From an uncultured Verrucomicrobiota bacterium (lineage in GTDB: Bacteria > Verrucomicrobiota > Verrucomicrobiia > JABWAM01): a stretch of 49,097 nucleotides of DNA. The notes under the pieces were generated by a model. That model was not told the origin of the DNA. It searched no databases and was given only the letters and a program-made list of their open reading frames with translations. The stretch is taken from assembly GCA_964475835.1 (NCBI GenBank), contig CAYYYL010000020.1, positions 1-49,097 of the forward strand, written 5' to 3'. Within the stretch, counting starts at the first letter, position 1. The number at the start of each line of letters is the position of its first letter. Below, piece after piece: positions 1-49,097 of this stretch. The position numbers were made by a program, and so were the translations under genes.

Positions 1-216
1 CATCACATCACCGTCACGAAAATGTTCCATCACATAGTTGCGCGCCATTTGACTACGAGTCAGATGGGAAAGACGGACAACCGGGTTCCAATGTTGGGTT
101 GTTTGTTGATCGTAATTCAAAATTAAATCATACCTTAAAAAAAGGATTCAAGGCTTGCAAGCAAGTCATTCTCCCATCAAAAGCCTTTTAATAAACCATC
201 TCCCCCCGACCATTTC

Positions 217-1236
217 ATGAAAAACAGGCCGTTCTATTGGATAGCACTCTTGGGAGTGCTCCATATTGGTCTTATTTGTTCCGTATTCAGTATGCCTACT
301 GAATTTGACTCACCCCCTGATGAAGGTGAAATCCGGGAAAACACAGAGATCATTGACCGTTGCAACGATTTTCTCACTTTTGATTTCAAAGAAGCCCCAC
401 TCTACTGCCAACGTGCTTCCGCAGAAGTATCCATCAATAGAATAGACGAGGCTATTAAAGATTTTTCAAAAGCTATTCAGATAAACCCGTTTTTTGCACG
501 AGCTTACGCGGGAAGAGCCTTTGTAAAACACAAAAAGGGAGATTATTCTGATGCACTAATCGACGCTACAAAGGCCATCGAACTTTCACCTCATGATGCA
601 TCCCTTTTCGCAATTCGAGGATGCATCAAATCAGAAATGCATGACTTCGAAAGTGCCAACGCCGATTTTACTACAGGACTTCAGAAAAATATAAAATGTT
701 CGGGAATTTATTTTTACCGTGGAATTTGTCATTCTTATCAAGGCAATTTTCTTTCTGCCATTGAGGATTATTCTCAAGCGATCAACTTTGGACCAAGGGA
801 ACCACGAATGTATGTTAATCGATCTGATTGTCACCTTCGACTGAAACATTTCGATGACTGCATTGAAGATTCAAACAAAGCGCTTCTTTTAAAACCTGGC
901 TGTGCCCTGGCCCTGTCGAACAGAGCTTATGCAAAAGCCCATTTAGGCGATTTAAAAGGTGGTCTTGAGGATTGTGATCTGAGCATTCGAAAATCCCCAA
1001 AATTGACAGGGGCATATCATACTCGGGCCCTTATTAAATCAAAATTGGGAGATCAAAAAAGTGCTCTTATTGATTTGGAAAAGGCTTTGGAAATTGCCCC
1101 ACACTATGCGGAAGCCTATCGTCTTCGTGCTCAAATTAAAAATAGCCTTGGGGATTCCATTGGTGCAACCAGTGACCTCGAGATGGCGGCGCGATTCGCT
1201 CAAGAAAGTGACATGCCAGTTCCCAGTGGAAAATAA
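217..1236 (+). CDS. TPR-repeat protein with N-terminal signal/anchor helix
   Basis: 339-aa ORF with an N-terminal hydrophobic stretch (FYWIALLGVLHIGLICSVFS). Repeated 34-aa TPR-like units follow (A..Y..RA.....G....A..D...A). The gene is visibly AT-richer than its neighbours. Confidence 0.7.
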   Translation: MKNRPFYWIALLGVLHIGLICSVFSMPTEFDSPPDEGEIRENTEIIDRCNDFLTFDFKEAPLYCQRASAEVSINRIDEAIKDFSKAIQINPFFARAYAGRAFVKHKKGDYSDALIDATKAIELSPHDASLFAIRGCIKSEMHDFESANADFTTGLQKNIKCSGIYFYRGICHSYQGNFLSAIEDYSQAINFGPREPRMYVNRSDCHLRLKHFDDCIEDSNKALLLKPGCALALSNRAYAKAHLGDLKGGLEDCDLSIRKSPKLTGAYHTRALIKSKLGDQKSALIDLEKALEIAPHYAEAYRLRAQIKNSLGDSIGATSDLEMAARFAQESDMPVPSGK

Positions 1237-1305
1237 GGAGGAACTTCCTGGCTATTTCGACAAGTTAGCCTCAGTCAAAATGGGTGCAAAGCAGGAATCC
1301 GTGTG

Positions 1306-2604
1306 ATGTTTAACAAAACCTTCCTTACTGCAGCCTTCTCCCTAATTATCCCATATTCCATTCAAGCAACGGTTGCAGATGCGGAAACGCCAACGGAATT
1401 TGGATTTCGCCTCACTCAGTCCCACAACCCCACTGTTCTTTCATCCAGCATCAACGGAACGTCCATTTCCCTCGCCCAAATCGAAGCCGGGGGCGGGCGG
1501 GCCAACGCAGACCTCCCGGTTTTTAAGGGAAAGCAGTTTGAATTTCTGACAGGAGGTGCCTTCCAGCAGCACGCCACTGCCGTTGGGTCGATTCTTTATG
1601 GCAACAGTTCCGACTACAAAGGAGTTGCGCCTGGAATCCATAAGGTCACCTTCGGGGATGCGGGGCTTTTTTTAAAAAACTGGATCCAGCCCGACAAACC
1701 TCTCCCCATTCAGATCGTGAACCAAAGCTATTCCCTTCCCGAAAGGGTGGCTGCCGTGGATGGCCTGCTCGATGTCTATGCCCACAAACACCACATTCTT
1801 TTCGTCAATGCCGCCAACGGTCCGGACGGCCATGTGGGAAATTCTCCCTCGACGATGTTCAATGGCATCTGCGTCGGCGCCTGCGATCCGGAGTCAGGGG
1901 AACCCCTTCCACCCTACGGTCCCTTCGAAGGGCGCGGGTTGCCTGAAATCCTGGCACCATCCACAGGCTCCTACATCCATGATGGCCCGCCCGCAGTGCT
2001 GACCAATCAAATCCACCGCAGCCGGGGGACCATCGCCGGGACCAGCATGGCCGCTCCGTTCGTCAGCGGCACCGCCGCCCTGATCATGGACTTCGCCCTT
2101 AGTCAACCGGATCTCCATGAATGCGCGGATCCCCGCGTCGCCAAGGCCATTCTGCTCACCTCAGCCACGAAAAACCCAGGCTGGAAAAGGGATCCAGAAA
2201 GCGTTCTGGATTCTCATCAGGGGGCGGGCGTTCTGAACACCGCCCGCGCCATTTCCCTCCTGCAAGAGTGTCTGCAACACACCACCACCGCACACGCGTC
2301 CCTCGAAACCATTGATCCGGGGGAAACCCGTTTCTTCCCCATTTCTGTCAAAGGAGATCCCATCTTTGTCGCCACCCTCGTCTGGAATCGTCGGGCTGAG
2401 GACAACCACCTGATCCTCGTCCCATTGGAATTCAAACTCCTCACCGGTGAAAAGGTGGTGATCTCGAGCAGTTTGCGAACAAGCAATGTGCATCACCTCT
2501 TTGTCCATCATCTCACGCCAGGGAACTACACGTTGCAGATCCACAACCCGTCCAGGCATTCCGAACAGTGCGGTCTGGCATGGATGGTGGATTCTCCCAA
2601 ATAG
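1306..2604 (+). CDS. Secreted subtilisin-like serine peptidase (S8/S53 family)
   Basis: Signal peptide present. The subtilase Ser motif GTSMAAPFVSGTAAL and a His-region HATAVGS are seen. The expected Asp motif appears as AQIEAGGG, so the Asp may be replaced by Glu. ATG at 1306 follows an in-frame GTG at 1303. Confidence 0.7.
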   Translation: MFNKTFLTAAFSLIIPYSIQATVADAETPTEFGFRLTQSHNPTVLSSSINGTSISLAQIEAGGGRANADLPVFKGKQFEFLTGGAFQQHATAVGSILYGNSSDYKGVAPGIHKVTFGDAGLFLKNWIQPDKPLPIQIVNQSYSLPERVAAVDGLLDVYAHKHHILFVNAANGPDGHVGNSPSTMFNGICVGACDPESGEPLPPYGPFEGRGLPEILAPSTGSYIHDGPPAVLTNQIHRSRGTIAGTSMAAPFVSGTAALIMDFALSQPDLHECADPRVAKAILLTSATKNPGWKRDPESVLDSHQGAGVLNTARAISLLQECLQHTTTAHASLETIDPGETRFFPISVKGDPIFVATLVWNRRAEDNHLILVPLEFKLLTGEKVVISSSLRTSNVHHLFVHHLTPGNYTLQIHNPSRHSEQCGLAWMVDSPK

Positions 2605-2662
2605 CCTTCGGACTTGGATGGGATCTTTCCAAATTCCGAAAGAGCGTTCATCATTCAGGAAA

Positions 2663-3529
2663 ATGAGTTCCTACAGATCCGCATATCCCGACGGTACGTT
2701 GTGCGATCCCACGACGAATTGGGCCAGCTATGTGGCCGATTTGATCCGTCCCCACGGCCCCCCTCCCGCCGTGATGCTTGTAGTGGCCCATCCCGATGAT
2801 GAAGCGATTGGTGTGGGAGCGCAGATCGCACGGCTCCGGGACGTGTTCGTCGTGCATGTCACCGATGGCGCCCCCAAGGATATGAAAGATGCCCGTGGCT
2901 GTGGGTTCCAAACGCGCATCGACTATGCACAGGCCCGGCGCAAGGAATTGGAACGCGCCATGTTGCTTGCAGGACTTCCCTCCAACCGGCTTTTTCAAAT
3001 GAACTACGCCGATCAGGAGGCATCCCTCAATCTGGTGGAGCTTGCGGGAGCGCTGGCCAAACTGTTCTGCGACATCCGGCCAGGCCTCGTTCTGACTCAT
3101 CCCTATGAAGGCGGGCATCCCGACCACGATGCTACAGCCTTCGCCGTTCACATCGCCCGGCATCTTCTTCAGGATTATAAAGCCCCACTTCCGATGGTGA
3201 TTGAGATGGCGTTCTATCACATGCGCTCCGGCAGTCGAAGCACGGGCGAGTTCATCACACGGCCCGAATGTCCGGTCAGCACAGCCCGCCTCACTCCTCA
3301 GCAAATCATGCTGAAACGAAAGATGTTTGACTGCTATGTCACGCAGCGCAACATCCTCAAGACCTTTCCCCAGGATGTGGAGCGGTTCCGTCCCGCACCC
3401 CTTTACCATTTCCAACTCCCCCCTCACGACGGAAAACTGTTCTACGAGAATTTCGACTGGGGCATGACAGGTGCACGGTGGCGCGATCTGGCCCGCGATG
3501 CCCAGCAACTCCTCGGCATTCCGATCTGA
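2663..3529 (+). CDS. PIG-L/LmbE-family N-acetylglucosaminyl deacetylase
   Basis: Has the LmbE signature VVAHPDDEAIGVGA with downstream His/Asp metal-ligand region (HPYEGGHPDHD). The ATG at 2663 was chosen to avoid overlap with the upstream gene. Confidence 0.7.
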   Translation: MSSYRSAYPDGTLCDPTTNWASYVADLIRPHGPPPAVMLVVAHPDDEAIGVGAQIARLRDVFVVHVTDGAPKDMKDARGCGFQTRIDYAQARRKELERAMLLAGLPSNRLFQMNYADQEASLNLVELAGALAKLFCDIRPGLVLTHPYEGGHPDHDATAFAVHIARHLLQDYKAPLPMVIEMAFYHMRSGSRSTGEFITRPECPVSTARLTPQQIMLKRKMFDCYVTQRNILKTFPQDVERFRPAPLYHFQLPPHDGKLFYENFDWGMTGARWRDLARDAQQLLGIPI

Positions 3530-3543
3530 TTTCTGGCTTCCAG

Positions 3544-5475
3544 CTAGGTTCCTACCCGGATGGGAAGAATAATCATGGGCACGCCCATCCAATGGAGTCG
3601 ACGTTGGATGGCAGTAGCCGTTTCGTTATGAAGAAGGCGGTGATACCAGTTCTCCCTCTGAAAAATCAGTTTTCCGCCAAAGAATACTGCTTTCGGAAAT
3701 TGTCGCGCAATCTGGTCACACATTCTTTCAGACTCCGCCACGGGATCCGTCCCAAGTTCCATGCGTATTTCCGAGGAAAGACCAAGTCGACCCGCCATCT
3801 CCTTGTATTTCGTCAGATCGTCACGGACTTTCGCCTGCAGGTGTTCCAGTTCGTCCCTCCCCTTGAAGGTTCCGGAATCAATCACTGCAGCCGACGCGAA
3901 AATCACCTGCCGGTACTGGCCCGGGAAAAGTTTCAAAATGGTAAGGAGGGTGTGAATGCCCAAACCGCCATAACCCGACACCAGTAAAACCGCAACGGAC
4001 TGCTTCCCGTCCAGGGCCTCATCCTCCGGCACCTTGGTCGACTCCCGGGGCAGATCCGTCAAGGTCGAAGACAGCATCCCCACCGCGCGCTGCACGGCAC
4101 GATAATGCCGGCGTATGAGAAAACAGAATCCCACCAGACTCAGTGTCACGAGCAAGGTGATCCATCCGCCTTCAGTAAATTTCTCGAAAACCACCATCGC
4201 CAGGATACCCACACAAACAAAGGACGCGCTCCCATGCACGAGCAAAGCCTTGGTACGCTTCTTTTCCCTGCGGGAAAGCCACATCCGGCACATGGCAATC
4301 TGGGAAAGTGAAAACGTGACGAAGACATTGATGGAATACATCGTCACCAGCGTGGTGATGTCGCCATGGCTGTAAAAAAGAATCCCCATGGAAGCCAGCC
4401 CCATGAGCAAGACCCCGTAGTGCATGGTGAGCTGTTCGGAGAGTGAACTGAACAAGCGCGGCAACCATCCATCGAGGGACATGTTTGCCATGACGCGGGG
4501 TCCGTCCAGAAATCCCGCCTGAGCCGCCACCATCAACAACCCGGCTTCCGCAAGCAGGGTGAGCACCACGAACCAGGGTCCGATATGGATGCGTTCCACA
4601 AGAACGGCATTCAACGTCTTGCCTTCCTCGACAGAAACCCCTGCGAGCAAGTAACAGACAAGAATCCCTCCGGCCGTGATCGCCAGCGAAGACGCCATGT
4701 AGGCCATCGTCTTCCTGGCCGTTTTCACCCTGGGTTCGCGCATCAGAAGCACTCCATTCGAAACAGCCTCGATTCCCGTGTACGTTCCCGCACCCCGTGA
4801 ATACGCATTCATGAAAATGAGAAACATCCCCCACAATCCAAGCTGATGCACATCACTTTTGAGCGCATGCACCGCATGGGTCGCCACTTCGGGAATCCGA
4901 TTGCCATAGACCACCAGGCATCCCATCAGCACCACCGCATGCGTGAGGATGAAAAGCATGAAGATCGGCACCACCAACTGCACCGATTCTTTCACACCGC
5001 GAAGATTCATCACGATCAACACCAGAATGAGAAAACATTCTGCGGGCAGTTTCCATCCATGAAGATGCAGGGGAAGAAAACTGAACACCTGATCCATCGC
5101 TGCAGCCACGGATGTCGTGATCGTGAGGACATAGTCCACCAGAAGCGCAGAACCGGAAACCACACCCCACGAGGGACCAAGCAACTTGGTCGTCACCACA
5201 TAGCCGCCGCCACCATGCGGAAAATGTTCAATGAGCAAACTGTAGGCGTACGAGATCAGAAATACGGTGGCGGCTGTGGCGAGCACGAGGAAGACAGCCA
5301 TCTGGGGGTGCCCCATGAGCGCCCGGTATGCTTCATCCGGACCATACGCCGAGGAACTCAATCCGTCCGCCCCCAAACCCACCCAGGCCAGGAAGGCCAC
5401 GAGCGAGATTTTGTGAAAAAGTCCGGGATCCTTCAGATCACGCGGTTTGCTGAGAAGAAATTGTTTGAGGGGCAT
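3544..5475 (-). CDS. APC-superfamily amino-acid/cation permease with C-terminal USP-like cytoplasmic domain
   Basis: 643 aa with about 12 predicted TM helices typical of the APC fold. A soluble C-terminal extension of roughly 170 aa follows. It is co-oriented downstream of the flotillin gene. Confidence 0.7.
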   Translation of the reverse strand: MPLKQFLLSKPRDLKDPGLFHKISLVAFLAWVGLGADGLSSSAYGPDEAYRALMGHPQMAVFLVLATAATVFLISYAYSLLIEHFPHGGGGYVVTTKLLGPSWGVVSGSALLVDYVLTITTSVAAAMDQVFSFLPLHLHGWKLPAECFLILVLIVMNLRGVKESVQLVVPIFMLFILTHAVVLMGCLVVYGNRIPEVATHAVHALKSDVHQLGLWGMFLIFMNAYSRGAGTYTGIEAVSNGVLLMREPRVKTARKTMAYMASSLAITAGGILVCYLLAGVSVEEGKTLNAVLVERIHIGPWFVVLTLLAEAGLLMVAAQAGFLDGPRVMANMSLDGWLPRLFSSLSEQLTMHYGVLLMGLASMGILFYSHGDITTLVTMYSINVFVTFSLSQIAMCRMWLSRREKKRTKALLVHGSASFVCVGILAMVVFEKFTEGGWITLLVTLSLVGFCFLIRRHYRAVQRAVGMLSSTLTDLPRESTKVPEDEALDGKQSVAVLLVSGYGGLGIHTLLTILKLFPGQYRQVIFASAAVIDSGTFKGRDELEHLQAKVRDDLTKYKEMAGRLGLSSEIRMELGTDPVAESERMCDQIARQFPKAVFFGGKLIFQRENWYHRLLHNETATAIQRRLHWMGVPMIILPIRVGT

Positions 5476-5496
5476 ATGAGTTTCAAACGATGCAGC

Positions 5497-5565
5497 TAGA
5501 GAGACCCTTCGCTTCGCTCAGGGTGACAGATCTCCGTCATTCTGAGCGAAGCGAAGAATCTCTCT
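5497..5565. repeat. Extragenic palindromic element, family A (core GTCATTCTGAGCGAAGCGAAGAATCTC)
   Basis: 24-nt arms AGAGAGACCCTTCGCTTCGCTCAG / CTGAGCGAAGCGAAGAATCTCTCT (21/24 complementary) around a 21-nt loop. The same core recurs at 38765-38885. Confidence 0.6.
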
Positions 5566-5600
5566 TTGTTTGGATGGGTTGTTTGTCTGTTTTTCCTCGA

Positions 5601-5628
5601 ATCCCGCACCTCCAAAGGAGATGCGGGA
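5601..5628 (-). terminator. Hairpin immediately after the flotillin stop (TCCCGCATCTCC-ttt-GGAGGTGCGGGA on the coding strand)
   Basis: 12-bp stem with one mismatch and a 3-nt loop. The downstream U-tract is weak. Confidence 0.4.
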
Positions 5629-5639
5629 ACGATGAGTTT

Positions 5640-7778
5640 TCAGTTTGGTTGCGCGGCAGGCGTCGCAGCGAACTGCTGTTGCATCGCCTTGATCGATTTC
5701 TGGATCTCGGCGGCGGCTTTTTCGTTTTCCTCCAGGCTCACACCCGCCTTTTCGCTGAGCATCAGTGCCATGAGCTGTTGGAAGAGCCCGTAACCCTGGG
5801 CGCCACCGCCTTCACGACCCGATTCGCCCATCACGAGCAGGCGTTCCGGCACGAGCGGCTGGACACTCTGCGCGAGTTGCTGCGCGATGAGGTTCATGGC
5901 GTAGAGCCGCGGATCACCCAGGGCACGCACTTTCTGGAGGGAGACCGCCGCCTCCGCCAGACCGATCTGTGCGGTCCGCGCCGCTTCACCCCGGCCAAGC
6001 ATCTCCTGGGATTTCGACTGACCCTGCGCGAGCTCCACATCGCGTCGGGCCAGACCCCGGGCTTCGGCCAGCTGAGCTTCACCCTGGTTGGCGGCGATTT
6101 CGATATGGATCTTCGTCTGCGTCAACTCCGCCTGCTTGTTCGCGATCGCCTGGGCTTCGTTGAGCTGCTTCAACTGAAACGCCGCCTCCTGCTGTTTGGC
6201 AAACGTCTCTTTCTGTTCCTCCGCCAGTCGGCGCAAGCGCAACTGGTCGAAGAGCTGCTCGATGGGCTCGACACCCTGGATGCCTGGCTTGGATTCGGGA
6301 CGTCCGATCATCACCGCAATGCAGTTGATGTCGTACTGCTGGAACCGGCGTCCCAGTTCCTCGGTGGCACGCGCCTGGATCTCCTCACGCTTGGTGAGCA
6401 GATCGAGCATGTGTGAGCTCTGGGCCACGTCGCGGAAATATGACGTCAGGATCGGATCCAGCGTCTGGCTGATCAACCGTCGAACGTCTCCGAAACGCTG
6501 CACCACACTCGGCGCCTTTTCATAGTCGATATGCAACACGAGCGAGAGCGGAAGCATCGGCTCATAACCGTCTGCTGTGATCAGTTCGATGCTCGTAAGA
6601 TCCTTGTCGTACTGATGTGCCTCGACCTGGCCGGTCACCCAGCGCAGGACGAAGTTGATTGTCGGAACAAGCTCCACTTTCAACGCGTAGGGATTAAGCG
6701 CGTACTTTCCGGGCGCCAGCGCCTGTTTCCAGACACCGCGCTCGTTCGCCGCGACCTGTTCCCCGTAGCGGAAGGCCTGCCCTGTCACGTCCACGCCACG
6801 CACGCCGTAGTAAGAGACCACGACGCCCACATACCCGATCGGGATGAGTGTCTTCGGTTTGATCTCCACCGTCGCGAACCAGCGATTGATAAAGAACGTA
6901 CCATCCGTGAGGACCTGCAACTGTTTGCCGCGTCGGCCACCCAGGGCCAGGAACATGTCCGGATCCTGGAAGTAGTTGTGATCTCCGCTTTCCGATGCCG
7001 GAATTTCCGGCGCGATGATTTCACCCGAGGCGATCGGAGCGCCGTCATGCACGGTCACCACACCCAGCGTATCGTTGGAGGAGAGTTGCGTCTCTCCATC
7101 CCGCTTTTCACCCGGGAGACGCGGTGCGGTGGTCACACTCTCACTCGAACCAATCAGGACGGGACGGAAACCATCCCGCTCCGCAAGCTCGGCATGCCAT
7201 TGTTGCAACTGCGCCTGCTCCTGGCCGCGGAGAAGTCCCCCATAGACACGCTCCATGGTGATCACCACGAACTGGGCAAGGTTGATCGCGTAAACGCCTT
7301 CGCGCAAAATCGCGCGCTGACGTCCGCGCTGTCCACCACCAGTGAGGAACGCACGGGCATCCTGGTAGTAGTTGCACGGCACGGTCACACCCAGGGTGTG
7401 CATGGGCTGCAACGGCTGTCCGTCACGCGCATAGACATACCCGATCTGACCTTCACCCACGGTCACGAGCGGCATCTGATGAATGCGGTACTGCCATGGG
7501 AAGAATCCCCCATGGGCACCACCACGCAGGATTTCCGCCTGAAACCCTGCTTCGCCACCGAGCGCGAGAATGCGGCCTTCGCCGAGCGACCCCCGGCTCG
7601 ACCACCACTTCTCCACCACGCCCACGCGATCGTGCGGAATATACCGCACTCCTGCCAGCCAAGCGATGATCGCCGAACCGACGCCCAGCGCCGACAGGAT
7701 CAGTCCCGTCCACGCCAAAACTCCACCAATGCCATAACCTCCAACTGCCAACATTCCCGAATAAACAGGAACATTCAT
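5640..7778 (-). CDS. Flotillin-like SPFH-domain protein (YqiK/FloT type)
   Basis: N-terminal TM helix, SPFH domain, a long Ala/Glu/Gln-rich coiled-coil (EA-repeat region) and a C-terminal tail. The ATG at 7778 is preceded by GGAGA at -10. An in-frame GTG at 7820 is an alternative start. Confidence 0.8.
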   Translation of the reverse strand: MNVPVYSGMLAVGGYGIGGVLAWTGLILSALGVGSAIIAWLAGVRYIPHDRVGVVEKWWSSRGSLGEGRILALGGEAGFQAEILRGGAHGGFFPWQYRIHQMPLVTVGEGQIGYVYARDGQPLQPMHTLGVTVPCNYYQDARAFLTGGGQRGRQRAILREGVYAINLAQFVVITMERVYGGLLRGQEQAQLQQWHAELAERDGFRPVLIGSSESVTTAPRLPGEKRDGETQLSSNDTLGVVTVHDGAPIASGEIIAPEIPASESGDHNYFQDPDMFLALGGRRGKQLQVLTDGTFFINRWFATVEIKPKTLIPIGYVGVVVSYYGVRGVDVTGQAFRYGEQVAANERGVWKQALAPGKYALNPYALKVELVPTINFVLRWVTGQVEAHQYDKDLTSIELITADGYEPMLPLSLVLHIDYEKAPSVVQRFGDVRRLISQTLDPILTSYFRDVAQSSHMLDLLTKREEIQARATEELGRRFQQYDINCIAVMIGRPESKPGIQGVEPIEQLFDQLRLRRLAEEQKETFAKQQEAAFQLKQLNEAQAIANKQAELTQTKIHIEIAANQGEAQLAEARGLARRDVELAQGQSKSQEMLGRGEAARTAQIGLAEAAVSLQKVRALGDPRLYAMNLIAQQLAQSVQPLVPERLLVMGESGREGGGAQGYGLFQQLMALMLSEKAGVSLEENEKAAAEIQKSIKAMQQQFAATPAAQPN

Positions 7779-8171
7779 ACGATTCTCCAGACACATTCCG
7801 GGCGACGTGGTTTTCGACACACCTCCCCCGTTGCGTGCATTTCTCCCGCTCCTGCAAAAGAGACAGGAGGTTAATAATGAGGACTTGGGGAATCTGAAAA
7901 GACACCCTTGCCCTTGATGATTGCTGACGAGGTTAGCTGTCGGGCTAGAGCCACCAAGTGCTCCTGGTTTTGCAGAACCATACGCCCCAATCCGTTTTCA
8001 CGGAAAATGTGGGTCCCCCGCTGATCTGTTTCGATGTCAGACCATTAAGCTGCAAAGAACTGAGAACACTATTAGCATAACGCCCTCCGGGCGCAAGCAG
8101 ATGTGGACAAGATCTACGTAAGCACTTGATATCAGGCTAAATCCATTAACATCAAATGTCCTTATTTTTAT

Positions 8172-8837
8172 TTAAAACCTGAATTTCTCCATTCTTTCGG
8201 TCCAGGTTTGGAGGGCACGTTGACGGGAGGACAGGCGGTTGTAGTTCTGATACGTCATATTTCCAAGAATGCCGAAAAGTAGAAAATCCGCATACACAGG
8301 CTGGGAATTTCCGAACAAAAACTCCGACTGACGCAAGCGTTCCTCATAGGGGTGAAGAACCCGATCGGCGAGACGGCGGATCTCGGTGCGATGCCGCCAC
8401 CATGCATCCACACATCCACGTCCGAACTTGCGTTCCTTGTGACGGATCACCATGGTCCGATCCACCAGATTGGAGATGGAACGGATGTAGGGAGGGTCCA
8501 CCAGTTTGAACGTCGCCATTTCCACCTCGTTCTCGAGATGCTGGATCACAATCGTATGCAATCCACCGAGGGATCTTGGAAAAAGTTTTCCGTGGGCGAA
8601 ATGCCGATCCACATATTGGGCTACATCCTGACTCTCCGGACCGGACTCATAGACAATCTTCCTCCCGTGAACAAGCACGGGAACCTGATAATATTCCCCC
8701 TGCGTCAGACGGATCAGCGAACTCCGATCCGTATAGGGAATATTCACACAGACGAAGGGGACTGACAGGCTTCTCAACGCCTGCGCGATGGGAATGCAAA
8801 ACGGACTATGTGCAAATTGGTGGAGCTGGATTTTCAT
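8172..8837 (-). CDS. Glutathione S-transferase family protein
   Basis: Thioredoxin-like N-terminal region (HSPFC...P...VPVL) followed by an alpha-helical C-terminal domain. Length 221 aa. Confidence 0.6.
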   Translation of the reverse strand: MKIQLHQFAHSPFCIPIAQALRSLSVPFVCVNIPYTDRSSLIRLTQGEYYQVPVLVHGRKIVYESGPESQDVAQYVDRHFAHGKLFPRSLGGLHTIVIQHLENEVEMATFKLVDPPYIRSISNLVDRTMVIRHKERKFGRGCVDAWWRHRTEIRRLADRVLHPYEERLRQSEFLFGNSQPVYADFLLFGILGNMTYQNYNRLSSRQRALQTWTERMEKFRF

Positions 8838-9028
8838 GATAGAGCGTTTTCGTCCCCCCTTTCATGAAGAACGCCGTCCGTCTTCACAACATGCAAATGA
8901 AGAGTCTGTGGGGATCAGCTTTTGCCCTCATTGGGCAGATCGCGGAGGCTTCCAAGCCACCAAAGACCAGTCGTTTTCACTCATAAAATTCGTGACCTTC
9001 CCTGCAGGAATGTTCTAACGTGGACGGA

Positions 9029-10225
9029 ATGGGTGCGATTCTTGCATTTGAAGACGGCACGGTGTTTCGCGGCGCAGCTTTTGGCGCTCGCGCAACCGCC
9101 ATGGGCGAGGTCTGCTTCAACACCTCCATGACCGGCTACCAGGAAATCCTCACCGATCCCTCCTACAAGGGACAGATCGTGACGATGACCTATCCCCTGA
9201 TCGGCAACTACGGCATCAACGAACTCGATGTCGAAAGCTCCCAACCCCACGTCAGCGGTTTTGTGGTTCGCGAAGTCTCCCGCATCGTGTCGAGCTGGCG
9301 TTCCGAAATGTCCCTCGAGGACTACCTCAAGAAGTACAAAATCCCGGGCATCCAGGGCGTCGATACACGGGCCATCACCAAGCATCTTCGCAGCCGTGGC
9401 GCCATGAAAGGCATTCTCACCACGGAATCCCTCTCCGATGCGCAAGCCGTCGAGCGCGCTCAAAAGTGGCAGGGCCTCGTCGGTGTGGACTACGTGAAGG
9501 AAGTGACCTGCAACGCCTCGTACGACTGGGATCCGAAAGATTCCCTCAGCCGCCGCTGGAGAATCCCAGGCACCAGCAACACCGTCGGAGGCGAGCCCGT
9601 TTCCGATGGGGTGGACCACGGCAAGGGACGCGAGACCTACCGTTGGAGTCTACCTCCTGTGCGCCATCGCATTGTCGCCTATGATTTCGGCATCAAACAC
9701 AACATCCTGCGCCGCCTGCGGCAACACGGCTTCGAAGTGCATGTCGTACCGGCCACCACTCCGGCTGCAGACGTCTTGAAGCACAAGCCCGAGGGCATTT
9801 TCCTTTCCAACGGTCCCGGGGATCCCTCCGTGCTCGACTACGCCGTGAAATCAGTTCGTGAATTGATCGGAAAGAAACCGATCTTCGGCATCTGTCTCGG
9901 GCATCAAATTCTGGGACAAGCCTTCGGCGCCAGCACCTTCAAACTCAAGTTCGGACATCGTGGCGGAAACCAGCCGGTGAAAAATCTCATCACCGGGAAA
10001 ATATCCATCACGTCCCAGAATCACGGCTTTGCCGTCGATCCGAAATCGCTGCCCAAGGATGTTCAGCAGACGGAAATCAATCTCAACGATCAGACCTGCG
10101 AAGGCCTCCGTCACCGCGAGCTCCCCATCTTCTCCGTCCAGTACCACCCGGAAGCCTCACCCGGGCCGCATGATGCCAGCAAACTCTTCGAGGAGTTCTC
10201 GAAGATGATCGAGAAGAAGAAATAA
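9029..10225 (+). CDS. carA: Carbamoyl-phosphate synthase small (glutaminase) subunit
   Basis: Conserved CarA N-terminus ([16 protein letters not shown]...[12 protein letters not shown]). Glutamine amidotransferase catalytic motif GICLGHQIL and a His/Glu region are present. The ATG at 9029 is preferred over the in-frame GTG at 9020. Confidence 0.9.
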
Positions 10226-10251
10226 CGCGAAGGCTGCATTGTAGAAGCCTC

Positions 10252-10296
10252 GCGCAAAGACGCAAAGAATTTCCGCTGTCTTTGCGCCTTTTAATG
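10252..10296. terminator. Bidirectional intrinsic terminator between convergent carA and the RCC1-repeat gene
   Basis: GCGCAAAGAC-(16 nt)-GTCTTTGCGC perfect 10-bp stem followed by CTTTTAATG. A second imperfect hairpin lies at 10226-10254. Confidence 0.6.
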
Positions 10297-10305
10297 AGAT
10301 GGCTT

Positions 10306-11805
10306 CTACTGCTCAGCCACTCCAAATTTGGTTAATGATCCATTCTGTCCTAAAATTCCAGCCGCGCCGGAAGTATAGGCTCCATCCGTCGTTTCAATCG
10401 TTGCTTGCCCGCATTTCAACTTCAATGAAGCGTGATCCAATGTGAAGGTTAGTGTGATCATCGGAAAACTACTAACTCCAGGCACTTCAGCAAATTTTAA
10501 TAAGATCAAATTTCCAGAATCAGCTCTGAAGATGGCGGCATAATACTTTCCGCCCTGCCTCACCATCGCTCCATAATAATAATTGGACTCCATTTGCCTC
10601 GCCAACATACCCATAAAACCACCTTCTGTCAGATTCCCCACTTCCACTTCCAGGGTCAAATTGGAGATGGGTTTGGCTTCGGTTGAACGCACGAGAGCCA
10701 CAGCAGGCGCATTATTTGAAATGGTGAGAAAAGGTCTATCATACAATTGCGAGTTCTCCACCACGCGCCAGAATCCCATGTTGGGTCCAGCAATCTCATC
10801 CCATGCACTTCCCAATGTTGAATCGCTCACAGGACGATCAAAGTTGTCCTGCAAATAAATCTCGGTTCGTCCAAACGCGCAAGGAACGCCTCCATTACCA
10901 ATCAATGACACATCGCGCAAATTGGCAGGCGGTGCCGGAGGGGGAACATTTCCACCAAAGATGCTTTGGCCGTAAAAGCCTTTTACAGTTCCGTCGGCAA
11001 GCAAAAGGTAATCCGATGTCATATCCATGACAGGAATTGAACCACGGGGAAAAACTGGATGCACCCCGGAAGCCAAATAGGCATAAGGAAGCCCGTTCGC
11101 CTGGATACCCAGAACCCAATTCATTGAATTGCTTAACATTTTTGTTAAATTACTTTTCGTCTCCATGATCCCAGTGGGCACACTAGGATCACCCGACGAT
11201 GTCAATAGGGTGCCGTCTTGCGTGAGAGCATAAAAATTTGCATAACTCATCGAGATCGAGCGAATTTTCACAAATTCCGAAGGAGTCACTACGGGAATTT
11301 TTTTGCCTTGAGCCACGATGGCGCTTCCCCAAAACACCACCGTTCCATCGCTCTTTAGAGCCATACTTGCCATGCCACCAGCAGCGACCATCGTCACGTC
11401 GCTTAAATTTGAGGGAACATCACATTGATGATTTGTATTGTCTCCCCAAGCCACCACGTGACCGTCCGATTTTAAGGCTAATGCATGATCCATCCCCACA
11501 GCCAGGGAAACCACGTGGTTTAAACCAGGAGGGACTTGTGAAGACAACCGCTTACCATAGGCGCTCACAACAGTGCCGTCAGTTCGAAGAATCAATACCC
11601 CGTTATAAGTTCCGCCGGCACTATTTTGATTGGCTGCTATCTGCTTTACATCGGTAATTTCAAAAAACGAGGAGGGAAAAGTATCGGCAAGAGGTCCCCA
11701 AGCCACCATATGCCGCGGAGGAGGTATCACGTCTGACCTCACTTCGACTGCCATTCCCAAAAAACAAAGACCACAAACTAATACAAAGGATAGATTTTTT
11801 TTCAT
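10306..11805 (-). CDS. Secreted RCC1-repeat beta-propeller protein with extra C-terminal domain
   Basis: Signal peptide (MKKNLSFVLVCGLCFLG). Repeated units of the form ...G..H..AL.SDG.V..WG.N..GQ are characteristic of RCC1/ATS1 blades. The gene is AT-richer than its neighbours. An alternative start lies at 11820. Confidence 0.65.
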   Translation of the reverse strand: MKKNLSFVLVCGLCFLGMAVEVRSDVIPPPRHMVAWGPLADTFPSSFFEITDVKQIAANQNSAGGTYNGVLILRTDGTVVSAYGKRLSSQVPPGLNHVVSLAVGMDHALALKSDGHVVAWGDNTNHQCDVPSNLSDVTMVAAGGMASMALKSDGTVVFWGSAIVAQGKKIPVVTPSEFVKIRSISMSYANFYALTQDGTLLTSSGDPSVPTGIMETKSNLTKMLSNSMNWVLGIQANGLPYAYLASGVHPVFPRGSIPVMDMTSDYLLLADGTVKGFYGQSIFGGNVPPPAPPANLRDVSLIGNGGVPCAFGRTEIYLQDNFDRPVSDSTLGSAWDEIAGPNMGFWRVVENSQLYDRPFLTISNNAPAVALVRSTEAKPISNLTLEVEVGNLTEGGFMGMLARQMESNYYYGAMVRQGGKYYAAIFRADSGNLILLKFAEVPGVSSFPMITLTFTLDHASLKLKCGQATIETTDGAYTSGAAGILGQNGSLTKFGVAEQ

Positions 11806-11993
11806 AAAAAATAATATCAAACGCCTGTTTAAAACATTGGATTTCTTGACTTTGACATCTTTAGAATCACATTTTCAACACAATTATCCTATTTAGATAG
11901 CATTGATGAGTTGTTCGTATTTATTTCACGTGCAGCTTGCGAACCACTTTGATCCACTATTGCTTCCCGCCAAAAACCCGTTAGCATGGCCCG

Positions 11994-13841
11994 ATGTGTG
12001 GCATTGTCGCATATGTAGGTACGGAACCCGCCGCGCCCCTTCTGATCGAAGGGCTTCGGCGGCTTGAATACCGCGGGTACGACTCCGCGGGCTTGAGCAC
12101 TCTCCATCGTGGAAAAATCGATACACGCAAGAAGCTTGGCCGCATCGATGTGCTCGCCTCTCTGATCCGTCACCAACCCATCGACGGCGACATTGGCATC
12201 AGCCACACCCGCTGGGCTACGCACGGGATTCCCAGCGACGAAAACTCGCATCCCCACCTCGATGCCTCCACCCGGATTGCCGTCGTGCACAACGGAGTGA
12301 TCGAAAACCATCAACCTCTCAAGGACTGGTTGATCAAGGAGGGCCACACCTTTGCCTCCGCCACCGACACCGAGGTGCTTGCTCATCTTATCGGCCAGCA
12401 CTACGAGACTGCCGGACAATTTAACGAACAGGGGCTCCTCGACGCCATTCGCGCCGCGCTTCGCCAGGTGGTCGGCACATTCGGACTTGCCGTTCTCTGC
12501 CGCGACTGCCCCGGCGTGATCATCGGAGCCCGACGTGGAAGCCCGCTCGTGGTGGGTGTGGGCAAAGGCGAAAACTTTCTCTCCAGCGATGTCAACGCCA
12601 TCGTCGCCCACACTCGGGAGGTGGTGTACCTGAGCGACAACGATCTTGCCATTCTCCACAAGGACGATTTTCGTGTCGAACGCCTCGATGATCAGGAGGC
12701 CAAGGTCGAAATCTGCACCGTGGACCACGATGCCGGTGCCTCCGAAATGGGAGACTTCCCCCACTTCATGCTGAAGGAGATTTTCGAGCAACCGCAGACG
12801 ATGCTCAATGCCATGCGTGGCCGTTTCAACCGAGACGACGCGTCCGCAACCTTTGGCGGACTGAACCTGACCAATGGAGAGCTCCGCGGTTACGATCGTG
12901 TCATCATGACCGCGTGCGGCACCTCCTGGCACGCCGCGCTCGTCGGGGAATACCTGATCGAGGAACTCGCGCGAATTCCATGTGAGGTGGAATATGCCAG
13001 TGAATTCCGCTACCGCAATCCTCCGATGGACAAGCACACGCTGGTCTTTGCCATCACCCAGTCCGGCGAAACCGCCGACACTCTCGCCGCCCTGCGGGAA
13101 GCACGCCGCAAGGGCCACATCGCCCTCGGCATCTGCAACGTCGTCGGCAGCACCATCGCGCGCGAATCGGACGGCGGCATCTATCTACGCGCCGGACCTG
13201 AAATCGGCGTTGCCTCCACCAAGGCATTCACCTCCCAGGTGACCGTTCTCGCGCTGCTGGCGCTCCACCTCGGACGCCTGCGGGAATTCTCCGCCACCCA
13301 GGGACAGCGCTTCATCCAGGAGATCGAACAGATTCCCGACAAGATTGGACAAATTTTAAAACAAAGCGAGGCCATCCGCCAGATCGCTCTGAAATACAAG
13401 GACGCCCGGGACTTCCTCTTCCTCGGCCGTCAGTTCAACTATCCCGTCGCGCTGGAGGGAGCATTGAAACTCAAAGAAATCTCCTACATCCACGCAGAAG
13501 GATATCCTGCCGCCGAAATGAAACACGGTCCCATCGCCCTCATCGATGAAAAAACCCCATCGGTCTTTCTCTGTCCCCAGGATGCGATGTATGACAAGAC
13601 CATGAGCAATCTCGAGGAAGTGAAGGCACGAAGCGGAAAGGTCATCGCCATCGCCACCGAAGGCGACAAAGAGATCCATCGTCGCGCCGACGACGTGATC
13701 TATATTCCGAAAACCATCGAGCCCCTCTACCCCCTGCTGACCAACATCCCCCTCCAGTTGCTGGCCTACCATACCGCTGTCGCCCTGGGGCGCGATGTCG
13801 ACAAGCCCCGCAATCTCGCCAAGAGCGTGACGGTGGAGTAG
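11994..13841 (+). CDS. glmS: Glutamine--fructose-6-phosphate aminotransferase
   Basis: The start MCGIVAY is the Ntn-hydrolase Cys1 motif. Two SIS domains and the C-terminal ...LAKSVTVE are present. Length 615 aa. Confidence 0.95.
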   Translation: MCGIVAYVGTEPAAPLLIEGLRRLEYRGYDSAGLSTLHRGKIDTRKKLGRIDVLASLIRHQPIDGDIGISHTRWATHGIPSDENSHPHLDASTRIAVVHNGVIENHQPLKDWLIKEGHTFASATDTEVLAHLIGQHYETAGQFNEQGLLDAIRAALRQVVGTFGLAVLCRDCPGVIIGARRGSPLVVGVGKGENFLSSDVNAIVAHTREVVYLSDNDLAILHKDDFRVERLDDQEAKVEICTVDHDAGASEMGDFPHFMLKEIFEQPQTMLNAMRGRFNRDDASATFGGLNLTNGELRGYDRVIMTACGTSWHAALVGEYLIEELARIPCEVEYASEFRYRNPPMDKHTLVFAITQSGETADTLAALREARRKGHIALGICNVVGSTIARESDGGIYLRAGPEIGVASTKAFTSQVTVLALLALHLGRLREFSATQGQRFIQEIEQIPDKIGQILKQSEAIRQIALKYKDARDFLFLGRQFNYPVALEGALKLKEISYIHAEGYPAAEMKHGPIALIDEKTPSVFLCPQDAMYDKTMSNLEEVKARSGKVIAIATEGDKEIHRRADDVIYIPKTIEPLYPLLTNIPLQLLAYHTAVALGRDVDKPRNLAKSVTVE

Positions 13842-13900
13842 TCCTGCCCTTCCTTCTTCTGTCAGGCTGCCGCGTGAGCATCTTCATGGGGAATTCTGAT

Positions 13901-13929
13901 TTGACAAAAGATATAAATATGATATCATA
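13901..13929 (+). promoter_or_regulatory. Sigma70-like promoter: -35 TTGACA (13901-13906), 16-nt spacer, -10 TATCAT (13923-13928), 27 nt upstream of the SPFH ATG
   Basis: Perfect -35 hexamer. 5/6 match in the -10 hexamer. AAGGA RBS downstream. Confidence 0.6.
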
Positions 13930-13937
13930 TTTATATC
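13910..13937. promoter_or_regulatory. Perfect 28-bp palindrome GATATAAATATGATATCATATTTATATC overlapping the -10 element (candidate operator)
   Basis: Verified base by base: symmetric about the 13923/13924 junction, 14/14 positions complementary. Confidence 0.7.
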
Positions 13938-13955
13938 ATCCTAGAAGGATTACAT

Positions 13956-14885
13956 ATGACAAAAGAACGAGAAGTTTATCCGTTGAATGGCTGGATCATG
14001 CTGGGGGTGAATCTGGCGACCATGGTGGGCTGTATCATCCTCTTCATCAAGACGATGGGCTCTGGTGAAATCTGGCCGGGGGTTGCGGTGATGGGGGAGG
14101 TCCTGGCGATTCTTTCGTTGACGGGACATTTTACCCTTCAACCCAACGAAGCCCGACTCCTGATCCTGTTCGGGTCCTACAAGGGAACCGTCAAGACAAG
14201 CGGCTTTTTCTGGGCAAATCCTTTTTATTCAAAGGGATTTTCGCTCCAGACCACACATGTGAACGGTCAGGTGAAGGTGAGTTCATCCTCCTCAAAAACG
14301 CGCATCTCCCTACGCCTGCGCAATCTCAACGTTCCGCAATTGAAGGTGAACGACAAACGTGGCAATCCGATCGAAATCGCAGCCGTGGTGGTTTGGCGGG
14401 TGCAGGACACCGCCCAGTCGGCATTCGACGTGGACGACTACGAAAGCTTCGTTCACCTGCAGAGTGAAACCGCTCTTCGTCACGTAGCGAACAGCTACGC
14501 CTACGATCAAGGGGAAGCCGATGAAATCACCCTGCTCAGCGGTGTGGAGGAGGTTTCCCTGGCTCTCAAGGCGGAGCTGGAACAACGCCTGGCGAAAGCG
14601 GGGATCACCGTCGAAGAAGTCCGCCTCACCCACCTGGCGTACGCTCCGGAAATCGCCGGCGCCATGTTGCGCCGTCAGCAGGCCGAAGCGGTCATTGCCG
14701 CCCGCCAGAAGATCGTGCTTGGCGCCGTCAGCATGGTGCAAATGGCATTGCAGGATCTCTCGGACAAAAAGGTGGTTGAACTCGACGAGGAACGCAAGGC
14801 CGCCATGGTAAGCAATCTGCTCGTCGTGCTTTGTGGCGAGCGGGACACCCAACCCGTGGTAAACACCGGGAGTCTCTACCAATAA
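13956..14885 (+). CDS. SPFH/band-7 (stomatin-prohibitin-like) membrane protein
   Basis: N-terminal TM hairpin followed by an SPFH core (QVKVSSS...[27 protein letters not shown]) and a C-terminal Ala/Glu-rich helix. AAGGA lies 7 nt before the ATG. Confidence 0.8.
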
Positions 14886-14897
14886 TGAACCTCTGAA

Positions 14898-15086
14898 ATG
14901 CCGGAGAACAAAAAATCCCTCCTGCTGCGAATCGATCCTGTGCTCTGGCGCGAACTCGAAGCCTGGGCACAGGACGAATTGCGCAGTGTCAACGGGCAGA
15001 TTGAATATGTCCTCCGGGAAGCCGTTCTCAAACGCCGCAAACGGGGCTCGAAAACCTCCACGTCGAACGGTAAAGAAAACGTGTGA
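14898..15086 (+). CDS. Arc-family ribbon-helix-helix DNA-binding protein
   Basis: The 62-aa protein LLLRIDPVLWRELEAWAQDELRSVNGQIEYVLREAV matches the Arc/MetJ RHH pattern (beta-strand LRlP..l, then ...gRSvN.eI...l). It starts 12 nt after the SPFH stop. Its stop overlaps the next gene's start as GTGA. Confidence 0.55.
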   Translation: MPENKKSLLLRIDPVLWRELEAWAQDELRSVNGQIEYVLREAVLKRRKRGSKTSTSNGKENV

Positions 15087-16630
15087 CCGATCTCAATTTC
15101 ATCCTGACCTGGATCGTCCTGATTTCCACGTTGGCGATGCTGGTTCGCCTCCTTCGGTTTAAAAAACATCTCTCCGCATCCTTCGGCTGGCTGGCTGTCA
15201 GTATCGGAATTCTCCTCTGCCTCGCCATTAGTTTCATCTTAGTTCCCGATGCTTGCGGGAAACTGACCGCCATGGTTTGGCTCAGCTTTCTAATTCTTCC
15301 CGCGATTGTAATCCAGCGTATGCGTCAACTTTTGATGCAGGGAAAATACAAGACAGGGCTGCTCCTTGCCCATATCGCCCGATGGCTTCATCCCTTCGAC
15401 GGCACCCGGGACCAGATCCAACTCGTACGGGCCATGAAACTCGCCCATGAGGGGGCGCTGGAGGAAGCATTGTCGATCTTCGACAAACATCGCAACGACC
15501 ATCACTCGGTGGGACGCGCCGCCACATTGAACGCCTATCGCTATCGCTCCGACTGGACCGGCATGCGTGAATGGCTCACTTCACTTCCCTCCCTTGATGC
15601 GCTGGCAAAAACTTTTTCCCTCCGCGCTTGTGGCGAACTCGGCGACCTGGATGCGATGATCCTGACGCTTTCTGAACTCGAGGAAGATCTTCTCCGCCTG
15701 AACGCCACCGAGGACTTGATGGCGGCACGCATGATGACTTTCGCTTTTTGCGGACGCGTGGAGCTCACCCGCGAACTTCTGGAGGGTCCCATCACCCACC
15801 TTCCCCCCTCCCACAAAAGCTTCTGGATGGCCACAGCAGAACTCGCTTCTGGGGATGGATCCGCCGGCTACGAGTTCGAGGAAATGGTGAAGGATCCCCA
15901 TGTCCTCGTACGGCAAGACGCTGCCTATCGTCTGAGACACCCTCCCGCGTATGCAGCCGGGTTAAGTCCCGAAAGCGAACGCTCCCTTCTCGCACTCGAA
16001 CAACGATGCCGGGGGGAAGGCACCGAGGGAAAACCCTTCGCACAAGTCCAACGCGGGGCCTACGCCACCTTCATTCTCATTGGGTTAAATCTGGCGACAT
16101 TCCTCCTGGAAGACTATGTGGGCGACAGCACAGATGCGGACACCCTCTATTCGCTCGGCGCACTCCTTCCCTCCGCGGTCTGGAACGGTCAGTGGTGGCG
16201 GCTTTTCACCTCCCTGTTTTTGCACGCGGGATGGCTTCATATTGCCATGAATATGATGGGACTCTACTACTTCGGTCCCTTCCTCGAACACAGCTACGGC
16301 CGGATGAAATTTCTTTGCACCTACTTCATCTCTGGCCTATTGGCCTCCTTCACCATTTTGATTTTATCCCTTTGGTTCGGTGAACAGATGGTTGTGGGAG
16401 CCTCCGGTTGTCTCATGGGCATCCTCGGCGCCACCCTCGGAGTGCATCTTCACTACTGGAGGCATCATCAAGTCCGTGTCGCCCGTCAACGACTTCTCTT
16501 TCTTCTCACCATCCTGGGAATCCAGGTGGTGTTTGACATCGTCACACCCCACATCAGTTTTTCGAGCCACCTCTTCGGAGCTTTGTACGGTTTTGGTTTC
16601 GGATGTTTATTCAAACCAAAGCAGCTCTAA
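15083..16630 (+). CDS. Rhomboid-family intramembrane serine protease with N-terminal TM + TPR-like cytoplasmic extension
   Basis: The C-terminal 6-TM core carries the rhomboid signatures: HIAMNMMGLYYFGP, a catalytic GASGCLMGILGA (GxSG) and a downstream H in FSSHLFGALYG. The N-terminal roughly 300 aa have 3 TM helices and helical repeats. Confidence 0.75.
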   Translation: MTDLNFILTWIVLISTLAMLVRLLRFKKHLSASFGWLAVSIGILLCLAISFILVPDACGKLTAMVWLSFLILPAIVIQRMRQLLMQGKYKTGLLLAHIARWLHPFDGTRDQIQLVRAMKLAHEGALEEALSIFDKHRNDHHSVGRAATLNAYRYRSDWTGMREWLTSLPSLDALAKTFSLRACGELGDLDAMILTLSELEEDLLRLNATEDLMAARMMTFAFCGRVELTRELLEGPITHLPPSHKSFWMATAELASGDGSAGYEFEEMVKDPHVLVRQDAAYRLRHPPAYAAGLSPESERSLLALEQRCRGEGTEGKPFAQVQRGAYATFILIGLNLATFLLEDYVGDSTDADTLYSLGALLPSAVWNGQWWRLFTSLFLHAGWLHIAMNMMGLYYFGPFLEHSYGRMKFLCTYFISGLLASFTILILSLWFGEQMVVGASGCLMGILGATLGVHLHYWRHHQVRVARQRLLFLLTILGIQVVFDIVTPHISFSSHLFGALYGFGFGCLFKPKQL

Positions 16631-16780
16631 CATCGACGCTTATTGTCCGCGAAAAGAAGATACACTTATTCCGCCATTACCGCTTTCTATGGCCGTTCCC
16701 TGAAAAACCTCTCTGGTTACACACCGTTTAAAACACCAAGCCACAGGACCAAAGCGGTGGCAAGCCATCGCGCTCTGAAA

Positions 16781-18991
16781 TCAACCTTCCACTCGACCGA
16801 AGGAACGCAACCGCAGACTGTTCCCCACCACACACACATCGCTCATGGCCATAGCCGCGCTTGCAATCATCGGATTCAACAACCAGCCCCAGATCGGATA
16901 GAGCACTCCTGCGGCAACGGGAATGGACAGAACGTTGTAGCAAAAACTGAAAAACAGATTCTGACGAATCACCCGCATCGTCTGACGCGAAAGCATCAAG
17001 GCATCAACCACACTCATCAGGCTGCCGCGTATGAGGGTGACGTCCGCCGTTTCGATGGCCACATCCGTTCCGCCGCCCATGGCAAATCCCACATCCGCCT
17101 GAGCCAGCGCCGGGGCATCATTGATGCCATCCCCCACCATGCCCACCCTGGCTCCATCCACCTGCAGCTCACGAATGCGACCCGCCTTTTGCTCGGGCAT
17201 CACTTCCGCCAGCACTTGACCGATTCCCACCTCCTTCGCCACCGCTTGCGCCACCAGCGTGTGATCTCCCGTGATCATCACCACCTGGAACCCCATCGAC
17301 TTCAGCTTCGCCACCGCAGCTTCGGAATCCGGTTTCACACGATCCGAAATCGCCATCATTCCCGCCACCACGTCATCCACCATCACCAGAACCGGCGTGC
17401 GCCCCTTTAATGCAAAACCCGCAGCAATTCTCTCAACTTCGGGGGAGACCGCCTGCACTCCCATTCGTATCACCCGCACACGTTTGCCCGATACGACCGC
17501 CTCGACCCCCGTTCCCCCACTGGCTCTGAATTCCGAGGGATCCGTCAGCGAAACCTGACAGGCACGGGCATGGACCACCATTGCATGGGCGAAGGGATGC
17601 TCCGAACGTTGCTCCACCGAGGCAGCCCATCGGATCACCTCCTTCTCAGCGAATCCCGAAGCGGACCAGATCCCCGTCACGGACGGCTTGCCCTCCGTGA
17701 GGGTACCCGTTTTGTCGAGCACGATGGTTTGGAGTCGAGACGTCATTTCCAGAGCCCCGCCACTTTTCACCAGCACCCCCATTTCCGCTCCGCGACCCGC
17801 CGCCACCATGATGGCCGTGGGCGTGGCCAGTCCCAATGCACAGGGACAGGCGATGATGAGCGTGGTGACAGAGGAAACCACTGCCAGCTCAAACGCATGG
17901 CCGGATGGTCCCCACGTCATCCATGCCGCAAAGGTCAGGCACGCCAGAAGAATCACCGCGGGCACAAAATAGCCACTGATCACATCCGCCATCCGCGAAA
18001 TGGGCGCGCGTGACCCCTGAGCCTCCTTCACCGCCCGGATGATCTGTTGGAACACCGTTTCAGATCCCACACTCCGGGCATGAAAACGAAAGCTGCCGTT
18101 GCGATTGAGGGTGGCACCAATAACCCGATCGCCCGCCGCTTTTTCCACCGGCATACCCTCCCCCGTGATCATCGATTCATCCACGGAGGATGAACCATCC
18201 ACAATCATTCCATCCGTAGGGATTTTTTCACCGGGACGAACCACGATCAGATCCCCCACACACACCTTCTCCACCGGGATATCCGACTCGACTCCATCCC
18301 GCACCACCCGGGCGGATCGGGGTTGTTTTTCGAGAAGCGCCTGAATGGACTGGCGCGTGCGATTCGTGGCACGCTCCTCGAGCCGACGCCCCACGGAAAC
18401 CGTTGCGATGATCACCGCAGCGGCTTCAAAATAAACATGCGGCGTCTGACCGAAACGCACCCACCATCCTGGACAAAAGGTGGCCGCCACACTGTAAATG
18501 AAGGCCGTGCCCGCCCCCACGGCAATCAACGTGTCCATATCCGCCGTCCGGCGCTTCCACGCCAGCCATGCCCCGCGGAAAAACGGCGCACCCGAAACCA
18601 ACACAACCGGTGTGGCCAGCAACAGGGCGATGATGGCCCCCCCCTGAATATGAACATCGCCCATGCCAAGAATCAGCAAAGGAATCGACAACCCGACGGC
18701 GAGGAGACTTCTTCCAGAAAGAATCGGAGAGGAAGACGGGGGGTGCATCGCAGACGACTCCATCCCCACGGCATATCCCGCAGCGTGAACCGTCTCCTTC
18801 AGACGAATCTCATCCATGTGAGCCGGGTCATACTGCACACGAGCCTCCCGCGCCGCGAAATTCACCTGGGCCGAGATCACTCCCGGCTGCTTTTCGAACG
18901 CCTTCCTTAAGTTGGCGGCGCAGGAGGCACAACTCATCCCCTCAATTTGAAATCGCCGCTCCTTTATGGATGCAGAAGAAGGATTCATCAT
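16781..18991 (-). CDS. copA: Copper-translocating P1B-type ATPase
   Basis: N-terminal HMA domain [16 protein letters not shown] motif [12 protein letters not shown]. Phosphorylation site DKTGTLT and hinge [10 protein letters not shown]. Length 736 aa. Confidence 0.9.
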
Positions 18992-19082
18992 CCTTCAGTT
19001 TGAACCCTCCGCTCTCATCTCTCAACTCTCAACTGCCCGATTGCGACTTGCTCTTGCCCACGGCAGAAGCTACGCATGAGGG

Positions 19083-19643
19083 ATGGCACTCGATGATATT
19101 TTGTTGGAATCCGAAGAGAAGATGATCAAGACCACGGAGGTCGTTCAACACGAGTTCTCCTCCATCCGAACCGGAAAGGCTTCATCCGCGTTGGTGGAAA
19201 ACATCATGGTGGAAGCGTACGGCACGATGGTGAGCATCAAGCAGGTGGCCGGCATCACCACCCCGGAGCCCCGGCTCCTGGTTCTCCAGGCATTTGATCC
19301 CACCACGGTGCAGGCGATCGAGAAGGCGCTGCGTGAATCCAAACTGGGCATTTCCCCCGTTGTGGACGGCAAGATCATCCGCCTCCCCATCCCGGAACTG
19401 AGCGAGGAGCGCCGCAAGGAGCTGGGCAAGTTGGTGAAGAAGATGGCGGAGGACGGGCGGGTAGCCATCCGTCATGTGCGCCGGGATGCCCTCGAAGGAG
19501 CGAAGAAGCTTCAGAAGGAGGGTCAGATCAGCGAAGACGCCATGGCCATGGCCGAGAAGGAAATTCAAAAACTGACCGACCAGTACGTGGCCGAGATCGA
19601 AAAGGTTCTTGCCGCCAAGGAAAAAGACATCATGACGGTGTAG
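19083..19643 (+). CDS. frr: Ribosome recycling factor
   Basis: Full-length collinear match to Frr (…FSSIRTGKASSALVENIMVEAYGT…LSEERRKELGKLVKK…VAIRHVRRDA…). Length 186 aa. Confidence 0.9.
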   Translation: MALDDILLESEEKMIKTTEVVQHEFSSIRTGKASSALVENIMVEAYGTMVSIKQVAGITTPEPRLLVLQAFDPTTVQAIEKALRESKLGISPVVDGKIIRLPIPELSEERRKELGKLVKKMAEDGRVAIRHVRRDALEGAKKLQKEGQISEDAMAMAEKEIQKLTDQYVAEIEKVLAAKEKDIMTV

Positions 19644-19681
19644 GCCTGCGACCCGGCAAACTTGCAACCCCAACTCAAGCG

Positions 19682-20332
19682 GTGCAAATGAATGTTCGCA
19701 TGTTTTGTGGTGGCGCCGCCCAAACCAACGCCTATCTCTGGGCGAAGGGGGGCGAAGCGGTCTTCATCGATGCCCCTGAAGGCTCGGCCGAATGGTTTGC
19801 CAAAACCTGCCGTGCAGCCGGACTCAAACCCCGGGCACTCCTCCTGACCCATGGCCATTGGGATCACATTGTGGACGCGCGTGCCATCCAGCGGGATTTG
19901 AACATTCCCGTTGTCGTCCATCAGGACAGTCTGGCCATGGTTGCCACGCCGGAGATCCAGCAGGCATTCAATCCCTTCTACGAAATCGAACCGTGCCAGC
20001 CCGAACAGATCCTTTTGAAAGAGACCCGTTGGCAGCTGGATGGATTTCAGTGCCAACTTTTTCTCTGTCCCGGACATTGTCCGGGTTCGCTCTGCTTTTA
20101 TGTCCCTGAAAGCAAACGGGTGTTTGCGGGAGATGTGCTCTTCGCCGGGGCTGTCGGTCGATGGGACCTCCCGGGAGGATCGATGCAGGCGCTCCTTGAA
20201 TCGATTCATCGACACTTGATGTCACTCCCGGATGAAACGGAGGTCCATCCCGGTCATGGCCCCTCCACGACTATTGGGGAAGAGCGGCGGACCAACCCCT
20301 ATCTCACCCGATTTCAATCCCAAGTCTCGTGA
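19682..20332 (+). CDS. MBL-fold metallo-hydrolase (glyoxalase II-like)
   Basis: Metal-binding motif LLTHGHWDHIVD (HxHxDH) with downstream His/Asp ligands. Its stop overlaps the MMPL start by 4 nt. Confidence 0.75.
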   Translation: MQMNVRMFCGGAAQTNAYLWAKGGEAVFIDAPEGSAEWFAKTCRAAGLKPRALLLTHGHWDHIVDARAIQRDLNIPVVVHQDSLAMVATPEIQQAFNPFYEIEPCQPEQILLKETRWQLDGFQCQLFLCPGHCPGSLCFYVPESKRVFAGDVLFAGAVGRWDLPGGSMQALLESIHRHLMSLPDETEVHPGHGPSTTIGEERRTNPYLTRFQSQVS

Positions 20333-22836
20333 AAGAAAAAATCTCACGCCGCGATGCTTTTAGTCATTGGCTCCGCCACCACTGGAGTCGCTTCATCCTC
20401 TGGGAAGTGCGCCATCCCCGCCGCACCCTGAGCATCTGCGCGGTGATCGTCGTGTTGCTTTCCTTCCAGAGCGCCCGATTGTCCAGCCGTCTCCGCGGTG
20501 GACTGGTGAATCTCCCCGGAAGCGAAAGCGCGGAGGTTCTGAAGACCGTGGAAGTCGATTTTTCCAAGGCGATCGCCTATCCGACGATCCTTGTTCAGGA
20601 GGGACTGGGATCAGTCGAGGAATTGGAAACCAGCTGGGATAAGTCCCTCCATGCCACGCGCCAGATTCCGCAGGTGAAGGATGTGATCGACATGCACCTG
20701 GGACGCAAAATCGTGGGGGATGTGCGTGTCAATTCGAAGTCCTTTCACGAAGCACAGGAGGTGATCAACCGGATGCGTGAAACGGGTCTACCCCAGGATT
20801 TCGAGATCACCGAAAATCCCAAGGTGGCGGGTGATGGACACTTCACCGCCGCGGTTGAGACAGATGTCCGCTCTTTCAAAGAGGGGGATATGCGGCGGCA
20901 GCTGATCGAGCAGAATGTGAAGAGAATGCAGCTGCCGGAAGGCTCCAGTGTGAATCTAAAGGTGATCCGTCATCCCCGTCGCAATTTTGCGATGGTGGAG
21001 ACTGATGTGCATTCGTATCAGGAGGCCGAGGCATTGACAGCCACCCTTCAACAGACTCTCTCCAGTCAGAACCTCCCCCTTGGCAATCGAGTCCGTGTCA
21101 CAGGATTGCCGGCTCTTTTTTACGACCTCAACAGGGAATCGATGCGGGCCTTGCGTCGCGCGGAATGGATTGGACTTCCCGTCTGCTTTTTATTGCTGAT
21201 CTGGGTCTTCGGCTCCCCTCTTGCCGCCCTTCTTCCCATTGTCGTGGCGCTGATCACCCTCACCGCGGGATCCGCGATCATGACCAAGGTCGGAGAGCAC
21301 ATGGAGATTTCGATGTTTGTGCCGAGCGTGCTGTCGATGATCGGCCTGGGAGTTGGAGTGGACTACATGTTGATCCTGTTGTCACGGTTCCGCGAATGCA
21401 TCGCGAAGCATTCCGACGTGGACGAAGCGATCATGGAGGCGATGCACCTCGCCTCACCGACACTTGTGGGCTCCGGATTCACCGTGGCGCTTGGTTTTTC
21501 CGCGCTCGTGTGCACACCGATCATGCTTTTTAGAACCATGGGGGTTGCGGGGATCGCCGTGATCCTCTGCGCCCTTGTCTCCATCGTGTTGCTGGCTCCA
21601 CCCCTTTTCAAAATCACCTCGACGTACATTTCCTGGAACAAACCCGTGGAGGCAAGAACCCCGTTCTGGCGGCGCTGGACGCAATTCGTCGTCGACCATC
21701 CCCGCCTCTGCCTCGCAGGGGGATTAACCTTGATGCTTTGCGTGGCGTTCCCACTTTCGGGAATCAAGACGACCACGATCAATCCGGATTCGCTCCCCAA
21801 TGCCCTTGAATCCCGCCGTGGCTATAACATCTGCAAAAACAGCTTTGGTGCCGGGTGGTTGATGCCGGCGGTTATTCTCATCCGCAATCCTCCCAATCTG
21901 AGCGAGGAAGCTTATCTGGAGCGGGAACAGGTTTTTATCCGGCAATTGCGAGGGCTCAACACGACTTTTGACGCCATCGGGGCCAGCGATCTCTACCTTG
22001 CCAAGTCTCAGGGATTCAGCATTGAGATTCCCGCCAATTTCTTCTACTCAAAAAGCGGCAAATATCATTTGATCCTGGCGATGTACGATGGGAACCCCCT
22101 CTCCGTCGCCGGTCGCGAATGGATCGAGGAAGTCCGGCTTATGGGCCAGTCCATGTGGAGAAAAGACGGGGGATTTCTCTGTCAGGTCGGGGGAGTCGTG
22201 GCAAGCACACTGGATGTCGATAAAGCAGTCCGAATTTACCTCATCCGGACCGCCTGCTTCTGTCTCATCACCACCTTTTTGTGTCTTTCGCTGCTCTACC
22301 GATCGATCCTGATTCCCCTTCAGGCGATCCTTATGAATCTACTTTCCGTTTCCGGTGCCTATGGATTTTTGATCCTTTGGTTTCAAAATGGAGTGGGCAA
22401 CATCGCCTCCTTTGGACGGGAGGAAATCACGCAAGGCATGAACTCCATCGTGATCCTGCTTCTCTTCTGCGCCCTTTTCGGACTATCCATGGACTACCAG
22501 GTCTTCCTGATCAGTCGTATGGCAGAGGAGTGGCGTCGTTCCCGAAACAACCGTCTCGCTGTGCGCCATGGCATCGAACTCACCGGACGCGTGGTCACCG
22601 GCGCCGCAGCCATCATGATCTCGATCTTCCTCTCCTTCGCCTTCGTTTCCGTACTGGAAACCCGGCAGTTTGGGATTGGCATGGCCGCAGCCATCACTCT
22701 GGACGCAACAATCATCCGCCTCCTGGTCTTCCCCTCCTCAATGTTGCTTATGGGTGCCGCCAACTGGTGGTGGCCGTTCGGGGCTGGAAGACAGAAGTCA
22801 GGAGACAGAAGACAGGAGACGGGAGAGGACCGATAG
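20329..22836 (+). CDS. MMPL/RND-superfamily transporter
   Basis: 835 aa with two 6-TM bundles separated by large periplasmic loops. Typical MMPL segments are present (GVGVDYMLILLSRFRE... and ...GLSMDYQVFLISRM). Confidence 0.8.
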   Translation: MKEKISRRDAFSHWLRHHWSRFILWEVRHPRRTLSICAVIVVLLSFQSARLSSRLRGGLVNLPGSESAEVLKTVEVDFSKAIAYPTILVQEGLGSVEELETSWDKSLHATRQIPQVKDVIDMHLGRKIVGDVRVNSKSFHEAQEVINRMRETGLPQDFEITENPKVAGDGHFTAAVETDVRSFKEGDMRRQLIEQNVKRMQLPEGSSVNLKVIRHPRRNFAMVETDVHSYQEAEALTATLQQTLSSQNLPLGNRVRVTGLPALFYDLNRESMRALRRAEWIGLPVCFLLLIWVFGSPLAALLPIVVALITLTAGSAIMTKVGEHMEISMFVPSVLSMIGLGVGVDYMLILLSRFRECIAKHSDVDEAIMEAMHLASPTLVGSGFTVALGFSALVCTPIMLFRTMGVAGIAVILCALVSIVLLAPPLFKITSTYISWNKPVEARTPFWRRWTQFVVDHPRLCLAGGLTLMLCVAFPLSGIKTTTINPDSLPNALESRRGYNICKNSFGAGWLMPAVILIRNPPNLSEEAYLEREQVFIRQLRGLNTTFDAIGASDLYLAKSQGFSIEIPANFFYSKSGKYHLILAMYDGNPLSVAGREWIEEVRLMGQSMWRKDGGFLCQVGGVVASTLDVDKAVRIYLIRTACFCLITTFLCLSLLYRSILIPLQAILMNLLSVSGAYGFLILWFQNGVGNIASFGREEITQGMNSIVILLLFCALFGLSMDYQVFLISRMAEEWRRSRNNRLAVRHGIELTGRVVTGAAAIMISIFLSFAFVSVLETRQFGIGMAAAITLDATIIRLLVFPSSMLLMGAANWWWPFGAGRQKSGDRRQETGEDR

Positions 22837-22969
22837 CTTCTCGGTTTTCTTCTGCGATTTTTCCAGAAAACCGTCCGCGGAAACTTCAGGCGAAAAACTT
22901 TCCAAGCGTGAGAGATCGCAAAAAAAACCATTCTGCCTTCTGACTCCTGACTCCTGACTTCCTTCCGCA

Positions 22970-24196
22970 TCAGTATCTCGGCATCTTCGGATCGATCTCC
23001 GTCGCCCAGGCTTCAATCCCGCCCACGACATTTTTAAGATGTTTGAACCCTTTGCCCTTGAGCATCTGGAGGGCACGTCCACTGCGTCCGCCCGACTTGC
23101 ACTGCAGAAGAATCTCCCGTGAAGGATCGAGCTCCTTCAGCCGGTTTGGCAATTCGCCGAGGGGGATGAGGCGGGCTCCTGGAATGCGGGAGATCTGCCA
23201 TTCAGACTCCTCGCGCACATCGATGAGATCGAAATCCTCCTTTGCATCCAGACGGCGTTTGAGATCCTTTACGTTGATTTCCTCGATTGGATTTTCCACA
23301 GACGGACCATGCCCCTGTGTCACGGTCGGTGTAAAGCCGCAAAACTGCTCGTAGTCGATCAATTCCCGGATGGTCGGCTGATCACTGCAGATCGGACATT
23401 TCGGATTCTTCCGAAGCTTCATCTCCCGGAACTTCATAGCCAGAGCATCGAACAACACCAGCCGCCCAAGGAGCGAATCGCCCTGTCCGATGATCAACTT
23501 CACAGCTTCGATGGCCTGGATGACCCCGATGATGCCCGGCAGCACGCCCAGCACTCCACCCTCGGCACAACTCGGCACCAGACCGGGAGGGGGGGGTTCC
23601 GGATAGAGGCAGCGATAGCATGGTCCTCCGAGATGAGGAGCGAAGACCGTCGCCTGACCATCAAATCGAAAGATGGATCCGTATACATTCGGTATTTTCA
23701 AAAGCACCGCCACGTCATTCGTCAGATAGCGCGTCGGAAAATTGTCCGTACCGTCGATGATGAGATCATAGTTCTTCGCGATCTCCATCGCATTAGCGGA
23801 CGTGAATCGCGTTTCATGAAGATCGAGCTTCACGTTCGGATTGATATCGCGGATTCGATCCGCGGCGGACTGGATCTTGGGTCGTCCCACATCCTTGGTT
23901 CCGTGCAGAATCTGGCGTTGCAGGTTGGAATGATCGACCACATCGAAATCCACCAGTCCGAGACGTCCCACCCCCGCTGCGGCCAGATAAAGTCCCAGCG
24001 GAGAACCGAGGCCGCCAGAGCCAATGAGGAGAACCGCCGACGCCTTCAATCGCTTCTGCCCCTCCACCGTCACCTCCGGCATGATGAGATGGCGCGAATA
24101 GCGGGCCACTTCCTCATGGGTTAGCGTGACGTTCGATGTCCGTTGGGGATCGAGGATGGAATTCATGGTGGGAAAAGGTTTGATTCTACCACTCAA
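22970..24196 (-). CDS. moeZ: MoeB/ThiF-family E1-like adenylyltransferase fused to C-terminal rhodanese domain
   Basis: Nucleotide-binding GSGGLGSP. CxxC pairs (CYRC...CPIC). C-terminal rhodanese active-site loop CKSGGRSGRA. Confidence 0.85.
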   Translation of the reverse strand: MSGRIKPFPTMNSILDPQRTSNVTLTHEEVARYSRHLIMPEVTVEGQKRLKASAVLLIGSGGLGSPLGLYLAAAGVGRLGLVDFDVVDHSNLQRQILHGTKDVGRPKIQSAADRIRDINPNVKLDLHETRFTSANAMEIAKNYDLIIDGTDNFPTRYLTNDVAVLLKIPNVYGSIFRFDGQATVFAPHLGGPCYRCLYPEPPPPGLVPSCAEGGVLGVLPGIIGVIQAIEAVKLIIGQGDSLLGRLVLFDALAMKFREMKLRKNPKCPICSDQPTIRELIDYEQFCGFTPTVTQGHGPSVENPIEEINVKDLKRRLDAKEDFDLIDVREESEWQISRIPGARLIPLGELPNRLKELDPSREILLQCKSGGRSGRALQMLKGKGFKHLKNVVGGIEAWATEIDPKMPRY

Positions 24197-24280
24197 CCTC
24201 GAAAAGGCAAATCAGGGAAAACGCAGGCAGTGTCCTAATTTTAGACATTGCGGGAAAGCAATCCAAGTGACCCTCAATAA

Positions 24281-24342
24281 GACAGGATTTACAGGACGAA
24301 CAGGATTTTCGTCACACTCCTGTTCATCCTGTAAATCCTGTC
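24281..24342 (-). other. 25-bp-stem hairpin built from three ACAGGA units, starting at the stop codon of the small zinc-ribbon ORF and about 85 nt upstream of the MoeB-like gene
   Basis: Plus strand: GACAGGATTTACAGGACGAACAGGA-(12 nt)-TCCTGTTCATCCTGTAAATCCTGTC. One mismatch in 25. On the minus-strand RNA it is followed by UUAUUGAGG. Confidence 0.55.
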
Positions 24343-24534
24343 AAAAATCACCCAGCGGGCGCGCCTGCTTGCGAATAACCGCCGGCTTCAAGGGAAGCTT
24401 CATGTTCGTGCGAACCACCGACATGCAGGATCGGCAGATACTGTGAGAGGTCCCACTGACCCCCTGCCCATCCTTCGTGTCGAGATACTTCTTGCAGTAC
24501 GCGCAAATCACAATGATGGAATGAGAGGCTTTCA
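24341..24534 (-). CDS. Small C4 zinc-ribbon protein (hypothetical)
   Basis: About 64 aa with CAYC-x19-CRSC spacing, like DksA/TraR-type zinc ribbons. No clear SD. An upstream start at 24655 would collide with the divergent neighbour, so the shorter form was chosen. Confidence 0.3.
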
Positions 24535-24685
24535 TAAGATCGGGTTCGGTTGATGGATTCACATCCTCTCTCAAAGCACTGCGAATGCCATCAACGTAAG
24601 TCGTTGATTTACAATGGTCAAGAGCATTCTTTTCCCATTCAAAAACCCTGGGCACCGATCTTTTGAGGGCAGAAAAGCCCTGACA

Positions 24686-26431
24686 ATGGCAAATTTTTCC
24701 CAGTCCTTATCCCCAGGTCTCCCCCTTTTTTTGGGATACTTTTCAACATCCTGCATGGTGAAAGATCGGTTCATTGATTATGATGCGGGCACGATCATTC
24801 CTCCCATGCGATCCCGAGTTTTCCCAATCCTGTTCGGACTTCTTTTTGGGGTTACCTACCTTTCAGAGGGATTGTTGTACCGGGACTACAACGAAGACGA
24901 GTTCCAGGTGGCCACTGCGTACCTGAAAGACCGGAACCCATCCCTCTACAATTCGGATTTTGTTTGGACGGATCCGGAGATGATCCGCAATCTCCACGTT
25001 TGTGTCCGCGGTCTCATGCGGATCACCCACTGGGCCACTCCTGGCATGTTTCAGGAACCGATAGATATCTATCTGCTATGGCTTCCCGTTTGTGTTTTTG
25101 CCTTTTTCCTCGGAATTTATCTTCTCTGTTTGAGATTCACCCGCACCCCCCTGGCAAGCCTTCTGGTCGCCTGTTCCTTCATGCTGGTTCGTCGGGTCGT
25201 CGGCGACTGGTGGGGAATTGGTCCGACGTTTACCATGAGTGCCCGGGGCCTCGTCATGAGCTTCATGCCGTTGCTCCTCTGGTTATTCTTCGAGTGCCGC
25301 GGACAATTAATCCCCCTTGCCTGGACGTTCTTTTGCTGGGGTGTTCTCAGCAACCTCCATCCCCTGGGTGGCTGGGGACTTGTGGAGTTTCTCGGCATCA
25401 CCATGCTTCTGGCAGATCGGTTTCGCTGGCGGACATGGAAGCAGGTGTTCGTCATGGGAGGGACAACCCTTCTTGGAAGCGCGCCGTTTCTTTTCGTCTG
25501 GCTCGGAGTCTCTTACATTCCGCCGGATCAACGTGCGGACCCCGAGCTTGTCCGGCAGTTCTGGAACACTTTTGGCGGACTGGGTCGTCCCAATCCGCTC
25601 TACATTCGTCATTTGCTCAAAGACATCGCTCTTCCCCTTGGCATTTCCCTGATTGGATTGATCTGTTGGTGGCGATCCAGAAAAACCCAGGACCGCTTGG
25701 AAATGAGAATCCTCCAGATCTTCCCCGTCGTCGTCCTGGCGACCACGGCAGCCGTCCTCATCATCGGATACAACCTCAAGCAAATGGGTTTTTCCCTTCC
25801 GATCATGGTTCCCGAACATCTGCGGAACAATAAAATGATCTACCTCACACTCCCCGTCTGGATGGCCCTCGCCTTCACCCACTGGTTCGAGTGGCGTCAT
25901 CGGTCTCCACCGCTCATCCGCCTGTCCCTCCCTCTGCTCGCCATCCTGGGATGCATGATCATTAACTTCCCAGGTCACAAACTGGCACGACACCTCGCAT
26001 TCAAAGCTGGATTTCTTCCCGAATCAGCCGCTCAAAAACTGGAAAGAGAGATGGCTGACAGCGATGCCGACCTGGAAGTTGCCCTCTGGGCAAGAGAGCA
26101 TACCGATCCGGCAGCCCTCTTCTACTTCGATTCCTATGAATTCCGCTACTATGCCCAGCGCTCCCTGGTCTTCTGCTGGTTTGATCTGCCCTGTGTCGGA
26201 TTCCGTCCCACAAAGACCCTGGAGGAATGGATTCATCGCCGGGATCTCATCATGCCGCTCAAACGGGCAAGGGACACTGACGGCATGTGGAAGGTCGCCC
26301 AAAGCTATCATGCAGACTATCTGGTGATTCAGAACGACTGGCCGAAACTGGCCACCCCAGCCGTCTGGTCCAACTCCAAGTACTCGATCTACGCCGTCCC
26401 CAACAACGTGCTCGAGAAGGAGGATTTGTGA
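24686..26431 (+). CDS. Polytopic GT-C-like membrane glycosyltransferase / glycan polymerase-like protein
   Basis: Many TM helices followed by a C-terminal soluble domain of about 180 aa. It is the first gene of a co-directional glycosyltransferase cluster. The family assignment is inferred from topology and context only. Alternative starts lie at 24614, 24758 and 24806. Confidence 0.45.
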   Translation: MANFSQSLSPGLPLFLGYFSTSCMVKDRFIDYDAGTIIPPMRSRVFPILFGLLFGVTYLSEGLLYRDYNEDEFQVATAYLKDRNPSLYNSDFVWTDPEMIRNLHVCVRGLMRITHWATPGMFQEPIDIYLLWLPVCVFAFFLGIYLLCLRFTRTPLASLLVACSFMLVRRVVGDWWGIGPTFTMSARGLVMSFMPLLLWLFFECRGQLIPLAWTFFCWGVLSNLHPLGGWGLVEFLGITMLLADRFRWRTWKQVFVMGGTTLLGSAPFLFVWLGVSYIPPDQRADPELVRQFWNTFGGLGRPNPLYIRHLLKDIALPLGISLIGLICWWRSRKTQDRLEMRILQIFPVVVLATTAAVLIIGYNLKQMGFSLPIMVPEHLRNNKMIYLTLPVWMALAFTHWFEWRHRSPPLIRLSLPLLAILGCMIINFPGHKLARHLAFKAGFLPESAAQKLEREMADSDADLEVALWAREHTDPAALFYFDSYEFRYYAQRSLVFCWFDLPCVGFRPTKTLEEWIHRRDLIMPLKRARDTDGMWKVAQSYHADYLVIQNDWPKLATPAVWSNSKYSIYAVPNNVLEKEDL

Positions 26432-27543
26432 ATCTTCGCATCCGCGACCATGCGATCTACTGGTTTCACCGAGCTCTCGCCGCAATGGGAAGCATTCGCG
26501 CGGATTCCCTCGAAGAGATTCGATCCAAGGGATTTCGCCGGGTCCTAGTGGTAGCCACCACGGCCATCGGCGACGCCCTTCTCTGCACTCCGCTGATTCA
26601 ATCCCTAAGAGCCGCCCGGCCTGATCTCCATCTGGGATTCTGGGTACACACCTCCGCCATGCCTCTTTTCGAACACTGGACTGCGCTCAACCAAGTCATT
26701 CCCTATCATGGCAAATACCGGCGCATAACCAGCATCCGCGCCGCCCTGCGCGAAGGAAATTACGATCTGGCCCTTGTCGCCAACGCAAACGATCCGGACA
26801 TCATTCCCCTGATCTGGTGGAGCGGTTGCCGGCACATCATCCGTCGTCCCCAACGCTTCACGATCTATTCCTTCATGATTGCCAACCCCGACATGCTCAG
26901 TCGCATGCATCACTCGGGGCATGCCATCGAACGGAATCTGCAATTCTGCGACCTCCTTCACATTCCCAGACAGCCCGCGCGTACGGTTCTCGAAATCCCC
27001 CATCCCGTGGAAACATCCGTACGCGCCCGTCTGGAGGGAAAATCCGCACCCTGGTGGGCGATCCATCCCGGCGCATCCAAATCCAAAAAACAGTGGGGCA
27101 TCGACCGCTACACGACCCTCGCCCGGGAGCTTCTCACCCGCCATCCCGGCACGCTGGTTCTCACGGGAAGTCCCGCGGAACGCGACACCTGCTGCCAGAT
27201 CGAAATGGCGATCGGAAGGGGGCCTCGGGTCTGCAACCTCGCAGGAGAACTGAATCTCAACGAGTTCGCCGCCCTGCTCAAACAACTCCAACTCTTTGTC
27301 TCCGGGGACACTGGTCCCTACCATATGGCCATGGCCGTGGGAACGCCCACGGTCACCCTCTTCGCCCCATGGGATCCGGGCTCCTCCCCGGAAATCAATG
27401 GCCCGTCCTTCGATCTCGACAAACATCCCATCATTCAAACGGCCAGGATGGGAGACCCCATCTCCTCCATCCCCGTGGAACAGGTTCTCGGGGCTTGTTC
27501 ACCCTTTTTGAATTCCAAACCCTCGGAATTTCATTTTGCGTGA
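26428..27543 (+). CDS. Glycosyltransferase family 9 (heptosyltransferase-like)
   Basis: N-terminal RRVLVVATTAIGDALLCTPL and C-terminal ...VSGDTGPYHMAMAVGTPTVTLF are typical of GT9 (RfaF/WaaC). GTG at 26428 follows AAGGAGG and overlaps the upstream stop. An alternative ATG lies at 26485. Confidence 0.75.
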   Translation: MNLRIRDHAIYWFHRALAAMGSIRADSLEEIRSKGFRRVLVVATTAIGDALLCTPLIQSLRAARPDLHLGFWVHTSAMPLFEHWTALNQVIPYHGKYRRITSIRAALREGNYDLALVANANDPDIIPLIWWSGCRHIIRRPQRFTIYSFMIANPDMLSRMHHSGHAIERNLQFCDLLHIPRQPARTVLEIPHPVETSVRARLEGKSAPWWAIHPGASKSKKQWGIDRYTTLARELLTRHPGTLVLTGSPAERDTCCQIEMAIGRGPRVCNLAGELNLNEFAALLKQLQLFVSGDTGPYHMAMAVGTPTVTLFAPWDPGSSPEINGPSFDLDKHPIIQTARMGDPISSIPVEQVLGACSPFLNSKPSEFHFA

Positions 27544-28652
27544 GAATCGCACTCTACAACGTCACCTCCACCATGGACGCCGTCGGCTCCGGCGAGGTTG
27601 GCGGCGTCGAAGCCTACACCTTCCGACTCGCAGATGCGCTCGGGAAAAGGGGACACGACGTGACCCTCTTCGGAGGACGTCCCAAATCCGGGCAGGTGTT
27701 TCATCCCAAGGGACTCTCCGTCGTCACCGCCCCCTACCTCGAAACACGCTCCATCCCGAACTGGGGCACCCGCTTTCGCCGTCTCATTCAACGTCTGCAC
27801 TTTTCGCGTTCCATCCGCTCCCAATTTGACCCCACGCGTTTCGACGTCATCATGATTTTCAAACCCTACGACTTCATCCCTGCTCGCCGATGGAAAAAAC
27901 ACCTTCCCGGACCGCGCGTCCTCGCAAGCATTCATGGCCCCGAACTCTATCCTTTTGATCGAAGATTTTCACCCTTCGTGGATGCGTTCTACGCCGTCAG
28001 CCATGATACCGCCGAAGCGGTCTCAGATCGTTACGGAATACCCTGTCCCGTCATTCCCAATTTTCTGAATCTTTCCGAATTTCCGCTTATGGAGCGCTCA
28101 GAACCGCCGGCTCCACGGCAAATCCTCACCGTGGGACGACTTGTCGGCTGGAAGGGAATCTCCCATCTGATCCGAGCCTTCGGGCCTATTTCGAGATCAC
28201 TTCCCGACGTGAATCTGGTGATTGTCGGCGATGGCCCTGAGAAGAAATCCCTCCTCGCTGAAACGCATCGCCTTGGCCTCGGTGAACGCATCCGGTTCAC
28301 CGGAATTCTGAACGCCGAACTGATTCGGGAGGAATTTTCAAAAAGCGTTTTATTTGTACAACCCAGCATCGGCTACGAATCCTTTTCCATCTCCGCGCTC
28401 GAAGCGATTGCTTCCGGCGTTCGGGCACTGCTCTCAGACCAGGTTGGCCTTGCGAAATGGTTTTCCACTTCGGAAAGTGTAACCTCCTATCCCGCCAGGG
28501 ATGAAGCCGCGCTGGCCAAGTCCCTCGAAAAGTTGCTGATCGAACCATGGCATGTCTCACGCAAATCCGCCCTGGAAGCACGCCGATTGGTGGAAGAGGA
28601 ATTCGATGCCTCCAGGATCGTATCGAAGATCGAGGAACTGTTGAAAAAATGA
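27540..28652 (+). CDS. Glycosyltransferase family 4 (GT-B, retaining)
   Basis: N-terminal RIALYNVTSTMDAVGSGEVGGVE. C-terminal GT4 EX7E region (ESFSISALEAIASGVRAL). The GTG start overlaps the upstream stop (GTGA). Confidence 0.75.
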   Translation: MRIALYNVTSTMDAVGSGEVGGVEAYTFRLADALGKRGHDVTLFGGRPKSGQVFHPKGLSVVTAPYLETRSIPNWGTRFRRLIQRLHFSRSIRSQFDPTRFDVIMIFKPYDFIPARRWKKHLPGPRVLASIHGPELYPFDRRFSPFVDAFYAVSHDTAEAVSDRYGIPCPVIPNFLNLSEFPLMERSEPPAPRQILTVGRLVGWKGISHLIRAFGPISRSLPDVNLVIVGDGPEKKSLLAETHRLGLGERIRFTGILNAELIREEFSKSVLFVQPSIGYESFSISALEAIASGVRALLSDQVGLAKWFSTSESVTSYPARDEAALAKSLEKLLIEPWHVSRKSALEARRLVEEEFDASRIVSKIEELLKK

Positions 28653-28682
28653 TCCGCCCGGGTCTATGATTTCATTTCCCCT

Positions 28683-29876
28683 TTGATGAAGATTTTTTAT
28701 CCCTATCCTGAGGAGTTCGCGTTTAACAAGGCGCGGGAAATCCAGACAATCCACACCTGCCACGCCCTTGCACGCATGGGTTGCGAAGTGGTGCTGGGCA
28801 CCGCCTCCCCGGAATCGCTGACCGGGGACGCCATCCTCCACTACTTCCGACTCCCGCAGAATTCCAACCTCCGGTTTGTTTCACTCCCCCGCTACTTCCA
28901 TTTTACCAAACGGTTCGTCGTTTCGTTTCAAACGCTTTTTCTGGAACGCCTTCGCGATCACGTCATCCAGGCCATGGCGCGCAACGAGATCGATGTGATC
29001 TACACCCGGCATTTAAAGGTTGCAGAATTTTGTCTGCGACAGAACTTCGGTATTCCGCTCATCTTTGAATCCCATGAGGTGTTCTCCCTCGGGCAGGTGG
29101 AATCCCCCGACAAGTTCAAGCGTCTCCTCGATCAGGAAAGGTATGTCTTCTCCCATGTCCAGGGTCTCGTGACAATTTCGAACCATCTGCGGGAACATCT
29201 CCAGCGACACTACGAAATGCGGGCGCCGATGCTTCGTGCTTCCGACGGAGTGGATCTCGATCTATTCGGCAATCTCGACAGCACCTCCGCGGACAGGAAT
29301 GTCATCATCTATACCGGTTCCCTCTTCGGATGGAAGGGGGTCGACACCATCATCAAGGCCATGCGCTACCTGCCCGAGCAACGACTCTGGATTTACGGGG
29401 GAACCCCGCGGGAGATCGCCCAGAAACAGACTCTCGCAAAAATGTGGAAGGTCCGCAGTCGTTGTGAATTCATGGGATACGTCTCCAGAACGGAACTTAC
29501 CCGCCCCCTCTCCCGCGCCTACATCGGGGTCCTGCCCAATCATCGTGAGGAAATCAGCGAGCGATTCACCTCCCCCTTGAAGCTGTTTGAATACATGGCC
29601 GCCGGAAAGGTGATCGTGGCCAGCGACCTTCCCTCGATCCGTGAAATCCTCGATGACACCACCGCCTACCTCAGCCCCCCCGCCTCTCCACGCAGCCTGG
29701 CGGAAACCATCCGGTCCGTTTACCGCGATCCCGAGCGGGCGAAGTCCAAAATTCAAAAGGCAAAGGAAGCCGCCCGCCATTTTTCCTGGGATTGCCGGGC
29801 CCGGCTCATCTCAGATTTTCTCAAGCAGGTCATCGACCATCGACAAAACACTACTTCGAAGTTGCAGCCTGCGTGA
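28683..29876 (+). CDS. Glycosyltransferase family 4
   Basis: Nucleotide-sugar binding region GWKGVDTIIKAM...LWIYGG. E-x7-E motif SPLKLFEYMAAGKVIVASDLPSIRE. Confidence 0.75.
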   Translation: MMKIFYPYPEEFAFNKAREIQTIHTCHALARMGCEVVLGTASPESLTGDAILHYFRLPQNSNLRFVSLPRYFHFTKRFVVSFQTLFLERLRDHVIQAMARNEIDVIYTRHLKVAEFCLRQNFGIPLIFESHEVFSLGQVESPDKFKRLLDQERYVFSHVQGLVTISNHLREHLQRHYEMRAPMLRASDGVDLDLFGNLDSTSADRNVIIYTGSLFGWKGVDTIIKAMRYLPEQRLWIYGGTPREIAQKQTLAKMWKVRSRCEFMGYVSRTELTRPLSRAYIGVLPNHREEISERFTSPLKLFEYMAAGKVIVASDLPSIREILDDTTAYLSPPASPRSLAETIRSVYRDPERAKSKIQKAKEAARHFSWDCRARLISDFLKQVIDHRQNTTSKLQPA

Positions 29877-30957
29877 CGTGGAGGGTTTGCGTCGGGAAGG
29901 CAAACTCCAGGCGCGCTTCATCGAAGCGACGTTTGATCTCCATGTGCAGCCGTCCCATCAAATCATTGAATTCAGACGACGTCTTGTAGGCAGCCCAAAA
30001 CACAATCTCCAGATCGAGAGAATAGGCTCCGAGCTGTTTGAGAAAAATCTGGTGGTCCCGTATGTTCTGCTGCCCGCGCATCACCTCCTCAAGAATCCGC
30101 ATGGCATGCCCCACTTGGTCGTGCGTGGTGGAATACGTCACCCCCACCGGCGTGGAGGTGCGCACTAGCCCGTTCCGGGAATAGTTCCGAATCTGCACCT
30201 CGGCCATTTTTTTATTCGGCACATGAATCGTCTCGCCTGAGATCGACCGGATCTCCGTACTTCGCAGCCCCACATCCGTTACAAAACCATCAAACGAATC
30301 AAAGTGAATCCGATCCCCCACGCGATAAAGCCGGTCCGCCACGACTTCCACCGTTCCGAGAATATTGGCGATCAACCCCTGCGCCGCCAGCCCGACCGCG
30401 ATGCCTCCAATCCCGAGTCCGGCGATGGCACCCGTGACCTTGAACCCAATGTTGTCCGCCGTGACAAGAGCCGCCACGATGATGATGAAAATACGAATTC
30501 CCTTCCTGAGAAAATTGATCAGGTGATCGTCCACCTCGCTCCGGGTCATCTGCCATTTTTTTCGAAGGCCAAAGAGTCCGAGCTCCACCATCTGGAGGAA
30601 TAGAATGGTCGAGGCAATGGCGATCAGGACGGTGATGGCGTATTGCGATTTCTCCCAGGCCCAGCCCGGAAGATGCAGGACGTCAATAGCACCCGTTTTC
30701 AGCACCAGGGCAAAGATCAGCAGGAACAAGGATCGCTCCAAGGCAGCGCTCACACGCACACTGGTATGGTGATCCGATTCAGGGGTGGCCTTCTCCAGCC
30801 ATCGAGCCACGGGAATGCGAATCAATCGCCCCAGAATGAATCCCGCGGATACAAAAGCCGCAAACTTCAGAATGTTTCCAAGCGGAGCTCCGAGGAACGT
30901 CGCCTGGTCCAGCCAGGCCAGATAGGAATCAAGGGCATGATCGACGTGTGCTTCCAT
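29851..30957 (-). CDS. Small-conductance mechanosensitive channel (MscS family)
   Basis: N-terminal TM helices, then the MscS pore/β-domain signature (…GIGGIAVGLAAQGLIANILG…VGDRIHFDSFDGFVTDVGLRSTEIRS…). Its 3' end overlaps the convergent GT4 by 26 nt. Confidence 0.8.
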   Translation of the reverse strand: MEAHVDHALDSYLAWLDQATFLGAPLGNILKFAAFVSAGFILGRLIRIPVARWLEKATPESDHHTSVRVSAALERSLFLLIFALVLKTGAIDVLHLPGWAWEKSQYAITVLIAIASTILFLQMVELGLFGLRKKWQMTRSEVDDHLINFLRKGIRIFIIIVAALVTADNIGFKVTGAIAGLGIGGIAVGLAAQGLIANILGTVEVVADRLYRVGDRIHFDSFDGFVTDVGLRSTEIRSISGETIHVPNKKMAEVQIRNYSRNGLVRTSTPVGVTYSTTHDQVGHAMRILEEVMRGQQNIRDHQIFLKQLGAYSLDLEIVFWAAYKTSSEFNDLMGRLHMEIKRRFDEARLEFAFPTQTLHVTQAATSK

Positions 30958-31004
30958 AACCTTTCAATCATGACAAACCACGGATCAAAAGCAAGATCAG
31001 GGGG

Positions 31005-31892
31005 TCAACCCCATCGACGCACCCAGACTGCAAGCAAGGCAAACACCGCCGCACATCCCCACAGAACAAGGACTGACTGTGTCCGGGACAAACCCCGACT
31101 CGAAAGAAGGTGGGATAGGTGATGCGTATCCGCCTGCCAGATGGGTTGATGTCTTCGAATACGTCCCAGGGTCACCTGAACCCCATCGATCAAAGGCACC
31201 GCCGAAAGAAGGACCGCGGAGAGGCAATGCCCCTGCATGCAGATATTAACCAAGCTCAATCCGAGAATACCCCCCAGAAAATGACTTCCCGAATCCCCTA
31301 GAAACACATGTCCCCGTGGAAAATTGAGAAGCAAAAATCCGACAAGCGCCCCCATCAACACCACCCCGTCGGGAAACGTATCGATATGAGGGAAATCCAT
31401 CACCAGGGCAATCCCCAGGGATAGAATCAGTGCAAGCCCCCCGCAGAGTCCGTTGCTGTTGTCGGTGAAGTTAAGCGTGTTTGTAAAAAACACCATCCAC
31501 AATCCGGTGAGAAGGAGCACATCCCACCCCGGCAATGAATGGATCACGCTGAATTTTCCGAATGCCCAAGCGATCGCCGCCCCCGCAAGACCCTGAAGTC
31601 CCAATTTCACGAATGGATGGAAACTGAACAGGTCGTCCAACAACCCGACAAGCCCCATCAAGGAAACCGCCCACCAAAGGGACCACGGAATCTTGAATTG
31701 AAAAAGGGTCATCACGGCGGTGACGGTGATCCAAATGGCCACCCCGCCCACGCGCGGGGTGGCGGCAGCATGAATTTTTCGGCGCGCGTCCGGGGCATCC
31801 ATCAATCGCAACTTTGGCGCCCATTTTGCCAGCAACCAGCAAAGCGATACCGAACCCACGAGGGAAAAGATGAATGGAAGACTTGAAGTCAT
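31005..31892 (-). CDS. Polyprenol-phosphate sugar-1-phosphate transferase (WecA/MraY-like, GT4 family membrane enzyme)
   Basis: Conserved motifs DDLFS and NFTDNSNGLCGGLALI (NxxNxxDGxDGL), with about 9-10 TM helices. Confidence 0.8.
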   Translation of the reverse strand: MTSSLPFIFSLVGSVSLCWLLAKWAPKLRLMDAPDARRKIHAAATPRVGGVAIWITVTAVMTLFQFKIPWSLWWAVSLMGLVGLLDDLFSFHPFVKLGLQGLAGAAIAWAFGKFSVIHSLPGWDVLLLTGLWMVFFTNTLNFTDNSNGLCGGLALILSLGIALVMDFPHIDTFPDGVVLMGALVGFLLLNFPRGHVFLGDSGSHFLGGILGLSLVNICMQGHCLSAVLLSAVPLIDGVQVTLGRIRRHQPIWQADTHHLSHLLSSRGLSRTQSVLVLWGCAAVFALLAVWVRRWG

Positions 31893-32036
31893 CTGACGTT
31901 GAAGATTTTTTTTTCTTCCGTTGGAGGGTGACGCTCCGTCGTCGCCACCTCCTCAATAAAGGCGACGACAGAGCGTCGCCCTCCATGTTTAAATCCAGTT
32001 TCCAAACCGGCACGGTTTCTACAAAACAAAGCCATT

Positions 32037-33200
32037 TTATCCATGAGTCACCCGAATCGGAACTGTTTTCCTGGGACGAAGCCCTTCTTCATAGACATGC
32101 ATGATTTGACGCTGCATGTGCTGGTGATCGAATCGTTTCTGGACGATGGCACGTGCGCGTTCGAGATCGATCGGGGGGATGTTACGCCGGAGCTGCTGGA
32201 TGGTTTCCAGAAGGGCGAGGCGATTTCCGGGTTCCACAAGCCACCCGGTCTTTCCGTGTTCAATGATCTCGGAAACCCCGCCCACGTCATAGGTGCAGAC
32301 CGGACGACGGGCAGCCATCGCCTGGGGAACAACCCTCGGCAGCCCCTCCCGCAACGAGAGATGAATCACCGCATCCATTTGAGCCAGTTCGTGGGGAATA
32401 TTCTCCGCGGACACACGTCCGGTGAAGGTCACTCGAGACAGCCACGCGGGCCGGGAGGCGAGCCATTTTTCCCATTCGATGCGTAGAGGGCCATCCCCCA
32501 CCACTCGCAACTGGATATCCGGCCACCGGGTGAAAATCTCAGGAGCCATCTTCATCAACTCCTCATGCCCCTTCAAAGGAAACATTCGCGCGATCATTCC
32601 CAGCACAAAGGAGCCGGCCCCGGAAGCGCGTGGCGGAACCGCAAGAAAGGGTTCGAGAGGAAATCCACTATAGATGGTGCGGTACTGGCCCGGCCGCCCC
32701 ATCCCCGCCTCGATGGCCCGATTCTGCATATTGTCACAAACGGCAATGATCCTGTCGACATTCTCAGCCGCAATTCGCTCCGTAAGACGATAAATCAGAT
32801 TTCGCCACCATTTCTGGTACTCATCAAATGCCAGTCCGTGGATGGTGTGGACGATGCACGGAACACGTGCCTCATGGGCGGCGATTCTCCCCAGAACGCC
32901 CGCCTTGGAACTGTGGGTGTGAACCACATCGTATCCCTGCTTCCCAAACAGGTGCTTCAACTGCTTGTACGCAAGGTAGTCATCATGCAGATCGATCTCA
33001 CGTTTCAGTTCCGGAACGATGTAGCACGGAATTCCAAGATCCATCGCCGCTGGAAGGAGGGATCCTTCCTGACCGGTCTCGGGGCCAGTCACCAGATGAA
33101 CCTCCCAATCCGTCATGTCCCGAATTCCCTGAAGAGTAAGGAGGGTGTTTTCCTGGGCCCCCCCGTGGATCATCCTGGTGATGACGTGGCAGATTTTCAC
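32037..33200 (-). CDS. Glycosyltransferase family 4
   Basis: N-terminal MKICHVITRMIHGGAQ. C-terminal ...GLPRVVPQAMAARRPVCTYDVGGVSEII (EX7E-like region). Confidence 0.8.
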   Translation of the reverse strand: MKICHVITRMIHGGAQENTLLTLQGIRDMTDWEVHLVTGPETGQEGSLLPAAMDLGIPCYIVPELKREIDLHDDYLAYKQLKHLFGKQGYDVVHTHSSKAGVLGRIAAHEARVPCIVHTIHGLAFDEYQKWWRNLIYRLTERIAAENVDRIIAVCDNMQNRAIEAGMGRPGQYRTIYSGFPLEPFLAVPPRASGAGSFVLGMIARMFPLKGHEELMKMAPEIFTRWPDIQLRVVGDGPLRIEWEKWLASRPAWLSRVTFTGRVSAENIPHELAQMDAVIHLSLREGLPRVVPQAMAARRPVCTYDVGGVSEIIEHGKTGWLVEPGNRLALLETIQQLRRNIPPIDLERARAIVQKRFDHQHMQRQIMHVYEEGLRPRKTVPIRVTHG

Positions 33201-33317
33201 ACAGGAGGTAACAGTGATCAGTTTCCAGTCATCAGCAAGTTAAAAAAGGCGCGAGGGCGCGATCCCATTCGAAATCGAATCGAAGGAAGACTCCTTCTGA
33301 CAACTGAAAACCGGAAA

Positions 33318-33650
33318 CTACTTTGTCGGTACCAAAGTATGAAACAGGTTCGCGTGACGATCCGGAATATCCGTCAGGAGAAGATCCACCTGGAACTGTC
33401 CCTTTTTCTGAGGCCGGCATTCCACAATGATCCCGCGACACTGCACCGCCTTGGAACGGCTGCCCTTTTTACTGGGCACTTGAACTTTGAGACCGACTTC
33501 CGTCATGGGCTTGAACTGCCATGCGGATGGCACGGTAATAACCGAGCGATTGACTTTCAGGGTCTGGGGCTTGAATCGAGCCTTGTCCGATCCAAAATGG
33601 ACAAGAATCGAATCAAACACTCCGGAGGAATCTTTTTTTGCGGCTTTCAT
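33318..33650 (-). CDS. Hypothetical protein (small beta-rich; PilZ-like fold not demonstrable)
   Basis: 110-aa ORF with plausible composition, divergent from the CZB gene. No diagnostic motif was recognised. Confidence 0.35.
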   Translation of the reverse strand: MKAAKKDSSGVFDSILVHFGSDKARFKPQTLKVNRSVITVPSAWQFKPMTEVGLKVQVPSKKGSRSKAVQCRGIIVECRPQKKGQFQVDLLLTDIPDRHANLFHTLVPTK

Positions 33651-33819
33651 GGGACATTTTACTAAAGAAACATACCATACTAGTACGCACTGTCAAATGC
33701 CCCCCCGGCAGACCTTTTGTAACTCCAAGAACAGGAAGGGTTAACAATTTAAGGAAAAATTTATTTTGCTGTTAGTCTGATCTTTCGTCAAAAGAGACCA
33801 GCCTTTAGAAGGAGACACC

Positions 33820-34173
33820 ATGGACCTGAACCAGGCGCTTCAACATCATTCCGAATGGAAGATGAAATTTCGTTCAGCCATTTCTCAAAAGAAGACCCTG
33901 GATGCCTCCATTATTGAAAAGGACGATTGCTGTGAACTTGGAAAATGGCTGCATGGTGACGGGAAATCCAAATATTCCCACCTGGCCAGCTTTTCGGATT
34001 GTGTAGCCAAACACGCAGCATTTCATCGGGAAGCCGGCATGGTCGCCGGGCTCATCAATTCGGAAAATTTTTCCGAAGCTGAAACCATGGTCAATTCGAG
34101 TTCAAGCTTCACCTCCGCCTCCAACGATGTGGCCATGGCCATCATCCTCCTCAAAAAGGAAGCGAACCTTTAG
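33820..34173 (+). CDS. Standalone CZB (chemoreceptor zinc-binding) domain protein
   Basis: Fits the CZB signature Hxx[W]-x24-Cx[L]Gx[W]-x21-HxxxH: HSEW...CELGKW...HAAFH. Strong RBS GAAGGAGAcaccATG. Confidence 0.7.
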   Translation: MDLNQALQHHSEWKMKFRSAISQKKTLDASIIEKDDCCELGKWLHGDGKSKYSHLASFSDCVAKHAAFHREAGMVAGLINSENFSEAETMVNSSSSFTSASNDVAMAIILLKKEANL

Positions 34174-34220
34174 CAAACCGGGCTAAAATTGAACCCGACC
34201 GTCGGGACGGGCGAGAAGAT

Positions 34221-35264
34221 TTACCACTCCAGAATCGTGGCGCCCCAGGTCAGACCCGCTCCGAACGCGATCACCAGAATCTTGTCCCCGCGCTTGAACC
34301 GGCCGTCGCGATGGCCCTCATCCAGGGCGACTGCCGCGGAGGCTGCGGACATGTTTCCGTAGCGGTGGAGGTTGATGTAAAATTTTTCGATGGGAACTTC
34401 GAGACGTTCCGCAAGCCCCTCGATGATCCGCATGTTTGCCTGATGGGGGATGATGCAGACAAGATCCCCGGCCTTCAAACCGGCCGATTCAAGCGCTGCG
34501 TTGGCTGCCTGTTGCATCGCAAGAATGGCATGCTTGTAGACCTCGCGTCCGGACATCTTCAGGAAGTGCATCCCGGAGTTCACACTCTCCACCGTGGACG
34601 GGGTTTTGGCTCCACCGCCCGGCATGCAGAGAAGTTCCCCGTGTTTGCCATTCGATCCAAGGGACGCGGAGAGGATGCCTTTGCTGTCAGGGCGATGCTG
34701 AAGCACGGCGGCACCTGCCCCATCTCCAAAGAGGACGCAGGTATTGCGATCCTTCCAATCCACAATGGAGGAAAGCTTTTCAGCAGCGACCACAAGCACG
34801 GTCTGATAGGTGCCGGACATCACGAACTGACGGGCTATTTCGATGGCGAAGATGAATCCGGAGCACGCGGCTTCGATATCAAAACAGGCCGCGCGTTGAG
34901 CCCCGATCTTTGCCTGCACGAGCGCTGCGGTGCAGGGAAAGGGCATGTCCGGCGTGATGGTGGCACAGACGATCAAATCGATATCCGCAGCGGTGACCCC
35001 GGCGCTCTCCATGGCACGACGGGCCGCACCCGCACCCAGATCAGAGGTGCATTCCGCGGCGGCGGCGATGCGTCGCTCGCGAATTCCGGTGCGTGTGGTG
35101 ATCCATTCATCGCTCGTTTCCACCATTTTTTCAAGATCCCCATTGGAAAGAATCTTTTCGGGCAGATAGGAACCCGTACCGACGATCGAAACCGTACGCA
35201 GACCGGTGGATTGGGGGGACTTGACTGCAGCCCTTGGCTGCGTCTGGGACGCGGTGGGGGACAT
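34221..35264 (-). CDS. fabH: Beta-ketoacyl-ACP synthase III
   Basis: GTGSYLP near the N-terminus. Active-site Cys in ...FDIEAACSGFIFA. C-terminal ...GAGLTWGA. The start is set at the ATG 4 nt after the plsX stop. Confidence 0.9.
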   Translation of the reverse strand: MSPTASQTQPRAAVKSPQSTGLRTVSIVGTGSYLPEKILSNGDLEKMVETSDEWITTRTGIRERRIAAAAECTSDLGAGAARRAMESAGVTAADIDLIVCATITPDMPFPCTAALVQAKIGAQRAACFDIEAACSGFIFAIEIARQFVMSGTYQTVLVVAAEKLSSIVDWKDRNTCVLFGDGAGAAVLQHRPDSKGILSASLGSNGKHGELLCMPGGGAKTPSTVESVNSGMHFLKMSGREVYKHAILAMQQAANAALESAGLKAGDLVCIIPHQANMRIIEGLAERLEVPIEKFYINLHRYGNMSAASAAVALDEGHRDGRFKRGDKILVIAFGAGLTWGATILEW

Positions 35265-35268
35265 CGGA

Positions 35269-36288
35269 TTATGCCTTGGCGAGCACCCGTTCGTTGTTGA
35301 TCCGAACCTCATCAACAATGTGGTGGGTCAGTTCATTGTTCACGGATTCACGCGCCACACGGATCGCGTTGCAGATCGCCTTCGGGGAACTTGCGCCATG
35401 CGCAATGATGCACACTCCATTGATCCCCAGAAGAGGCGCTCCCCCGTATTCCGCATAGTCGGTCTTGCGACGGATGGCGCGGAAGGCATTCTGGGCAAGA
35501 AATCCACCCGCCTTGCGAACCGGCGTCCGGGTAAGTTCCGTTTTCAACCACCGGAACAACCCACTCGCCAGACTCTCCGCAGTCTTCAATATCACATTCC
35601 CCACAAACCCATCGCACACCACCACCTCCACCTTGCCTTCGAAGGTGTCGTGCCCCTCCACGTTGCCGACAAAATTCAGATTCGAGGCTTCCAGAAGTTT
35701 GAACGTCTCCTTGGTCAGGTCATTCCCCTTCACATCCTCCTCCCCAATACTCATGAGACCCACCCGCGGGTTCTCGTATCCCAGGACGTACTTAGAGTAG
35801 AGGCTGCCCATGATGCCGTAGTGTAGTAGGTGATTGGGACGGGAATCGATGTTCGCACCGGCATCGATCAGGACAAAAAGGTTGTGCTCGGTGGGCATCA
35901 CGGTGGCAATGCCGGGTCGCTCCACCCCCTCAACAGGACGCAGTTTCAAGGTGGTGGCGGCCACCGCAGCGCCGGTATGGCCTGCGGAAACGATGGCATC
36001 GGCAACGCCCTCCTTCACCAGATCCACGGCGCGGCTGATGGAGGAATCCTTCTTGCGACGAACCCCCTCCACGGCGGAATCCGACATTTCCACAATCTGA
36101 GTGGTATGAACGAATTTGATCCGCGGATCGATGGGTCCGTGTCGCTGCACCTCGGCCCGGACGGCGACCTCGTCCCCCAAAAGGAAGAGCTCCTGAACGT
36201 CCTCGTATTTTCGCAGTGCCAGGACGGCACCCTCGGCCACCGCTGCGGGGGCGAAATCACCCCCCATGGCATCCACTGCGATTTTCAT
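35269..36288 (-). CDS. plsX: Phosphate acyltransferase
   Basis: MKIAVDAMGGDFAP N-terminus with a full-length collinear PlsX pattern. Confidence 0.9.
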   Translation of the reverse strand: MKIAVDAMGGDFAPAAVAEGAVLALRKYEDVQELFLLGDEVAVRAEVQRHGPIDPRIKFVHTTQIVEMSDSAVEGVRRKKDSSISRAVDLVKEGVADAIVSAGHTGAAVAATTLKLRPVEGVERPGIATVMPTEHNLFVLIDAGANIDSRPNHLLHYGIMGSLYSKYVLGYENPRVGLMSIGEEDVKGNDLTKETFKLLEASNLNFVGNVEGHDTFEGKVEVVVCDGFVGNVILKTAESLASGLFRWLKTELTRTPVRKAGGFLAQNAFRAIRRKTDYAEYGGAPLLGINGVCIIAHGASSPKAICNAIRVARESVNNELTHHIVDEVRINNERVLAKA

Positions 36289-36569
36289 CTTAGAGTGTGT
36301 TTAATCATTCGAATGGGTCGCGCGCAAACGCCCGTTTTTGTCGATTCCAAGGCGGCGAGGCAGGAGAATCCCCAAAGAGGGCTTTGACTGCCGAGCCAAC
36401 ACTGGAATCGGCAAAAACGGGGAGCGCCCGAAGGGTTGCGTCACTTTTGGCCATCGGCGGCGTTGCGGCCACGGGCCGATATCGTTGCAGATATACGGCC
36501 CGTGCCCACACCTTGCCTGCTGGCAAAAATCGACCGCAACGCGGCCCATTGGAATTCTTAAGCACGCTC

Positions 36570-36752
36570 TTACTTGAGTTCGACGGTCACGATTTGGCGG
36601 CCCTTATAGTAGCCGCAAGCGGGACAAACCCGGTGTGGCATGCAGGCACCGCCACAATTTGAACATACGTTCAGTTGCGGAGCATGATAACGGTTCGCCG
36701 AACGGCGTGTCCGGTAACGTGCTTTCGAAACTTTTCTCTTGGGTACTCCCAT
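36570..36752 (-). CDS. rpmF: 50S ribosomal protein L32
   Basis: MGVPKRKVSKARYRTRR... with a C4 zinc-binding CxxC...CxxC. Confidence 0.9.
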   Translation of the reverse strand: MGVPKRKVSKARYRTRRSANRYHAPQLNVCSNCGGACMPHRVCPACGYYKGRQIVTVELK

Positions 36753-36816
36753 GGCTGTCTCCTCAAATTACAAAGGTTCGCCAAAAACAGTTTCCGCTGC
36801 TTTCAGTGAACCTGAA

Positions 36817-37248
36817 TTACTTCAGTTTAAGTTTATCTAGCTTCCCCCAAACCCCGCTTCCTGCCTCCAAATCCTTCTTCTGGGCTGCGGTCAGGGGTTT
36901 CGCTTGGGGCGAAACCGGGTTTGACGGAAGAAGGAGGAGAATATCTTCACGGATTTCAGGTGTCAAGTCCACCTCGTCGCCGGGGATCTCTTCGACCAGG
37001 GTCTCAAAGTCCTCCACCACTAGGGGAATCTCGAACCATTCGAGAGTGCGGACACAACGCGCCTTCGTGATAGTCTCCAAACGCCCTCGTACCAACAACT
37101 TGCGCTCATCCACCCAAAGAAGGTCCAGCTTGTAGCGCACGGGTTGCTCGAACCGGAAAAGGGGATCCGTCACATCAAACATGGAGGGCGAATCCTCGCC
37201 TTCCACATGAAAACCTTCCTCAGGAATCTTGTGAACTTTGATTTTCAT
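36817..37248 (-). CDS. yceD: YceD/DUF177-family protein
   Basis: 143-aa acidic protein immediately upstream of rpmF in the conserved yceD-rpmF-plsX-fabH order. It overlaps the coaD stop. Confidence 0.65.
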   Translation of the reverse strand: MKIKVHKIPEEGFHVEGEDSPSMFDVTDPLFRFEQPVRYKLDLLWVDERKLLVRGRLETITKARCVRTLEWFEIPLVVEDFETLVEEIPGDEVDLTPEIREDILLLLPSNPVSPQAKPLTAAQKKDLEAGSGVWGKLDKLKLK

Positions 37249-37733
37249 GATGCTTTCGCGTATCGGCCTTTCAGACTCGCTTCGATGGGAGCCGGCACAA
37301 AGGAGCTGATGTCACCTCCCAGAAAGGCAATGCGCTTGATGATGCGTGAACTCAGGTAGCTGTAGGAATCCTTCGGCATCAGGAAGATAGTTTCCACCTG
37401 GGGGGCAAGGGTGCGATTCATCAGGGCCATCTGAAATTCGAGTTCAAAATCTGAAACCGCCCGAAGCCCCCGCACAATAACCCGCGCATTCTTCGCCTTC
37501 ACATAATCGACGAGAAGTGTCTGAAATTCATCCACTTCCACATTGGGGAGATGCTTCACCGCCTGCCGGGCAAGCTCCATTCTTTCAGGGATGGTGAAAA
37601 GAGAGTCCTTATCCGTGTGGTGGGCCACCGCCAGGATGACTTTGGAGAACAACTGCGCTGCACGCTCCAAGACATCGAGATGTCCATTTGTCAGCGGATC
37701 AAAGCTCCCCGGATAGATGGCCGTATGAGGCAT
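37245..37733 (-). CDS. coaD: Phosphopantetheine adenylyltransferase
   Basis: AIYPGSFDPLTNGHLD (the HxGH nucleotidyltransferase motif) with a full-length match. Confidence 0.9.
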   Translation of the reverse strand: MPHTAIYPGSFDPLTNGHLDVLERAAQLFSKVILAVAHHTDKDSLFTIPERMELARQAVKHLPNVEVDEFQTLLVDYVKAKNARVIVRGLRAVSDFELEFQMALMNRTLAPQVETIFLMPKDSYSYLSSRIIKRIAFLGGDISSFVPAPIEASLKGRYAKAS

Positions 37734-37831
37734 TTCAACACCCTACCATGAGGGAACAGGCATGCCGAGATCAAAATCGTCCTCAAACTTTGACCTTTGA
37801 CCTTCTCAAAACATCTGCTTAATCTCCTTTT

Positions 37832-38359
37832 GTGCGTCATTTTTTCCTTATCGCATTTTTGGGATGCCTGCTGATTCCCGCTTGGGCTGAGATCCAGCCG
37901 GAATCGGAGTCATCCTCCGACTATGTGATCGCCAAGGTGAACCATGAGTTCATTGATAAAGACGGCTACACCACCCTCGAAATCGGGGATCTGGTCCGAA
38001 AAGCCCGTTATCAGGGAAAAATCGAATCCGATCGGGACATCCAAGGGATGCGGTTTGTGGTTCACTGGAAGGCCCCCTCCTCCCGTCGCCCCCAATTTAC
38101 GGTTCAGGTTCAGGCCCGTGGCGTCGACTTCGAAACCAACGAGGAAACCCTGGTCACCGTACAGCAACACTACACCCAAACCCCCAATTTCAGCGGCTGG
38201 ACCTTCCTCGACATCAAGGGAAGGGACTTCAAGCGCCTCGGTAAGTTGATGGCCTGGAAGGCCACCCTGCTTCAGAATTACAAGGTTGTCGCCAGTCGAC
38301 ACTCTTTTACATGGGATGACACCATCCTGACATCCCAGCATCCGAACGAAACCAAATGA
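37832..38359 (+). CDS. Secreted hypothetical protein
   Basis: GTG start followed by a signal peptide (MRHFFLIAFLGCLLIPAWA|EIQ). No recognised domain. Confidence 0.5.
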   Translation: MRHFFLIAFLGCLLIPAWAEIQPESESSSDYVIAKVNHEFIDKDGYTTLEIGDLVRKARYQGKIESDRDIQGMRFVVHWKAPSSRRPQFTVQVQARGVDFETNEETLVTVQQHYTQTPNFSGWTFLDIKGRDFKRLGKLMAWKATLLQNYKVVASRHSFTWDDTILTSQHPNETK

Positions 38360-38393
38360 TCTCTTCAGGACGGGATCGAACAAGGAAATCCAT

Positions 38394-38597
38394 ATGGCCT
38401 TTAGTGTGATGAGCAAGAAGTCAAACAAACCCTACTACCTTCACGCCCGGGAAACCCCTCTCGCAGGTGGCAAGGTTCGCCGCATTTTCTTTTTTGCCGG
38501 TGAAGTGAAGGACGGCGCCCTCGACGCGCTCCCTCCCGGTTACGAGGTGTTCGAAAACGAACGCACCGGTCTGCCCATGCTCCGCGGCAAGAAATAG
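38394..38597 (+). CDS. Small hypothetical protein (67 aa)
   Basis: ORF located between the secreted protein gene and a strong intrinsic terminator. No motif recognised. Confidence 0.3.
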   Translation: MAFSVMSKKSNKPYYLHARETPLAGGKVRRIFFFAGEVKDGALDALPPGYEVFENERTGLPMLRGKK

Positions 38598-38634
38598 TCC
38601 GAACCCAGCTTTGGGCTTTAAAGCCCACGACATG

Positions 38635-38708
38635 CGGCATTCCTGATTGCCTGATTTCCCGGCCCAGTCTGGAATTCAGGCAACCAGGAATGCCGTTTTG
38701 CTTTTTGG
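38635..38708 (+). terminator. Strong intrinsic terminator (20-bp stem, 1 mismatch, 21-nt loop) followed by TTTTGCTTTTTGG
   Basis: CGGCATTCCTGATTGCCTGA pairs with TCAGGCAACCAGGAATGCCG; a T-run follows. Confidence 0.7.
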
Positions 38709-38764
38709 CATGAGTCGAGAAGGAATAAACCTCCCCTAACCCCTCCTTTGCAGGAGGGGGATCG

Positions 38765-38885
38765 GAGAGATCCTTCGTCGCTTTCGCTCCTCAGAATGAC
38801 ACCAGAGGACGATCTTATGAATCTGAGCAGCTTCTACCCAAGCTTGTCATTCTGAGCCTGAGCGGAGTGAAGGCGAAGAATCTCG
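38765..38885. repeat. Extragenic palindromic element, family A, longer copy
   Basis: Left arm ...CCTTCGTCGCTTTCGCTCCTCAGAATGAC. Right arm GTCATTCTGAGCCTGAGCGGAGTGAAGGCGAAGAATCTC. Shares GTCATTCTGAGC...CGAAGAATCTC with the 5.5-kb copy. Confidence 0.55.
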
Positions 38886-38889
38886 CCCC

Positions 38890-38915
38890 CCCTCCTGAAA
38901 AGGAGGGTTTTGGGG
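38890..38915 (+). terminator. Short hairpin CCCTCC-tgaaaa-GGAGGG followed by TTTTGGGG
   Basis: GC stem plus T-run. Sits at the 3' end of recD2 (opposite strand), so the orientation assignment is uncertain. Confidence 0.35.
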
Positions 38916-38968
38916 AGGTTAATTCCTTGTCCTCCGAAGCCTTGGCGAAGGAGGATGTCTCCCCTTTC

Positions 38969-41254
38969 CTATCCTTCCGCAAGCCGCTTCTGCAGCATTC
39001 CGTAGCGCATGGATGTCTCGTTGTTTCGTACCGCGATCGCCAAAGCCTTGGCAGATCCCACCAACACTACCAACTTTTTCCCGCGCGTGATCGCGGTGTA
39101 GATGAGATTGCGCTGGAGCATCACATAGTGCTGTGTCAGCACGGGAATCACCACGGCCGGATATTCGCTACCCTGGGACTTGTGAATGGATATGGCATAG
39201 GCGGGCAGCAATTCGTCGAGATCGCTGAATTCATATTCGACCTCCTTGTCGTCCACGCGCACGATCATCCGTTGATTCTCCTTGGAGATCGATGTGATGC
39301 GCCCCAGGTCACCATTGAACACATCCTTGTCGTAGTTATTTTTGATCTGCATCACCTTGTCACCCACCCGATAAAGTCGCCCGAAACGCTCGATCTCCAA
39401 TATCTCATCTTCCCCACGCAAACGAAAATCCCTGGCCACCGCCTTGTTTTTCTTCGGGTTGAGCGCCTTTTGCAGCTCACGATTCAGATTCTCAACCCCG
39501 CAAACACCTCGATGCATCGGCGCGAGCACTTGAAGATCATCGATGGGACGAAATCCAAACGCCTCCGGAATATCCGTGGAACAGAGCTCCACAATACGCT
39601 TCAACGCGGCCTCGGGCGTTTCCGCCGGCAGCAGATGAAAATCCGATGAAGATTGCAACCGCCGCGGCACGGCTGTTTCGACCCTCTCGCGACGCTCCTC
39701 CGCATCAGGATCGTCATCCATGGAATGTCCCGGTGCGTTCTCAGGCATCTTCCCCTCATTGACCCGGTGGGCGTTCACAATGATCTGGCTGGCGTGATGC
39801 TGCCGGAAGATCTGCTTCAACCGGATCACATTCGCCACGCGGGACTCAATAATGTCTCGAAGCACATTCCCTGGTCCCACCGATGGAAGCTGGTCGATGT
39901 CACCCACCAGAATCACGGACGCCGTCAGGGGAATCGCCTGGAAAAGATGATGCGCCAGCGGCACGTCCAGCATCGAGGATTCATCCACCACCACGAGATC
40001 CACTTCGAGGGGGTGCTCGTCATTGAACTCGAATGCGTGTTCCCCTGGCTCGTACTTGAGCAGGCGATGAATGGTCTGGGCAAAATGGGAGCAACTTTCC
40101 GACAACCGTTTCGCCGCGCGCCCTGTTGGTGCACAGAGAGCGATGCGCGCCTTTTTGTACCCCATGATCTTCACGATATTCCGCACAATCGTGGTCTTAC
40201 CCACGCCCGGCCCGCCCGTGATGACGGTGAGTTTCGAGGTCATCGCCGTTTTCACCGCCTCGCGCTGCATATCACTCATCTGGATGTGCGACTTCTGCTC
40301 CGCCCACTCCAGCGCCTTGTCCATGATCACGGACGGAAGCCTGATGGGAGCTGAAGCGATCAGTTTGATGCGCCGCGCAAGTGCACACTCCGCATGGTGA
40401 AGTCCCGCGAGAAAGATCAGATCCTCCTGGGGCTCAATCTTGATCAAACCCTCGTGCGCCATCTGGGTGATCTGACGCTCAACCGGCCCCTCCTCCACGC
40501 CGAGCAGTTCCGCGGCCGCGGCGCGGACGAGAAGCTCCTTTGGATAACACGTATGTCCCTCGGAAAGAAATTGTTCGAGCTGATACTGGATGCCTGCCTG
40601 AATGCGCTTGCTCGAATCGGAGGGAATGCCGAGATTGCGCGCGATCTGGTCGGCGATGCGAAATCCGATGCCGTAAATATCCCGGGCCAGCTGATATGGA
40701 TTCTCCCGGACCACCACCATCGAGTCCTCCCCGTACATCTTGTAGATCTTCGTCGCCTGCGAAGGGGTGATCCCGTAACTCTGCAAAAAAATCATAATGT
40801 CCCGCACTGCCTTCTGCTCGAGCCAGGCGATTCGGATGCGGCTCGCCCGCTCGGCGCCGATGCCCGGCACCTCCTTGAGGCGTCCGGAAAACTGATCGAT
40901 CACTTCAAGCGTCTGTGCCCCAAAGGTGTCCACAATCCGGTCAGCAAATCTCGGGCCAATCCCCTTGATCAACCCCGATCCGAGGTATTTTTTGAGCCCG
41001 GTGATCGAGGAGGGGAGAATCGACTCGTATTTGGTGATCTTGAATTGCTGTCCAAATTGGGCGTGATGAATCCACTGCCCCTGCATCTTCAACGTCTCCC
41101 CACATTGCACGGAAGGAAGATTCCCCACAACCGTCACCATCTTCCGATCATTGTCCGGCAGAAGCTGGGCAACGGTGTAGTGATTCTCCTCGTTGGTATA
41201 AACGATCCGCTCCAGGGAGCCTTGGAGTTCATCAATCTGGGGAGCCTCGTTCAT
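38969..41254 (-). CDS. recD2: RecD2-type ATP-dependent DNA helicase (SF1B)
   Basis: N-terminal RIVYTNEENHYTVA, HhH region, Walker A ITGGPGVGKTT, Walker B VVDESSM, and a C-terminal SH3-like domain. An in-frame TTG at 41299 is an alternative start. Confidence 0.85.
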   Translation of the reverse strand: MNEAPQIDELQGSLERIVYTNEENHYTVAQLLPDNDRKMVTVVGNLPSVQCGETLKMQGQWIHHAQFGQQFKITKYESILPSSITGLKKYLGSGLIKGIGPRFADRIVDTFGAQTLEVIDQFSGRLKEVPGIGAERASRIRIAWLEQKAVRDIMIFLQSYGITPSQATKIYKMYGEDSMVVVRENPYQLARDIYGIGFRIADQIARNLGIPSDSSKRIQAGIQYQLEQFLSEGHTCYPKELLVRAAAAELLGVEEGPVERQITQMAHEGLIKIEPQEDLIFLAGLHHAECALARRIKLIASAPIRLPSVIMDKALEWAEQKSHIQMSDMQREAVKTAMTSKLTVITGGPGVGKTTIVRNIVKIMGYKKARIALCAPTGRAAKRLSESCSHFAQTIHRLLKYEPGEHAFEFNDEHPLEVDLVVVDESSMLDVPLAHHLFQAIPLTASVILVGDIDQLPSVGPGNVLRDIIESRVANVIRLKQIFRQHHASQIIVNAHRVNEGKMPENAPGHSMDDDPDAEERRERVETAVPRRLQSSSDFHLLPAETPEAALKRIVELCSTDIPEAFGFRPIDDLQVLAPMHRGVCGVENLNRELQKALNPKKNKAVARDFRLRGEDEILEIERFGRLYRVGDKVMQIKNNYDKDVFNGDLGRITSISKENQRMIVRVDDKEVEYEFSDLDELLPAYAISIHKSQGSEYPAVVIPVLTQHYVMLQRNLIYTAITRGKKLVVLVGSAKALAIAVRNNETSMRYGMLQKRLAEG

Positions 41255-42004
41255 GGTGGGAAAACGTAACAGATCCCACACAAACACGCCAAGGCGCAAT
41301 CTACAAGGAACGACCTACTCCATGCGCCTGGAGGCGCGAAGGACTTGTTTTAACAATGGAAGATGGGCCAGGTCTTTTGGGCGACGAACCACTTCCTTAC
41401 TTCGAATGATGCGCTCCAATGGAAGCACACGCACGAGAAGCCCGAGCCACCGTATTTTTTTTGAGTGTTTCCACTCCCAGGTAAAACTCCTCAAACCATC
41501 AATACGATAGCAAAAGTTGACCAACGACTCATCCTTTAATGCAACCGCAGTGGGTGCAAGCACGCTGGCCCCGAGTTTCCTGCAGATTTCCAGAACTCGG
41601 ATATATTGACGCTCACCCAGATTGAGCCACAGATCCGTAGACAGCGTGGTCGCAGGAACACCCTACAAAATCGCCGCTGACATGCCTACGACTTGAGTTT
41701 GAATGCCTTGCGCCTCGAGTGCACGGAGAAGGTATGCAAGCGAAGGAAGTTTTCGTGAAGGCGCCACCGCTCGTCGGGAGTCGCGGCCAAGCTTCGTGCG
41801 AAGAGAATGCGTTCTTCGAGACTGAGTCCGCGCATTCCTTCGAGTTTTTTTAACACGCGGGCGACTTTTCTTTCCATGTCGAATCATATCATCAAGAGAA
41901 CTTTACGTCTAGAAACGACTGGGGACGAGAAAAATCCCGAAAGTCATATCTGCCACTCAAAGCAAGCATTGGTATTTTTATCCCCCCCCTGCTACGATGA
42001 GCAC

Positions 42005-42388
42005 ATGTCTGAGTCACCCCCAACCAACCCCACCCCCCTTCCTTACAAAATCGGTTCGGAAAAGCTCATCCGCGTCACCGAGACCGCAGCTCAACGTCTT
42101 CAACAGGTGCTCCAGAAAAGCAACCGCACTCACGGTGCCCTGCGAATCGCCGTGATCGGAGGAGGATGTTCCGGCCTTCAATACAAAATGGATATCGTGG
42201 ATGGCCCCCGACCCAAGGACTATCTCGTCACGTCCCAGGGAGTGAACGTGGTGGTGGATCCGAAAAGCGCCCTCTTTGTAAGCGGCTCCGCCCTCGACTA
42301 CAGCGATGATCTCCAAAAGGGCGGATTCAAGGTCACCAATCCCAACGCCACGGCCCACTGCTCCTGCGGGGAAAGTTTCGCAGCTTAA
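42005..42388 (+). CDS. erpA: A-type iron-sulfur cluster carrier (ErpA/IscA family)
   Basis: GGGCSGLQY and the C-terminal CSCGESF Cys ligands. Confidence 0.85.
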   Translation: MSESPPTNPTPLPYKIGSEKLIRVTETAAQRLQQVLQKSNRTHGALRIAVIGGGCSGLQYKMDIVDGPRPKDYLVTSQGVNVVVDPKSALFVSGSALDYSDDLQKGGFKVTNPNATAHCSCGESFAA

Positions 42389-42392
42389 CCAT

Positions 42393-42941
42393 TTATTTGT
42401 CCGAGGGCCACGGCAATCCAGCCTCCGGCGGCGGGGCTGATCCAGGGAGAGTCACGGGATTAAACCCAATGGCCCACCCATTTCGGGAATGCTGAACCAC
42501 CACCTTTCCGGTCAAAGTCGCCTTTTCCCCGACGTGAAAAGGAAACATTCCGGTATGTGCCCCATCGGGACCTTCCACCACCAGATCGCCCGTTTCAGGA
42601 ACATGGACCCCCTTGAATTGAAGGTAATCCGTATGGAATTCGTTGCTGCGATCCCACCCGCAATCCATCAGAAATTCGATCGAAACGGTGTACTCCACCT
42701 CAAAAAATTGAACTCCGTCCACCTCCTGGCCGGGCTTTGAGTCGGTCCGGCATTCCACCAGCTTGATCGCTCCATTCGCATTCTCCTGAATCCGCTCCTG
42801 CACATATTGCTGCACCACCGATTGCAAAACCTTCGTCGGTCTGGGCGTCTCTTTCGGGGAACATCCCGTCAACCATCCGATCCCTAAAATCATTCCTAGT
42901 AAGATGTTTTGGGCACTTTTCAAAAAAGACGACTCTCTCAT
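42393..42941 (-). CDS. Hypothetical lipoprotein
   Basis: Signal peptide with lipobox LTGC. No recognised domain. Confidence 0.5.
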   Translation of the reverse strand: MRESSFLKSAQNILLGMILGIGWLTGCSPKETPRPTKVLQSVVQQYVQERIQENANGAIKLVECRTDSKPGQEVDGVQFFEVEYTVSIEFLMDCGWDRSNEFHTDYLQFKGVHVPETGDLVVEGPDGAHTGMFPFHVGEKATLTGKVVVQHSRNGWAIGFNPVTLPGSAPPPEAGLPWPSDK

Positions 42942-43011
42942 TTTTTGTCACTTCATTCCAGCCTGAAGGCATCCGTCTCCCAACGGATGCGCAATAATGA
43001 TGGAAACATTT

Positions 43012-43100
43012 GTGCTCTTCGCGTCCTTCGTGGTGGAATTCTTAAATCCTGGCTGGAAGCAAATATTTTTACCACAAAGAAGGCGAAGAGCACGAAGAGG
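43012..43100. repeat. Extragenic palindromic element, family B (CGAAGAGCACGAAG / CCACGAAGGAC core)
   Basis: GTGCTCTTCGCGTCCTTCGTGGTGG ... CCACAAAGAAGGCGAAGAGCACGAAGAGG: imperfect inverted arms around a 36-nt loop. A 14-mer and an 11-mer are identical to the copy at 49011-49063. Confidence 0.55.
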
Positions 43101-43232
43101 ATCTTATTGATTCACCGGCGTATTTGAACCATAGCCATCGGGCGTCTTGAAAAGACTCTTTCCCGAATGTCGGATGACTACCATGAAAAAGATTGAATCT
43201 TAAGGTTTCTTCATGCCCTTGTAATACCGCCC

Positions 43233-43838
43233 ATGGCATCTCCCTTCGAAATCCTGGATGAAGCTCCGCGCCCGTACCTTGATCTGATCGCCCTCAAGGA
43301 GAAATTCCTAAAACTCAGCACTACGGTGCATCCGGATCGGGTTCATCATCTTTCGGAAGCCGAAAAGGCCGAAGCCACCCGCCGGTTTGCGGATCTGAAC
43401 ACCGCCTATCAAACGTTGCGGGATCCCCAGAAGCGACTTCCCCTTCTGATCGAACTGGAATCCGGATCGAAACCCACAGACGTTCAGTCCACCCCACCCG
43501 AAATCATCGACCTCTTCATGGAGGTCGGTCAGTTTTGCAAAAATGTGGATCCCTACCTCTCCCGTCACAGCACCGAAGACACCTCCTCCATCGTCCGGGC
43601 CACCTCCCGTATTCTTCAACACGATTGGTCCGTCCAGATCAAAGCCCTTCAGGAAAAAGTCGACATCAAACGCGAACAAGCCCTGCTCAAACTTCAGAAA
43701 CTCGATGTTCACTGGATTGCCACCGAGGACAAAAAACAACTTTTGCGTTCCCTGGAACATCTTGCCCGCACCTTCTCCTTTCTCGCCCGGTGGAGCCAGC
43801 AACTCTCCGAACGTTCCTTCCGGTTGAAGACGATTTAA
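43233..43838 (+). CDS. J-domain co-chaperone, HscB-like
   Basis: J-domain HPD motif (STTVHPDRV...YQTLRDPQKR) followed by a helical C-terminal domain. Length 201 aa, near the erpA gene. Confidence 0.6.
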   Translation: MASPFEILDEAPRPYLDLIALKEKFLKLSTTVHPDRVHHLSEAEKAEATRRFADLNTAYQTLRDPQKRLPLLIELESGSKPTDVQSTPPEIIDLFMEVGQFCKNVDPYLSRHSTEDTSSIVRATSRILQHDWSVQIKALQEKVDIKREQALLKLQKLDVHWIATEDKKQLLRSLEHLARTFSFLARWSQQLSERSFRLKTI

Positions 43839-44026
43839 CAAATCACTTGGACCTTGTGATGTCCCCCCCAGGGTCATACAGCCGCTGGGGTCTCGCGCAA
43901 AGACGAAAAACCCTTAGAAGCCATGCTTCGGGATTTTGTTGCAAACCTTGTCTTTGCGTTACTCTGCGCCTTTGCGAGAGCCATTCCTTTTTAGCTCCGC
44001 GAACTCCGTGATCCATCTTTCCTGGG

Positions 44027-44437
44027 CTACTCCATTCCATCCACCCGGCGATTCTGTTTCCTCTCCGCCTGACGACGCTTTCCTTCGAGCATCCTCTCCT
44101 TGCCACGCCGCGTGCGTCTCTTTTTCTGACGCCGGATTTTTTCCGCTGCGGACCGCTCTGCTTCGACAAAGCCCCGCTGCAGCCGCTCGATTTTGTCGAG
44201 CAGAATGCGCCGAGCAAGAAACCGGTTCATCGCCTGCGAGCGTGAAATCTGACACTTCACCCGCACCCCCGTCGGCCGATGCCACAACATTACACACGAG
44301 GAACTTTTGTTCACCTTCTGCCCGCCAGCTCCTCCTGAACGTACAAACGACTCCTCCACATCCTCTTCGCGCACACCGAGACAAAGCATTCGCTGCTTCA
44401 ACTCATGTTCCTTCTGAATGGAAACGGGGAACGACAT
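44027..44437 (-). CDS. arfB: Alternative ribosome-rescue factor / peptidyl-tRNA hydrolase ArfB (ICT1 family)
   Basis: GGQ motif (SGGAGGQKVNKSSS) followed by a strongly basic C-terminal tail. An upstream in-frame ATG at 44476 is possible. Confidence 0.75.
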   Translation of the reverse strand: MSFPVSIQKEHELKQRMLCLGVREEDVEESFVRSGGAGGQKVNKSSSCVMLWHRPTGVRVKCQISRSQAMNRFLARRILLDKIERLQRGFVEAERSAAEKIRRQKKRRTRRGKERMLEGKRRQAERKQNRRVDGME

Positions 44438-44496
44438 CCACCCATGCTCCCCGAGCAGACCTCTCTCTGCCAACACAAAAAACCGGGGGGTCGATT

Positions 44497-44991
44497 CTAC
44501 CCCCCTGAATGGGGCCCTGGCCGAAAAATGCCGAGAAGAAGAAGTGCCGTGGAAATCACAAGCCCGATGAGAAATGGACCTGCAGCAGTCTTTAGCATGG
44601 AAGGAAGCTGGTCGGTGAAAGGCAAAGCATGAAGCCCCACCCAGATCGACACGAGCGCAGCAACCCCACCTGTCAGGAAAGGCATGCGCATAGGTTTTGA
44701 GGCAAAGGCGGATGGAGCCAGCCCCACGCCAAAACCCACGGTAACCACAGCCGTGGAAATCGCGCTCGCAAAAAGGATGGTGAAGAAAACGAGGAACAAG
44801 GGTGAGTGGCCCCTGGCCGGAGGCATGGCCTCACATCCAAGAAGCACGGCCAGGGTGGCAAAATGAACGATGGCGAAGGAGGTAACGGCGCTCACAAGGG
44901 AATCAAACCTCAGTTTCATGCCCGGATTGTGCATGCTTGAGCTTGGTAACTCAATCTCCACCAGAACCCTTCCATAGAACCTATAAGGCAC
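44497..44991 (-). CDS. Hypothetical 4-TM membrane protein
   Basis: Hydrophobic helices throughout. No motif. Start uncertain; internal ATGs lie at about 44934 and 44919. Confidence 0.4.
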   Translation of the reverse strand: MPYRFYGRVLVEIELPSSSMHNPGMKLRFDSLVSAVTSFAIVHFATLAVLLGCEAMPPARGHSPLFLVFFTILFASAISTAVVTVGFGVGLAPSAFASKPMRMPFLTGGVAALVSIWVGLHALPFTDQLPSMLKTAAGPFLIGLVISTALLLLGIFRPGPHSGG

Positions 44992-45428
44992 GCCTTTTGC
45001 AGCAACTCCAATTCCTCCCCGCGACTTTTAAAGGTCCATGTCAAAACCCTATCTTCAAAAGATATTTCATCAAACCTTGTTTTGATAAAAACCACCTCCC
45101 CTTCTCATTTGACCCGACCGGTTTTAAAAACGAAGAGGGACAACCTGTTGAATGCAAAACACTATCATCACGTTTTCCGACCACTTTTGGTTGGGGCACC
45201 TGATCCGAAATAGCTCTGAAGCCAAAAATAAACAGCAAGGGAAAAAGGAACCCCCGCTCCAAAAAATAAAATCGCAGAAAAAGACAGTAAATATAACAAC
45301 CAGGACGGAACAGGCTCATCTCTACTTAATGGGTAAGCTCAAAAACCGTAAAACCAAATACCAACAGCGATCATCGGACCCAATAGGGAGATAAGAGCCG
45401 TTATTAAAATTTTTTTCATTTCGGAGGC

Positions 45429-46220
45429 TTATCGAACAAACTGTTCGTAGAACATGACCGCGGAAATGGCCAATCCGACGGCGGCGATCACCTTCCTTAC
45501 TGTGTTTTGGGAGATCCTCTGGGCGAATCGCGATCCGTAAAAATATCCCGCCGAGGATGCAAGCGCCACGACTCCTGCGCGGGGCCAGTCGATCAGACCT
45601 TTCCAGACAAAATATGCCGCAGCCACTAGATTGATCAGCCCTCCGAGAACGGTCTTCACGGTGTTCATCTGATGAATATCGCGTAATCCCATCATCCCGA
45701 GGGATGCGAGCATCAGGATGCCGATGCCCGCGCCAAAATATCCCCCGTAGATGGCGACGAGGAACTGAAACACGATCGCCCATGAGAGCCATGAGGTGGG
45801 CGCCACCACGCGTTCACGACCATGACGCGACGAAAAACGGCTGAAAGCCCCGTGGAGCATGAAAAGGATCGTGGCGAAAAGAATCAGAACGGGAACCAGC
45901 CACTCAAAGGTCCTGGAAGGGGTCCGGGTGAGGAGGATTCCGCCAAGCAACCCTCCAACGAGACTCACCGGGGTAAAATAGACCAGCCAGGATCGCACCT
46001 GGGGAAAATGGCGCCAGTATCCGCTGATGCTTCCCCAGATTCCGACAATCAACGCCACAGTGCTGGTCGCATTGGCACGAATGGGATCCAATCCGGAGAA
46101 CAACAAGGCGGGAAAGGTGAATAGCGTCCCCCCACCCGCCACGGAGTTCACCACTCCGGCGAGAAACCCGGACGCCAGCAAGGCGATCCACATCAAGATT
46201 TCGTTGGATGGCATAGTCAT
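45429..46220 (-). CDS. TauE/SafE (DUF81) family sulfite/anion exporter
   Basis: Duplicated 4-TM halves with the GGGTLFTFPALLF and GAGIGILMLASLGMMGL signatures. The ATG overlaps the GT2 stop (ATGA). Confidence 0.8.
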   Translation of the reverse strand: MTMPSNEILMWIALLASGFLAGVVNSVAGGGTLFTFPALLFSGLDPIRANATSTVALIVGIWGSISGYWRHFPQVRSWLVYFTPVSLVGGLLGGILLTRTPSRTFEWLVPVLILFATILFMLHGAFSRFSSRHGRERVVAPTSWLSWAIVFQFLVAIYGGYFGAGIGILMLASLGMMGLRDIHQMNTVKTVLGGLINLVAAAYFVWKGLIDWPRAGVVALASSAGYFYGSRFAQRISQNTVRKVIAAVGLAISAVMFYEQFVR

Positions 46221-46936
46221 GGAAACAGGTTGAACCGGATGGTGTGCCAGAACGCCGCCACGGCGTCCTTCCATCCGATCTTCTTTCCCTCTTCATAGGT
46301 CCGGCCGAAATAAGGATAGTCGATTTCGAAAATCCGGGCTTTTCGCTTCGCCATCCGGGCCGTCACCTCCGGTTCGAATCCGAAACGATCACTCGTAAGA
46401 TGAAGGTCCTTCAAAACTTCCGTTCGAAACGCCTTGGCCCCCGTCTCCATGTCCGTCAGATCGAGATTGCTCAGCAAATTGGAGAGGGACGTGATGAGGT
46501 TGTTAGCCAGGTGATGCCAGTAGAAGAGACTTCGACGGGGCTGGCCTGTGAAACGCGATCCATACACGGCATCCGCCCTGTCCTCAAAAATCAGCTTGGT
46601 AAGCCGCGGGATCTCCGCGGGATCGTATTCCATGTCAGCGTCCTGGATCACCGTCACTTTGCCCGTCGCATGCTGGAGCGCGATCCGGATGGCATGCCCC
46701 TTTCCGCGGTTTCCAGGAAGGGTGATCACTCGCACTCCAGGAGCGAAGCGTTCAAGCTCCTTCGCAGTCCCGTCCCGGCTCCCATCATCCACGACGATCA
46801 CCTCCTTTGTAAACGACTGCTCTAGCAGCCGCCCCAGCAGCCGCCCAACTGTCTTCGCTTCGTCGAAAACGGGGACAATGACCGTCGTTAAACCAAGTTC
46901 AGGCATGGACGCATATTGAGACTTTTTTTCTCTCAA
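46217..46936 (-). CDS. Glycosyltransferase family 2 (polyprenol-phosphate sugar synthase-like)
   Basis: VIVPVFDEAKTV...VIVVDDGSRDGT...IQDADMEYDP carries the DxD and GT-A motifs. Confidence 0.8.
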   Translation of the reverse strand: MREKKSQYASMPELGLTTVIVPVFDEAKTVGRLLGRLLEQSFTKEVIVVDDGSRDGTAKELERFAPGVRVITLPGNRGKGHAIRIALQHATGKVTVIQDADMEYDPAEIPRLTKLIFEDRADAVYGSRFTGQPRRSLFYWHHLANNLITSLSNLLSNLDLTDMETGAKAFRTEVLKDLHLTSDRFGFEPEVTARMAKRKARIFEIDYPYFGRTYEEGKKIGWKDAVAAFWHTIRFNLFP

Positions 46937-47039
46937 CTCTCAACCTTCAACTCTCAACCTACCGCCAACTTCCACCATCTTTCCCTCGACAAGTCACCAA
47001 ACTCCCACTATCCTGCACACCCTTTGCGAACCGCCCATT

Positions 47040-48884
47040 ATGCCCCCCTCCATTCGTAACATCGCCATCATCGCCCACGTTGACCATGGAAAAACCACGC
47101 TTGTGGACGGGTTACTCCGTCAGGGCGGCGTCTTCCGCGCCAATCAGACCCTGGTGGACTGCGTCATGGACTCGATGGATCTCGAGCGTGAAAAAGGCAT
47201 CACCATCAAAGCCAAGAATGCCACCGTGTTGTGGCACCCACCCAAAGGCGGCGAGGAAATTCAGATCAACATCGTGGACACCCCCGGCCACGCCGATTTC
47301 GGCGGGGAAGTGGAGCGCATCATGCGCATGGTGGACGGCGCCCTGCTCGTCATCGACGCGTACGAAGGCCCCCAGGCCCAGACTAAATTTGTGCTCAAGA
47401 AGGCCCTGGCCCTCGGCCTCCGGCCTATCGTCGTCGTCAACAAGGTCGACCGCGAACATGCCGATGCCCACCGGGCTCTCGACAAGGTGTTCGATCTCTT
47501 CGTCGAACTCCACGCCACAGACGCCCAGCTGGACTTCCCCAGTCTCTATGGCAGCGGCCGGGAAGGCTACATGCTTCCCCACCTCGAGGATTGTGCCGAT
47601 CCCGAAAAACGAAAACTCGGCCTCCAACCCCTTTTTGAAACCATCGTGCGTCACGTTCCTCCTCCTCAGGTGGACGACGCCGGTCCCTTCCAGTTTCTTG
47701 TTTGCAACCTCGGATACGACGATCACCTCGGCCGCATCGCCTACGGCAAGACCATGAGCGGTCACGCCAAGATCGGCGATCAAGTATTCGCCGTGCACAA
47801 GGATGGTCAGCGTGAAGCGGGCAAACTCACGATGTTTTTTTCCTTCGCAGGCCTCACCCAGCAGCGCATCGAAGAAGCGGCAGCGGGAAACATCGTCGGC
47901 ATCACCGGTTTCGAGGAGATTGCCATCGGGGAAAGCATCGTAGCCACCGCAGACACTCCCGCACTTCCCTTCGTCGACATCGATCCCCCCACGATCACCA
48001 TGACGGTGGGCGTCAACGACGGTCCACTTTCCGGCCGCGAAGGCAAGCTCGTCACCGCGCGCAATATCCGCGACCGCCTGATTCGCGAAACCCGTACCAA
48101 CGTCAGCCTTTCGGTGAAAGACACCGACTCCGGCAATCTTTTCTCGGTCGCTGCACGCGGCGAAATGCAGATCGCCATCCTCGTGGAACAGATGCGCCGT
48201 GAAGGTTTCGAGGTCATCGTTTCGCGCCCCGAGGTGATTTACAAAAAGGAAAAGGGCCAGACGCTCGAGCCTTTCGAGGAACTCTCCGTCGATGTGTCCA
48301 ATGATGTGCTCGGAGCCATCCTTCAATCGATCGCAGGTCGAAACGGTCTCGTCACCAACATGCAGCACCACGGCAACAACGTCACGGTGCAGGCCGATAT
48401 TCCCACCCGTGGATTAATCGGATTTGAAACCGAACTCGTGAATGCGACGAGCGGCACCGGCATCATGAGCCACCTTTTCAAGGAATACCGCCCCTACTCG
48501 GGTGAAATCATGACGCGCACCAGCGGTACGCTGGTCGCCATGGAGGACGGCGTGGCCACCGCCTATGCACTTGATCAGCTTCAGGAGCGCGGCCGCTTGT
48601 TCGTGGAACCCGGCGACCCCATCTATGTCGGCATGATCGTCGGGGAGTGCCCCCGCGCCGAAGATTTGAACGTGAACCCTTGCAAGACCAAGCATCTGAC
48701 CAACATGCGAAGCGTCGGCGAAGGAAAGGGTATCATGCTCGAGCCCGCGCTCAAAATGTCCCTCGAACGCGCCATTGAGTACATCGCCCCGGATGAGTAC
48801 GTTGAAATCACGCCCAAATCGATCCGTTTCCGCAAACGCATTCTCAATCCCACCGCACGCAAACGCTCGGGCGTCAAGGTGTGA
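47040..48884 (+). CDS. typA: Translational GTPase TypA/BipA
   Basis: G1 [11 protein letters not shown]3 DTPGHADF, G4 NKVD. Full trGTPase domain order. Length 614 aa. Confidence 0.95.
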
Positions 48885-49010
48885 ACCAAGTTTAAAGTTC
48901 AAAGTCGACTCTATTTCAAACTTTGAACCTTGAACTCCTTTCCCTCCCCCGAGCGGTAATGGCTCAATTTGAATTTTATACAATAACAGATCGGACTTAT
49001 TCACCACGAA

Positions 49011-49063
49011 GGACACGAAGAGCACGAAGCTCTATACGGATTCCCTTCGTGCTCTTCGTGTCC
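49011..49063. repeat. Extragenic palindromic element, family B, perfect 19-bp stem; possible typA terminator
   Basis: GGACACGAAGAGCACGAAG-(15 nt)-CTTCGTGCTCTTCGTGTCC followed by TTGTATGTT. Confidence 0.55.
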
Positions 49064-49097
49064 TTGTATGTTCACCGTTGGTTGTCAGGGGTCTGAT

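Follow-up and report, generated by a model that had tools for sequence, protein, structure and literature searches.

Conserved two-gene operons that join an SPFH gene to NfeD have been described, and most bacterial SPFH (stomatin/flotillin-like) proteins lack a clear role; subfamilies 6-12 are small and undocumented, with no DNA-binding partner mentioned for them (Hinderhofer et al., PMC2636767). The locus considered here shares with the SPFH1/2/5 NfeD/STOPP operons (PH1511-PH1510, YqfA-YqeZ and YuaG-YuaF) and with HflKC-FtsH an SPFH domain, a putative N-terminal membrane anchor and a predicted helical C-terminal region and, as in the SPFH-NfeD operons, its SPFH gene lies within a conserved two-gene operon. 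However, the conserved partner is neither NfeD nor a protease but a small ribbon-helix-helix (RHH) protein (80/80 loci). Minimal RHH autorepressors such as Arc and Mnt (phage P22), CopG, MetJ and omega have a strand-helix-helix domain of ~45 aa and no ligand domain, and they act at a series of short subsites that repeat roughly every helical turn and overlap their own promoter. These traits are predicted to recur here, and the RSVN turn of the RHH protein is in register with RSVNSE of Arc. Unlike Arc, the protein belongs to a distinct, very tightly conserved clade, is encoded by the last gene of an operon opened by a membrane-scaffold gene, is paired with three 8-bp GATATC-type boxes rather than a 21-bp operator of two half-sites, and is found on chromosomes in many phyla rather than being phage- or plasmid-specific.

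The locus also carries a rhomboid gene. Complexes of SPFH and rhomboid proteins are known from eukaryotes, namely SLP2-PARL-YME1L (SPY) and erlin1/2-RHBDL4 (PMC10818064; bioRxiv 10.1101/848754), which contradicts, for eukaryotes, the view in the original prediction that such a pairing is undescribed. As in these complexes, an SPFH scaffold and an active-type rhomboid would be expressed together, a possible functional analogy, although SPY and erlin-RHBDL4 were shown biochemically whereas the link here is operon membership in one lineage. The B. subtilis GluP/YqgP rhomboids combine an active-type core with extra transmembrane (TM) helices and a TPR-like extramembrane helical-repeat domain, a build that the present rhomboid is predicted to resemble. 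The TPR domain of GluP is C-terminal and outside the cell, whereas the three TM helices and the 12-helix repeat of the present rhomboid, the latter predicted to be cytoplasmic, precede the core.

The window, that is, the whole stretch of DNA analysed, comprises 49,097 nucleotides from an uncultured Verrucomicrobiota bacterium, and the nearest relatives of the proteins under study are in Verrucomicrobiota MAGs. Sequence comparison and analogy with known RHH systems indicate that the locus is probably a copy of a widespread, self-contained and autorepressed SPFH-RHH cassette, to which a rhomboid gene has been fused in this lineage. Its features are as follows.

13901..13906, + strand: -35-like hexamer TTGACA, putative promoter element (consensus scan)
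13909..13938, strand not applicable: predicted tri-box operator made of 8-bp boxes, one every 11 bp
13909-13916: operator box 1, aGATATAA
13920-13927: operator box 2 (central), TGATATCA
13923..13928, + strand: TATCAT, a -10-like hexamer with TG in front of it (extended -10), within the central operator box (consensus scan)
13931-13938: operator box 3, TTATATCA
13943..13949, + strand: putative Shine-Dalgarno-like AGAAGGA, 6 nt 5' of the SPFH ATG (read from the sequence)
13956..14885, + strand: SPFH/Band-7 gene, 309 aa (ORF check)
14898..15086, + strand: Arc-like RHH gene, 62 aa, ATG 12 nt past the SPFH TAA
15083..16630, + strand: rhomboid gene, 515 aa, GTG start, lineage-specific third gene

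The positions of the three genes were confirmed by an ORF check, as was their placement immediately after glmS (11994-13841), and the overlap of the RHH stop with the rhomboid start was seen in the sequence, where the TGA and the GTG make up the 4-nt overlap GTGA. This GTG start is supported by the N-terminus 'M.DLN.IL' kept in rhomboid homologues. A + strand scan of 13929-16630 found neither a promoter-like site nor a convincing terminator, and all three genes in the window are presumably carried on a single transcript. Neither glmS nor the P-type ATPase that neighbour the genes in the window are conserved at related loci.

The perfect 28-bp palindrome that had been noted 5' of the SPFH gene was recovered at 13910-13937, contained in the tri-box operator (13909-13938), as GATATAAATATGAT followed without a spacer by ATCATATTTATATC (14+14 nt, 100% complementary). 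By our own arithmetic, about 2e-4 palindromes of this kind are expected by chance in random DNA of 49 kb (49097 x 4^-14). The palindrome overlaps a near-consensus promoter match, TTGACA-16-TATCAT, which agrees with the consensus at 11/12 positions. TTGACA-like hexamers also lie 5' of the operator at most related loci and TATCAT or TATCAC occupies the same -10 register at 67/77 of them; the spacing from -35 to -10 varies between loci, and hence the overlap of operator and promoter is not uniform. Exact copies of TGATATCA precede the SPFH gene in 70/76 loci with upstream DNA retained, compared with 1 other exact copy in 822,559 bp. The central GATATC is unchanged in 77/77 aligned sites, an apparent invariance that is inflated because the sites were chosen by core match; this selection bias affects neither the flank boxes nor the count of TGATATCA across the genomes. 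The consensus of the 77-site alignment is nGATaTCA-nta-TGATATCA-nnt-nGATAnCa, and the flank boxes carry a mean of 2.4 mismatches versus 5.8 in background. The same architecture is found in B. thuringiensis (TGATATAA-aag-TGATATCA-ttt-TTATATCA) and at a Qipengyuania locus. In an independent set of 13 loci, a box with at most one mismatch was present at 10/10 loci with the RHH gene and 0/3 without it. A second TGATATCA in the window (8127) was rejected as an operator, being within chance expectation and devoid of flanking boxes. Three boxes one helical turn apart are typical of RHH operators, as known from Arc, MetJ and CopG.

The Arc-family label proposed for the 62-aa protein finds support at the level of its family: RHH_5 (Pfam) is matched at E<=0.01 by 21/22 aligned homologues (best 3.5e-6) and hhalign places P22 Arc in register (E=0.0023), but the window protein alone falls below the 26-bit cutoff of RHH_5 (E=0.0056, 16.8 bits). 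Matches to the HicB and ParD_like profiles are also found among the RHH proteins. The protein is far from an isolated ORF: searches returned 1,962 homologues at E<=0.01, and 22 sequences from several phyla share 20 invariant columns. The predicted fold consists of a strand (KSLLLRI, aa 6-12), helix A (~14-27), an RSVNG turn and helix B (~31-45), followed by a basic, variable C-terminal tail that is low-complexity and unconserved past aa 47. A search of PDB sequences with the RHH alignment profile returned no solved RHH protein, only spurious ACP and protocadherin matches. The AF2 monomer has helices at 8-12 and 14-55, the latter a single long helix, and no strand, and gave 0 Foldseek hits; such a model is expected since the protein would be an obligate dimer, and it does not serve as confirmation. 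By family analogy and comparative genomics, the protein would bind DNA and repress its own operon.

The identification of the first gene product as an SPFH/band-7 protein is borne out by Band_7 (PF01145 at aa 60-252; 6.2e-25, 88.7 bits where the cutoff is 23.6). Inspection shows two hydrophobic N-terminal segments (~aa 13-33 and 40-57) and a helical region rich in A/Q/R (aa 230-265) that is conserved in the subfamily alignment, where mean column identity is 53% and sequences of different phyla share 49-68% global identity; the C-terminus keeps a PVVNTGSLY motif. The nearest solved structures are stomatins (best PDB matches, E 1.5e-4), the HflK/HflC NCBIfam scores are weak, and none of the three proteins has an NfeD match in Pfam. 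The SPFH protein may form an oligomeric cage. B. anthracis FlotP, a possible characterised homologue, was ruled out because it belongs to the SPFH2a flotillins and has NfeD as its partner.

An SPFH orthologue lies directly 5' of the RHH gene in 80/80 retrieved RHH genomes, usually 6-20 nt away; its identity by tblastn is 55-79%, or 55-70% where the match is close to full length. Among species-representative genomes there are at least 599 matches to the pair pattern and at least 579 confirmed RHH loci. The distribution is patchy and covers more than 10 bacterial phyla, with copies in Verrucomicrobiota, Acidobacteriota, Planctomycetota, Chloroflexota, Actinomycetota, Omnitrophota, Hydrogenedentota, Myxococcota, Bacillota, Bacteroidota, Deinococcota and Alphaproteobacteria, and relatives without the RHH gene also exist. 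Most copies are chromosomal with ordinary neighbours and some are on plasmids, one of which carries the cassette next to AbiE, Fic, IS5 and ImmA/IrrE genes. As judged from these comparisons, the conserved unit is the two-gene SPFH-RHH cassette with its near-invariant predicted operator, not the triad. The part of the original prediction that concerned an own operator and RHH autoregulation is thus supported by the cross-phylum pair, the conserved tri-box and the co-occurrence of operator and RHH gene. Neither the cassette nor its operator is described in the literature searched.

The third gene encodes a rhomboid (Pfam Rhomboid, 2.7e-31, aa 369-510) with the following parts.

15083..15337, + strand: N-terminal extension with three predicted TM helices, aa 4-25, 27-53 and 58-85 (AF2)
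15347..15937, + strand: predicted TPR/PPR-like alpha-solenoid (helical-repeat domain) of 12 short helices, aa 89-285 (AF2)
16061..16609, + strand: rhomboid catalytic core, aa 327-509 (rhomboid alignment, GlpG alignment and fold match)
16403-16405, + strand: codon of the predicted catalytic Ser441 in GAS441G (G439-A-S441-G442; rhomboid alignment)
16568-16570, + strand: codon of the predicted catalytic H496 (rhomboid alignment)

Alignment and modelling indicate that the rhomboid is catalytically intact, with the Ser/His pair (Ser441/His496) kept as originally expected. W372 R373, H381, H386xxxN390, S441 and H496 are invariant in the rhomboid alignment, the motifs align to GLS201G, H254 and H150xxxN154 of GlpG, and the six-TM core fold matches GlpG in Foldseek (TM 0.72-0.80 normalised to target, probability 1.00). 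The AF2 model has a pLDDT of 84.7, with most of the helical-repeat block at 80-94. Of the long N-terminal TM plus TPR-like extension claimed for this protein, the AF2 model shows the three TM helices and the 12 short helices, but the TPR label is the weakest point of the description: no Pfam TPR family matched, YscG alone appearing at E 0.024, and Foldseek matches of the domain to TPR/PPR proteins are weak (E 0.06-0.16, high rmsd). From the basic loops RFKKH and RMRQ..KYK, the extension would be oriented N-out, which would put the domain after it on the cytoplasmic side. Full-length homologues number ~10 in a search of 5.8 billion proteins, at 32-36% identity, and these few bear the JGI label 'rhomboid protease GluP'.

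The original prediction had read the three genes as one candidate membrane-proteolysis unit. Worked out further, an SPFH cage would corral or gate the rhomboid, perhaps through its helical-repeat domain, with the RHH protein setting the dose, and the unit would be a bacterial analogue of SLP2-PARL or erlin-RHBDL4. This reading is considered unlikely, although several observations speak for it. The GTGA overlap and the lack of an internal promoter or terminator place the rhomboid in the operon here, SPFH-protease partnerships recur with NfeD/STOPP and FtsH (PMC2636767), eukaryotic SPFH-rhomboid complexes are known (PMC10818064; bioRxiv 10.1101/848754), and the apparently intact rhomboid has an unusual domain of the protein-interaction type which, like the SPFH domain, would be cytoplasmic from its charge distribution. 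However, synteny is absent: no rhomboid lies within 6 kb of the pair at any of 80 cassette loci, neither SPFH nor RHH neighbours were found in the contexts of 4 full-length rhomboid homologues, and the triad is repeated only on same-species metagenome contigs (L001-L003) that are 99-100% identical. After the closest RHH relatives the next gene encodes a TolC-like protein or a methyltransferase; one of 515-aa size that was considered as a rhomboid proved to be an unrelated TolC-like OEP (PF02321). No conserved third gene was found among the downstream ORFs of 79 loci, which cluster among close relatives alone, include 53 singletons and are often on the opposite strand, a heterogeneity that makes the third genes look like opportunistic accretions. 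The evidence of these genome comparisons says that the rhomboid is a recent, lineage-specific fusion and not part of a conserved machine. The idea of an autoregulated operon with its own operator is supported in the overall interpretation, whereas the triad as a proteolysis module is not supported.

The pair itself could be read differently. A toxin-antitoxin-like arrangement, in which the RHH protein would neutralise a membrane-perturbing SPFH 'toxin', autoregulation would proceed by conditional cooperativity and the cassette would serve addiction or abortive infection, is very improbable. The HicB and ParD_like matches, the name 'HicB family antitoxin' given to some proteins by NCBI, the compact two-gene operon with an operator over its promoter, the patchy spread across phyla and the occasional plasmid copy, including the one beside AbiE, are all compatible with it. 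However, the RHH tail after aa 47, which in antitoxins is the toxin-binding part, is the unconserved one, the SPFH protein is highly conserved unlike fast-evolving toxins, copies are mostly chromosomal and relatives without the RHH gene exist. To our knowledge, SPFH proteins have no toxic activity, and the SPFH protein matched no toxin family in Pfam, NCBIfam or PADLOC. None of the three window proteins matched in PADLOC and no RHH relatives occur on 2.9 M viral contigs (IMG/VR), so that the defence-type cassette once proposed, together with any phage-related idea, was dropped. Marginally less credible still is a reading in which the small protein serves the SPFH complex as a structural subunit or assembly factor and does not bind DNA, the palindrome being read by another factor or being merely a promoter. 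Twenty positions invariant across phyla would be extreme for a repressor, the AF2 monomer is a single long helix, no PDB RHH protein is matched by sequence and the central box doubles as the extended -10. Against this stand the in-register RHH_5, HicB, ParD_like and Arc matches, which include the strand and the RSVN turn, the three boxes at the one-turn spacing typical of RHH operators, the flank boxes, which are not promoter elements, and the absence of the box exactly where the RHH gene is missing.

In an autorepressed cassette with a rhomboid added in this lineage, the promoter would have its extended -10 placed inside the operator of three nGATATCA boxes, whose centres lie 11 bp from one another, driving the stomatin-like SPFH scaffold and, 12 nt on, the 62-aa Arc-type RHH protein. 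Dimers of the latter would bind cooperatively, one at each box, their paired N-terminal strands (KSLLLRI) reaching into one major groove after another along a single DNA face. Bound in this way they would block RNA polymerase, so that the operon would repress itself and SPFH dosage would come under negative feedback. The seemingly intact rhomboid, attached at the 3' end by the GTGA stop/start overlap and bringing three additional TM helices as well as a helical-repeat domain predicted to be cytoplasmic, would therefore be co-transcribed, translationally coupled and under the same repressor, and it may be in physical contact with the SPFH protein. Since the RHH protein has no sensor domain, relief of repression would need titration, proteolysis or dilution. 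One elaboration, rather improbable but less so than the two alternative readings of the pair, is that the cassette forms a membrane-state feedback circuit by partner-switching, like PspA-PspF, with the rhomboid captured in this lineage. In that case the RHH protein, which lacks a sensor, would be bound up by a cytoplasmic SPFH cage when the cage is unloaded, or set free when it is loaded. If so, the cassette would report membrane or protein-quality stress, and capture of the rhomboid would give rise to a bacterial equivalent of the SLP2-PARL hub of mitochondria, with the protease dose set by scaffold occupancy.

Under the preferred reading of a self-contained autorepressed cassette, an SPFH subfamily has a dedicated putative repressor and an operator that is near-invariant from Bacillus to Bacteroidota, Deinococcus, Acidobacteriota and Verrucomicrobiota, in a field where most bacterial SPFH proteins lack a clear role and subfamilies 6-12 are undocumented (PMC2636767). 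The putative repressor and the conserved TGATATCA box offer a simple experimental handle on this subfamily. The B. cereus group, Parabacteroides and Deinococcus are tractable carriers, with WP_001085171.1 in B. thuringiensis and WP_005854106.1 in Parabacteroides distasonis. For the rhomboid field, the locus appears to be a rare bacterial case of an active-type rhomboid under SPFH operon control. The analysis also corrects the annotation of the small RHH gene, for whose clade NCBIfam has no model. Many orthologues are named 'Arc family DNA-binding protein' by NCBI and some 'HicB family antitoxin'. Across annotations the gene goes by 'hypothetical', 'HicB antitoxin' or 'Arc family', and in places it is missed altogether.

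The three genes proposed to form a self-regulated membrane proteolysis module (the triad of SPFH, RHH and rhomboid, 13901-16630) were correctly placed and described, as confirmed by the ORF listing and by direct reading of the sequence.

Features of the locus in the window
11994-13841, glmS, directly upstream of the SPFH gene (ORF listing)
13901-13928, + strand, promoter match TTGACA-16 nt-TATCAT (11/12, TG before the -10; consensus scan), overlapping the palindrome
13909-13916, 13920-13927 and 13931-13938, predicted operator boxes
13910-13937, perfect palindrome of 14+14 nt with no spacer, upstream of SPFH (inverted-repeat scan)
13956-14885, + strand, SPFH gene, 309 aa, TAA at 14883-14885 (ORF listing)
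14898-15086, + strand, RHH gene (Arc-like ribbon-helix-helix), 62 aa, ATG 12 nt past the SPFH TAA, TGA at 15084-15086
15083-16630, + strand, rhomboid gene, 515 aa, GTG at 15083-15085 overlapping the RHH TGA as GTGA

By our arithmetic, palindromes of 14+14 nt are expected about 2e-4 times per 49 kb of random sequence. Scanning the window revealed no + strand promoter-like sites or convincing terminators within the SPFH, RHH and rhomboid genes.

Conservation is confined to the first two genes. A scan with the RHH alignment over one genome per species (GTDB) gave at least 599 pattern matches, at least 579 of them confirmed, and the best-scoring 80 were fetched as loci, with mechanical ORF calls. 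In tblastn searches with the window proteins, an SPFH orthologue lies directly upstream of RHH in all of these best 80 of at least 579 (identity 55-79%, or 55-70% for near-full-length matches), with a gap from SPFH stop to RHH start of typically 6-20 nt. The fetched loci come from Verrucomicrobiota, Acidobacteriota, Planctomycetota, Chloroflexota, Actinomycetota, Omnitrophota, Hydrogenedentota and Myxococcota, and carriers in a plasmid collection are Bacillus thuringiensis, Parabacteroides, Prevotella, Phocaeicola, Deinococcus, Nonomuraea, Acetoanaerobium, Qipengyuania, Bosea and Rhizobium. The rhomboid was detected by tblastn in none of the same 80 best-scoring loci, none of the four rhomboid relatives with long contigs has SPFH or RHH neighbours, and the triad is repeated only on same-species metagenome contigs that are short and 99-100% identical. 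The genes that follow the cassette vary among the 80 loci and frequently lie on the opposite strand. Together these results identify SPFH plus RHH as the conserved unit; the proposed triad does not form a conserved system, and from these sequence comparisons the rhomboid appears to be a lineage-specific 3' accretion.

The rhomboid itself matches Pfam Rhomboid (2.7e-31), and residues invariant among its aligned homologues (W372-R373, H381, H386, N390, G439-A-S441-G442 and H496) align with the GlpG catalytic motifs; the predicted catalytic Ser and His (S441 and H496) are retained. Its AF2 model (pLDDT 84.7) shows three TM helices at the N-terminus and twelve short helices at aa 89-285, and when superposed places the core on GlpG with TM 0.72-0.80. 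The TPR-like character originally predicted for the extension is tentative, with no Pfam TPR match and Foldseek E values of 0.06-0.16 against TPR/PPR proteins. About 10 full-length relatives (32-36% identity) occur in a collection of 5.8 billion proteins. The SPFH protein matches Pfam Band_7 (6.2e-25), scores weakly against HflK/HflC NCBIfam models and has stomatins as its nearest solved structures (E 1.5e-4); by homology it probably forms a stomatin-like oligomeric assembly with an N-terminal hydrophobic hairpin as anchor. A functional partnership between the SPFH protein and the rhomboid would have eukaryotic analogues in SLP2-PARL-YME1L (PMC10818064) and erlin-RHBDL4 (bioRxiv 10.1101/848754), but the comparative data do not support it and such a partnership is doubtful.

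The SPFH-RHH pair carries a shared putative operator. Exact TGATATCA occurs upstream of SPFH in 70 of the 76 loci retaining upstream DNA, with one other exact copy in all 822,559 bp of fetched loci. The consensus of 77 aligned sites, nGATaTCA-nta-TGATATCA-nnt-nGATAnCa, comprises three 8-bp boxes centred every 11 bp; in these sites, which were chosen by core match, mismatches to the core average 2.4 in the flank boxes vs a background of 5.8. In 67/77 loci, TATCAT or TATCAC within the central box is in -10 register; most often a TTGACA-like hexamer precedes it by 16-18 nt, a spacing that varies among loci. An operator almost identical to that of the window stands in B. thuringiensis (TGATATAA-aag-TGATATCA-ttt-TTATATCA) and in Qipengyuania, an alphaproteobacterium (TGATATAA-ata-TGATATCA-taa-TTATATCG), and Parabacteroides has TAATATCA boxes at equal spacing. 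The window contains one further exact TGATATCA, at 8127-8134, in the intergenic interval separating ORFs that end at 7905 and 8172. It is not flanked by boxes at +/-11 bp, and 0.4 such copies per window are expected by chance; a second operator at this position is improbable.

A natural control came from 13 SPFH homologues in the plasmid collection. Each of the 10 that are followed by RHH, which in Bosea and Rhizobium is an unannotated ORF, has a box upstream with at most one mismatch, whereas the three RHH-less homologues (D. radiophilus, D. proteolyticus and P. aeruginosa pHN232-2) have none, their best match showing 2-3 mismatches. This split (Fisher probability 1/286, our arithmetic) links the operator with RHH and not with SPFH or with promoter requirements. 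The Bosea pANAM02 (L092, about 3447-3600) and Rhizobium leguminosarum pRlX5 (L099, about 2336-2500) RHH orthologues lie 3' of SPFH and are absent from the gene tables (L-numbers denote fetched related loci).

Taken alone, the window's RHH protein scores under the Pfam cutoff against RHH_5 (E=0.0056). It has 1,962 homologues at E<=0.01, and 21 of 22 aligned members match RHH_5. The 22 sequences, from several phyla, share 20 invariant columns (K6, L9, L10, R11, P14, L16, W17, E21, W23, E27-N32, Q34, E36, L39, A42 and R46) and have an unconserved tail. In hhalign the family is in register with P22 Arc (E=0.0023; Arc sequence entered by hand), the strand KSFLLRI pairing with QFNLRW and RSVNGQI with RSVNSEI of Arc. 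The AF2 monomer model, one long helix with no Foldseek matches, does not confirm the fold, a result regarded as uninformative for an obligate dimer. That the small protein is not DNA-binding is very unlikely. Many members match HicB and ParD_like too; a toxin-antitoxin-like pair is nevertheless improbable to a similar degree. The orthologues at L089:3860-4024 (B. thuringiensis) and L093:3243-3434 (Qipengyuania) are annotated as 'toxin-antitoxin system HicB family antitoxin', a name that is probably misleading.

The likely reading is autorepression of SPFH and RHH by RHH dimers on the tri-box, extending in the window's lineage to the rhomboid. As predicted from sequence, the dimers would fill three boxes on one DNA face and occlude the promoter, their occupancy resulting in negative autoregulation of both genes; the rhomboid, predicted to be co-transcribed and translationally coupled through GTGA, would fall under the same control. 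Because the RHH protein lacks a sensor domain and has an unconserved tail, derepression would have to occur by titration, turnover or dilution.

About 17 of the 80 loci, most of them from Opitutaceae, carry a gene of 165-195 aa between SPFH and RHH, which stays last (L012, L013, L015, L026, L027, L034, L037, L047, L054, L056, L063, L069, L070, L071, L076 and L083; for example L034:5410-5997 and L027:5412-5975). Its product combines two TM segments with a bacterial PH domain (bPH_5, E down to 3.6e-11), and the cassette thereby has a second three-gene form that recurs. Outside these loci, diverse co-directional genes adjoin the RHH stop. Among the closest RHH relatives (85-87% identity), the cassette is followed by a gene for a TolC-like outer-membrane efflux protein of roughly 523 aa (PF02321, 1.7e-10; L102:1447-3021, L103:3983-5554 and L104:1467-2963), and in another by one for a methyltransferase. 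The L103 copy begins 43 nt past the RHH stop and may be another co-transcribed third gene. The inserts and co-directional genes show that the cassette tolerates extra genes, often membrane-associated, of which the window's rhomboid is one case.

The three parts each belong to an established type (Band-7, Arc-type RHH autorepressor and rhomboid S54). The SPFH-RHH pairing is absent from the survey of prokaryotic SPFH operons (PMC2636767), where the partners described are NfeD proteins and subfamilies 6-12 are called undocumented; a full-text literature search found no report of an SPFH subfamily conservedly paired with its own RHH and an operator shared across phyla.

Several minor features were also observed. 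The RHH coding region contains an imperfect inverted repeat (14936-14974; 14 nt, 86% complementary, 11-nt loop), and the surrounding 57-nt segment has a folding energy of -28.5 kcal/mol (z about -3.9 vs mononucleotide shuffles); the same segment in 80 orthologues has a mean z of -1.2, with 29% below -2, and conservation of the repeat appears weak at best. Just upstream of glmS, a 504-aa ORF (10306-11820, - strand) has a signal-peptide-like N-terminus and repeats resembling, by eye, RCC1-type blades; it is spanned by a GC dip (0.43-0.49 at about 10200-12000 vs 0.57-0.61 in the flanks) that may be foreign DNA. A heavy-metal P-type ATPase gene (16781-18991, - strand) converges on the rhomboid 3' end. 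On D. radiophilus pRadio1, the RHH-less SPFH homologue divergently adjoins a P-type ATPase (L094:127-2238) 38% identical to the window's, the sole recurrence among 95 loci and probably a coincidence. On Deinococcus wulumuqiensis pDrdIV (L091, 31 kb), SPFH-RHH lies among AbiEi/AbiEii, AbrB/Fic, an IS5 transposase and an ImmA/IrrE-HTH pair; these surroundings are mobile and rich in defence genes, unlike those of most chromosomal copies.

Follow-up and report, generated by a model that had tools for sequence, protein, structure and literature searches.

The known systems closest to the present locus are small DNA-binding proteins of the ribbon-helix-helix (RHH) type. Arc dimers occupy operator subsites with centres 11 bp apart, these subsites overlap the promoter, and the system is autoregulatory. 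In MetJ, each RHH dimer sits on a short palindromic metbox, and these metboxes are tandemly repeated. An RHH autorepressor acting on phased subsites over its own promoter is a classical, textbook switch. Bacterial SPFH proteins (stomatin/prohibitin/flotillin/HflKC) are presented in one account as widespread, with the physiological roles of most of them given there as unclear (PMC12005517). The locus described here lies in a stretch of 49,097 nucleotides, hereafter called the window, and combines a 28-bp palindrome over a predicted promoter, an SPFH gene and a gene for a 62-aa RHH protein. From the sequence comparisons, it is probable that these elements form a self-repressing operon, in which the RHH protein would bind a three-box palindrome and repress the SPFH-RHH(-rhomboid) genes. 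In the literature, no paper was found that links SPFH proteins with an RHH regulator or that describes a three-box GATATC operator, and there seems to be no earlier description of the RHH family, of the operator or of the strict pairing with an SPFH subfamily.

The features of the locus are collected in Table 1. The stop of glmS is at 13841 and the palindrome begins 69 nt beyond it. The similarity search retrieved more than 8000 homologues of the SPFH protein, the closest of which has 65% identity; Verrucomicrobiota is the label given to the nearest relatives. Given the 4-nt overlap (GTGTGA) between the RHH stop and the rhomboid start, the rhomboid gene is probably co-transcribed with SPFH-RHH in the window genome. 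As a conserved partner it was rejected, being present at none of the 80 related loci. The pairing of SPFH with a rhomboid recalls the mitochondrial SLP2-PARL complex. Searches against NCBIfam gave only sub-threshold matches for SPFH and rhomboid and no match for RHH. A known defence system was ruled out by the absence of PADLOC matches, which were zero for SPFH, RHH and rhomboid.

Table 1. Features of the promoter, the putative operator and the downstream genes (positions are those of the window).
Feature	Position	Strand	Evidence or remark
-35 hexamer TTGACA	13901-13906	+	perfect consensus, 16 nt before TATCAT
Operator (putative): three GATATC-type boxes, 11-bp period; here a perfect 28-bp palindrome	13910-13937	.	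inverted repeat and matrix score
Left box GATATA, inside the -35/-10 spacer	13910-13915	.	
Extended -10 TGaTATCAT (TATCAT 13923-13928; TG 13920-21)	13920-13928	+	promoter scan
Central box GATATC, overlaps the extended -10	13921-13926	.	
Right box TATATC, over the predicted transcription start	13932-13937	.	
Shine-Dalgarno-like AGAAGGA, 6 nt ahead of ATG	13943-13949	+	read from sequence
SPFH/Band 7 membrane protein, 309 aa, first gene of the operon	13956-14885	+	Pfam Band_7 E = 6e-25
62-aa ribbon-helix-helix (RHH) protein, proposed repressor	14898-15086	+	
Rhomboid-family protease, 515 aa	15083-16630	+	Pfam Rhomboid E = 3e-31

The original prediction had described a perfect 28-bp palindrome within a near-consensus promoter. 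The palindrome is confirmed: 13910-13937 reads GATATAAATATGATATCATATTTATATC and is an inverted repeat with 100% self-complementarity, in which two arms of 14 nt each, GATATAAATATGAT (13910-13923) and ATCATATTTATATC (13924-13937), meet with zero spacer. The promoter, with its TTGACA and the TATCAT that lies under the palindrome, was also recovered. The prediction is of the sigma-70 type (TTGACA, 16 nt, TG-n-TATCAT) and matches 11 of 12 consensus positions, and 13901-13928 is the top promoter-like match found by the promoter scan within 12500-16800. Judging from the position of the -10 element, transcription would start near 13935. The statement that this is the most AT-rich 30 bp of the neighbourhood holds within 1 kb (0.90), and the palindrome ties for the richest 30-mer in the whole window. 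A second 30-mer of equal AT content (0.90) is found at 11790-11820, at the 5' end of a minus-strand 504-aa ORF (10306-11820) upstream of glmS. The search for further copies that had been advised found 13910-13937 to be unique within the 49-kb window; its core, ATATGATATCATAT, is present as a single copy, and the other matches have 3 mismatches, which is chance level.

That a palindrome of this length is far beyond chance, as had also been claimed, is only partly borne out. A simple calculation puts the expected number of palindromes with arms of 14 nt at about 2e-4 for a window of the same composition, and the next-longest perfect palindrome in the 49 kb has arms of only 8 nt. Nonetheless, 1 of 200 mononucleotide shuffles reached 14-nt arms, where ~0.04 would be expected. 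The length of the palindrome by itself is strong but not overwhelming evidence. Given this one shuffle, the case is not rested on length alone, and the decisive evidence for the putative operator is comparative, namely its score with a matrix from which the window was held out. Two shorter perfect palindromes were seen elsewhere in the window, GATAGATATCTATC at 25060-25073, which includes GATATC and lies in a 605-aa ORF, and TGGGCTTTAAAGCCCA at 38612-38627. The one at 25060 was rejected as an operator copy, given that it is below the operator-matrix threshold; it is unrelated and probably due to chance.

The full comparative set comprised 89 loci retrieved by SPFH similarity, which represent about eight phyla according to the record titles. 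The 80 loci from one-genome-per-species contigs were picked by SPFH protein similarity only, and ~7 kb were scanned in each. In 76 of these 80 loci an exact GATATC is found no more than 250 nt ahead of SPFH, a 13-fold enrichment relative to 253-nt windows taken elsewhere in these loci. The alignment of 77 sites on the central hexamer gives a three-box consensus of exactly 28 bp, GATATCAnnrTGATATCAynnnGATATC, where the central box is flanked by T (92%) and A (93%), that is, TGATATCA. At least five of the six GATATC positions are matched by the box at -11 in 57 of 76 loci and by the box at +11 in 54 of 76. Off-phase controls and the positions at +/-22 and +/-33 are at background, and an arrangement of exactly three phased boxes dominates. 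Repeated subsites in helical phase, which are expected of an autoregulatory RHH operator, are present (three, 11 bp apart).

It is clear from this alignment that the conserved feature is the layout of the boxes, three GATATC-like hexamers with an 11-bp period, and not the palindrome. Perfect palindromes are found at only two of the 77 sites, those of the window and of an Opitutaceae locus (L068), and symmetric spacer positions have no excess of complementarity (0.39-0.49 observed versus 0.35-0.45 expected, 77 sites). The original prediction was right to see a real site, but it took the palindrome as the unit of recognition, while the conserved unit is the set of three boxes.

A position weight matrix of ~29 bits was built from 75 other loci, with the window left out. 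With this held-out matrix the window site scores 33.6 bits, compared with a training median of 32.6, which is circular because the training sites were chosen for an exact GATATC; the window, L202, L209 and L215 were not part of the training set. The maximum in 20 shuffles of the window was 9.6, and 13910-13937 is the sole match of the operator matrix in the 49 kb. One strong site is present in 78 of the 80 loci, and for 75 of them the distance to the SPFH gene downstream is 40-185 nt. In two Actinomycetota loci (L025 and L050) the operator is ~1.86 kb upstream of SPFH, which implies one or more extra genes heading the operon, and in L052 it is 269 nt upstream.

Sites from named organisms illustrate how little the operator varies and where it does. 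The site of Bacillus thuringiensis, GATATAAAAGTGATATCATTTTTATATC (33.4 bits), lies upstream of SPFH and of a gene for a 54-aa 'HicB family antitoxin'. That of Qipengyuania citrea, GATATAAATATGATATCATAATTATATC, also scores 33.4 bits, is 2 nt from the window site, and its small downstream gene has the same annotation. Variant boxes are found in Parabacteroides distasonis (AATATC), where the small gene is annotated 'Arc family DNA-binding protein', and in Prevotella nigrescens (GATATT), where the small downstream gene encodes a hypothetical protein. The nearest relative of the window SPFH has the site GCTATCTCTATGATATCATAATGATAGC (GCTATC-N5-GATATC-N5-GATAGC), and its RHH gene was missed by the gene caller.

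A TTGACA-like hexamer is located 16-18 nt from TATCAY in 25 of the 77 sites and 20-21 nt from it in 11 more, the latter distance fitting TATGAT as the -10. The predicted overlap with the promoter is conserved, with -35-like hexamers at a fixed distance in at least 36 of the 77 sites. The boxes overlap the predicted promoter of the RHH-encoding operon in the -35/-10 spacer, at the -10 and at +1.

The operator is associated with the RHH gene rather than with SPFH as such. Of the 80 loci, 77 encode an RHH homologue after SPFH (tblastn; HMM), and in most of them no more than 30 nt separate the SPFH stop from the RHH start. Among 88 informative loci, the motif is present in 83 of the 85 that encode RHH and in none of the three that do not (table 83/2/0/3, Fisher P = 9.1e-5). 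In these three, L029, L056 and L206 (Deinococcus radiophilus), SPFH occurs without an RHH homologue and no site is found upstream of SPFH; the best matrix scores anywhere in them are -6.6, 10.6 (downstream of SPFH) and -13.2 bits, respectively. When metagenome contigs were scanned with the strict pattern GATATC-N4-TGATATCA-N4-GATATC, 11 loci were found that contain an RHH homologue without SPFH and in which the motif adjoins the RHH gene, at ~30-50 nt upstream of the RHH start in the six loci checked by coordinates. Given that these RHH-only loci still carry the motif, RHH and not SPFH is the gene common to these loci. The tie that had been proposed between the operator and the Arc-like RHH gene ~1 kb downstream is supported by the conservation of the site upstream of SPFH-RHH, by the Fisher test, by the RHH-only loci and by the RHH fold predicted for the protein.

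Some of these loci have further peculiarities. In L099, L104, L147, L155, L166 and L184, an RHH subfamily (RVALLLRL...REHRSLNQQIEF) without SPFH is encoded divergently from a 255-306-aa protein (...GYGDADPSNV...AETRAVNRALRKAYGIG...), with the three-box motif between the two genes. The divergently encoded protein has no match in Pfam, and the neighbouring ORFs suggest that these six loci belong to a mobile element. In about a dozen loci, mostly of Verrucomicrobiota, an extra protein of ~175 aa is encoded between SPFH and RHH (L002, L007, L012, L016, L017, L020, L027, L044, L058, L068 and L070); this protein contains hydrophobic segments, with ...RGY...GNGG... as a conserved motif, and has no match in Pfam. 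RHH matches were also obtained in three human-faeces scaffolds titled 'UNVERIFIED: Bacteriophage sp.' (L214-L216; MT836356.1, MT840070.1, MT838963.1). These were rejected as phage carriers of RHH, being ordinary bacterial SPFH-RHH operons, one of them with a 28-bit site. A 65-aa RHH homologue of Deinococcus sp. QL22 (L201 3289-3486; NZ_CP097154.1, WP_249396226.1) is labelled 'PTS ascorbate transporter subunit IIC', which is evidently a misannotation.

The assignment of the 62-aa protein to the RHH superfamily was explored with family profiles and with structure prediction. Against Pfam RHH_5, the window protein scores 16.8 bits, below the cut-off of 26. For the 33 homologues tested, RHH_5 was matched by 33 (best E = 3.4e-6), HicB by 32 and ParD_like by 31, while Pfam Arc (PF03869) was matched by two, with E ~0.07. 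Many homologues have a precomputed PF07878 assignment, and some are named 'Arc family DNA-binding protein' by their sources. At E <=1e-3, the RHH family comprises 2874 representative clusters (50% identity). The comparison of a 93-sequence family profile with Arc by hhalign, for which the Arc query sequence was checked against 1arq, gave P = 7e-5 and a probability of 63% over 40 columns, in a register that aligns R11 with Arc R13 and RSVN with RSVN. Profile searches of the PDB with the RHH family gave nothing significant, the best match being pArc (E = 0.18).

With a shallow alignment, AF2 modelled the protein as one long helix. With a diverse alignment, the single-chain model has a pLDDT of 85.5 and consists of an extended N-terminal segment and two helices (14-26 and 31-52). 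This strand-helix-helix arrangement is the beta-alpha-alpha order of the RHH (Arc/MetJ/CopG) superfamily, and the top Foldseek matches are all RHH repressors or antitoxins (CopA_SO, Rv0298, the Arc-operator complex 1PAR, AmrZ-DNA and CopG-DNA). The RHH fold of the 62-aa protein is supported by this predicted structure. In the family alignment, K6, L9, L10 and R11 of the strand show little or no variation. The variation of the strand and of the boxes is too small for covariation; the Bacteroidales variants, where KSFILRV occurs with AATATC or GATATT boxes, are suggestive, being two only. Helix B is followed by a tail that is at first basic and, beyond about residue 47, unconserved and variable in length, with AF2 confidence of 55-60. 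No sensor domain or ligand-binding element is evident in the 62-aa protein. Three contigs encode an identical RHH protein, and all of them end short of the operator site.

In the proposed switch, a sigma-70-type promoter would drive the expression of SPFH, then of RHH and, in this genome, also of the rhomboid. The three hexamers, 11 bp apart, would lie on one face of the helix, the first after the -35, the second across the -10 and the third reaching +1. Each hexamer has two-fold symmetry, which would match the antiparallel beta-ribbon with which an RHH dimer enters the major groove. The original prediction saw an operator for a dimeric or tetrameric RHH repressor; an RHH operator is supported, but three boxes imply three dimers and not one dimer or one tetramer. 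These three dimers may sit side by side, probably in a cooperative manner, from about -26 to +2. Once bound, they would occlude RNA polymerase, and the levels of SPFH and RHH would be self-limiting. We infer from the site, its position and its co-occurrence with the gene that RHH is the binder, that three dimers bind and that binding represses.

The strict pattern is also found away from RHH genes. The 120 metagenome matches divide into 28 linked to RHH (17 with SPFH and 11 with RHH alone), 44 inside a long ORF and 48 with neither, and many of those 48 consist of TGATATCA repeated in tandem every 11 bp, with copy numbers that reach 12 or more. From 120 matches in viral contigs, 108 fall inside one ORF family (...ISxISxRYQ...ETETE...) and none has RHH or SPFH. 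The peptide of this phage ORF reads ...DDISVISERYQ...ETETETE..., and its repeats are followed by (GAGACA)n. Examples are L082 4788-5513 (minus strand; repeats at 5222-5249), L135, L169 10076-10250, L100, L123, L131, L196 and the viral loci from L217 on. The repeat-carrying ORF has no match in Pfam, and its family is absent from the window. Given that the three boxes fall in three different reading frames, the phage repeats are probably under a constraint at the DNA level. They resemble origin iterons that lie within the gene of a replication initiator; the lambda O gene is a known case of a replication gene that contains iterons. Another kind of protein probably reads a similar phased pattern, and because the phage pattern occurs without RHH, phased GATATC by itself is no proof of an RHH operator. 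The occurrence of the palindrome at many unrelated sites, which the original prediction took as the sign of a repeat element, is not seen, given that it is unique in the window; the phased pattern, however, does occur in a phage context that lacks RHH.

It could be argued from the phage contigs that the window site is itself an iteron or a mobile-element repeat, like the phased TGATATCA arrays of phage or plasmid-like contigs, since 92 of the 120 metagenome matches and all 120 viral matches of the strict pattern lack both SPFH and RHH, and many are tandem or in a phage gene. This is scarcely credible for a site that is single, intergenic and on a promoter, beside the housekeeping gene glmS, with no adjacent replication or phage genes and no local GC anomaly at the 1-kb scale, and whose syntenic position upstream of SPFH is kept in at least 75 loci. 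A function as nucleic-acid structure, be it a DNA cruciform, a terminator of glmS or a hairpin of the 5'-UTR, is extremely improbable. The fold of the single-stranded DNA reaches -7.8 kcal/mol (z = -4.2), and a position 69 nt past the glmS stop would be compatible with a terminator. Nonetheless, the all-A-T stem has no following T-run and is not called as a terminator, and with a predicted start near 13935 the palindrome would be left untranscribed from its own promoter. The rarity of perfect palindromes (2 of 77 sites), spacers without compensatory pairing or an excess of complementarity, the lack of an Rfam family match around the site, where only noise was returned, and the modest hairpin argue together for selection on the boxes and not on base pairing. 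It is also very unlikely that the site is a mere strong promoter, with an extended -10 and an AT-rich spacer, whose symmetry is incidental and which is bound by no repressor. The match to 11 of 12 consensus positions, the TG and the presence of TGnTATCA within TGATATCA would all follow from such a promoter, but a hexamer repeated 11 bp to each side, including at +1, is unneeded for promoter function. Moreover, GATATC does not vary at positions where changes would be tolerated in a -10, and in many loci the distance of the -35-like hexamer shifts while the boxes stay fixed.

The two other alternatives accept a bound operator. RHH may bind but act as an activator or an architectural factor, or the site may partly serve another function, so that the switch would not be one of simple autorepression. 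Some RHH proteins, such as AmrZ, which is among the Foldseek matches, both activate and repress. Given that boxes over the spacer, the -10 and +1 are in the textbook position for steric repression and in a poor one for activation, this is quite unlikely. The three-box operator may also be genuine and bound by another regulator encoded elsewhere, in which case RHH would have another target or role. The phage contigs, where phased GATATC occurs without an RHH homologue and is presumably read by another type of protein, speak for this possibility. We regard it as unlikely, given that site and RHH are found together in 83 of 85 loci and are both absent in three of three, that RHH homologues without SPFH keep the site directly upstream, and that an unlinked gene would need to be co-inherited across about eight phyla.

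If autorepression by RHH is taken as the probable reading, the SPFH-RHH pair may in addition work as a feedback on the state of the membrane, where the SPFH assembly, or a protease that it organises (FtsH, rhomboid), would set the availability or stability of RHH. This extension is a doubtful one. Derepression of the operon would then follow from membrane stress, in a manner like the sequestration of PspF by PspA. If this were true, SPFH-RHH would be an ancient, horizontally mobile membrane-sensing module, marked by a gene pairing found in about eight phyla and by a near-invariant operator.

The findings define a large SPFH subfamily that is nearly always paired with a dedicated small RHH regulator. 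Its 28-bp operator of ~29 bits is barely altered among Verrucomicrobiota, Alphaproteobacteria and Bacillus, and the three-box motif provides a simple search pattern to locate SPFH-RHH operons. The operator would be a clean system for studying how three RHH dimers read palindromic hexamers 11 bp apart. Mutation of the boxes, which would lead to derepression, offers a genetic handle on SPFH function, and culturable hosts are at hand in the Bacillus cereus group, Parabacteroides, Prevotella and Akkermansia (by record title).

When compared with known RHH systems, the locus is found to share parts of several. The type II RHH antitoxins (Rv0298, TacA, CopA_SO, ParD, RelB, and those named 'HicB family antitoxin' in RefSeq) differ in their partner, which in the window is a 309-aa SPFH protein and no known toxin. 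Homologues of the 62-aa protein have 'HicB family antitoxin' labels despite the absence of a toxin gene. A type II toxin-antitoxin module was rejected, given that there is no toxin-gene partner, no conserved toxin-binding segment in the tail and no PADLOC match. The metboxes of MetJ are 8 bp long and abut each other, and MetJ uses S-adenosylmethionine as co-repressor, whereas no ligand-binding element is evident in the 62-aa protein. Omega of pSM19035 (PDB 2BNW) places adjacent dimers on 7-bp heptads in direct or inverted arrays, and CopG of pMV158 (PDB 1B01/1EA4) binds a 13-bp pseudo-symmetric element; in contrast to both, the window site has an 11-bp period, a 6-bp palindromic core and 5-bp variable spacers, and its target is not plasmid copy control. 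Arc/Mnt of phage P22 (PDB 1PAR) resembles the present system in being a small RHH protein with the same register, and the Arc-operator complex is among the top Foldseek matches, although the sequence similarity of Arc to the 62-aa protein is marginal (Pfam Arc in 2 of 33 homologues, E ~0.07). Arc binds two non-palindromic half-sites as one tetramer, whereas the operator described here has three subsites, each an internally palindromic hexamer. Arc and Mnt serve phage immunity, while the window gene is chromosomal and tied to SPFH.

Follow-up and report, generated by a model that had tools for sequence, protein, structure and literature searches.

A stand-alone CZB protein, very probably inserted as a single gene into a Verrucomicrobiota genome, and its chemoreceptor-fused relatives

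Introduction

What can a CZB domain do when no output domain is attached to it? The question is raised by an open reading frame in a 49,097-nucleotide stretch of DNA from an uncultured Verrucomicrobiota bacterium (contig CAYYYL010000020.1), here called the window. The initial annotation described the product as a lone CZB domain of the kind that is fused to a chemoreceptor in TlpD and to a diguanylate cyclase in DgcZ, and proposed that it could act in trans on a partner protein. CZB domains are being recast as environmental redox sensors that work via the labile zinc pool (10.64898/2026.07.03.735341). The annotation also set the free domain apart from the normally fused forms, but a CZB domain that stands alone is nothing exceptional. 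'CZB only' proteins make up 27.1% of 10,140 catalogued CZB sequences, some of them possibly truncated, as the authors of the catalogue warn (Perkins 2021, mBio, PMC8262984), and the 117-residue family described here is widespread. The window protein belongs to a known, common and uncharacterised architecture class, and nothing about it is categorically new. About a quarter of CZB proteins are stand-alone and form a class without known function, and our literature search found no published experimental test of any of them. The family analysis provides a concrete and testable lead. Its main interest lies in a link between fused and free forms and in an insertion of the gene across phyla. Our overall reading, to which we assign a probability of roughly 0.45, is that the protein is a free Zn2+/redox-sensing module that acts by protein contact, probably on chemoreceptor arrays.

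A complete CZB domain without an output domain

The 117-residue frame lies on the + strand at 33820..34173, including the stop codon. It carries the signature that had been read from it exactly: HSEW at residues 10-13, a spacer of 24 residues, CELGKW at 38-43, a spacer of 21 residues, and HAAFH at 65-69. The CZB profile (PF13682), whose gathering score is 29.4 bits, matches residues 10-73 with 42.1 bits (E = 1.1e-10) and is the sole Pfam match. The protein, as had been claimed, has no output domain; it consists of one CZB domain, in which the four ligand residues are all present, and it is complete rather than truncated. In an alignment of the family profile with 3t9o, the predicted zinc ligands H10 (codon 33847..33849, +), C38 (33931..33933, +), and H65 and H69 (codons of HAAFH, 34012..34026, +) fall on H22, C52, H79 and H83 of DgcZ. 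The ligands and their spacing, on which the annotation had rested, hold up in this alignment. All four are unchanged throughout 83 family domains and nearly invariant in about 150 more distant representatives. The seven-residue Cys motif of CZB domains, C-x-L/F-G-K/R-W-L/I (Perkins 2021, PMC8262984), is present as CELGKWL at residues 38-44. It has the C-x-L-G-K-W-L form of the 'CZB only' subgroup, whose second position, as that paper reports, is not Arg; the window protein has Glu there.

An AlphaFold2 model based on 34 family sequences (mean pLDDT 96.4) folds residues 3-114 into one helical bundle, a four-helix fold like that of the DgcZ CZB domain. The bundle fold alone is not diagnostic, because other four-helix sensor domains score similarly. 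[quoted passage not shown] It shares the four ligands and their spacing pattern, and the whole of the 117 residues corresponds to the whole DgcZ bundle. Sequence identity to DgcZ amounts to about 15%. The window protein differs in lacking a GGDEF domain, and where it has Cys37 and Cys61, DgcZ has Leu and Met. The NCBIfam equivalog model of DgcZ (PRK09894) gives 32.9 bits against a cutoff of 256 and covers the CZB part only. GGDEF is absent from the protein and from the 49-kb window, which sets it apart from DgcZ-like diguanylate cyclases. With chemoreceptors of the TlpD/McpA type the protein shares the 3His/1Cys zinc site and a proposed Zn2+/redox read-out; it differs from them in having no MCP signalling domain, and MCPsignal matches neither the protein nor any other part of the window. 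Sequence and model together make it almost certain that the 117-residue product is a CZB-only protein with a zinc site. From the conserved ligands we infer that this site would bind Zn2+ and that Cys38, the predicted zinc-thiolate ligand, would be redox-reactive.

Two further sequence features were considered and rejected as functional elements. The first was a disulfide switch between Cys37, which directly precedes Cys38 (codon 33928-33930, +) and is specific to the clade, and Cys61. The two cysteines occur in 77 and 80 of the 83 close family members, but only in about 60% and 53% of the top 150 representatives, and the switch does not appear to be essential. The second was a C-terminal docking motif, LKKEA. 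Since fused forms keep LKK as well, as part of the last helix, this element is probably structural.

The gene and its immediate surroundings

The gene has the strong ribosome-binding site that had been claimed for it, a Shine-Dalgarno sequence AGGAG at 33810-33814 (+), read from the sequence, 5 nt 5' of the ATG. It is convergent with fabH, whose stop codon lies at 34221-34223 on the - strand, and divergent from a 110-residue frame at 33318..33650 (-), with the two starts 169 bp apart. Gene geometry agrees with the proposal of a separate transcription unit, as does a GC-rich hairpin at 34194..34206 between the two convergent stop codons. This hairpin, terminator-like CCCGACGGTCGGG with a T-run on the - strand, is a possible bidirectional terminator; the assignment is tentative because the hairpin is not conserved in a relative with 92% identity (contig L089). 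A search of the + strand found no sigma-70-like promoter for the CZB gene.

The fabH gene (34221..35264, -; Pfam ACP_syn_III) belongs to the host backbone, as the last gene of an rpmF-plsX-fabH unit, and is not part of the CZB system. The mechanically called fabH frame at 34221-35318 (-) opens with TTG and encodes 365 residues; public gene calls and homologues favour an internal ATG and a product of 347 residues.

The 110-residue protein also belongs to the host backbone. Its AlphaFold2 model (pLDDT 76) is a beta-barrel with a PilZ-like fold, for which Foldseek ranks the PilZ domains of MotI/DgrA and Alg44 highest (TM 0.62-0.66). The protein has no Pfam match, and neither of the c-di-GMP motifs RxxxR and D/NxSxxG is visible in its family alignment. 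The family is small, with 18 clusters of which the sole named one is from Verrucomicrobia, and seems confined to that group. Its genes always close the rpmF-plsX-fabH unit, directly behind fabH (contigs L086, 6001-6339; L087, 6001-6315; L088, 3412-3726).

A very probable single-gene insertion

Pairwise DNA alignment with L086, the closest relative without a CZB gene, reveals an extra segment of about 483 bp at 33738..34220 (bounds within about 10 bp) that is absent from that contig. The segment begins immediately after the fabH stop codon and contains the CZB gene only, with an 82-bp leader and a 47-bp trailer. Its GC content is 0.42-0.50, as opposed to 0.55-0.63 on both flanks. In the related contigs L086, L087 and L088 the order coaD-yceD-(rpmF)-plsX-fabH-[110 aa] runs on one strand without a CZB gene. 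The named FabH homologues are all from Verrucomicrobia/Verrucomicrobiota, and the nearest named CZB relatives are mostly proteobacterial (Cellvibrio, Undibacterium, Nitrosomonas, Methylobacter and similar). By these comparisons, the CZB gene is very probably a horizontal single-gene insertion into the intergenic region between fabH and the PilZ-like gene of a Verrucomicrobiota genome. A mobile-element signature was sought at the insertion ends, but neither a target-site duplication nor terminal inverted repeats turned up, apart from short matches at chance level. A plasmid search gave one weak match (43% identity, Diaphorobacter), and a phage search gave none.

The insertion bears directly on the divergent 110-residue gene, which had been suggested as a conserved partner. 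That gene follows fabH without a CZB gene in the three related contigs, and no homologue of it, or of any other window neighbour, occurs beside other members of the CZB family. It is not a conserved partner, because the CZB gene is an insertion that these contigs lack. It also has a promoter-like element of its own, TTGACA-16-TATGTT at 33669..33696 (-), which lies outside the insertion and is conserved in L086; its CATTTGACAG and AGTATGGTATG blocks are invariant in the L086 alignment (A2). A partnership in which the CZB protein regulates the PilZ-like protein, or is read by it, would tie the pair to c-di-GMP signalling. In its favour, the two genes are divergent neighbours with 169 bp between them, the model resembles the PilZ domains named above, and a CZB domain controls a diguanylate cyclase in E. 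coli (PMC8262984). This idea is largely refuted by synteny. It is weakened further by the separate promoter-like element, the missing c-di-GMP motifs and the middling confidence of the 110-residue model, and we regard it as extremely improbable.

The metagenomic contig L089 contains the same arrangement, with the CZB gene convergent with fabH, at 92.5% nucleotide identity. The 18 differences from the window gene comprise 9 synonymous and 9 non-synonymous codons (dN/dS ~0.25), and no replacement affects a position that is invariant in the family alignment (A1). These numbers are small, and they suggest that the gene is retained under purifying selection in the sister lineage. This retention is relevant to the notion that the gene is a recently acquired passenger without a role in its host, or the decaying remnant of a larger gene. 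The recent insertion, its foreign composition and the undetected + strand promoter would fit such a gene, as would two substitutions in the window protein, Ala for the near-invariant Gly105 and Met for Lys74. However, the frame is intact at the exact family length, all invariant residues are present, and the Shine-Dalgarno sequence is strong. The insertion is also present in a lineage 7.5% diverged in DNA, and the pattern of replacements is the one just described. Upstream, an in-frame stop lies only 13 codons from the start, and domain remnants are absent. A passenger or remnant is very doubtful in view of these properties.

A widespread family of fixed length

In a search of 5.8 billion proteins, 183 homologues reached E <= 1e-3 (best 1e-63). 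Their named sources include Cellvibrio, Undibacterium, Nitrosomonas, Methylosarcina, Sulfuriferula and Zixibacteria. Among the best 120 of the 183, identity to the window protein is 50-64%, apart from one homologue at 92%, and 109 are exactly 117 residues long. A profile search of 1.84 billion representatives clustered at 50% identity gave 3687 matches at E <= 1e-3, of which 132 reached E <= 1e-30. The top 150 representatives comprise 70 stand-alone proteins (<=135 residues), 30 proteins of >=400 residues in which the module is C-terminal, and 48 of intermediate length, many of which are probably truncated. Since 117 residues is the length of most of the best homologues and nearly half of the top representatives are stand-alone, this length is the native full length of the protein. 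The concern of the initial annotation that the frame might be a fragment of a larger, disrupted gene is settled by this conservation; a fragment or pseudogene is ruled out by the fixed length of the homologues together with the intact invariant residues.

A scan of GTDB, with one genome per GTDB species, located 306 loci of the 117-residue family, mostly in Beta- and Gammaproteobacteria and with few in other phyla. Carriers include Methylobacter, Methylomonas, Undibacterium, Cellvibrio, Nitrosomonas, Gallionella, Sideroxydans and Thiobacillus. The family lives mainly in proteobacteria of these two classes such as oxidisers of methane, ammonia, iron and sulfur, which typically inhabit oxic-anoxic interfaces. 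Several genomes contain two copies. Undibacterium jejuense, Methylobacter tundripaludum and a Cellvibrio MAG have them at different loci, and in Burkholderiales bacterium 70-64 (L027) two stand-alone copies lie a few kb apart. Perkins 2021 gives counts for the 'CZB only' subgroup; what differs here is that one orthologous family of fixed length is delimited, which exchanges with receptor-fused forms and has moved into Verrucomicrobiota.

Free and receptor-fused forms

The initial annotation had asked whether orthologues are always unfused, and they are not. Of the 80 genome loci retrieved, 25 encode a membrane chemoreceptor of about 840-1670 residues with the module at its C-terminus (some of these frames end at a contig end). 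All of these receptors are from Methylococcales, with members in Methylobacter, Methylomonas and Methylomicrobium, and all five long representatives tested are MCPs. Hemerythrin and Redoxin fusions exist as well. Two CZB-hemerythrin proteins (262-263 aa), a CZB-Redoxin/AhpC-TSA protein (593 aa) and a tandem double CZB protein (281 aa) were observed (P0141, P0149, P0259 and P0140).

Free and receptor-tethered modules are close homologues: over residues 1-114/117, the fused module and the window protein share 53-61% identity. In a neighbour-joining tree of the 117 residues, computed without branch support, the fused forms make up two separate clades among stand-alone ones. Every fused case has a linker of 23-39 residues, 68-87% of them polar or small, between the receptor signalling domain and the CZB module. 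In TlpD, by contrast, the coiled coil of the receptor runs on into the first CZB helix (10.64898/2026.01.16.699579), and the low-complexity linker of the fused relatives is more compatible with a free-standing CZB domain than the TlpD arrangement is. Because the TlpD domain is helically continuous with its receptor, the precedent for signalling by a loosely tethered or free CZB domain is solely a genomic one.

The Methylobacter fusions have a tail of 20-28 residues after the module, which ends in a DEWEEF pentapeptide. Their layout of receptor, 34-39-residue linker, CZB domain, tail and a pentapeptide of the CheR/CheB-docking type places the CZB domain in a flexible C-terminal receptor tail (L019, 5420-8554; L007, 5100-7616; L017, 431-3061; and 17 other loci of the Methylobacter type). 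Methylomonas sp. TEB (L041) has two adjacent giant chemoreceptors of 1669 and 1273 residues (5345-10354 and 10632-14453), with about 5-8 near-identical tandem repeats of a unit of about 70 residues (AVEGRLATRADA...NTIKNNLN). A C-terminal CZB domain is present on the first of the two only.

Gene neighbourhoods of free CZB genes

A single universal neighbour of the stand-alone genes was sought and rejected: 119 Pfam families are represented among 105 immediate-neighbour ORFs, and the commonest occurs 5 times. Motility is the first recurrent context. Two Cellvibrionaceae loci have the order cheA-cheW-MCP-MCP-CZB-cheR, with a gap of 24 nt ahead of the CZB gene, and Undibacterium has an MCP-CZB gene pair. 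The orders fliQ-fliR-CZB and flgK-flgL-CZB occur in three loci each. The 105 immediate neighbours include 4 MCPsignal, 3 FliR, 3 FlgL, 2 CheB, 2 CheR and 2 FliT, and a che or flagellar gene lies <=1.5 kb away in 11 of 57 stand-alone loci. With about eight independent contexts in about 80 neighbour slots, and with che and flagellar genes taken by our own estimate as about 2% of a genome, the Poisson tail probability of these neighbours is ~3e-4; shared ancestry among the loci makes this figure a rough one. Motility and signalling genes are missing from the vicinity of about three quarters of the stand-alone loci.

Sulfur and redox metabolism is the second recurrent context. Three Methylobacter loci have MBL-Rhodanese, CZB, Pyr_redox_2 (SQR-like) and SulP genes in series. 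In these loci (L036, 8386-11931; L059, 2205-5093; L084, 4423-7288) the free CZB gene lies between the persulfide-dioxygenase-like MBL-Rhodanese gene and the Pyr_redox_2 gene, with the SulP/STAS permease near by, an arrangement that looks like a sulfide-oxidation cluster. A Rhodanese-CZB pair occurs in Nitrosomonas, in a Burkholderiales genome and in L090, where the order is ArsR-YgaP-CMD-Rhodanese-CZB. Rhodanese is found 4 times and Lactamase_B 3 times among the 105 immediate neighbours, and Fer2/FAD oxidoreductases stand beside the CZB gene in five loci. One free CZB gene adjoins an ArsR-type regulator and an RND efflux pump, and another adjoins rubrerythrin and rubredoxin genes. On the metagenomic contig L092 (7028-8101), the free CZB gene has a cbb3 oxidase operon (ccoNOQP) on one side and a plasmid-mobilisation gene (Mob_Pre) on the other, which hints at an occasional association with mobile DNA.

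The second context could mean that the protein is an accessory of reactive-sulfur metabolism. Its zinc-cysteine site would then sense or react with sulfide or persulfide, or sense a loss of zinc brought about by sulfide, and the protein would work together with rhodanese, persulfide dioxygenase and SQR. The Methylobacter series, the three Rhodanese-CZB cases and the Rhodanese and Lactamase_B counts speak for such a role. Yet the context occurs in only about 10% of the loci, none of these genes is near the window copy, and the idea is compatible with the sensor reading rather than an alternative to it. As a separate explanation it is quite improbable.

The neighbourhoods also allow for a small protein that needs no partner at all and handles zinc or oxidants autonomously; it would store or buffer Zn2+ with high affinity, or sacrifice its thiolate to oxidants. 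Such a role would suit a single gene that moved without a partner into a distant phylum and was kept there. It would agree with the absence of a signalling neighbour at most loci, with the placement beside the ArsR-type regulator and efflux pump or beside rubrerythrin and rubredoxin, and with the existence of Redoxin/AhpC-TSA and hemerythrin fusions. One metal site per 117 residues would make a poor buffer, however, and the characterised CZB domains are all regulators. The recurrent fusion to chemoreceptors and the placement in che and flagellar operons are what would be expected of a sensor. We consider autonomous handling unlikely.

A possible mode of action

If the sensor reading is correct, the four-helix bundle would hold one Zn2+ via His10, Cys38, His65 and His69. 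As TlpD, DgcZ and McpA suggest by analogy, the bundle would change its conformation when the 3His/1Cys site gains or loses Zn2+, and either the labile zinc pool or oxidation of the Cys thiolate would determine how far the site is filled. Mechanistic precedent for CZB sensing exists (PMC8262984, 10.64898/2026.07.03.735341, 10.64898/2026.01.16.699579). Since the protein has no output domain, the state of the bundle would have to be passed on by contact with another protein. The likeliest target would be a chemoreceptor array or the adaptation enzymes; the array is the best candidate because of the fusion and fission of the module with chemoreceptor tethers and its contexts in che and flagellar operons. 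The action in trans that had been proposed at the outset is a reasonable reading, which we infer, as we do the identity of the partner. CheW-CZB proteins and other small CZB chemotaxis adaptors resemble this scheme in that a CZB domain feeds a chemosensory array via a non-receptor protein. They differ in that the window protein has no CheW domain, and its docking would be non-covalent.

Several observations weigh against the array. A regulator that depends on a specific partner is an unlikely candidate for successful single-gene transfer between phyla. The 49-kb window contains no MCP, CheA/W/R, flagellar or GGDEF gene, and the three quarters of stand-alone loci noted above count against the array as well. 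The second recurrent context, with its rhodanese, persulfide-dioxygenase-like MBL, SQR-like oxidoreductase, ArsR and Fer2/FAD oxidoreductases, points elsewhere. The insertion across phyla suggests that the module either works alone or uses a universally conserved partner. A more specific version of the sensor reading, tentative and rather unlikely as a whole, would make the 117-residue family a portable 'plug-in' sensor. In this version, a diffusible Zn2+/redox bundle would dock non-covalently on the chemoreceptor array or on the CheR/CheB tether, and it would be interchangeable with the version tethered to the receptor C-terminus. The target of such a sensor would be universal, and therefore transfer of the single gene, even between phyla, could confer redox or oxygen taxis.

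Other features of the window

The surroundings of the CZB gene in the window include glycosyltransferases, MscS, fatty-acid synthesis genes, coaD and RecD2. An Rfam scan for riboswitches and small RNAs near the CZB gene returned only an unrelated c-di-AMP riboswitch in the window. This element (RF00379) lies at 7907-8061 on the - strand and is a full-length match with 60.8 bits against a gathering score of 38. Downstream of it lie the gene for a 726-residue SPFH/Band 7 protein (5640..7820, -) and then an amino-acid permease gene (3544..5475, -).
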